Source of the DNA: Zygnema circumcarinatum SAG 698-1b
Lineage: Eukaryota > Plantae > Zygnematophyceae
DNA length: 64,000 nt
NCBI GenBank assembly: GCA_037447605.1
Contig: CM074805.1
Coordinates: forward strand, 4,683,361 to 4,747,360
Reading direction: 5' to 3'
Part shown: positions 1 through 64,000 of the stretch, in pieces
How the letters are laid out: every line of letters starts with the position of its first letter
Position numbering within the stretch: the first letter of the stretch is position 1
Position numbers and translations under genes: made by a program
Notes under the pieces: generated by a model
Database searches by the model: none
The model's input: the letters and a program-made list of their open reading frames with translations, nothing else
Told to the model about the DNA's origin: nothing

Positions 1-620
1 GTCGTCCTTGGTCTCCCTCTCTTCCCTCTCCCCTTTCCTGGTAATTGCGCTGCTTGCAGCGCACCCTCCCCCTCTCCTCCTTCCCTGTCAATATCTGCAG
101 CCACGAGTTCAATTTCTTTGGTCTTCGCTCTGATCCTCCGTTGCAGTTTTAAGCCTCTCGCATCCTCCGCACCTCCGAATCCACCTCCCTCTCTTTCCTT
201 CTTGTCATCTTCTGCATTCCATATCTCAATGCTTATAATCTTCCTGGTTCCCCTTCCGATTACCTTCTTCCTCCCCCTTCCATCTTCCTTCCCCACCTCT
301 CCTTCCTTTCCCTCCTTTCCCTCCTTGACCTCCTCACTCCCCTTCGCCCGCCCCGAGTCAGGGCCCTTCCGACTACCTAACGCGGCGAAAATCGCCCCTC
401 CTCTTCCACTCTCCTCCCATCCCCTCCCACCTCCCCAGACCCTCCTGCAAGAGAGAGAGAGAGCGCAGGCGGGAGAGAGAACGAGAGATCGCGAGAGAGA
501 GAGGCGGAGAGATGCAGAGGGAGAAGAAAAGAGGCGGAGACAGTGGACAGGAGAAGGAGGCGGCAGCCATGGCGGACGGAAGCTCCTTCCAAGGCGCAGC
601 AGCTGTTCGCCCTCCGCCAT
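1..620 (-). CDS. 5'-partial gene, probable organelle-targeted protein of unknown family (runs off the window edge)
   Basis: Minus-strand ATG at 620 opens a frame with no stop down to position 1 (206 codons): MAEGEQLLRLGRSFRPPWLPPPSPVHCLRLFSSPSASLRLSLSRSLVLSPACALSLSCRR...EEVKEGKEGKEGEVGKED...PGKGRGKRGRPRT. The N-terminus is Ser/Arg/Leu-rich and poor in acidic residues, like a transit peptide, and is followed by a charged region. It is absent from the ORF track because there is no stop in the window. Confidence 0.7.
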   Translation of the reverse strand, partial: MAEGEQLLRLGRSFRPPWLPPPSPVHCLRLFSSPSASLRLSLSRSLVLSPACALSLSCRRVWGGGRGWEESGRGGAIFAALGSRKGPDSGRAKGSEEVKEGKEGKEGEVGKEDGRGRKKVIGRGTRKIISIEIWNAEDDKKEREGGGFGGAEDARGLKLQRRIRAKTKEIELVAADIDREGGEGEGALQAAQLPGKGRGKRGRPRT

Positions 621-810
621 GTCTGAAAGCCTCTCTGCTCAAATCTCCAATCATGGAGGCTCGTCCAAAACCCAAGGGCCTCCATGTTCCATGTGAGACA
701 TTCGTTTTAACAGATTTCTAAAATTCCTTGTCGCTGTCACAGTTACTTTCATTCCTTCCGGGAACTGCACTACGCTCATAGTGTGTCCATGCTTTCACAG
801 TAATGAATTT

Positions 811-887
811 TGACCGTTGGACTTGCTCTGAGCCGTTGGATGCTCACCGTTAAATTCGGTAAGCCGTTGCGGCCTTGCCCGTTGGTA
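811..887. promoter_or_regulatory. Cluster of five AACGG (MSA-like/MYB3R-type) cores in the divergent promoter
   Basis: CCGTT cores in TGACCGTTGGA (811-821; reverse complement TCCAACGGTCA fits YCYAACGGYYA), GAGCCGTTGGA (830-840), CACCGTTAAA (845-854), AAGCCGTTGCG (861-871) and GCCCGTTGGTA (877-887). All lie between ATG 620(-) and ATG 1147(+). Confidence 0.55.
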
Positions 888-1146
888 GCGGAATGTACGG
901 TTTGTCGTATAGAGTACTGTACTGTACAGTAAGTGCCATCACCGTACTGTATGAGAAAACGACAAAAAAATACGGTTCTGTACGGATTGAAGTTTCCAAG
1001 CGCCCTCGCCATGGCTGAAGGAGAGGATTAGGGCTAAGGGCAGCAGTTTTAGGGTTAACGGGGGGGGGGGGGGGGGGGGGGGGGGGGNNNNNNNNNNGGT
1101 TAGGGTTAGGGTTGTGGGGGGGGGGGGAAGAGGGGGGCTGGCAGCC

Positions 1147-15626
<14,480 letters not shown>

Positions 15627-17077
15627 TACTGCCGCGGTACCGCCTTGTACTTGTGTCCCTTGTCTATTGTAAGCTTTGTACTTTCTGTACTGTAGTTGGT
15701 GGGTGGGTGGGTGCATCGGGTGGGGGATGGGTCCGATGGGTTCGATGGGGTTGGACATGATGTGTGTGTAAGAGAGAAAAAGAGAGAGAGAGAGAGGGGG
15801 AGAGAGAGAGAGAGGGGTATGGTTTGGCCCTTTTTCGTTTTGGCCACTTTTGCTTTGTGGGTGGGTGCCGGCTCTCATGCCATCATGCCGTTGGCATGAG
15901 AGCAGAGATGTGACTCATGGGGCCATACTGCACGATGGGGGAAGATCGGAGATCGTGAATACGCTCGACGATTCAAGTTCAAGAGCGTGAATTTTGCAAC
16001 ACTCGAAATGCCCTACTAGTTGATTCCAATTTTTCCGTTATTTCTTTCCGACTTCGGACCTCCGATTTGACTCGGTGTTTGATCGTTGTCAAAGGAGGTT
16101 TTTTTTTTTTTTTTTTTTTTACCAAAGCTTCAACTTCAAACAACCACTCGAATCCCCTTTGAGGAGTCTCCTCCAATATTGTTCTTACGACGGCGATGCC
16201 ATCAAATGTACATGGACAAAAACCAACAACATCGAGAGGAGAAACCACGAGGAACCAATCGCTCCAAAATGCCCAATGGTTCAACAACGGCCGTTCTTCC
16301 CCACTGAACATGTATGCATGCATACATGTCATGTGAACACAGATCCTTGGGAACAGTTCATCTTGAAATTGGACCCGGAATTGAACTGGGTCCGCACTAA
16401 CTGAACTGTGACCAGTTCTGAATTGATCCCAGTTAGTAGGCACTGAACCGCGTCACGTCCAGTCGTGAGCTGGACTGAGCGTTCAGTTTGAGTTCCAGTC
16501 CCGCTGCGCGTTCCTTGTCCAAGACCTGGCACTGTGCGTGCGAGACAGATTTTTATTGTCCGGATTTCGTACGTCCAACCGATCCGTACACTTTGGCAGG
16601 CTTGCCGATAAACACCGACATTTTCGTACAAACGACTCTTGTCGCCTAAGCAAAACGACAAAACTTCCGAACATTGGCAGTTTTACGTTCGTACGATTTG
16701 CGCCCGTGTGCCGTCATGTTGACGTCAACTCCGATCTTTGTTTGACCAAAACCGAGGTTACCTCGTAGCTTGCTATAAAACTGAAACCGATGTCTCGCTC
16801 GTTACTAAAATAAATCCCAAATTTTCATATTAGGAATAAACGTAAAGTACGAATTCTTGGTTGAAAGCGGTGACGCGCCAATTAAAACCGCTCTACAGTA
16901 CCGCGACACGTGTGCGGTTCGTTGAACCGCCGACAGGTTATACCTGGCCGGGCGTACCTGCGCCTCCCGACAAAAACCAATCTTTTGGTGCCGCTGGGCG
17001 GGCAGCCGCCAAATTGGCCTCCCTCAAGTGGGGCCCCGTACAGACGCCCGCCGGGCGGGCATGGACGGGGCCCCCCC

Positions 17078-17109
<32 letters not shown>

Positions 17110-17692
17110 CCGCACGATAGCGCTGCCCGTCTTCGCTCAAAAAAAAATTACCTCAAAAAAAGAACAGAAACAAAAATCTTTTCAACCAATGGCGCTCCCC
17201 GCATTCGACTTCCCGAAAAAGAAAATCGTACCAAGAAAACAGAAGAACAGACCGAAAAAAATGATCAAAACAAAAAAAATGCCGCGCTTCCCCGCGTCCT
17301 CCTGTCGTCCCCGGCGGCGTCCCTCCGTCCGCCACGTCGTCCCCGGGCGGCGCGCGCTCGGGCCGGCACGTGGCAGCGCCGAGGAAGACGGGCGCCCCCT
17401 CCCGCACTGAGGCCGCCCGGGCGCGCCCTTGTAGGGTTTTGGCAGGATCTTGAAGAATCTTGGAGGGAGGGAGAGAGGGTTTTGGAGCAGGCTGAGGCTG
17501 GGAGCAATAGTTGCTGCTGCTGGAGGAAGGGAGGGAGGAAGGGAGGGAGGGAGGGAGGGCGGAGAGAGGAGGGAGGCGTGGGAGGGAGGAAAGAATCTTG
17601 GAGGGAAGACGGAGGCAGGGTTTTGGAGCAGGCTGGAAGGAGGAGTTGCTGCTGCAGAAGGGAGGAAAACAGGGAAAGGAGGTGGTAGAGGA

Positions 17693-20600
17693 ATGGGTAT
17701 GGGGAGAGCGGGAGAAGGAGGGGGGAGCGGCGGCGGGAGTAGCAGTGGTGGCTCGGCGGTATCGGAGGGGAGCAGTCTGGGAGAGGGAGCGATACTGGAG
17801 GAGGAGGAGACGGATTTTGTAGATTGTCTGCATCCGCTGCCTGGATGGATGGTGCAGGCGGTGCGGAGGATGGAGGTCGCAGGGGAGGCGGGCATGTGGT
17901 CGTCGGCGAACGGTGTTGGGATTCGGCTGCAAGGATGGGCGGACACCATACAGGATATTGAGCAGTTTGTGCATTTGCCAACTGTTTGCCCAGGCTGCGA
18001 GCAGGTACTTGATCTTATTGTAACGGCTGGGAGCGCTAAGAGACTTCAGGAATTGTACTGAGTAGGGCATCTTTTTGCCTGGCTTGATCGTGTTTACTGT
18101 GTGAGAATAGGAGTCTTCTTTGCAAGCTGCAGAGGGCTCAGATGATAGGGGCCGTAAGGTTGCTCACGTTTCAGTCTACTGATTTGACAGGAAATGCGTA
18201 ACGGTGGGAGTAACCGTCAAGATTCTCGGAGCTGCAGTCATCCGGCGTTTCTTGCAGCTCTCAGAAGGTATAACTTTTCCTTATTTCTTGGTTGAACCTT
18301 AGAGATTGTCCACTTGTTTCTTTCCTCCAAAGCAGCACACTGGTGAAGCCTTTTGATCTGAGGTTAATCCTGTCACTTGGCTGAGTCTTGGTTCAGAGGA
18401 GTGTCGGTGAAAGATGCCGAGGCGTTGATATGCCGACATCAATCGTCCGACGAGTGTTTCTTTGCGCTTGAAGTGTTGGCCAGCCTCGTACAGGTAACGT
18501 CACATTTAGTTTGTGTGGCTATCTGCAATTGTAGTTTCTTCTCTCTTTGGCGTGTTTACAGTTTGAATCGTAACTGACCGCAGGAGGAAGAATGGATGTT
18601 CTCCAAAGGAGACGGGCAGGCAAGCGAACACTTAGGCTGCTTGAAGCACTACTTGAACCAACATTTTCTGCGCCTTGTAAGTTAATCTGTTCACTGCGTG
18701 CGTGTACAGAGTATTGTCTTGAATTCACGAAGTTAGCAATTGATTGCGCCTGCTTATTCGCACTGAAGCAATGTATCAAGCTCTTTCCTTTGAGTGACTT
18801 AGTGTTGTGGCGACACCTGAGCCACATCAGTCTTGAGGCGGTCGGAGAATACTAGATATCTGAATGTCTTTTTGGACGGAAATTTGCAGTGACGCTGTAG
18901 CAGATTTCAGGAGGTGCAATCAGTTCACGAACTCCCTGAAGGCTCTAGGGCCGCCTTATTCAGGGTCCGCAATCTATGCAGGGCCTAATAATCACGTGCT
19001 GCCTGTGAGATTGCTATCTTAGTGGACGACTACGATGTGTTTTTGTTGCAGGCGGAGGAAGGAAAAGTGGTCCAGTGCTTCGATGATCGTGGACAGGCGC
19101 AGTGGGCAGTGTTTTGCACAGGACTACTGACCCGTGGCACGGAAGAGCCTATTTTTGCTGTCTTGCAGGTATGTGGTTCATGTTCTTGGAACCGTAGTTT
19201 CGTGGGAGACAGTCCAGACATGACTAGTTTCATTAGTGGATTGCCTTTCGCAGTTTTATTTTTAACTTCTGGTCGGATTCATACGCACTGATTGTTCCTC
19301 TCTCGATCATTTCTTTCTTCTGCAATTTTGCAGATGTGCATTAGGTTTACTGGAGTGGTAGTTTTTGCTGAGCCTTTGTGATTGTTGTTGTTATACTCCA
19401 TTCTCGCTTGTGCTATCCCGCTGTTTTCCTGAAGCCTACAGAACTCTACTCACAAGTGTACTGTTCTGGAAGACTCACAGTTTTGCATGTCATTTGGATA
19501 TGCTTAGCTGACATTACGCTCTGTTCGTTTTTACCTTCTGATATACCATGTAACATAGTATAATGCGGCGTGTGATGCAGCGTTGTGCACGGACTTCAAC
19601 GGGATGGACATCATGGCAGCTGTTTGGTTTCGTCCCCCTTAGGAAACTGCAAGATCCGGCTCAGTTGTGGAACAAAGTGGAAGCTATCGTGACACCTCCA
19701 GAGCAGGTTAGTAGGGAGTGTCTTTCGAGACCTGGAAAACCGAATCTCCGGCCCTACTGATATGGCTGCTTGGGTAGTGAGTACTGCTGTAGTGAGTTTC
19801 CTCGGTTTGTTACTTGTCGTGGGGAAGGATATGATTGAAAATTTTGAGATCCTGCAGGCGAATTTTGTAGAGGACCAGTCGGATCTGCTGTATGCTGGGG
19901 GCATCTCCGTTGACGCTCTGCAGCTGCATCCTCAGGTATGCTTGTCCCAGGCTGTGCAAATCCTGTTTTGTTGCACAATGTTGTCATTCCACTGTATTGA
20001 TGTTCACGAGTTAGTCTTAGCAGAATCAATGTTGTTACGGGGTGCAGCTTTGGGAGGACCTGGAGTCCCATTTGGAAGCTTTTCCTTCCTCGCTACTGGA
20101 GCCTGGGATTACTGCACAGGTGGGTTTAGTGAAAAGTACTCGTATTTGGAATCCACCCTTTCGTAGGTCTTTGGTTAGCTTTTTCTCATGAAGCTGCGAC
20201 CTTTCCTTTCCCTGTGAACAACCACACCCATTGAAGCAGGTTTGAGCTTTTGTACATCCGATGCTGGTTCAATGAATGAGAGAGAGAATAAACTTATGTG
20301 AGAGTGAATAAAGTTTTCTGAAATTTTGCTCTCAACCATTTCAATTTGGCTCTCCTCATCAAAAAGCTTTTTTGAGTCTTCCTTGTACAGAGGTTTTGAG
20401 TTACTGAGGTTGGGCAAATGAAGTGGCTGCAGGGTCGAAAGCAAGTGGCCATGGCAGCAGTTGGACGAGCTATACAAACTGTTGGCCATAACCCCTTTGC
20501 AGCAGTGCCTATGGTACAGCGCAGCGTTGTTTCGAACGCTCCAGTCATGCAGGTAGGCAGTACTCTCCTATACCTTTCTGTTTTCCGTCATCCACCTATT

Positions 20601-23600
20601 CATCGTAGTGGCGCTGTTCTGATCTTCGGTGCAGGTACAAATTATATTGTACGCTGAATTGTCGCTTGCGACTGATTTAAAATTTTGTCTCTGGAGTTGT
20701 TGCAGTTACAATTGCTGCTGCCTTTGAAGCTGGATTCAGAGTCTTCTCGTGCCCATCTAGCCTTGGCGGTAGAAGCATCAAAGTCTCGGCGAGGGTAAGT
20801 CTGCCACTGTATCTCCTTTATTAGTCCTAAAGTCTCAAACAGACTGAATCTGTGTGATCCAGAACATGTTGGACTCATTCAGGTTGATTTCCTTGCTGGT
20901 TCTCGAAAACAGGACTTCTTAGAGACACAGGTCATTTAGTCGCTGAGCTTGCGAAGGATAATGATTGTTTGGCGGTACGGATTAATCTGCGAAGAATGAA
21001 CTGGGTCCTTCTTAACTTTTAGTTGCCAACCTGTACAGTGTGGACCCTTTGTCTGCTGCTGCAGGGCACGCATGTACCGTGCAACGCGCGTCTTATCTCT
21101 CGAACAGGCATACATGCAGGCGCGGGTCCTGATGCCAGTATGCCAACCTTGGTTGGCTGCTGCTGTCAGAAATCGCCATACATCAAATTCTACAACAGAT
21201 CGGTCAGGGGATCAGTTTAATGCAGCTTGCCTTCCATCAGCAGCAGTACTGCAAGAAGCTTTAGAAGCGCAGGATCTGCCCATGAGGGAAGGGTCGTTGC
21301 CCATGAGGAGCACGTTGTCCGGAGGGTCCCATTCTGCACCTTACCTTTACAGCCCTTCGATGGGATCCCATCCTTCACCTCGATCAGTGACCAGTTCAGG
21401 ATCAACGCTACCTGAAATGGCAAGCTTTCTGCCTTCGCAGCAGCAGCATTATGCTATGGCCACGTCTGCTGTTGGAAATCCACGGAGCCCTTCATCTGAA
21501 GGAGTTCGTCCTTCATCTGGACTTCCTAGTGGGGCTGGTGGTCTAGTCCAAGCTGGGAGTGAGGGGCTACCCTACAGCCCAAGTGGGAGCTCTAGTGGTC
21601 GATCCGAGGTAGTACAAGTTCCGACTTTTCCTTCGTCCCTTCCCGGCGCTGTTGTCTCTGTCGGTGGGGGAGGAATATCAGTGTTCCATGCCCGAGAGGG
21701 GAGTGCATCCGTTGGGGGCCTGCCATCCCCTCGCCTCCGACATAGTAGCAGTCTCCCTGCGGGATATGCTTCAGGAATGCGGCGGAGCCATGGTGAATAT
21801 CACAGCGATCCTGGTCTTGGCCAGCTTTCTGAGAAGAAAAGCTACAGCACAAGCTCGTGGCACTTACAAGGCTACGATGATCCCCTTTCTCCCATGCGAC
21901 CTACGGGGAGGTTCGAGGGAAGGTCACTTCTGCCATTAGACATTCCGGAGACATCAAACACTGTGCAGGTGAGTGGAAAAACGTTTGAGGATCTTTTCTG
22001 AAAAATTACAACCAACGTGACTGCCTGTTGAGTCGTTAGTGTGTGATGATGTTACGTATAACTTTGTTCCTTATGGCAGTGGTGAATGTGTGAGTTGGGA
22101 TGATCTCGGCAATGTTTCTCACCTTATGGAGGTTGACCTCTATGCAGGTTTTGTCGCTGAGTCCAGTACCAGGAGGGGGTGACAGCAAGACATCAAGCTA
22201 TGCAGGTGAGCGATGGTTACAATATCAGTTAATCAGGCTAGCAACTGTTCAATGCCTGGCAATGTTTTCAGCTATCACTTTTTTAATTAGTCCACTTCTC
22301 GGTTTTTGCCCTATTTATGCAGGCAATCTTGGCGGCCACTCATGGGGCACAGCAGGCGGCTCTGTGTCGAGTGCATTGTTGGGCACAACGGTGGATGGAA
22401 GCTTTTCCTCCAATGGACAAATGTCTTCAGAGCATGGAAGTCATTTGACATTGTCCCCGGCACACATGAATGGAAGTACTTTTGGCGGTCTCACGTACCG
22501 CAGTGACAGCGTGGAGAGGCTCTGGACTGGTGGCATTGACTACGATTCCATGGGCGGTCGGGCGGATGAGTACGTCGAGTTTACACCACAAGACGATCTG
22601 TAAGTGGGCCTGTTCCGTTAGGGTTTGTCGGGCTATCAGGGTTCTCTCATTTTCGGTTGCCTCCACCTTAGTAGAGTGTTGTGGTGAGTAGTAATGATTA
22701 GTGTAAGCAACAATTATTTTTTCTTGGCGGCTGTTGTAATATTTGTGGTGTAACTTGTTTCATTCTTTAAGTTTGTGTTGGTGGCGGGGGGGGTTGCAGG
22801 TGCCCTAAACTAAACATTTCGCAGCTGCCACCTATGTGAGTGTTGACTTCTGTCAAGCCTGCTACGTCGGTGTGAATATTGACGTTGATTGTGTCTGTTT
22901 TTCCCTCTTTTTTTCCCTCCCTCTCACCGTTTGTCACTGCTTTTTTTCTCGCCTTTTCCTTATTCGTTTGTGTTATCTGCCCAAAGAGTCATGTTTGTCT
23001 TTCCTGTTCTCTTTCTGCTTTTTTTTCCTACATCTGTGTTTGCGCGCTCTTTGAGTGCTCCTGCATGTCTGTTCGTGGTCTATCTATCTATCTATCTGCT
23101 TGTCTGCATCTTTGTTATTCTTCTTCCTCTGTACTTCGTGCATCGTTTGTCTCTGGTGATCCCATTTCGCAACTGAATTGTTGTCGTGAGCTTCTGGGTG
23201 GTTGTCAATATAGAGCGCTTCGAGGTGCTGACCGTTTCATGCTGACTCTGTCGATGCAGGTTTGTACATGACTTCTACACGGGGAAAAATGCCTATGGTG
23301 AAGTGTGAGTACCTGAAGAGGACTCCTGCCGTTGCTACGGAATATTGTGCAGTGTATCCAGTCCATTGTTGTCAAGCTCAGTATCTCTTCCGCATGCAAG
23401 TTTTTCAGATTTTTTGCAGTTTCTATCGGTTTGAGGACTTTGGATTGCTGTATTTCAAAGGTCAAACTCCCATGTATTGCACGAATTGATGGGAGAGAAT
23501 TTGTTGGGAAATTTGCAGGACGGCTGTGAACCATTTTGAGCAAGTATTTTCTGAATATGGCCTGGTAACCAAGGTAGTATCTCGGGAGCATTCCAAGCAT

Positions 23601-24307
23601 CAGGGCAAGTTCTTCGCAATTGTGGAGTTCCAATATTGGAGGGATGAGATGACCCGCGCCCGGCTTGTTGCAGGAGAGCAGATCTGCTTCCAAAGGTTCT
23701 ATAGTGAGTAAACAAAATTCCTTCCCCCCTCTCTTTTCGTGCAACTTGCTGTATTTCCGAAAGTTTTGTGGGAGCAAGAGTTCAGATAATCAGCAGCAGC
23801 CCCTTCTTCTTCGTTCCTTGAAAGTCTCCCAGTTTCGGAAGCTCACACTCCTTTCTGGGAAAGAAATGTGCTCGTGTGGACTTTTGCCGAACTAACAACT
23901 TCACGCCGCTCTTTCTTATAGAAACCGAGGAGGTCTTGATTCGGCGCCACAAAGACAAGCATAAGGTCACTCTCTCCGCCTCGGCCTCTCTCTGCCGCCC
24001 CGACTGGAAGTACACCGGAATTGATACACGCACAGGGAAGCCCCTTTACAAGGGGCCCTGCAGCAACTGCACCCGTGAGTGTACTGTTCCTTTCAAGCCC
24101 GTGGTGAAAGGGCAGCCCCCGCGCTGCCGGGCCTGCCTCCCCTATGTTATGGGGGGGCTCTTTGGAGCCACTTCTCAGAATGGGGCCTCGAGTTTGGTCA
24201 GCCCACTTTCCCCCCATCCATCCATGGGCACCTCAGGGCTTCAATACAGCCACCCAACTGCTCACTTTATGGAGCCGGGACCGGTTTTGACACTGGGACG
24301 GTGCTGA
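17693..24307 (+). CDS. Multi-exon protein: DUF3825-like domain + Ser/Pro/Gly-rich linker + RRM + CxxC-x17-CxxC-like zinc ribbon
   Basis: Exons: 17693-18004, possible micro-exon 18133-18153, 18191-18267, 18397-18493, 18584-18676, 19052-19168, 19581-19706, 19858-19935, 20048-20119, 20409-20552, 20706-20794, 21065-21968, 22148-22205, 22323-22599, 23260-23304, 23519-~23700, 23833-24307. The spliced product gives EEEWMF...LKHYLNQHFLRL|AEEGKVV...WAVFCTGLLTRGTEEPIFAVLQ|...WQLFGF...|ANFVEDQSDLLY...|...HLEAFPSSLL...|...AVGRAIQTVGHNPFAAVP...|LQLLLPLKL...AHLALAVE...|...YRATRVLSLEQAYMQARVLMPVCQPWL, the DUF3825 motif order as I recall it. The RRM is DLFVHDF...FEQVFSEYGLVTKV...FFAIVEF...FLGKKCARVDF. The terminal motif is CSNCTRECTVPFKPVVKGQPPRCRAC. 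Confidence 0.8.
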
Positions 24308-26186
24308 GGGGGAAGGAGGGAGGGAGATGGAGGGGGGTGGAGAGGTGTGCGGGGAGAGAGAGGAAATGGAACCGAGAAGTGGGCGAGGGGGTGGAAAAGG
24401 AGGTGAGGGCCTGAGGGGTTCATAGAGAATTGGGGGAGAAGAAGAAGGAGATGAAGGAGAAGAAGACGAAGACGAAGACGAAGAGGAGAGGAGAGGAGAG
24501 GGAAAGAGGGGGAGAGAAATGGAGAGAGGGGGGAGAGTGGAAGAGGAGAGGCAAATGGTCGAGCCTTTTCCATGGAGGGAGGAGGTTTATTATTTTGGAG
24601 AGGGTGCTGCGACGACACGCGGATTTGTTTCTTTTTAACGGGTGGTGTGATTTGTGATTTTTTCTTTCTCAAAAAAATTGGAGAACCATATCACTAGGAG
24701 GAAACAATACTGGAGAATTTGACCGCCTTTTTTTTCTCCAGTTTTTCGATTTCCTATTTGATTTCGAATCTATTTATGGATTGGAATGGACGACTTTCAA
24801 GGGATCCCAGATGGACGTAATTTCATTTCTCCGAGGGCGGGACACAGGGGGAGAGAGAGAGAGAGAGTGAGAAAGAGAGGGGGAGCTTCTCCACCGCCTC
24901 GGGAGGTATAACGAAATTGTTTAGCATTTTATGGAGGAAGTGTAAATTTTTTGGTACGGCTATTTCACTAGCGAGGGGGAACATTTTTACTTTTTTTTTT
25001 ATTTATTTGTGGGGTTTTGCTCATTGCTTACTATCCTTACCATTGATATGTGACATGACGTGGTGTGACCAGGGGTTCAGACCACGCTTGTTGGGCCACT
25101 TGCCGTACGCCGTCAGAAGGAACAAACTTGCACGTAGCAGGAATAGGGTCTATAAATGGGGTCCAAAATAGGGTGTACCAAGTTATAGAGAGGTGTACCT
25201 AGCTGCCCAGCGGGCCCGTGTGCAGGAAAGTGTATATGTCGATTGGGTCTCGCCAATGGGAACGTGTCTAGCTTGTTGCTATGCAGCTGCTGTTCATACA
25301 TTGGATTTTCTTAATGTAAGCAATTTTTGTTTTTTTATTGTTTTCTATGTATTGTTTTGTGTTTTGTTCTTTTATTTTAGTTTTGTGGGGCGGTGAGATT
25401 TGGGTTCTCTGTTGGGGAGCGTGAGAAGGGGGTCTCGTCACCTTGTACTCGTGTTTGAAATGTCTCTTCTGATTCGTGTTTTCATGGTATGCTGTGGTCT
25501 CGGGGTAATTCTCTGGAAATTCCCTCAAATGGAAATTTGAGGGTTCGGTCTGCTTCCTCTAACATGCTACGGTTTTAAATAGGAGGTTTCGGACATGAAA
25601 AAGACTATATGAAGTTTGATTTAAAGGGATACTCTGGATTTCTTTGTTTACTACCTATCTTGTGGAAAAGTATGTACTAATTTCGATTCCGAAAATGCGG
25701 AACTTGGGTGGAACTTTTTCTGGTTTTGAATCCTCATTGTGCTTTCAGCCAGCCACCACCTGTTATTAACACCATCCTGCTCGTCCCCAGCAATCTTACC
25801 TCTTTCTTTTTGGTACCAATCTGCCGTATATAAGTTTTTCCCTATTGCACCGGTTGTCAGAGAAACTATTGGAAAGGATTGGCAGTGATCTCATAGAAAC
25901 GGTTCCCAATGGGAAAACAATTCCTTTGGTTCCCCATGTTGATTCTATCCATGTACATTTGATGGCTTTGCGACCTGTCCCTCGTGGTTCCCCATGCTGC
26001 TTTTGTCCATGTACATTTGATGGCCTCGCCATCGTGAGTTCAATGCCATTTTCTTTATCTCCTTTGTCCATCGTGAGATCAATAGAAGGAGATGTGGCAT
26101 TGATGTCACGATGGCGAGATGAGCTCAATGCTATCTCTCCGCGAAAAACAGAGGGGTAGGTTTTTTTTTTTTTTTTCTTGAAAGGG

Positions 26187-26396
26187 TAGTGTCAAAATAT
26201 CGCCACATTGCCGGCGTATCGGCACTGATCGACAAAATGAGCCGCGTTGGCAAACTCCCGTGTGAAAAAAAGCATTTGGCTCAATAGCACAGCTTCTGCC
26301 GGCCGGCGAGAAACGGCACGATAACTAGCGGCCGGCAGCGCCCAGTCCTGCCGGTCACCTACGATACGTCGGCGATATGCCGATATTTTCATCCTT
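26187..26396. mobile_element. Degenerate Ac/Ds-like (hAT) MITE remnant, ~210 bp
   Basis: Imperfect ~34-bp TIRs: left TAGTGTCAAAATATCGCCACATTGCCGGCGTATC; right end, reverse-complemented, AAGGATGAAAATATCGGCATATCGCCGACGTATC, which resembles the Ac TAGGGATGAAA end. No TSD is recognisable. Confidence 0.55.
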
Positions 26397-27030
26397 TCGC
26401 AAACGACAAAACGTGGACTGTAGCTCCCCTCTCGCTGGACTCAATGACCGATCGACGCGTGGCATAGTCTTGTACTTCTGATTCGTCATGGCATATTTGA
26501 TGACGGCATCGATGTGAGAATCGTGTACGTGAGGTGTTCCCTTTAACGAAATGTTTCGTTTCCCGCACAGCCGTCGATCACGAAATCCAGGTCGACAGTT
26601 CCATGTCACATGGAAACGGTAAAATGTCGTTCCAGCAATGTAAACTGAGAAGGTAGTCGCATAGAACGTACCTCATGGAACCCCGTTAGGGTTTGTAACG
26701 GCAAGCCCGTTTGGAAAAGTCTCTTAAGGCGACCCCCCCGGCCCCCACCTCCTGCAGGAAGTTGGAAGGAAGGCCTGGCTTTACAGGGCAGGCAAGTGGA
26801 GGGAGGAGGGAGGAGGTAGGAGGGAGGGGAAGGAAGAGGAGGGAGAAGGAGGGGAAGGAGGAGGAGGGAGGAGGGGAAGGAGGAGGGGAGGTATAATAAT
26901 AAGCAGTGGGGGGGAGGCAAAGCGGGAGCAAGAGAATAAGGAGGAGGCAGGGGGGGAGGGAGGGGGTCAATTTGACGGAGAGAGAATCCATGCATTGAAA
27001 GCAGAGTCCCTCCCTGCATGAGCGGCAGCC

Positions 27031-30000
27031 ATGGCGACTGCCAATGGCGGTGGCCATGGCGGCCTTACCGGCTTGCCCGCCCTGTTCAACAAGCTCGCCG
27101 TGCGTCCCCATAGTGAAGGGGCTCCCACTTCAGAACTCCCGAATGAAGAAGAAAAGGGGCGCGCCTCCTCCTCTTCTGGCAGCAAGGAAGGGAAGGAGAC
27201 CTCCAGCTCTACGTCTGGCAGCAAGTGGAAGGACCAGCTGACAGCTGTCTCTCACATGCTTTTCTTCGCTAGCACTGGCGACGTAGAGGAGATAATTTCT
27301 CTGCTTGAAGAAGGCGCGGATGTTAACTCTGCAGATTATGACGGGCGCTCAGCTCTCCACCTGGCAGCCAGCGAGGGCCGGCTGCAGGCGGTGGAGCTGC
27401 TGCTGAAGAAGGGCGCGAAGGTTAATGCAAGGGACCGCTGGGCTCACACGGTACGTTTTCTAAAGCTGGCATAAGGGTTGGATATTAGGGTTGGTCGTTG
27501 TTCCCTTTTTTTTTCCTTTTTTTTTTTTTTTGCGTTTTTGGTCGTGCAAGGAGGAGGGGGGGGGGAAGGTAAAGGGGGGCTGTTAACGGGGAAGAGGAAT
27601 GCGGGGGAAACGCAGATTGGAGGCTCTGTAGAGAAGATGTGTGTAAGAGGAGATGCGTGGGCTCTGGCTTTATGAGAATGCAGCTCGAATTGGAAGAGTG
27701 AATTTTTAGGATGAACGCCTACGGGGGTTGGGTTAGGTTCTTCTTTTACTGTGTTTCTTTGGTCAATTTAGAGTCCCGTTTCTCATATGGAGGTGCTCGT
27801 AGCTTATGGGGACTGCATCGCAAAACAGGTCCAAAGGGTTCCTTTGATGGCTGCGAATTTGACTTTTTCCTCAAAACTCGACGTTGTTTTCCACGCACAG
27901 AACAGCATTGAAGCAAGCATTGGCTGACCGATTCTTTAACTTAGGGAGGAAAACGGGTCAATAGGCTTTTTTTAAAACGTATGAAATTACTCCCTTTTAG
28001 AATTCTGGTGCTGAAACCGAGTGAAGCGTACTTTCACCCTTTTTCCATAGAAATTAATCTATCTGAGCATTTCCTTAGGATATATAAGAATGATGATTCC
28101 CTTTCTACTGTTGGAAGGAACACTAGCGAATGGGAGTATATTGCATTCAATTATCCACTGACTCCCTCTTTTCTTTCATATCTTAAAGAGTTGATTTTTT
28201 CGTATCCAGATTATGACAAATTCGATTGAAGTTACTTGAATACCAAATCCATAAGTAAAATAGAGCTCTCTATTTCGTACAACATTTGTACACACAACAA
28301 GCAGAGTTCTTGATCCTGATGTTTGAAGAAGGCAATTGTATTCAATCAATGTCATGTGAGCAAAACTGCACACGTATGCTGAGATAATTTGCAGATGTTT
28401 CAGGTGCAAATAAGGTCCATTGAGATGATTGTGAATGATGCCAAGTTCGATTGTTGGTATGCAGCCTCTAACCGACGCAAGGAAGGGGCTCTCTGACGGA
28501 AAACCTGGAGACTTTTTAAAAATAGTTCGTCTTCTCGAGGCGCATGGAGGGGTGGAGGTATGTCTTTTCCCATGTTTTGTTTGATCGGGAGATGTATGTA
28601 TTCAACGGTGATTGTTCAGAGGCGCTTGCTTTTTCCTTGTTTCTATGCTTAAACGACAAAACTGCTCTAACTATGCTTCTAAGGTCCATTCAAGAGTTTT
28701 CGGGTCTGACTCTGAGAAAAGGATAAAAGGTTGAAAAGGTGGGCTTGCAGGGCCCTGATGCAGATTGGGAGATTGACCCTTCGGAAATCGACTTGTCAAA
28801 AGCGAAGCTGATTGGGAAGGTGTGTTTCGATTGTTTTTAGGCTTTTAGAGAAAGAGAGAAAAGGGTGAGAATATGACAGAAAACCGCTTCTCGGTAGAGG
28901 GAGCCTCAGAAGTTTGGAAGAGCTGGGGATTTTTGTGGAATTTAGGGTTTCGTAGGGTTGTCTATGGGAGGTCATTTTTTTTTTCACAGGTGATTAGTTC
29001 TCAAAAATAAACTGTGGGATGCAAGATGTAATCTTTAGGGTCATAAGCCTATGGGAATTTAGGTTTTAGATTAGAGAGTTACGAGTAGAGGTTTACCGAG
29101 AGGGACTGAAAGGGATTAATTCGTTGTTTTGGAACTGAGGGAATAATATCCTCAGGGTGCTTTTGGAGAGATTTGGAAAGTGACTTGGCGAGGCACTCCT
29201 GTAGCAGTGAAGATGATTCTTCCTCAACTTTCTGGAGATCAGCAAGTAGTGTGAGTAGCGTTTTTTGTTAGTGCGAGTTTTATTCCCCCTTACCCCCTCC
29301 CCCTGCAAAATCGACCCCCTTTTTTTCTTCGGCCTCTTGACTTGTGGTGAAAATTAATATGAGATCAGGGCTTAGGACTCCTCTTACAGGGAGTCCTACT
29401 TGTTGCATGGGTTCAGGAAGGAGTTCCGTGATGAAGTGGCTCTCCTTCCAAAGCTTCGCCATCCAAACATTGTTCAGTTCCTCGGCTCTGTCACTCTCTC
29501 ACAGCCGCTGATGCTTGTCACGGAGTATCTCCCGGGGGTACTTTTCACTTGGCTTTTACTTCACTTCCTTTTCAAACCTTAAGGAACCCGAACCATTGTG
29601 AAACCTTAAGCGCTCAGAAAGCTCCATTACTTTGGAAGTTAACCTACTAGACCTTCCGCATACACGCATTATCTCGCTTAACCCTGAAAGCCCACCACGT
29701 TCCTTTTGGACATTGTTCATGGCTACTTCCAAAACTCCCAGCTCCTCCCTCTCCCATCCTCCTATACATATCTCTCTCTCTCCCGTCCCTCCCTTTCCCC
29801 CTCATATCCCACTGGCACAAGAGCCCCTCTGAATTTTACATGGGATTCGTCATATGAACCTGCAGGGTGACCTTCACCAAGTGATCAAAGAGCACGGGCC
29901 TCTCCCTGCACATGTCGCCGTCGGTTATGCTCTGGATATTGCCAGGTAAACATGTTTCTCATGGTATCCCTTTTGAGAAGATTCATTCGAGCGACTTCAA

Positions 30001-32118
30001 CTTTTGTAGGGGGTCCACTGAATGCCTATAGATAGGCAGCAGCTCTCTCTTGAGAGGTTGGTAAGCATAGTCTGAGGGGAAAGAAATGGGGAGGTGCGGG
30101 GGGTGTTGTCTCTTGTTAAAGGGGGATGAACTATCTGCATAGGCATCGACCCGAGGCAATCATCCATCGCGATCTCAAGCCAAGGTATCCTGAAGCCCTA
30201 CTTTTGACTCAGGTACTGCAGACAAATCAGGTAAAATAGGGCTAAGCAAGTCCAATATAGTGGCTAATTGATGCTACGGTTATGCTGGGCATCATCGTTC
30301 GTGTAAGAACCTTAAAGAGTTGTAGATCATTTGATCCTTCTGCGACGAAACTGTCGGCCTGTCTGGGTGCTGAAAAATGTTATGTTAATTTGGGCCAGAA
30401 ATCTGTTGCGAGACGAGGGTGATCACCTGAAGGTAGCAGACTTTGGATTGAGCAAATTGGTGAAGCTGAACAGCCTACATGACATGTACAAGATGACGGG
30501 AGAGACCGGCAGCTGTAAGAGTGGGGTGCTTTCTTAGTGAAGGGAGGTGGGGTACGTGGAGGGAGAGGGAGTTAAGGTAGGCAGGGAGATGAGGTTGGGA
30601 GGGAACATAGAATGGGAATCCCGTTATTCTCTTCACTTTTTTCTTTTCTCCCGGTTTTATCTCTCCCCCTCCTCTCTCCCCCTTGCTCTCCTGTTTCCCG
30701 CTCTCGTTAGAAAGATATAGTGGGGCATAGAACCCGGGTGATGATGCTATTCGAGAGGGGTTGCCATAGCGGGCACTTGAATGTATGGAGCTGTTGTGGC
30801 TAAGTTCATACTTACGAGTCGTCGGTGAGGAAATTTTTTGTCGGTAGCTGCATAGCAAGTGTGGGAAAGCAAGGAACGAAGTCTAGACGGTCGAAATTCA
30901 AAGCATGCAAAGCAAGTTCGACTGTATGGTAGCTCCATTCAGGTTCACTAGCGTGAGATAAGATTGTTTCCTTACCTCCTGCATTCTGATAGGGAGATTT
31001 GGGTGAAATTACAGATCGATATATGGCCCCGGAAGTTTTCCGCCACGAAGTTTATGATCGTACAGTCGATGTTTTCTCCTTCTCTGTCATCTTCTTTGAG
31101 GTGAGGCTCCACATAGCAACGTATTGCAAAACCCAAGAATTCATTATTTGGAGTCCATTTAGTCTTTCCGAGCTCGTTTGTGCTGCTAGCACAAACACGA
31201 ATAGCACCAAGCTCAAAAATATGTAAACTTTTTTTGAAGGTTAAAGCTAAAAAATGTCTTCATACGCTCAAAGCCTCACGTCACAATCTCGTACATGCCT
31301 TTGTATATTAATTATCAAAGGGGGGTGGGGCTTTGGAAACTTTCCATATGTAGATGTTTGAAGGAATGGCCCCATTCGCAAAAACTCTGAGCGCAGAGCA
31401 AGTGGCCTTCAAAGTGGCCATGGAGGGCACCCGACCTTCTTTCAAAGCAAAAACGTATCCACCTGGCTGCAAAGAGTGAGCATTTTCCTTTGCTCCTTCC
31501 ATTGGAATAGTGGGAGAGGGGGGGAGGAAGGGGGGGGAGTGGGATAGGGGGGCGGAGAAGAGGGAGGAGAGGGCGAGGGGAAGGGGATGGGGAGAGAGGC
31601 ACAGAAAAAAAGGGAGAGGGAGTGGGAAGCGGGGGGGTAGTGGAAAGGGGGGGGATGAGTACAGATAGGGAGAGGTACAGTGAGGAGAGGCCGAGAGAGA
31701 GGGAGAGGGAGGGGGAATGGGTGAAGAGGGGGAGGGGGGACGAGTGGGAAAGTGGGATTGTATGCCATTTAAAAGCAACAGCAATGGCTGCTTTTACGTA
31801 CGGAGTTGTTTGTCGAGCAACCAAGTGAGAAGTAGGATTACGTCGTCCCCTGCTCGATATCCTTTAATTTGTTATTGGAGATTTCAGAGTCTGGTGGGTC
31901 TTTTGGGTTCCAACCTTCTCATGTTCCTTCTCAGATTCCTTGGAATATCCTGCGCTGTGTCCATGTTGATGTTGGAACATTTGTGGAGCAGGCTTATTGC
32001 ACAATGTTGGTCACATGTGCCCAAGACAAGGCCCAGTTTTACGGAAATCATTGAACGGCTGGAACCTATGGAAAGGGCGTTGAAAGAAGCGAGGAGAGAG
32101 GCAGCAGCTCGTCGATGA
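27031..32118 (+). CDS. VIK: Ankyrin-repeat Raf-like protein kinase (VIK / integrin-linked kinase family), 11 exons
   Basis: Exons: 27031-27450, 28465-28557, 28751-28819, 29156-29250, ~29417-29537, ~29867-29945, ~30122-30184, ~30399-30514, ~31015-31100, ~31354-31475, ~31992-32118. Ankyrin: DVNSADYDGRSALHLAASEG. Kinase motifs: DWEIDPSEID, IGKGAFGEI, TPVAVK, KLRHPNIVQFLG, HRDLKPRNLL, KVADFGLSK, MTGETGSYRYMAPE, RPSFTEIIERLE. Confidence 0.93.
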
Positions 32119-32528
32119 GGCTGTCATCATTCGGTATTCGCTTCTATTTTCGACAAAAACATCAGCGGAGGAGATTCCTAGAAGCCCTACGAGTCTCGTA
32201 ACTAGAACATGGGACTGTAGGACGCCCTTAGTCTTTGAAACCCTATCCTTTGGGCCCGCCCTTTTCATAGTACCGTTCACCTTCCTCCCTCCCGCTCCCC
32301 TTCCCCCTCGCCCTCTCCTCCTCCTCCTCCTCCTCCTCCTCCTCCTCCACCTCCTCCTCCTCCTCCTCATCCTGCCCCTCATTAATCATTCGTTGTGCTA
32401 CTCCTCTTCCCGTCCATTACTATTCTTCATTCATTGTGCCACTCCCGCCCTTCCCTCCTTGATTTTCACTCCTGCTGTCATTTACTTTCGGGAGTCGATG
32501 CCTGCCCAGTCCAATGCTCCTTAAAGAT

Positions 32529-33843
<1,315 letters not shown>

Positions 33844-35628
33844 TCCCCCCCCCTCCCCTCCTCTTCTCTTGGACCTTATCCGTAGCCCCTCCTTCCCTCT
33901 GCCGCCCCTGTCACCTCTGAAAGGCAATTGGCGTCTATATTCTCACCCTCTAGAAAGGCCGGTTTGTCTTGAAACCACTCCTGTTGGCACTCCCTTTCCC
34001 TCTCTTTCTGCCGATCATTTCTTTTCTGGCGCCCTGTCCCTTCCTGGCCCCCATTACCTTACTTTTCAGATCCGTTAGGCAGATGTTGACCAATCTTGTG
34101 GGGGGGATAGGTTTGTAAATTTTTCTGATTCTCTCAAATTAGGGTACATGGGCTTTTCATTTGGCCTGTGAAACGATAGTTGGGTCTACTGCAAATTGGG
34201 AGCAGGTGGTTAGTTAGGCCGTATGGAAGGATATTGACGGCGTTCCATGTGTCAAATCAGTAGCTCTGGTTGCCGTTAATGCCACCCCGCTTATTATGGA
34301 GCTATGGATGAAAAATGAGCCAAAGTAATTCCACTTATTGGCTCAGGAATAATGAAATAACTTTCCGTATAGCAAGGATAGAAGAATATTTTCTAGCTCC
34401 AACATGGCTCCGCAATAATTGCTTTCAAAACTAGGTTTTGGGTTTTGATTTCTGGTTTTTAGTGTTCTTCGGTTTCTGTATAGCTGAAGTTATGTTTTGG
34501 GGCTGGAAATTTTGTGGTTTCAGTTTCATTCAATAAGTCTGAAGAGGGTTCGAAAAGTTTGGAGTCGCGCATTTGAATCTTTTTCTTTGTAGTGCACTCA
34601 TTATGTCACGGTTCTGGATCGGAAAATTTCAGACAGGGGATCTGAAGGGTCCACCTCCAATGGATCCACCTCTTTTTGTTAACCCGGATCATCGCAAACT
34701 GTAGAGCAACAAAAGCATGTGAACAAGATCTGGACTCGATCTTTCCATACGTTCAGACTGGATCCTAAAAACGAGTGTGGTTGACCAATTGTGGTAAATA
34801 AAATGAAATCATTTGTTTTTTATATGAAATTCATAATAACAGTACTGTACAGAATTTATCTGTACTTATCAAAATGTCAAAAATGGGAAATTATTTCCCA
34901 TCGATCTCACGATGGCGACATGGAGAAGGGGAACCACGAGGGACGAAACCGGTTTAAAGGACCTAAGAAAGAAAGAAAGCTTTGAGCGGAACTCTGGTGT
35001 GAACCGGTCACAAGTCACAAGTTGTTGTTGACCTATAAGTGAAAATGGAAGGCCATGAGCTCATAAACTCTGCTTTTAGGCCAAACAACAACACATGGCT
35101 CACATGGTGAGATCTGTACAATCTTGGCGCAGACAAGAAGATTCGAGAAATGTACGGACGGATGTTTCTATGGAACATACTATCTATCTATGTTGGAGTC
35201 AAAGTATGAATGCAACCCTTGGGCGAAGTTGTTGATGGCACACATTGTTTAAATCTCACGCTGAGGCACAGGGAGGGACGGAGGGCCGCAGGTGCGAACT
35301 ATTTTTTTTCGATTTTAAACCCAAAATTTTCAGCGAATTAAAATATTACCAAATATGTAATATTAATTTCAAACATGTACGGACACAGTTTCGTCCGTAC
35401 GGACCGCAGAATTGAAAAGCGTCGCCAACGCCATATTGTGACGTCATCATATCACCACCGTGACACATAATGACGTTTCAAATAGTTTTTTTTTTTAATA
35501 ACCCTAAAATGGGGAAAGAGAGGGAAACCTAAAATTTAGCTGTTTGTTTTTTGAGGCAGTTTTTAGGGACACTTATAACCAAAAACTGTAATATGTTTTA
35601 GAATTCGGGCAGGATAAACGTTTTCAGG

Positions 35629-35938
35629 CACGTGTCCTTAGCTGCCCGAATGATTTTTTTCTTGGGATTCTTGTTTTTTCTGAGATTCGGTGACGTGGCT
35701 TGAGCCAAAAATGACAACGACGCTTCGAAAATCTGACACGTGGACACCTTTCTTGACCGACTGACAGCGGCCGATATTTCTCAGCCGGCGCCGATTTGAC
35801 TCAGTTCGAGTCAAAAGATTTCTCTCAAACGTCACGTTTAATCGTGACCGTTCCAGTTAAACACCGACCGTTGGATGTTTACCACGTGCCTCGAGATTCC
35901 TTGAATCTTCCTCGGTCCTGGGAGCGTACCCACGTGTC
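35629..35938. promoter_or_regulatory. G-box/ABRE cluster upstream of BBD
   Basis: CACGTGTC at 35629, GACGTGGC at 35692, GACACGTGG at 35735, CCACGTGC at 35882 and CCACGTGTC at 35930, all 290-600 bp before ATG 36231. Confidence 0.5.
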
Positions 35939-36151
35939 TTTGGACATTTGAGCAAAATATCTTTTCGAAACGGCCAAAAAAAACTCAATTTTTTTTTATT
36001 TGGCTTTTCGTCGTTAAATTCTGTTCCAATCCAAATTTTAACTTCTATTCTGGACTTCCTCTCTTCTGTCGCAGCAGGAGCGTTTGCTCACAAGCGTCGC
36101 CTCCCCTTCACGTCTGCGTCTTTCCCCCTACCCTTCTCTCTCTCTTTCTCC

Positions 36152-36220
<69 letters not shown>

Positions 36221-36230
36221 CCGTCCAGCC

Positions 36231-38707
36231 ATGGCTGCGCGCTCCTTCTCCCTCTTCTCCTGCTACGAGCGCTTGGCCGTTCCAAGAAGCGCGGAGCCCC
36301 TAGGCTTCAGCAATGGCATGGGCAGCGCGCATGGCCAGCCTCTACCGACCGCCGGCCTTCGCCATTCCGCAACATGCGGTCCCTCCGTCTCCTCTTTCCA
36401 TGGCGACTCCCGGAGCTTCTCTGTCCTTCGGGGCGTTTCCTCCGCAGAGTGTCTCTCCAATTGCAGGCCGGCGCGAAGGTCTCCTGCAAAAGTGCAGATG
36501 AGCATAAGCAACAATGGCGCTGGAGAGGTGGATAGTTACTTAGAGGCTCAGGTGACGGATGCAGGTATTGGAATTTCATTGCTGCTCCTCCTTTGCCTGC
36601 TTTCGTGCGAAGTGTTGACAAAGTTTTGCGATTTGCAGCCGTGCTGAATTTGTAATCTATTGCGTTATTGCGTTTTGCGCACCTTCCTGTCGAATGTGCC
36701 CTCTGCCACACATTAGAACAAATTTTTTTTTTTTTAATCTGTGTTTGATGTTGGCTGTTCAGTGCGCATGGTACCGAGCTGCAATCGGCTGTACATGAGC
36801 ATGTTGAACGGGGCGCAAGTGGAGGTTGTGCATGTGAATCCGACCGCTGGCCGGTTGTTGCACCAAAGCAGCACACCAACCATCTTCTTACGAATCGCCG
36901 GCTCCTCTAATCTTATGCTACCAATTGTCGTAGGTATGTGTTGCTGACATGATTCTGTGCTCCATTCAGATTTGGGATTGCTGCTTCAGTTTCTTCTCAG
37001 GATGTGAATCTTGACGGTCACATGTACGGACTTGCTTTCTTGAGGAATGCCGAAATATTTGCCTGCAATCGATTGCTGTTGTTTCATTCATTTGACCATT
37101 GATATTTCGTTAGCATCTGATTGTCTTTGTTGCTCCTGCAGGAGAGCCAGCAATTACGGCACTCATGAAGGCTAAGCATCAGGATGTTCCGGTATGGGCT
37201 TGAAACCACAGTTTCAAACGTTGCAGTGGTGGTTTCCTCCTGTGTGTGTATTGACTATGTTCAGCATACATCTGACTAAAGAGCCTGGTTGAATGCTGAA
37301 GACCTGTTTTCGTATGACCATTGACTTGTATTGGTTGATTTGGTGAATTACAGGGACGCCCGAATCAGTATGAGCTAATGGGAAACCTTGTGGAACTTCT
37401 TGACTATGAGGTCGGTATCTGTTGCCTCTGGCATGATTTGTTTTTTTGTCTTTCCGTGACCAAACGCCTCTTGGAAAGGAGCGGCAGCATACTAATTTTT
37501 GTGGATTGTAGGGTTCTTGGTGCAGCAGTCGACCATCTCAGCTCAATTCTTTAGTTGTGGATGTTTCAGGTTCGCATGGTGAGGGTTACAGACCGTGTGG
37601 TGGATACCTACATTGCACGAATTTATTTCGCGAAGGTGGGCCCTTTCAACATTCATTTGCAGGCATCCATTTTGCTTCATGAGGATATGTAAGAGAGAGT
37701 GGATCTGTTGGAATTGGTGGGCATTTTTGTGGCCGGCAACCTTTCCTCACACTGTTATTGGATTGCAGTTCCATTACGATTGCTGTATTGAATCTCGTGT
37801 ATTTGCCGTGTGCAGCATGGAACCAATGAGCTGATCAGCGTTGATGCTCGGCCATCAGATGCAATAAACCTTGCTGTCCGATGTAAGGTGTGTATAGGGA
37901 ACTTTTGAGGCAATTATTCTGAAGTCCAAGTATTGGTGCAGCTTGAGAAATAGTGAGGATGCTAGGACGATCTTCTGAGGTGGTTTGTGAACTGGTACAG
38001 GTACCAATTTTTGTGCACCGGTCGATTGTGCTCAATGACGCTGTCAGAGTAGCGCATGAGCCCCTCTATCAGCCAGATGGACATATTGACCGTTCTGCTG
38101 TCGCTCAAAAAGATCCTCTGGTGCTGGATAAGTATGTGCTGGCCGAGACCCTCGCATTGGATTTCGTGTGGGTGCAGTGCTTTCTGCATTGCTAACGAGT
38201 GGGTGTCAGTGGAAGAAGCCATTCGTTCTATTTCTGCCTCAGGTTGCCAGGAACGTTTGTTGAATCGTTTTGTGGTTGTTTGCAGGGCTTTGGAAGAGTA
38301 CGATGCTATGGCTGAGGAAATGAGCCTTGTAAAAACCATGATGATTGCCGTAGCAGAAGAACGTTATGCAGATGCTGGTAAGGCCTTGATCTGACAATTC
38401 CTTGTTTTATCAGTTGTTATGGATGGCTGTAATGTGGGGATTGCTATTCTGCAGATTAGCTGTGAGTCATCAATGTGATATCTTCCTCATCTGATAGGGA
38501 ACCACGTTGCAACTCTTTTTGCAATGGGGCATGATCTGTAGTCTAGGGCTTTGTACATTTAAAGTAAACATGCTGTGCTTTCAATTCAGAAATCTCATTT
38601 TTGTTCATACTTGTTTGGCAGCTCGCATACGAGACCAGCTCAACAACTTTCGCAGAATGGGCACTGGCCAGCTCAACAAGGTGTGTCCGGCAAATCCATG
38701 CTTCTGA
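36231..38707 (+). CDS. BBD: Bifunctional nuclease (DUF151 + UVR helix) with an N-terminal transit-peptide-like region
   Basis: Exons: 36231-36564, ~36762-36934, ~37142-37191, ~37354-37410, ~37570-37636, ~37817-37888, ~38001-38130, ~38286-38377, ~38622-38707. Motifs: MLPIVVGE, RPNQYELMGNLVELLDYEVRMVRVTDRVVDTYIARIYF, SVDARPSDAINLAVRCKVPIFV, MIAVAEERYADAARIRDQL. The 3' end is uncertain; there is a possible further exon near 38936. Confidence 0.9.
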
Positions 38708-38841
38708 AAGTAAAAGACCATTTTGTTCTCTACTGGCAGTTGCTGCTGTTGCTCGGTTCAACTTTTCTGCTGTTTTGTCTAGCGTATATGAAGTCATTCT
38801 TACATAGTTTGGTCTGTACTTCAATTTTTCTCTCTCCTCTT

Positions 38842-38896
<55 letters not shown>

Positions 38897-40211
38897 TGCT
38901 CGTGCACCTCTTAGATATGTACGTTTTCATATTCAGACAATCAGTCAGAGCTTGAAACTTACCTTGTCTGTATGTATTGGGGCGTATGCAGCACTGACGT
39001 CGGAGGCCGCACGTGCAATGGAAATTCGTTCTGTAACATCATCTTGTGCAGCCAATCATTACTTCGTCCCTCACATGGACGACCTTACGACACTTCTTAT
39101 GTCAAGTGCTGGAGCCGGATCTGCACGCTAAGTTCACAATTGTCGAAGTTAGGGCGAGGGCGCTTCGCTATGATCCGTGAGCAAAGCCTTTCCAAACATA
39201 ATGTGATAGACAGGCGGGAGGGTTTCTGCATGGTAGGCATGATTGGTGTGGTTTCTTCATTACTAGTAGTGTGTTCTCACAGGCACCCACGGGTATATAT
39301 GGGCGTAGCAGGAGGGCGTGGTGTGTACATAGGCAACAGGCCGGGCGGGCTCTAAGTGGTGGAGCTGTGCTTGTGAGAATGTATGGTGTGAATAGTCCCT
39401 ATATGTACATAGAACCTATTTTTCACTATGGAGGGAGCATTCGTTAGAAGTCTTGTGGCAGGGGGTTGGCTCGGCATCCATCAAAGATGGCATTCATTAG
39501 GAAGCTGCATAGTTACCGTCCTTGTTGGGCTCGACCTAAGAAGGTTGAGAAGTGGCAAGCCCAGACACTGGCAGGAAGTTGGAAGGCTGATATGTTAGTT
39601 TCATTGGGGAGCGCTGAAAGGGTACAACGAACTCACATGCGTGTGCGCTTCTCCGCAGTATTGAAACTACTCTCATGGGAACTACTGCTATTCTCTCTAG
39701 GGTTTGCATTGCAATGGTAACATGCTGTGGTGATCGACTTCATGCAATGCGGTTGAATTGCTCCCTTTGATGGAGAGTCGGTACGCCGTTCAGCATTCTC
39801 TTGCGGCGTTGACGTGACTACAACCTTTGCATTGTTAAAAACCCTAAGAAAACTGAAAACCTCTAGGAATCATCACCACTACTACGGTACAGCTGCAGTT
39901 ACTGCTGCTTCTAGCACAACCGCTATCGCTACCGCTCCCACTCCTGCTTCCTCGTGTATGTGGAAAAGAGTGAAACGACGTGAGGAAGACGTTGACCACA
40001 CAGAACAGGCAGACGCCAATGCAAATGCAGACCAACTTCAGCCCAAAACCAAGGCAAAGACAGACGCAGTTAAAGGCGTGGAGACAGAAAGGGGCACCAA
40101 CAAGGGCAGCAACAGTGACGCAGACACAGGTCACCCGATGATCATGATTTCAGCTTTAATTTCTATTAAGAACAGCACTGAAATTACATTCAGAACAAGG
40201 GCCGGGGTCTT

Positions 40212-43200
40212 CTATGCTTCAAAGGAGAAAGGCAGTTTAAGAGCGTCTAACTGACCAATGCCTGCGCCCTTAAGGTCCTCTTTGCTCTCCCCGGTCCACG
40301 GCCCTTGCAAGAAGTCCATTCCCGGAAGATACCATTCTCCTTCACCCCTTGTCAAAAATTTCGCATCTGCCACAAGTAGATACATAAATCAGCCTACGAC
40401 CAAGTCTTTCCACCAACATTCAGCAGTACGGTTGGCTCTTATTCTTATTCTCTCTCTCCCCCCTCACGTGCTTATCCTCCCTTTGAACGTTGGCTGCACA
40501 AAAGTAGTAAATGGATACAGCACTACTTTACTACAGGAAAACAGGGCTCCCCATAAGAACCAACAAATAAGAGGGGGGCGAACGGAGTGTGAATAAAAAG
40601 GTCACACCTGAGATAAACACCTTCGCATATTCCTCCTCGTCATAAAGAAACCCCGGGGGTTCGAAGTCTCCTACTCCCACAATGGTGCTCCCACTGAAAA
40701 CCATAGACCATCAAACCATAAGAATGCCATCTCCCAAATGATATTAACATCTTGCTGATTAGGAAGGGGTACGAAGCTAAGTCTAACTAAACATAAACTG
40801 CTGGTTGCTGCATGCGGTTCATGCAAGAGAAACCTAAAGACTGTTCCACTGCATTTCAGGGTTTTTTTTAGAGCTGAAATGGGTAGTTAAAAAACAGCTT
40901 ACCTTCCTGACATGAAGACTGCCCGATAACGGCCTTGTCCAGCAGCTGCTACCCTATGTTTCAACCTGCGGAGGCTCGGAAGGACTTCAAAGGCCGGAGC
41001 TTCTGCAAGTGAAGGACAACCAAAAGTCAAGTCAAGTAGACCTGTATGTTTCAGTATTCAAGGGCTTAATATTGTAAGCAAATGAATCCCATTCAAAGAG
41101 TCTCAATTCATTCATGTGCAGCACAGTTATGTGTATGCGCATCACGTATTGCGATCAAAACACAAAAGTGCCTGAGGAATTCTGCAATTTGAACATCCTT
41201 GATAAATTAATCTTCGTATAGAATCCTACATGACGCCCTACTCGCCTACCAAGGTCATTGATGCATGTGTCCTGAGTCACTCCCTCCTGCAGCACTCGCT
41301 GAAGGAGCTCTTCGGGGTCAGCTGCACTAGCAGCATCCAAGCGAAAGCGCTGCCGTCCCACCCGACATGGAGCGCTTACTCTCAGCTCTGCAAAGCAGGG
41401 CGGAATGACACTACCATTTCACAAGTGCAGTTCTGTATCCCACGCATCCATTCATCCATCCAAACTCACTTCGTGGAAAGTAGAGACCTTTTGACGTTTC
41501 TCTTACAATGCTTCCATGAAAAAGCCTTTCGCACTCCAACAGGCAGTATGAAGGTCAGGATGACCCCACTGATCGTGAAGTTGGTAAGCTATGAGTTATG
41601 AGTTGAGCATATCAAGGAAGAAACGAATAGATGTGCAAGAAAGAGCATACCCGATAGACATCAGCAGTAGAGCACTCCGCCGGTGGCTTCATTAACACTA
41701 ATGGGGTGCTGCGAATGGAGGGGATTTCCAACGGCTTCACCAACTGCGAAAAAAACAAAAGTGATAGAACTTAGACAGTGTAAATTCAATTGCTGACTTG
41801 GGAGTGCAGAGGGAAACTCTTCCCATAGACCTGTAGAAAAGGAACAAATCCTTCCCACCCAACGAAGAAAACTAGCAAAACTCAACACCTTTCCTAACAT
41901 GACAACTCTGCAGCGGCTGCAAATAGCAAGCAGGCTCTTCAATGCGCTCCCTCTCTGCAGTTCAATCTGCAACAAGGTGGCTAAAACGATATGACTGTAA
42001 TAACATCCAACTTTGGCATTCACCTCTCCTCGCCCTGTACAATAGGCTGCTCCTTGCGCAAAGAAGAAGGGAATATCCGAACCGATTTCACCCGACCACT
42101 CCTGAAGCTGCGCTTCAGTGGAGGGACTTCCACACAGCTGATTGGCTGCCCATAATGCAGTGGCTGCATTGCTGCTGCCGCCGCCTAAGCCTGCCCCTGT
42201 GGGAATATTCTTATCTAAATGAATCTGCCCTCCAGAATACCACCAAAGTACACCAATTGTCAGGTGTTTCTCAAGGGTTTCTCAAGGCGATTCTGGAAGT
42301 CTTCTAAGGGTCCTCAAGTGCGGGCTTCTAAAGTTTTTCAGGGATTGTTTGAAAGTGAATCACTACTCATCTCATACGCATAGAGCACAGTAAGCCCTTG
42401 GAGGGCACAGTAAGCAAAACGATGAGAGATTAAGCAATGGTAACTGCTCAGAATGTCGCTTGTAGAAATGGTTTTCAGCCAAAGGCAAGTTGGAAGCGAA
42501 GGAAAAGAGAAAATAACTGGTAGACATGGAAGCGACGAGCATTACCCAAAAAAATGTATTGATGCCTGTTTTCCTTCGGAAGAGGTTCAACGCCTTGATA
42601 ACCTGCAGCTCCACACTGTTTAGAATTGAATTGTTCGAGAAAAATGCCAATTTTTTTTCTCCTCCGCATCCCGACAATCTGACTGTAGTTCACAAGAAAC
42701 TAATTATAAAGTTTACCAAGCATTTCCAAGTTGCATTTGCAAATTTTCCATACACAAAAACACAAATACATCAAACTTCAGCTTTCTTCGGAACTCAAAC
42801 ATTCGGGTCGGAAAACTTATAAAGCTGCATATTCAGATCCAAAAATCTGGAACCAGCAAAACACTGTAACGCAAAACTCTCGATGTTAACAATCATAGAA
42901 ACCCTAACAATCCAAAAATCCAACAACAACATACTCACTAGATTTTTGTCATCTAGCGGCACTCCAGGAGCATTAGTGGTGAGGGAGTCTTTCACATTTG
43001 ATGGAGAAATGGAGAACCGCAAAGTATCACCCAAGTTGATCACCTGAACAAAACATCTCCTTTCGTATTTCAAACCGACAAGCACAGAATAATTTTGAGG
43101 ATATTTCGGATTCTGAGTCATGACCATCGTTTTTCTACTGCAGTTACGACAATAGTTGACATGGAGATGCACAACCTTCATATTAAAAATTTGTCCACTT

Positions 43201-44566
43201 GTAGGGAGCTGAAGCCTGTAGTGCTTCCTAAGCCACTTGAAGACTACTAAATTTTGTCTAAGCTCCATCCCTTTCGAAACTAAAACAAAATCTCGCCTCC
43301 TTCCTTTTAGAGGCATTGTCGAATCACTACAATAATTGAAAAAAAAAATAACAAGCAGAGTAGAGTCTTGTGCTTGCTAACTTGTAAGCGCCAAACAAGA
43401 AAAAAAAAATAAACAGCAAGGAAATGCACTAAAAGCTGATGCTACATGAAATGAATCTTGCTTGTGAGGAAAGGAGCGTACGTGGAAAAGTGATGCAATG
43501 TCGTGATATCCGTCAGGACGTTTGCTCGTGACCCGCAGAAAAATGTTCACCTGCAGCAGCATATGTCAAGTCAGTGATGCCTCCAAACATAAAGTCAAAC
43601 TGCTACAAAGTGTAGTAGTGTTATGCAATGTACTGCACATGCAGAAGCTGTCGGTCGTAAGCGATGCAAAACGCGCCGAATCAAGGGCGACAGAAAAGCC
43701 CTGCATTGGACATGTCTGTTCAAAACTTCATATTCCATAAGACTATCACGGCAGCCTTTTTAGACTCCAACAAAATCCGTACACAGTTGGCAACCGATGC
43801 TGCTGCGAACCTTTGCAGGAGAAAACAGTGTGATGTTGGTCATCCGCTTCTCTCGCTGAGGATCGTGTGCGTCTGCAAACTTATCGATTGTTTCTTTCGG
43901 GTTATAAATAACCTGTCATGCAGACAGACACAAGCGCACTCTGAATGACAGAGTCAGCATTCAGACATAAACAAAGTTCGAAGGGTTTCAAGTTCTGCGC
44001 CTCCTTTGCCCTACTCAGCAGTCAGCAGCACATGTTGTGGGATTGAGTGAAGCTTCAGAAACCCATTCGATAATAAGCTCATTATAGTCTGTCTTGGCAC
44101 GTCGAGGTTCCACTTCTCAGATAGAGCTAAAGCACACCTTACAATGTAAGACCTTCCGTCGCACTTTTCTACGTTATTCATAACCAAACAATACGATAAC
44201 AGAGTGCAACAAATGATGCGTGTGAATTCAGTGTCACAACATCGAATTTTACCAAAAAACCTAAAGACTAATAAAATAAAGCAAAACAAACATAAGAACA
44301 AAAAAATACAGCCAAAAGATAAAATGGTTTACTTCAATCTGCTGCCGAGAACTCTCCTCTGCAGCTTCATCACTGAAAGAACATTGAACTCTCCTCCGAA
44401 GCTTCCATTCCTTTGGACGAACGGAGGGAGCGACAGCTGTCGCCCTTCTGGAGAGACGCAAGCTTCCGCAAAAAGACCGGCCATGGCTCGCTACGCTGCC
44501 GGTTCCTTCAGCCGCTTTGCAGGCGAGCAATGTCGGCGAGACCGCCAAGGACGCCATGGCCGCCAT
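40212..44566 (-). CDS. ISPE: 4-diphosphocytidyl-2-C-methyl-D-erythritol kinase (MEP pathway), plastid-targeted
   Basis: Exon 1 (44566-44333) encodes a transit peptide. Spliced motifs: ITLFSPAK|VNIFLRVTSKRPDGYHDIASLFH|VINLGD, IHLDKNIPTGAGLGGGSSNAATALWAAN, GSDIPFFF...AYCTGRGE, CINDL|EAPAFEVLPSLRRLK, VFMSG|SGSTIVG. The last exon is 40366-40212 (TAG). Confidence 0.96.
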
Positions 44567-44808
44567 GGCCGGCGTTGCAGGATCAGAATCAGGAAATTTA
44601 AAAGGCCTCCCTCCCTCTCTTTATCTTCTGCCTTCCTCTTTTCGGAATTCCCTGTACTGCGTTTCCATGTGAGCCTGATCCACTAAATTTCGTTAAATAA
44701 GCTATATTTCGCTCACATGGAAATCATGGTGACGATGCTACTGACGTCATAGGTTGCAAACTTTTCAGCGGTCCGAGTTGCAGTTTTTTCTAAGGGAGAG
44801 AGAGAGAG

Positions 44809-47800
44809 ATGGAAGCCATGGCTGCCGCGCATACTCTTGTGAGGGAGTTTCTTCTCTTTCGGGGGTTCTCCAACACTCTTCGGGCCCTTGAATTCGACGC
44901 AGCTGCTGACAAGGGCCATGATTTCAATGTAGACCGCATCACTGAGCTGCTGTTCGTGACTTATCCTTCGCAGTACCAGCCAGAGAACATGATGAATCTG
45001 TTCAAGTTTCTCAAAGAGCGCTTCTTTTCTCGCATAGATTCAAGGTATGCCGGCATTATCGCTAAGCTCGAGAGCTCGATGAAGCGGAATTACATCGTTC
45101 GAGCTGTCCAGAGCGGGAGGATGGACCGAGTCATCGCATTCTTTGAGCTTCTTGGAGAAGAGCTCTTAGAGAGCGGAGACGATTGGGAGGCTTGGTTTGG
45201 TAAGCGATTTTCCTTTCCTTCATTTGCGTGCTAGCAGAGTACATTAGAAGTAGGAAAGACGTCATGATGGTTAAAGTCCGGGCTAGAATTAGGGTTAGGG
45301 TTAGGGTTGGAATACATTGGATGTCAAACGCCAAGTTTGGGTTATATTAAGGTTATGGGGCTTGAATAATGTAGAGCTTGGACATTATGGTTACATTTGA
45401 GGAAGCCAGTTAGGGTTATGGCCGGAATTAGTTAGGGTTAAGGATTGGAACTAGTGCCATTTTTGGAATTAGACTATAGTTCGGCACAGTTACGGTTAAT
45501 ATGCTAGAATTAAGGTTACAAGTGGACTTGAATGGGTGGGATGAGCAGTAGTAGAATCAGAAATTCACTTACCCCTCTAGGGTTGCGGAGACAGGTCGCC
45601 CCTTTTGGTTTCTAATGATTTTTTAGGTTTGTGGAGTGCAGCCATTCCCTACATGAAAAACGTGGCTGTAGAATCCCGCTTTCAAGTGTACTTTTCAAAG
45701 GATTGGCGACAAGCTCTCATTGTTTCCTTCCGCAATTTTCTCATGGAAGTCTACAGCAGCATCAATATCCTGCACAGTTACTCTAACTTCTCATCACTTT
45801 TGTGAACAATGTTGCATAGACATGCCGAGTGTGCAGCCATTTGATAGTGGAACACTGCAGACCACTTAACGTCTCGAGTCGGGAATGTCTAGGTTTTTTT
45901 CCTAGGACTTTGGCTCCTATCCCTCGTTTCAGACCATTCCATATCTACTTTTTTCAACTCCTGAAGGAAAGGATCCCTTGACATACATGATTTTCCCCAC
46001 AGCTTCCCGCCCTGTTGGAACTTCTTGAAAGGCAGAAACAGCAGCAAAGGATGGAAACTGAACTCATTCAGCTCCGTGCTGAATGCGAAAGGTTGAGATG
46101 CTCTCTGGTTGCGGAAAAAACTTCTAGTAGAAGGTGAGGTGTTGGAAGAACGGCAAAACACTTCAAAAGTCAAGCCATCCGCTTGAGACTGTAAGGTATA
46201 TCATGCTGACTTCTTCTGTTGGCATGTCTATCGCAGAACCTCGAATCACAATACCATAGAGGACAACACCAAGGAATCTCCTGGCCAATCAGAGCCCGCC
46301 AGCTGTCTGCTCAGAATTGCTGACTCTTCACAGAGTACTGCGGAAGTTGAAGATGAAGATGGGAGTGATTCTCAGCTTCTGCCAGTGTCATACCCTTATG
46401 GAATTTCACTTCCTTCTCCGAGTGGGAATTCTGTTCTCGCAAATGAAATGCCCTCTATAGAAACACCGTCTGACAGCCTTCTGAAGGAAACTCCACATGT
46501 GAAAGGAAGGGCCTTTCTGAGTGAAGAGAGTTTCCGCGATGGAGGACCCTCCGAAGGAGCGTCTCTTGCTGGTTTGTAGCAATTCGCCGTCAATTGATTT
46601 CCTCTGCGATCTCACTCTCTTTTCCTCCCTCCTTTTCCGCCTCCTCGTTGGAGAATAGTGAAACGGACTAAAGCTTTTCTTCCTCTGAACACTTTTAAGA
46701 GCCTAGCGCAACCTTAAAAGCTCAAAACTGTATATGATTAATAAATCGGAGGCCCAGGGTGCCTTAACCGTCGGAAGCTTCTTGAAGTTCTTGAATATCT
46801 GATTTGCATTGATGGTTTCATGGATCGAGCAGGAGAGGGCAGGTTGTTTGAGGAACCGAAAGAACTGGCAGTTCAGAGCGTGGTACGCCTTTCTCCCACT
46901 CCCTTGCCCTGTCTGCCTTCCTCGTCCTCTTGCTACCCCCCTCTCTCCTTCGCTTTACCTCTCCCTTCTCTCCGAATGGCCCATGTCTTCCCCGTCTTTC
47001 TCCCCCGTCGACTTTTTCACTCTCCCCCATTCCCCCCTTTCTTTCCCCCTCTCACTCTCCTTGCCGTCTTTCTCTGCCTCCCTTCTCTCGTTTCTCCCTT
47101 ACCCCCTCTCCCCCTCTCCCTATCGCTACTCTTTGCCGATATTTCTGTCCTCTCTTCGTTTCTCTCTTTCCCCTGCCTCTCTCTCTCCCCCTCTCCCTCC
47201 CCTTTCCCCCCTCCCCCATCTCTATCCTCTCTTCCCCCCACCTTACATGCAAGTCCCTGACTGGCTTTCAAGTGAGCACCAAACGTGTAACATGCACTAC
47301 TATGTTGAACATTTGTTAACTATCACTTTCTAAAGTCATGAACATTGTAGAAACCTGAAGGGGAAGTGTTTCTATTGCAGGATCGGTTTTCTGGGCACAC
47401 CAGTTCGATTTCACGGTGCCGATTTTCTGCCAGTGGAGCAAACTTCGCGAGTGCATCTGTTGACGGAACCGTCCGGTAGGTTCATATGAAACGTCATCAC
47501 CTTTGGGAGAATAGGCAACGGCTATTTTAGTTGTGTATGTGTTTTTCGGGTTTTAACTGCTCAAGAGTCAAAGAAGAATGCAAACCTGCTCCGTCTGTGT
47601 GGAATGGTTTGATGGTGTTTAATTTTGATGGCAATGAAGTGTTGGGAGAGAGGTGGAAGAGTGAAGGCGGAGGATGAGGGAAAAGATGAGACGTTGAGGA
47701 TGGGGGGGCAGAAGAGAGGAGAGAGATGCCTAAGGTTGTAGAGTTGTTGAATGAGAGTGAGGGAGTTAATTCTGCTTGGAAACAGAATATGGACTGCTGA

Positions 47801-50800
47801 TGAAACAGTTCCTGCAACACGGAATGCAACCATCTATTGCGGATCGGAGATCATGTCGCTCGAGTGGGAGATGAAATCAGATCGTTTGGTGAGTCAGATA
47901 AGTTTTAAGAAATATCTCCAAAACATAACAGAACTGTCTTCTCACTCCTTCCTTGCTCCACTCTCCTCCGTCCTATCTCATCTCTCCTCTTTCTTCGCCA
48001 CTCTCCCGTCTGCCCTCTCGCCCCTCTCCTCTCTCTCCGTCTCTTTGCCCTCTCCTTTGTTTCTCCACCCTCATCACTTTTCTGGTGAGGATAAATATAA
48101 ATCAATAAATCAATATATCAGCATATCAGGAATCCCTTCAGATTCTTGCAAAACGATGTCAGACGTAAAGGTCAAAGTTTCTTGGGCCTTCTCATTGTCT
48201 AATGCTGTAATGCTAACTAAGGTAGCATTCTTCTACTAAGGTAGGCTTTTCTCTCAAAAGCAAAGGCAGAAAGAAGGGGCCCTACCTGGACTCCTCGTTT
48301 CTTTCTTTATTCCCTTGTTCGTGCTTGTTTCCTCCTTGCCTGTTCCTTCCCTTTTCTTACTTTCCTCTTTGTTTGTTTCTTTCCAGTTCCCTTTAATCTG
48401 TTTGTTGTGGGGGGGAGAGGAGGGGCTTCTTCAGCTGCTTGTAGGAACTGCCGAAGGAAGTATAAAGGCATGGAACGTGGATGCAAAGCGAGTGGCATGT
48501 GATCTTGCGACGGCAGCAAGTTCTCCGCGGTGAGCTTTTCAAAGGTTCAAAGTTATGAAGATGTATAGGATTAGCTTGAGCTTTTAGCAATTTCACCTTG
48601 CTTTGGGGGTTCTAAGGCCATTGTTGGGCGGTAGGTTGTGGTTCATTAAGACTTTGGCCTCTACTTATTTCTGAAATTTTCGGTTTTCACCCAATTGTTG
48701 TTTTCTGCGGCTGTAAGGGTCTTCCTTCGACCCGGGGTGTTCTATCTGATTGAAGAATAAAGCTTGTCTGTCCTGCTTCGGGTGGGCGAGGAAGGGAGAG
48801 AAAGTGAGAGTGGGGAAGGAGAGGACGGGGGAAGGGGGGAGGGGGGAGGGGGGANNNNNNNNNNGGGGGAGGGAGGATGGAGGAGGGGGGATGGTTGAGG
48901 GGGGATGGTTGAGGGGGGAGGGAGGATGTAGGAAGGGAGGGACGGAGGGAGGGGGGAGGGAGGGAGGGACAGAGAGTGATGAAGGGGAGGAGGGAGGGAG
49001 AGAGGAAGAGGGAGAGGGAGAAAGAGAGGGGGTGGGGAAGGGGGAGAACTTTCAGAACTGCGTGCTATACAAGAATTAACAGACTGATTTTTTAGGATTT
49101 TTTTGCTTGAGATTTTTGCGCTGCTTCTTATTCAATTAGGTTGTTTCGTAATGTGGGGACAGAGTGGTGGATATTCGCTGCAGCCCGAGTGATGCTGTGT
49201 TTGTTTGCTCCACAGCAACTGCAAGGTGGACCCCTTTCCGCCTCCCTCCGTCCCTCCCTCCCTCCTTTCCTAGCAAGCAAGGAAAAGCCGGGAGGGAGAA
49301 GGGGAGGGGGAGAGGGGGAGAGGGGAGAAGGGGAGAGGGCGTGGAGGAGGGCTAGGGCTTCTTGTGGTTTCGAGGATTTCCATGTCCATGTTGGTGGTTG
49401 TTGTCGTTATAAGAAATGGTATAAGAGAGAGACGATGAGATTATTTACTTTCACTACGACTGCTTGCTGACTTCGTTTTATGGAGCTAAAATTGTTCAGA
49501 GGGAAAGTCCAAGGAGTGGAGGGACATGGTTACGGAACGCTAACAACATGGAGCATGCGTACATGGAAAGCACTGGTGACTGTTCTTATCCTCAATTCAC
49601 TGTATGGAGATTACTTCAGAAGAGGAAGAGAATCATTTGAAGAAGATATTTTTTTTGTTTAACTGAGGAGTTGGCCGGGAGCTATGTGGGAGTGAGAGAG
49701 GGACGAAATGGGGAGTGACGAATGGATGGAGAAATCGAGAAGAGGTGAGAGGGTGCGAGAGAAATTGGGGAGAAAAAGAGGGAAAGAGGGGGAGAGAGAG
49801 AGAGTGACAGAGAGGTTGAGAGAGGGCGAGGGAGCGGCTTCGACGTCTGCCTTTGATGAGTGTTGCCTTTGTGGTGTAGGGGCTTTGCAGAACACTCTTG
49901 CACTCGGAGAAGACCCTCCTGTTATTACCTCTCTTTGCTTTAACCACAATGGCAAAATTTTGGCAACAACCGCGACTGATGGCTTGATTCGGCTATTCGG
50001 TATGCGAGGCAGAATCGTTTTCTTTCTCAAGTGAAGAGAGAGAGATTAATAAGAACAATTTTCATGTTCCATCTTTTTTCTTCCAAATGTTCGTGAGACG
50101 TTCGAGAAATTTGTCATATGTGCTTTTGATCAATAGAAGGAATCCTTCTCAGACCTCTCCAAACTTTGTAAAGACCCTTAAAGCGTCTAATAACGTTAAA
50201 CTAAACTAAACTAAACTAAAAACTAGTCTAAACTTATCGAAGGACTTAAGTTTTAGGTCAACTCCCTAATGACCCTAAATGTTTCGAAAACGTTAAAAGC
50301 CCCGAAACAGTCAACACGTGGCTTGAAAAGGCTGAAAACAAACTTCAATATAACGTTAAACTAGCACTAAAATTCTAATTACTGGAGCTAAACCAGAAAC
50401 CAGTTGCAAGCAGATATGGTGTCCTACCTCCCTATAACGGGATGGCCTGCATACGATCACTGTGAAGCTGCCTGTGTTCGATTCAGTCACGACCAAAGCA
50501 GTCTTCTAAGCCTTGGAAGAGATGGATTAGTGAGCTCCCCAATCTCTCACCCCTCCCAACCCCCCCTTTCTTACTCTCTTTTTAGGGTTTTCAAGTTTCT
50601 TCGCGTGTATTTTTATCACTTCCTGATTTTACAAGGCGCTATCATCACTCATGTACTTACTTCTAACCTTTATCAGCATTTTAGCTTTGAGTTATAGCTT
50701 GAAGGTGGCCTCTCTCGTCCCTCTTTGTGTACATGTTTGCAGGTCCTGGAGTGGAGTGTCCACAAGCAGGGCCAAATTATTCGATCCTATGATGCAGCCA

Positions 50801-51638
50801 GGTGAGTTCAGCACAAGACAAAATGAGAATGAAAATGACAATCTCATTCACAGAATGAGATTTTTTGAAAATCACGGGAAAGCAAACTACGTTTGTTCTG
50901 AAGTACTAAGGTCTGGCTGCACCGTGCGCTTTGTCCTCCCTCCCTCTCCCTCCCTCTCCCTCCCTCTCCCTCCCTCTCCCTCCCTCCTCTGTCTCTCCAA
51001 ACTGCAGATTTTCTACCTCTAATGGCGCTGGAACACTGCCTCGGGAGGAGATGGCATTAGACTCCTCCGGGACGAGTCTACTTCTGTCATGCGATTCTCC
51101 TCAAGCTCCTCTCTTCAGTGTAATGCTCTCTTCCACTGCTCTCCATCGCCTGCCTTTCACCGTTGCTCTCCCTGTTTTTTCCCCTCTGCTCCTCCGTTCC
51201 CTCCCTCTCCCTCCTCCCATGTCGTTCCCTTTCCCCCATTTCCCTTGTTTCTCCCCTCTTTTTCTCCCTCTCCCTCCTCTGTCCCTTCGTTCCTGCCTTT
51301 CCCGCCATTTCCCTACTCTCCCTCTCCCTCCAATGTCCTCCCTCTCTCACCGCTTCCACGGCCTGCCTCTCCCTCACCCTCCTGCATCCCGTGCCCATTC
51401 TCCCCCCTTGTCCCCTCTCTCCCTTCCTCCCATCCCTCTCCCTCCCTCTCATCCCTCGCTCTCCTTCCCTTGCCTCGTCATAAAGCAGATGAAGACCGGA
51501 GAAGTCAGTTGTGCTCCTCGCCATGAAGGCTCCGTTACATCCGTTGATTGGCATCCCATCAACCCCATCTTCTTAACTGCTTCAACAGACCATTCCGTAC
51601 ATGTAACACGCTTAGCTCCATCACATGCCCATGCATAA
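44809..51638 (+). CDS. WDR91: WD repeat-containing protein 91
   Basis: N-terminus LVREFLLFRGFSNTLRALE...FNVDRITELLF, then SFRNFL...LPALL, FSGHTSSISRCRFSASG, RNATIYCGSEIMSLEW, KAWNVDAKRV, ITSLCFNHNGKILA, GWPAYD, HEGSVTSVDWHP. About 14 exons, including a U12 AT-AC intron at 45765-46000. Confidence 0.92.
45765..46000 (+). other. U12-type (minor spliceosome) AT-AC intron in WDR91
   Basis: 5' splice site ATATCCTG at 45765, branch site TCCCTTGAC at 45974-45982, 3' end CCCCAC at 46000. The join A|AG gives the in-frame sequence SFRNFLMEVYSSIKLPALLEL. Confidence 0.88.
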
Positions 51639-52268
51639 GGGGCCTTTTTTTCCCTTTTCTGGTGCTCACTTCCTTCATTAATCTCCTGATGTCTTTTTTT
51701 TTGTTCGATTGATTTATACGAGCCGCCTATTTTAGCAGGACCCTAGCAAGCATATTCCAGGTTTTTGCACTACAAATTTTAGGGTTTGCGAAGGTTCAGA
51801 TTCGTTTTGTTTCAGAGCAAATTAGGGAGTTCGGAAGCCACGATTAGGGCCTTTCCTACTTTTGGCTTATAACTGAACTTTGTGTAGAGTGGGAAAGAGA
51901 ACAAACTATCATTGACCACTTGGCAGTAATCGGCATTGTTCTACAATTGAAACTTGCAAACTCCATAACATGGTGACGATCCAAAAAAGGCCGAACTGAT
52001 TGTTCTACTTCACTCCTATGCCGTCCTGTGCCTGGCCCTAAAGCTGAAAGCTATGCTCCTAGACTCGACCAATGCACCCCTGCCACGTGACGGACATCTG
52101 ACCAATGGTCATGAACAAAAAGTGCCGACAGTAAAACTAGAAAGGAACAAAACATCGGCGTACTAATAAAGAATTGGCTTGAACTGCTTTCACAGAGCGA
52201 AGCCTGAAGAGTGTCATGGTGCATCACTGCCTGAGGTGGTTTACTGCGTTGGAAGGCACATGAAACTG

Positions 52269-55200
52269 CTAATGCTTTGATAAGTTGTTCACCATGTTGG
52301 TGAGAAGTCTCTTTTTCTGTTCCACTGTGAACGCTGGATTGCTCTGCACGTAGTCCAAGGAAAAGACAAACGGAAATGTAAGGGGCAATAAGGCAAGGAA
52401 AGATGTGGCGAGACAATAGACAGAGAGAGAGAGAGGGAGAGAGCGAAGGGGAGAGAGGGGGAGAGAGGGGGAGATAGAGAGAGAGAGAGTGAGAGAGATC
52501 CAAACCTGCAAAGAAAGCAAGGTCCGCTGCGTTAGGGCTTTGATGGACGAGGGCGCTTCCGGAGAGAGTGTGGCCACAATTCCTTTAAGTATCTCAGATT
52601 CCTCTCTCGCAGTCGTCTTCTTTGGCCCGGCGTACGATTCCACAAGGAGGTTCAAAGCAGGAGCTCGTGCCATGGCTAAAGACTTCTGAACCTGCATATT
52701 CAGCGGCCCCAATAAACCCCGTTTTCAGTTCAAATCAGCCCCACCAAGGGCGCCCTCTCCCTCTCTCTCCCGCTCCCTCTCCTTTTTTGACTCCCTCGCC
52801 CTCTCCCTCTCCCTCTCCCTCTCTCTCTATTCAGCAGGATTTCTACAGCATTTGGGGCCTATCATGCTCGATGGTAGAGAGAAGAGACGAACAAGAAGAC
52901 CCTGAACAACAGTGGTATAGTGCACATGCTTTTGTAGGAGTTAAAGTTTTGGACAACGAAAGTAACAAAAAGCCAACACCTTTTCTTGAATTCCACATGC
53001 CCAACCACATGGCTTTCCAAAAGATGCCAGAAAAAAAGTGGGGGGTGGGGGGAGAGAGAGAGAGAGAGGAGAGGGGCAGCTTACCAGCCACTCGTCCTCG
53101 GTCTTCATTCCCGCCGCCGCCATGAGCTGCTCCTTCGCTTGTTCCAAGCATTCTTCCAGAGTGGGAGGCGGCTTCTCATCTATATTAGGGTTTGTTCCAA
53201 TCTCCATGTGATACTCGGGTTCAAAGTCCACCTGCTCAGTTTAATGCATCAACCAAAATTAACATGCTTCAGAGAGGCTCAGAAAACCGAAGCAAGCAAG
53301 CCTTCTCCTCTCTCACTTAACAATGCCATTCCAGCTCTAATGTCAGCAAGCCCACTGATTCCCGAAATGATGTTACGCACGATTATAAAAAAGCGTAAAA
53401 CTGTAATAACTCTTTCTGTCGAAATGCTGACTGAATTCATAGTTCGTTTTTCAACTTTCCCTGATCCTCAGCCGTCAGAGTCATCCCAAACTCACCAGAA
53501 ACCGCGCATGAAGGTTTTGCTGAATGGCATCGATCGTATCCATTGCCTCTCCAAAATCCTCCAATTGCTCCTCCTGCTCCCTCGTCATTGGTGGGAGATT
53601 TCTGGTTTGCGGACGAGCTTCCACAGCCCCCCTCCTTGTGCTTCGCCGCTCTGAACTTCTCCGTTCAACCCGTGGTTTCCTCTGTGTGACAGATGTCGCT
53701 TGCTGATTGCTCGACCTATCTCGCGATTGAGAGAATGCTCCTGAAGTGAAACTTTCCATAGAGGCTCTGCGTGCCTGCTTTCGTTTCTCCCCTCCTTGGA
53801 CGAGAATAGCTACGGCTTGTTCTGCAGCTTCAGCAGCTTGCTCTGCTGACAGCTGCCGCCTATCCCTTTCATTCTCTCCCACAGTCCCTATTATCTTTGA
53901 ATCTGCCATATCTGCTGTTCTGGAAAGTCCTCTCCCAGCACCTGTCCTTGCTACTCTCTCCTGCCCCCCCTCCCCTGTTCTTTCCAGCTCCATCCTTTTA
54001 GCATCCCCTGCAATAGGTGCGCCAATAGGAGACTTACTTAACAGAGGCAATGGCCGAGAAGGTGCTGAGGGTGATGCGGTGTTGTTTTCCTCCCGACCTC
54101 GACCAGCTCCTCCACTTATGATCCCCTCAGCAAAGTTAGCACGCAGCTCTGCATTTGCTTTTCTTTCCAAAGGATGTTTCCACCTACCGAAGCTGCCTGT
54201 TTTCGCTTCATCACGCAACTCTTCCATGTTTGTTCCAGCAACTTCCTGTCCTAAGCTGCTTTCATTTACTTTTTCGGAGGGTAGCGGCCCAAGTGGCAGG
54301 CCCCTACCCATACCCGAGTCGATTTGAGCCCAAATCTGCGCGGAAATGGGCTTTAATGTGCTGCTTTCTTCTTTTTCTCTCACCCCATCTTCACTAATCC
54401 CATCCACCACCAGCTGCTCTAATTCTACAGAAGCACTCTCTGAAACTTTGACTTCTACCACAGGACGAGCATCTGACAAAAATGCCGGCTGTTTCTGAGT
54501 AAATTTGGAATCCCACTGGAAAAGTCCGCCACCGAGACCGGCCCCTCTACCTGCACCGGGACTTGCAGGGAGTGCGTGATGTGGGATCCGGACTTGTAGA
54601 TTGCTAGATTCCTGTGAATTTTCCAATACAGCACCTCGTCCTCTGCCTCGCCCAGGCATAGCTATGCCACCTTCTACTGCACTTTGCCGCTCTACCATAG
54701 CAGCCACCTCCTCAAACGGCACCTCTACTCGATGCTCCTCTCTCTCCTTCGACTGGAAGTCTGCTCTCTCTGAGTCGTCACTGCTACCCTTATGCGAAGG
54801 AGCATCGTCAAAAATAGATGATTCCGTGAACGCTGTCTCTGCTGGTTTTGCCATCCATGTCTGCCGCTTATTGATCCGATTCCTTAACTCCTGTGTCTCC
54901 TCGCTGCTTAATGCCTCACTTACAGGAGACTCACCAACCTGTACTGGAACGGACACTTGCTCCTTGACTTCCACTTGTCCTATTGAAGCAGAATCCATAT
55001 TGTCCAGTTCCCCTTTTCGTTGAACAACTGGCTCCGGCACAAAACTTGTAGATATTGTAGGAGAAGGCCTTTCTATTGTGAGCTCTGCCACCAGAGCTTC
55101 CATCTTCTCAATCTCCCCTTTCTCTGCATACATCTCTATCATAGCGTTTAGCCCATGAGCATCTGGTTGGATTTTTGCTTCCTTTGCACTGAAAAGGACC

Positions 55201-56177
55201 GCCTCTGCATCCACGTCGCGACCCGCTCTGGCAAGGACCTCCAACAGAGCAGCTGAAGCAGCATTATCAAGAACTTGTCCAGACACTAAACCTTTGTCGT
55301 AGCAGCTTTCTATCTCTGAATAACGCTGCCCTCGAGAATACGCAACAATCATCTTAGAGAGGGCATTCCCAGACAAGCCTGGTCTTTGTGGAGTTCCGCC
55401 AGGAGCGAATCCAGACGTAAGGACACGAGTAGAGGAAGGAAAAGGTTCCGTAGTTTGCGAAGAAGGGGTAGAAGGAGGAGGAGGAGCGGGAGAAGGAAAA
55501 GGAGAAGAGGGAGAGAGACGAGAAGGGGGGGGGGGAGGAGGAGGGAAAGGGGGAGGGGGAGGAGGGGGCGGAGGGGGAGGAGGAGGAGGAGGTGGGGGGG
55601 GAGAAGCTGATATTGGAGTGGACCGGGGCTCGCGAGCACGAGGCTTTGGAGGCGAAGGCAATGTAGAAGCATGAGAAGGCTCTTCAGGGTCCTCAAAACG
55701 AGACGAGCCAATCCTTCCCTTCTTAAGAAAGCTGCTGCTGCTCCATCCCCCAAGGGCTGATCCTGAGAGCTGCTCCTTTACTCCCACACTCGCCTCCCTC
55801 ACCGGGTCACCTCCTTCCTGCGCTCGCCTGAGAGACTGCTGCTGAGGCTCCTCCGCAGGTCGCAGAACTGGCCTAGGAGGCCCCACAGGCTCAAAAATGG
55901 CGCCTTGTGCTCCTTCCTCTTCCAATGCTCTCTCTCCCATGGAGGAGTTCGAGGGTTCAGGGCGGAGGGAAGGGAGAGGAGGGTCGGAAGGGTTTACCAC
56001 CATTCCCGGCGCTCCTGGGGTGGTCCTCTGCAGAGGAGCTCCAGAAGCCCGGGCTCCCCTTCCAATGCTTCTCCCCCTTCCATGAGCTTCACCGCTGGAA
56101 AATTTCCTGTGCAAAGGATTCCATGGCGACGAAACCCGTGCCCCCACGGAGCACAGGCTCCGGCGCATGCTTGGCAA
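52269..56177 (-). CDS. At1g53645-like mitochondrial protein (GRG/GAGRG-rich N-terminus, conserved C-terminal domain) carrying three PPR motifs
   Basis: Large exon 56177-~53493 starts with a mitochondrial-presequence-like region (MPSMRRSLCSVGARV...RKFSS) and contains repeated GAGRG. Later exons give VDFEPEYHMEIGTNPNIDEKPPPTLEECLEQAK, ESYAGPKKTTAREESEIL, SIKALTQRTLLSLQ|SNPAF, with the stop at 52269. This matches my recollection of the At1g53645 C-terminus (ECEPEY...SNPDIDEKPP..LRECLEK). Confidence 0.8.
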
Positions 56178-57456
56178 AGGAATGCAAAAAAGTGGAGCCT
56201 AACCCTTAAAACAGTGGGCTGACAAGGAAAGCAGTAACTTTAGTTTTAATGCAAAAACATCCTACGCAGTTTCTGAAGAGAGCCGCCGGGAGAAGCTGAC
56301 GTGAATTTCTCACTCTCAGGCCAACAATGAAATGCAGGAAAAGTAAGGGGTCGCCGCGGGGAGGGCAATGCGCCTTGAGCTTCTACCCCAAAGCTTATCC
56401 TAACATCTAACAAGAACGAGGAAAGAACGGCAAGGGAAGCTGCAGTGGGATCCAAACGAAGAGACAGATTAGAGCTGAAGTAAACGACAATACCGCAACC
56501 TCTCAAATTGAGAGAGTGGAGTCACGCAGTGATGCACACCATGGCTGAAAACTGCTCAAAGAAGAAGCTGGAGGGTAAAAAAAAACCCTAATAGAGAGGG
56601 CTTAGAAGCACATAGAACCTACTGTGTAGTTCCAGTTCAGTAACAGTTCACAGTTCCAGTTAGATTTGTAGTTATTGTTACTGTTACTTTGTTAGTTCGC
56701 AGTCACAGTTCCAGTTACAGTGTCTTATTTGTGATATCCCGTTATTTGTTCAACACAGAACGGCTATATGTCCGTACCGTTCGAAAGAATACGTCATGGT
56801 GTGCAACCGTACATCAATCCTCGCATACTGTATGTCAGCAGTTTCAAACTCTTTTACGTCATATGACGTCAACGCTATTTACCGTCTAATTTACAAGGCG
56901 ATCTATTATAATCGGCAAACTAGGTTCAAAATGACGTCATTTCGTCGTCAGAAACTTGCAGTTTTTCAATGCAGCGATCGAATGATGACGCCATTCAGAG
57001 GTTGGAGCCCGCAAACCGAGTTTGGACCAGAAAACCTGTGAACTGGTTGGAAGCCACCGTATCCTTCAGAAAGCTCTCGTCAGCCATGGCTGCCCCTGTG
57101 ACTTCCCTCCCTCGCGTCTTCCCCATCGCCCCTCTCGTTCCTTTCTGCCACGTGTCCTCACATTTGGACTCACCTCCCATGCTCTACTCCCTCCCCTAAT
57201 CCGCCTTCTCCCACAATTTCTCACCCTCCACCCTTCGTCCCTTCAGAGTGACCCTCTCCTCGCTACTCTTTTTCCTCCTGCTTTTTCTCTCCTCTCCCTG
57301 TCCCTCTCCCTCTCCCTCTCCCTCTCCCTCTCCCGCTTTCTCTCCCTCTCCCTCTCCCTCTCCTTCTCCCTCTCCCGCTCCCTCTCCCTCTCCCTCTTTC
57401 CATCTGCTCTATTCTCATTGATCCCCTAACTTGTTCCTCCCCTTCCCGGCTTATGG

Positions 57457-60400
57457 ATGCATCGCGAACACAGCAAGCCGCCATGGCTGCTTGCTGCGCA
57501 GTCCCGACGTGACTGGGGAGGCCTCAACAGGAGCCACATGAGCAGCGGCAGTAGCCGATCTGACTCACTCCCAGGCGGACACGTGGCAAGGCCGCGGGCC
57601 CTCTCGGAAGGCCGGGCAGTGGCGGAGACGCCGCCAGCTGTCCCTTCAGGGTCGAGCGCAGTAGCTATGGCTGGCGGCTCCGCTCAGCCACAGCAGCAGA
57701 CTGCGGTGCGGACTCATTTCAAAACGCCGGAGGGGCGATATCGGCTATCTTATGAGAAGGCGGCCCCGGTGGGGATGCTGCAGTACGCTCATTACAGGGG
57801 TGTGACAAAGGTGGGAATGGTGCTCAATCATGGCGGCAGGGTCAATTAGGGTCATGGTTAGGGTCAGGGTAGGGTTAGGTTCTGGTTAGGTGATTTAGGG
57901 TGATTGTTAGGGTAAGGTCTTGGTTTGAGTGGGGGTGAGGGTCAGGGTTAGGTTCAGAGTGAGTTTCTGTTTAGGATATTTTCTGGGTTAAGAGTTAGGA
58001 TAAGGTCTTGGTTTGGATTGGGGTTAGGGTCAGGAGAATTAGGGTTAGGGTTTGGGGTAAGAGGTAGTTGCTGAGATTAGGGCATCTGGGTTATGTGTAG
58101 GGCTACTCGTCGGGAAGCATTAGTGTTAGCTCTATAATCAGGGGTTTGCTCTACAGCTAGTGGTAGGGCTATGATGAGGAATTGTTCGGTGAGGTTTGGG
58201 ATTAAGGTCAGGGTCAGGGCTGGGTAAGGGACGTTGGGCTTAAGTTAGAGGCAGGATTAGAGTATAGATGATCAACTTTTGTGTTAATGTGCTAGGGTTG
58301 GGGTTGGGGTGGGGGTCGGGTTAAGCCTCGTTGTAGGCTTCAGCTTAGGCCTGGTATTAGGAAAAAGCGAAGGTTTACATAAGGGATAAGCTAACCATAC
58401 ACCCATCTGGATACAATTGAATCCGAAAACCATAGCAAAACTACATCTCATGGGGTATTTACATTGTGAAAGGAATTGGGTCGGATTCCACATCTTCATA
58501 AGCTCTCATATCACCGTGCTTGGCCTCGTTAACAAGCTTCTCTCTCTCAAGAATGTATAGGATGACATGCGTAAGGGTATCAACTCTCTAATAACTTGCA
58601 GATCCATATGTATCGACACGAGTTAGTCTGTTTGATTTTTTTGAAGTTTTTCAAACATTTCTTAGGAGACATGATCCGCAGCCTTACCGTTTGTCTCTTG
58701 GCATGTCCAATATTGTTGAATCCAAACAGATGAGTTTGGCCCACCTTAAGGATAGACCGCAGCCTCCTCTCCCGCCTCCCACCATGGTTAGTACAGCCAG
58801 TCGGTATGTCCTAAAGCTTCCAACCTTAGGAGGAAATGGAAGAAGCAGCTCTTTCTTTGGTGGAACAAATACACTTAGTCGACTCGGTGGGGGAAGGAGT
58901 GTCCCAAGCAGTGGAACAAGCACACCCGGTGCCAACGGTTCTAGCAGTGGAGGGCAAATGGACACTGAAGGAACATACCTGATATTCAATGTGGGCGAAA
59001 TACTACTGATCGCAGATTACAAAAGCACCGAAAAGGTATAGGCCGGACCTGTTCTGGGGGTATGGACTATGTCGATGAGAAGGAAGAAGTTGACAGTTGT
59101 TGTTGTAAGTCGAAGTAAAGGAGTAAGAGAGTAAATGGTTCTCGAATGCAGTAATAATAGTGGTGAAATGTTGTGTTACTAGTTAGTGTATGGTGAAGGC
59201 TTGATGGCTTGTTGGCTGGGTGGATTTTTCGGACTCTCAGGAGCCTATAAAAAGCATTCACTTTGCAGGCATGCGGTCTCTCTGCCATGCCTTCAGTCAC
59301 GACGCAACCGACGGCCATGATCTTCTTATTGGAACGGAGGTTGGGGATGGTCAGTCAGACTCAGCATGCTTCTTCGCCTCTCTCCTCATGCATTGTTGAG
59401 CTTGGATGCTTGACACCTACCCTATGGCATTTTACTCATCTTCGTAATCAAGCTGTCAAATGCAATCTAGTCTTTTCTTCAACTCCTCTCGTCTCCTCTC
59501 CTCTCTCTCCTCTAATCTCCTCTCCTCTCCTCTTGTCTCCTCTTCTTCCCCCCCCCCCTTCCCCCCCACCTTCCCCCTCCCCCTCCTCTCTATTCATTTC
59601 TACTTTTCCTTTTCTGCCGCGTGATCCCGGCTCTTTTGCGTCGTCGCAAAGATGTAATTTTCCTTCTTTCTCGCATACGTGCCATGAATGGCAAGTTGTG
59701 TCCCTTTTCTGTAGTAGCTCTACTGCTTCTTTTCTATTCTAAGCTTACGTACTTGTTTCATTTCTGGCAATTGCAGTCTTCACTGCTTCCTTAAGACTAC
59801 AGCTACAAGACAGTGGCCGGAAGTTAGTTTACGGAAATCACTACAACAAAGATGGCTCCGTATGTGCTAGGTAGTCTTCTCCTTACTCTGTCCCCATCTC
59901 CCTCTCCCCTCTCCCTCTCTATATATTCTCTCAGAACCCTGAACGAAAGACATCATTTTTGCACATTATTTTTTCCAGTACTGAATAAACGTCAAGTAGC
60001 AGCCTAATTTCAAATGATACCTGTCCCATTGGCTCCTTTAAGAAAGTAAATATTTTGGGCTGTGGCTGCAGCCGGGTTACTGGGCTTGCTTGGGTGCCTA
60101 AAGGGAACGAACAATTTGTTGTTGCCCATGCGGACGGAAATCTCTTTGTCTATGATAAGGTCAGTGAATTCAGAACCTTCTTTCTTTTGGATGCTATGTA
60201 TTAGCTTATCTTTGGCAGGAAATTTTCTTTTTCTAGATTCTGCAGAGCTTTTATGCTGCTATTGGAAGGGTTGTTTCATAGCACCATGTTCAAGGGCATC
60301 GTATTTACCTTCCCCCCTTTTTTTTCCGTACATACTTCCGTGTATATGGGCAGGGAAGGGACGGCAGTGCAGAAGTACAGTTCATGCTCCCAAAAGACCA

Positions 60401-62648
60401 AGGAGGAGTTTCTCTCGCAAAGGCTCGCACAAGCAAAGTGAGCTCTAAGACTCTACTAATCAATCAGAAATAAGTAACCACCTAACTAGCTAACTAACTA
60501 GAAGCATTTCGACACTGCCTTACATAACGCGTTGTTTTCCCTTTCTTTTTAAAAATGTATTGTCAACTTTACAACGTTTGATTCGTTGGGTTGTTTTAGG
60601 TTGTTCAGTTGTGTGTTTGTTTAATCCATACAGAGCAATCCGGTGGTGCGATGGCATATCTCTTCCAGTGCTATCAACGCCATCTCCTTCTCTCCCTCAG
60701 GCCAACTACTCGCTATTGCGGGAAGAGACGGTAGGAATTCTGCAGCCCTCGTCTCCCACTGCTCCTTAAGACACTGCTTTCCGTACTTAAATTACCTATC
60801 AGGAGCCTTAATGCAACGATCTAGTTAAGGTCCTCCCTAAATCTACCAACCTTAGAGGAAATCAAAACCCTAAACCCTAACCCTAAACCCTCAAACCTTG
60901 TCATCAGTCCCTGCACATTCCATTTCCATTCCATGCAGCCGCTCAGACAGGAGATGTTGAAAAAGTATTTGAGTGGGAGCAAAGGCAATGGCCTGCTTTT
61001 CAGCTCTCGCATGACGTGACGTGACGTGACGTGACGTGACGTGTGCTCGGAGCTGAGTGAGGTGCAGGCTACCTGCGAGTAATCGATTGGTTCGGAGAGA
61101 AACTGCAATGCGGCTTTAAAAGCTATTATGGAGCTTTGCTATGCTGTGCTTTCAGGTAGTCCTCTCTCAGCTTCTCCCACTATCCTTTTTTTTTTCCTAG
61201 TCCAATGGGCCAAAAAGGGCTTGTTTTCTTAAAAGGATAAGAGTCCTAAAAGAAGAGTGCTCTCTTCTCCCTTAAGTTTTCCTCCCATGAATGCTGCGAT
61301 TATACAATTCCTTTCCTTTTTGAACGTTTCGAGCATTCGGTGCTGACGAACTTCCTTTTTAGCATGAGCTCGATTGCTGGACCTTTTCCGACTACTACTC
61401 AGATGTTGTTTGTTCTTTGTTCCATCCCCACACAAAGGACTGACTGTTGGGAGTCTTCTGTGGTCTGTACGGATGAGCAGTCCGGATGGGAACTTCGTGT
61501 TAGCAGGTGGAGAGGATGATTTAGTCCACGTGTGGAGTATGGAGGAGCAGAGAGTGGTGGCGTGGGGAGAAGGGCACGGCTCATGGGTAAGGGGGGATGA
61601 TGCATAGAACATATAATAGGATACATATACACATATTATAAGACCTAAAAACATCTTAATGTCAGACCCATTGAATTATTTCAGTACATTATAAGCCCTA
61701 GGAACGGTTTAACCTCAGACCCATTGAGTCGATTCAGTACCTTATCAGACCTAGGAACGGTTGAAGCTCAAACCCACTGAATCTTGCCTCCTTTGGCTTA
61801 TATTCATGGCAGGTGAACTCAGTAGCTTTTGACCGCTATTGGGTGGGCCCCACCACTCCTGACAGTGATGCCCCACAAGCGTACCGCTTTGGCTCAGTAG
61901 CTCAGGATGCTCAACTTCTCCTATGGGACTTAGTATTGGACGAAGTTGTTGTACCCCTCCAAAGGCTTCTGTCGACAAGTGGCAACATTTCAACTCCTGC
62001 AAGCACAAGCTGCGAACCAAGTATACAACAGCTTCCATTGCCCGCAGTTCAACGGAATCACGGAGTTCTATGTCCGCCGCCGCGACGTAGAGACGTTCCG
62101 AAACTGGCTCCCTTGATGGCACACAAAGTGAGGATAGAACTCACTCGCTCTGCTCCGTAATGGGCTAAGTGGACCGATATGGGAACCGTCATTTTGGAGT
62201 TTTCAGGGTGTAAGGGCTTTTGGGGTTTTTTGGGTTTTTGTTGGAACCCGCAGTCTGCTTATCACTCACTTTGTGGTTGGCCTTTAAGTCGGCCTTTAGT
62301 CATGTACCTGAACATTTGCGAGGGATTCTATTGAGCTGAAAGCCCTATCAATTGAATCCTGGAAACCCTGACAATTGTAAGGGCCCCTGGAAAAGTCCAA
62401 AGGTCAAACATGAATACTTGAGGATTTCAATTTGATGATTTTCGGTTTTAATGGCATTTGGGGTTTGAGGGGGGTGTTTGCAGGTGCATGCGGAGCCTCT
62501 GGCAGATGTCCTTTTCAGCAGAGATGCCATTTTGACATCATGTTATGATGGGCATGTGAAGGTGTGGAGGAGGCCGAGTGGGGAGGGAGGGGGAGGGGTT
62601 CTCTCAGGGAGTGAGGAGGGGGCGCCTTGGAAATCAAGTTCATCCTGA
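57457..62648 (+). CDS. WDR20: WD40 protein WDR20/DMWD (CreC-like), deubiquitinase cofactor family
   Basis: RTHFKTPEGRYRLSYEK, TYLIFNVGE, EPIKSIHF...CHAF...DGHDLLIG, NKDGSV, AWVP...FVVAHADGNLFVYDK, SNPVVRWHI, AIAGRDGYLRV, KSYYGALLCCAFSSPDGNFVLAGGEDDLVHVWSME, AWGEGHGSWV, YRFGSVAQDAQLLLWDL, VPKLAPLMAHKVHAEPL...DGHVKVWRRP; stop at 62648. The start codon is uncertain (57457, 57538 or 57667). Confidence 0.92.
57845..58330. repeat. Degenerate (TTAGGG)n array in WDR20 intron 1
   Basis: Many TTAGGG/TCAGGG/TTGGGG units on the sense strand. Confidence 0.85.
61012..61041. repeat. (TGACG)6 pentamer repeat just upstream of a WDR20 acceptor
   Basis: Six perfect TGACG units; acceptor AG at 61066-61067. Confidence 0.95.
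61635..61782. repeat. 53-bp tandem repeat (~2.5 copies) in a WDR20 intron
   Basis: TCAGACCCATTGA at 61662 and 61715, and TCAAACCCACTGA at 61768, with intervening TCAGTAC..TTAT...CCTAGGAACGGTT. Confidence 0.85.
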
Positions 62649-64000
62649 AAGAGCTCCGAGCCATAGAAAATATAACAAATAAGGGCCAGCTCTTGGAAGG
62701 ATGTTTTTTGTTCATTTGTTTGGCTAATCGCCATCAATCCTCTTCCCCCTCCTCCCTCCCNNNNNNNNNNCCCCCCCCCCCCCCCCTCCCCGCTCTCTCT
62801 CTCTCTCTCTCCCCTCTCTCTTTCCCTCTCGGGCTCTCTCCATTTATCCTGTGAAAGGTCTCCTTTTGGGGTACGACCCATACTCTATGGCAGTAACCCT
62901 ACTTTTGCCCTCTCGTAAGAATAATTTCTGTAGCAATCAAAGGGGGCCATTTGCAGCCTTTTTCCGAAGCGAAGGGCTGCCGATACATGTGGTGTGATCC
63001 TGTACCATGCTGTTCAGTTCAGTTTCAGCTTAATTCAGTCGGCGACTACGGACACTATTCTTTTGTGCTTTTTTTCTCGCTTGCTCCGTGATTCTGCGCA
63101 TTGAGAGTTGGTTTCTGTGAGTGGAAAAAACAGCTTTCAAGGCTGCGTCTCGCATTACCAGAAGTTTTTTATTAATACCGTTTTTTTTTTTTCTTCTTGC
63201 GCCTTATTTTTTGGGCCAAAGATGATGTCAGCATGATGGTATCGCACAAAGTAGGGCTGTTGGTGCAATTGGTGGCCGCAATAATGATTTTCATTTGGCA
63301 AAAGTCAACTCTGAAGCTGATATGAAGATAGCTTTATTGGCGTAGACGGCCGAATTTAGTACCGTAGCCATCAAACGACCAACCTGGTTTTAATCCATGA
63401 AGACGAGGCTAAACTTCAACTTGTTATGACGAGGGTGAGACGCGCAGTTCAACAATGGAATGCTCATTTCCTATCACGTGGTTAAGGAATTGGAGCCATT
63501 GTCATGCTGCGGGTGGCATGTGTCATTTTCGGATTACGGGCCTAAGGGCCATTGTGTAGGTGAGTCGAGTATAACTCGACCTTTTTTTGCCATTTTCCGC
63601 ACCTCTCCATTGAGAGAGGGATGGGAGATGGGGTCCTGGACTACCGCAATTTTTTTTTTGCAAAGTGACAGTTGTTTATTGATCTCCAAAAATTGATGCG
63701 GACAAGCCTCCAGGAAGGGGGTTGAACTCAACTCCTTAGACTTCTCGTGATCGACTGCCACTACAGCCCCACATTGGCCCCACGGGGTTAAGTGGAGAGC
63801 TCAGAAAGCTGAATCGAGTTCGGCTCAACTCGGCTCGCCCCAAAAAGGGAATGGCCCTAAGATACCCAAAGAGATGGTCAGCTTTCATCTTTCGCGTCTT
63901 TTTTCTAACAAACACCGCACACACAATTTACAATACACACGACCCACCAAGTGATTGTTTAACCATGGGGAGCCTCTTACCGTATGCGGTCTGAGGACTT

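Follow-up and report, generated by a model that had tools for sequence, protein, structure and literature searches.

A comparable overall design is described for proteins of the MARF1 and Limkain b1 type, in which an NYN/LK-nuclease, a small domain with a nuclease fold and bacterial affinities, is combined in one eukaryotic protein with an RRM and with OST-HTH/LOTUS as further RNA-binding modules (PMC2848206). The protein described here follows the same design with unrelated domains, harboring DUF3825 (PF12873) in place of PIN/NYN and a zinc ribbon in place of LOTUS, and the likeness is one of functional analogy rather than of family membership. DUF3825 is otherwise overwhelmingly borne by bacteria and phages (584 genome matches and 144 viral contigs; bacterial seeds were collected by tblastn against plasmids and phages and then used for a second prokaryotic genome scan). 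Bacterial DUF3825 proteins either stand alone at 250-370 residues or carry an N-terminal cold-shock domain (CSD) or OST-HTH, and lack the RRM, the ribbon and the linker. The fusion to CSD was verified, and both OST-HTH and CSD co-occur with DUF3825 in Atlas clusters, in agreement with an earlier interpretation of the locus made from the DNA letters (the sequence-only reading), which tied DUF3825 to bacterial RNA-binding domains. That reading also took DUF3825 to have been described as a putative enzymatic domain; a literature search found no searchable paper that names DUF3825 or PF12873, and the OST-HTH paper deals with DUF88/LK-nuclease and not DUF3825 (PMC2848206). DUF3825 is absent as a defence component from PADLOC, inspection of 80 bacterial loci revealed no recurrent neighbour family, antitoxin or immunity gene (the largest cluster had 3 members), and a sequence search of the PDB returned no relative.

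Analysis of a 64,000-nucleotide window of the Zygnema circumcarinatum SAG 698-1b genome revealed a single expressed nuclear gene of 17 exons on the + strand, at window positions 17693-24307, whose product of 1023 residues consists of five parts: an N-terminus, a full-length DUF3825, a linker, an RRM-fold domain and a zinc ribbon of the PF23477 type. After splicing of the 17 exons, the 1023-codon ORF runs uninterrupted from the ATG at 17693 to the stop codon at 24305-24307; the limits assigned earlier from the sequence coincide with the first base of this ATG and the last base of this stop codon, and the earlier estimate of about 16-17 frame-consistent exons agrees with the 17 found in RNA. Sixteen GT..AG introns were obtained from Logan RNA contigs (four runs from three studies), with 15 joints listed directly by the contigs and the sixteenth, 20119/20433, derived from the coordinates and lengths of contig pieces together with a GT/AG check. 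Word depth is 150-294 for spliced contigs versus 2-15 for contigs that cover introns.

Because all exons are present, with the frame open, in a single RNA contig of 3776 nt (X1 record 2), DUF3825, the RRM and the zinc ribbon lie on one transcript, as expected for the one intron-rich gene proposed from the sequence and contrary to the separate DUF3825 and RRM transcripts that were named there as a refutation. The same contig leads us to reject the explanation that two neighbouring genes were read as one or that the locus is bacterial contamination, to which we attach virtually no probability; sixteen spliceosomal introns also speak against it, as does the recurrence of the fused layout in an intron-less chlorophyte-type gene and on a lycophyte chromosome. 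The one observation in its favour, that some database fragments of the family comprise just the RRM and ribbon (P0005, with 395 aa), is offset by an 821-residue member with DUF3825 in the cluster of P0005.

Exon 1 (17693-18004, residues 1-104) provides the start codon, a Gly/Ser-rich N-terminus, a GMWS..G..LQGW motif that is kept in streptophyte orthologues, and CPGC; it matches no family in Pfam, and its GT..AG joint to exon 2 (18004/18191) is supported in four runs. Exon 2 (18191-18267, residues 105-130) is delimited by RNA joints, with an intron position and phase also found in Diphasiastrum, and the match to a bacteria-only DUF3825 HMM begins within exon 3 (18397-18493, residues 130-162, RNA joints) at residue 153 (~18464). 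The N-terminus, for which the sequence-only reading proposed a helical region, is lineage-specific: its ~150 residues (1-152) have no match in Pfam, in the Atlas or among the stretches by which longer bacterial proteins are extended at the N-terminus, and a search for OST-HTH in the first 160 residues of the window protein and its orthologues gave no Pfam match and Atlas scores at noise level.

The spliced window protein was the query for local HMM and BLAST runs, while an orthologue that is 70% identical (P0001) was used in its place for Pfam and structure predictions. Residues 153-426 of the spliced protein score 94.3 bits against the bacteria-only HMM, and the orthologue scores 138.2 bits against PF12873 over positions 1-238 of the 238-position profile. 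Four exons match colinear stretches of the profile, together reaching ~68 bits against a 27-bit cut-off: exon 4 (18584-18676; positions 7-35, 13.2 bits), exon 5 (19052-19168; positions 37-69, 17.3 bits, with the GKVVQ and F-C-T-G-L motifs), exon 10 (20706-20794; positions 185-210, 17.2 bits, with QLLLPLK and the invariant His381) and exon 11 (21065-21968; positions 211-238, 20.1 bits), in which the domain ends at residue 426 (~21161) and most of the linker follows. The middle part of the domain is encoded by exons 6 (19581-19706, placed by the bacterial HMM alignment) and 7 (19858-19935), both delimited by RNA joints. Exon 8 (20048-20119), which ends at the derived joint, has WEDLESHLEAFP in place of the bacterial HIxxDNxxRFP motif, and exon 9 (20433-20552), supported by RNA joints and by the bacterial HMM alignment, encodes the helix and strand 1 of the RelE-like unit described below. 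The HMM scores thus place the domain in PF12873 and uphold the complete DUF3825-like domain of the sequence-only reading, which had held that the lack of an HMM match would count against it.

Bacterial, plasmid and phage DUF3825 domains are homologous to the window domain over their full length at ~24% identity, with E-x-W, GKV, F-x-T-G-L, AVPQ, QLLLP, Y, L-x-x-A-Y-x-N-A-R and W-L in common, and Lys198, Gln366, Tyr398, Tyr410 and Arg414 of the window protein are kept from bacteria. Other polar residues that are near-invariant in bacteria, namely His, Asn and Arg of HIxxDNxxRFP, the Asp that precedes strand 3 in the second unit and the Asn of FNTGL, are not kept, their counterparts in the window protein being Glu303, His308, Ala311, His381 and Cys215. 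The same replacements are found throughout the eukaryotic clade, where the bacterial Asp is now an invariant His and a Thr is replaced as well. Since this clade has exchanged half of the polar residues that hardly vary in bacteria, it is doubtful that DUF3825 is still an active endoribonuclease, and the designation of the protein as an enzyme in the earlier reading is weakened by the same replacements. They count in favour of a catalytically dead descendant within a pure RNA- or ribosome-binding adaptor, where DUF3825 would provide a second surface for binding or oligomerisation, a serious possibility that falls somewhat short of an even chance. Consistent with such a loss of catalysis, ParE-type members of the fold discussed below lack RNase residues (PMC11980606), and DUF3825 is less strongly conserved than the RRM and ribbon. 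Conversely, the eukaryotic clade has an invariant polar set of its own (His381, the PLK Lys, the G-x-R-x-Y Arg and Arg336, in window numbering), the five residues kept from bacteria are common to both groups, the catalytic residues of BECR RNases are known to differ widely (bioRxiv 10.64898/2026.08.28.747851), and DUF3825 is still 77% identical between the window protein and its orthologue, across two species, despite saturated Ks.

In the structure model, DUF3825 is composed of two helix-plus-four-strand units, the second of which has a predicted RelE/ParE (BECR) fold superposable on solved members. This second half superposes on nearly full toxin chains of RelE, YoeB, YafQ, HigB, CdiA-CT and colicin E5, has the order of helices, four-stranded antiparallel sheet and C-terminal helix found in BECR toxins, and carries conserved Tyr, Tyr, Asn and Arg at its C-terminal end, where the Tyr and Arg are reminiscent of RelE. 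The modelled RelE/ParE (BECR) fold of this second half offers a first structural lead for a domain encoded by numerous phages and by hundreds of species of bacteria. The likeness comes from the model and is seen with a structural aligner only: Foldseek found no significant PDB match for the complete model of DUF3825, and permissive Pfam scans of ten C-terminal halves detected no sequence or profile similarity to RelE/ParE families, returning DUF3825 and, at E = 0.2, DUF7668. Unlike the toxins, DUF3825 has an extra N-terminal alpha/beta unit and is without an antitoxin partner. The resemblance might also be fortuitous, with a mediocre model happening to match a widespread alpha/beta arrangement, in which case the function of DUF3825 would be unrelated to RNA cleavage and the link to RNA would come from the RRM and ribbon alone; we consider this rather unlikely. 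Sequence gives no support to an EndoU-like duplicated core, as profile-profile comparison of the two DUF3825 halves detected no internal duplication.

The linker spans residues 427-795 (369 residues; 20% Ser, 14% Gly and 8% Pro), matching the long Ser/Pro/Gly low-complexity region noted earlier, and extends from exon 11 (21065-21968, assigned by composition and RNA joints) through exon 12 (22148-22205, RNA joints) into exon 13 (22323-22599, RNA joints), where a conserved EFTPQDD precedes the RRM. The linker might drive condensates, as the sequence-only reading suggested. Its low-complexity words dominated the candidates in protein word-index searches, which recovered only P0001 and the Chara protein.

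The RRM is spread over four exons. Exon 14 (22800-22835), a 36-nt micro-exon, encodes PKLNISQLPP, strand 1 of the structure model at the RNP2 position, of which N, I, L and P are invariant in the family; exon 15 (23260-23304), a 45-nt micro-exon, encodes the start of helix 1; exon 16 (23519-23703) encodes the core with KFFAIVEF as RNP1; and the coding part of exon 17 (23922-24307) encodes the last RRM strand, a basic RRHKDKHK patch, the zinc ribbon and a low-complexity tail up to the stop codon, with RNA joints delimiting the two micro-exons. Exon 16 alone scores 18.6 bits against RRM_1 (PF00076), under the cut-off of 20.7, the homologue P0005 scores 25.2 bits, and a family profile run against the PDB reaches only E = 0.19, to CIRBP. 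The model of the orthologue C-terminal module (pLDDT 82.7) has the beta-alpha-beta-beta-alpha-beta order of the RRM fold, and most of its top Foldseek matches in the PDB and Swiss-Prot are RRM domains with a probability of 0.9-0.98. The RRM claimed from sequence is therefore supported as a fold, whereas the sequence score of the window exon falls under the threshold. RNP1 (K-F-F-A-I-V-E-F) keeps Phe at position 3 and has Ile at position 5; in RNP2 (L-N-I-S-Q-L), an Asn that is invariant in the family replaces the aromatic residue at position 2.

The zinc-ribbon module (~23996-24136) contains two CxxC pairs (24059-24136), CSNC-x18-CRAC, with a VPFKP signature between them. Bacterial and archaeal CxxC-x17-CxxC/zf_Tbcl_2 proteins (TIGR04272, PF23477) likewise have two CxxC pairs and V-P-F-[KR]-P, and zinc binding has been demonstrated for two archaeal members, small proteins of Methanosarcina mazei (PMC12704099). 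In contrast to these, the window ribbon has a spacing of 18 rather than 17, is preceded by a conserved R-x-x-W-x-x-T-G...G-K-x-L-Y-x-G hairpin, and occurs as a C-terminal module within a eukaryotic protein of 1023 residues. Its scores lie under the curated cut-offs (17.6 versus 27 bits for PF23477 and 21.1 versus 36 bits for TIGR04272); a phmmer search with the ribbon exon reached E-values down to 1e-10, and 67 of 83 further matches carry PF23477. The four-Cys ribbon reported earlier is thus present, with its x17 spacing corrected to x18 and its HMM scores short of the cut-offs. The RRM and ribbon are the most conserved part of the protein, 86-96% identical to the orthologue, with exon 17 at 96%.

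The sequence-only reading knew of no plant protein with this architecture. The same layout is found in Chara braunii (CBR_g16090), Klebsormidium nitens (KFL_012070010), the lycophyte Diphasiastrum complanatum (KAJ7535799.1) and a 200-member chlorophyte cluster in the ESM Atlas, the orthologues being filed as 'hypothetical' or 'DUF3825 domain-containing' proteins. They have the module order of the window protein and the PKLNI..LP..FV, FAIVEF, RRHxDK and CxxC-x18-CxxC motifs, whereas their linkers vary widely in composition and in length (~170 to 370 residues). In Chara the gene model does not reach the ribbon exon, which probably reflects a gap in the annotation. Genes of the chlorophyte type contain no introns, and the N-terminal CxxC region of streptophytes is missing from them. 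The Diphasiastrum gene, in contrast, also has 17 exons, and 11-13 of the 16 intron positions of the window gene are common to both.

Eukaryotic DUF3825 domains form one clade on a long stem, 24% identical to bacterial sequences, and synonymous sites are saturated relative to the orthologue, and the gene is under purifying selection. The single clade and the introns common to the lycophyte indicate that the gene is of ancient standing in green plants and that at least one land plant has retained it; the old acquisition proposed earlier accordingly holds, while loss in land plants applies at most to most of them (a single search found the gene in the lycophyte and nowhere else among land plants). 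Recent horizontal transfer into Zygnema is contradicted by the divergence and unity of the clade, by the fused architecture and most intron positions common to the lycophyte, and by the absence of eukaryote-type copies both from 185,579 prokaryotic genomes, scanned with the eukaryotic alignment, and from 2.9 million viral contigs, giant viruses included. We therefore reject it as highly improbable, even with DUF3825 being mainly bacterial or phage-borne and having moved freely between bacterial phyla. Most likely is an ancient transfer into a green-plant ancestor, the direction being taken from the distribution and not from a rooted tree.

An RNA-directed function of the protein is likely. With slightly less assurance, we favour the broader proposal that it belongs to an old, uncharacterised green-lineage family with a variable N-terminus, DUF3825, a disordered linker, an RRM fold, a basic patch and a PF23477-type ribbon, which acts on RNA and arose by ancient transfer. 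The RRM and zinc ribbon would select RNA, and DUF3825 would serve as effector or as a second binding module; bacteria pair DUF3825 with N-terminal RNA binders (the cold-shock domain or OST-HTH), and the green lineage may have rebuilt this logic with a C-terminal RRM and ribbon. The green-plant ancestor would have received DUF3825 once, from a bacterium or a phage; after a fusion, the gene would have gained introns in streptophytes and disappeared from most land plants. A further, improbable reading is that phages, plasmids and bacteria carry in DUF3825 an as yet unrecognised ribonuclease module of BECR type (RelE-like), one copy of which was captured about a billion years ago by the green-plant ancestor, fused to an RRM and a prokaryote-type ribbon, kept as an active RNA-guided endonuclease and lost in most land plants; if so, a toxin-fold RNase would have been domesticated within a conserved RNA-processing factor of eukaryotes. 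If DUF3825 cuts RNA, a conflict-system nuclease would have been turned into a eukaryotic RNA-processing factor, and if it does not, a nuclease fold would have been reused as a binding module. The locus defines a conserved and expressed family of predicted RNA-binding proteins with testable modules, and its patchy retention in algae and a lycophyte may serve as a marker of genes lost while plants colonised land.

An Rfam search of the window detected no RNA family. The 5' UTR extends at least over 17549-17692, according to contig X1 record 2, which reaches 453 nt into exon 1, and is purine-rich with GGAG repeats; tandem repeats occupy 17522-17591 in this area. The 3' UTR (24308-24867), whose extent follows from the 946 nt of contig past joint 23703/23922, contains GA-rich repeats, with repeats located at 24437-24551.

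In four RNA runs belonging to three studies, Logan contigs aligned to window positions 17960-23959 revealed 15 GT..AG joints, at equal depth in each run; a sixteenth (20119/20433), absent from this listing, was recovered from the coordinates of the contig pieces together with a GT/AG check. All exons are contained in a single RNA contig of 3776 nt (X1 record 2), the size of which implies a transcript beginning at 17549 or further upstream and reaching ~24867. Once joined, the 17 exons read as one frame of 1071 codons that the contig leaves open at its 5' terminus, with a first ATG at 17693, a stop at 24305-24307 and a product of 1023 residues, matching exactly the coordinates proposed in the sequence-only reading (17693-24307). 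The DUF3825 and RRM parts thus lie on one transcript, against the condition of separate transcripts that had been named as refuting the gene. Word depth is 150-294 in the spliced contigs versus 2-15 in those covering introns, which shows that the gene is expressed and its splicing efficient. The low-depth intron-covering contigs (18010-18172, 18648-19081, 19141-19605, 20091-20459, 20766-21093 and 22808-23253) occur in all four runs and may stem from unspliced precursor or from traces of genomic DNA. Purine-rich low-complexity DNA lies on both sides of the transcript, with an A29 homopolymer upstream (17078-17106), GGAG-type microsatellites in the 5' UTR (17522-17591) and GA-rich repeats in the 3' UTR (24437-24551).

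An exon-by-exon Pfam scan gave colinear matches to DUF3825 in exon 4 (profile positions 7-35), exon 5 (37-69), exon 10 (185-210) and exon 11 (211-238), summing to ~68 bits against a cut-off of 27 bits. With an HMM built exclusively from 80 bacterial DUF3825 proteins, residues 153-426 of the spliced protein scored 94.3 bits. A phmmer search with the last exon against 1.84 billion representatives retrieved P0001, a 994-residue orthologue encoded on a transcript contig from a related species; it shares 70% identity with the window protein across its whole length, and its DUF3825 match covers positions 1-238 at 138 bits. The assignment of the domain, originally made from sequence alone, is secure, and its proposed union with a linker, an RRM and a zinc ribbon on one transcript is borne out, as is its bacterial affinity.

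The RRM has a marginal sequence score (18.6 bits for the window exon, 25.2 bits for P0005, a 395-residue RRM-ribbon family fragment). A model of the C-terminal module (orthologue sequence, 7-sequence family alignment, pLDDT 82.7) predicts a domain of beta-alpha-beta-beta-alpha-beta order and, C-terminal to it, a three-stranded ribbon, and most of its top PDB and Swiss-Prot matches are RRM domains, with Foldseek probabilities of up to 0.98. The RRM carries an invariant Asn in the aromatic position of RNP2, and its RNP1 reads KFFAIVEF. Its first strand and the start of its first helix are encoded by micro-exons at 22800-22835 (36 nt) and 23260-23304 (45 nt), both flanking intron positions of which are common to the lycophyte gene. 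The four-Cys ribbon had been anticipated correctly, except that the expected CxxC-x17-CxxC spacing is instead x18 (CSNC-x18-CRAC with a VPFKP signature) throughout the family. The ribbon scores under the curated cut-offs of PF23477 and TIGR04272; PF23477 is carried by 67 of 83 further phmmer matches, and the closest ESM Atlas clusters are bacterial PF23477 proteins. Zinc binding has been demonstrated for archaeal CxxC-x17-CxxC proteins (PMC12704099).

The same module order, with the motifs PKLNI..LP..FV, FAIVEF, RRHxDK and CxxC-x18-CxxC, is common to the lycophyte Diphasiastrum complanatum (KAJ7535799.1, on a 59-Mb chromosome record), Klebsormidium nitens (GAQ92929.1, partial), Chara braunii (CBR_g16090, model ending just ahead of the ribbon exon), several transcript-derived proteins, and a metagenomic cluster on a 21-kb contig from a compact, intron-less eukaryotic genome, where the neighbouring genes encode symplekin, a DEAD helicase, B9-C2 and pyruvate kinase. 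The deposited Chara model stops directly after the RRM (…FYA), probably an annotation truncation, the ribbon exon being present in all other full-length members. An ESM Atlas shape search added a cluster with 200 members, DUF3825 proteins of 736 residues that carry the label Chlorophyta. The architecture is accordingly not foreign to plants, contrary to the earlier reading. All family members are named "hypothetical" or "DUF3825 domain-containing", and no mention of DUF3825, PF12873 or IPR024437 was found in the literature searched; the OST-HTH paper to which the earlier account of the domain seems to refer (PMC2848206) covers DUF88/LK-nuclease instead. The domain family is known but uncharacterised, and the window gene represents a new, hitherto undescribed eukaryotic form of it.

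Comparison of the window gene with the P0001 transcript shows saturation at synonymous sites and a Ka of 0.03-0.29, with identities of 96% in the zinc ribbon, 86% in the RRM, 77% in DUF3825 and 63% in the linker. The lycophyte gene likewise has 17 exons, and 11 of 16 introns share alignment column and phase with those of the window gene, two more being offset through alignment gaps alone; the intron-bearing fused gene is therefore older than the split of the alga from vascular plants. The lycophyte locus (CM055103.1) is ~10 kb long; its introns reach 3.5 kb, and compared with the alga it has one more, within the linker exon.

In unrooted domain trees, the 7-8 eukaryotic DUF3825 sequences group together as a single long-stemmed clade (SH-aLRT 100), divided into a streptophyte and a chlorophyte-type subgroup and nested inside no sampled bacterial or phage group, in a bacterial sample biased to stand-alone forms. 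With each prokaryotic species represented by one genome, a scan found 584 relatives with phyla intermixed, and IMG/VR contained 144 in viral contigs of up to 160 kb. One such gene lies beside an HTH gene on the 3.1-kb ColE1-type Enterobacter plasmid pK666_3k, another past the lysin at the far prophage end of Streptococcus phage Javan385. Outside the green lineage the domain is thus prokaryotic and mobile, with a strong association with mobile elements; the bacterial-type genes on these elements have no known defence annotation. No eukaryote-type DUF3825 was found in the prokaryotic genomes or viral contigs scanned. Most simply, these data can be read as a single ancient transfer to the green lineage, followed by fusion, vertical descent and loss in most land plants; we infer the direction of transfer from the distribution, the tree being unrooted, and loss is invoked because the single ribbon-exon search of 1.84 billion representatives returned no further land-plant cluster. 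The old acquisition suggested earlier agrees with the single clade and shared introns, while the complete loss from land plants suggested with it does not hold, given the lycophyte orthologue.

An AlphaFold model of DUF3825 (orthologue sequence, 6-sequence alignment; pLDDT 66 overall, about 75 in the second half) predicts two units, each of one helix and four antiparallel strands. Independent leads agree, namely PBECR4 from language-model features and MuF_C/PBECR2 for the first unit from shape, and the predicted RelE-like fold, that of RNA-cutting toxins, provides a fresh, testable lead to the function of the family. That the domain in the window protein still cleaves RNA seems rather doubtful: Lys198, Gln366, Tyr398, Tyr410 and Arg414 are conserved across bacterial and eukaryotic DUF3825, and catalytic residues are known to vary among BECR RNases (bioRxiv 10.64898/2026.08.28.747851), but no profile link to RelE/ParE families, no detectable internal repeat and, among 80 bacterial loci, no conserved neighbour gene were found, and in the eukaryotic clade the His, Asn and Arg of HIxxDNxxRFP, near-invariant in bacteria, are replaced, as are a Thr and the Asn of FNTGL, with a bacterial near-invariant Asp becoming invariant His381. 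Bacterial DUF3825 is often fused to OST-HTH and, in a verified case, to a cold-shock domain, and is thus accompanied by RNA binders in both kingdoms. The window protein is probably RNA-directed; the RRM and ribbon would select the RNA, and DUF3825 would act as effector or second binding module.

Linker residues 427-795, suggested earlier as a possible driver of condensates, comprise 20% Ser, 14% Gly and 8% Pro; constraint on this segment is evident between closely related species, yet its length and composition differ strongly family-wide. Residues 1-152, a putatively helical region in the earlier reading, matched no family in Pfam or the ESM Atlas. Within this region (residues ~100-127; window 17990-18004 and 18191-18265), streptophyte members carry a CxxC followed by a spaced cysteine (…C-P-G-C…C-S-H-P…), kept in P0001, Chara and Diphasiastrum and missing from chlorophyte-type members, which may form an extra small metal-binding knuckle. 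The C-terminal ribbon subtype also occurs, in one to two copies and in the absence of DUF3825, in long GC-rich metagenome or transcript proteins that are probably eukaryotic (P0010, 861 residues; P0044/P0110, 761-871 residues), preceded by a G-W…G-K hairpin and in one case accompanied by a weak, sub-threshold PHD-finger match; green algae thus seem to reuse the ribbon as a module.
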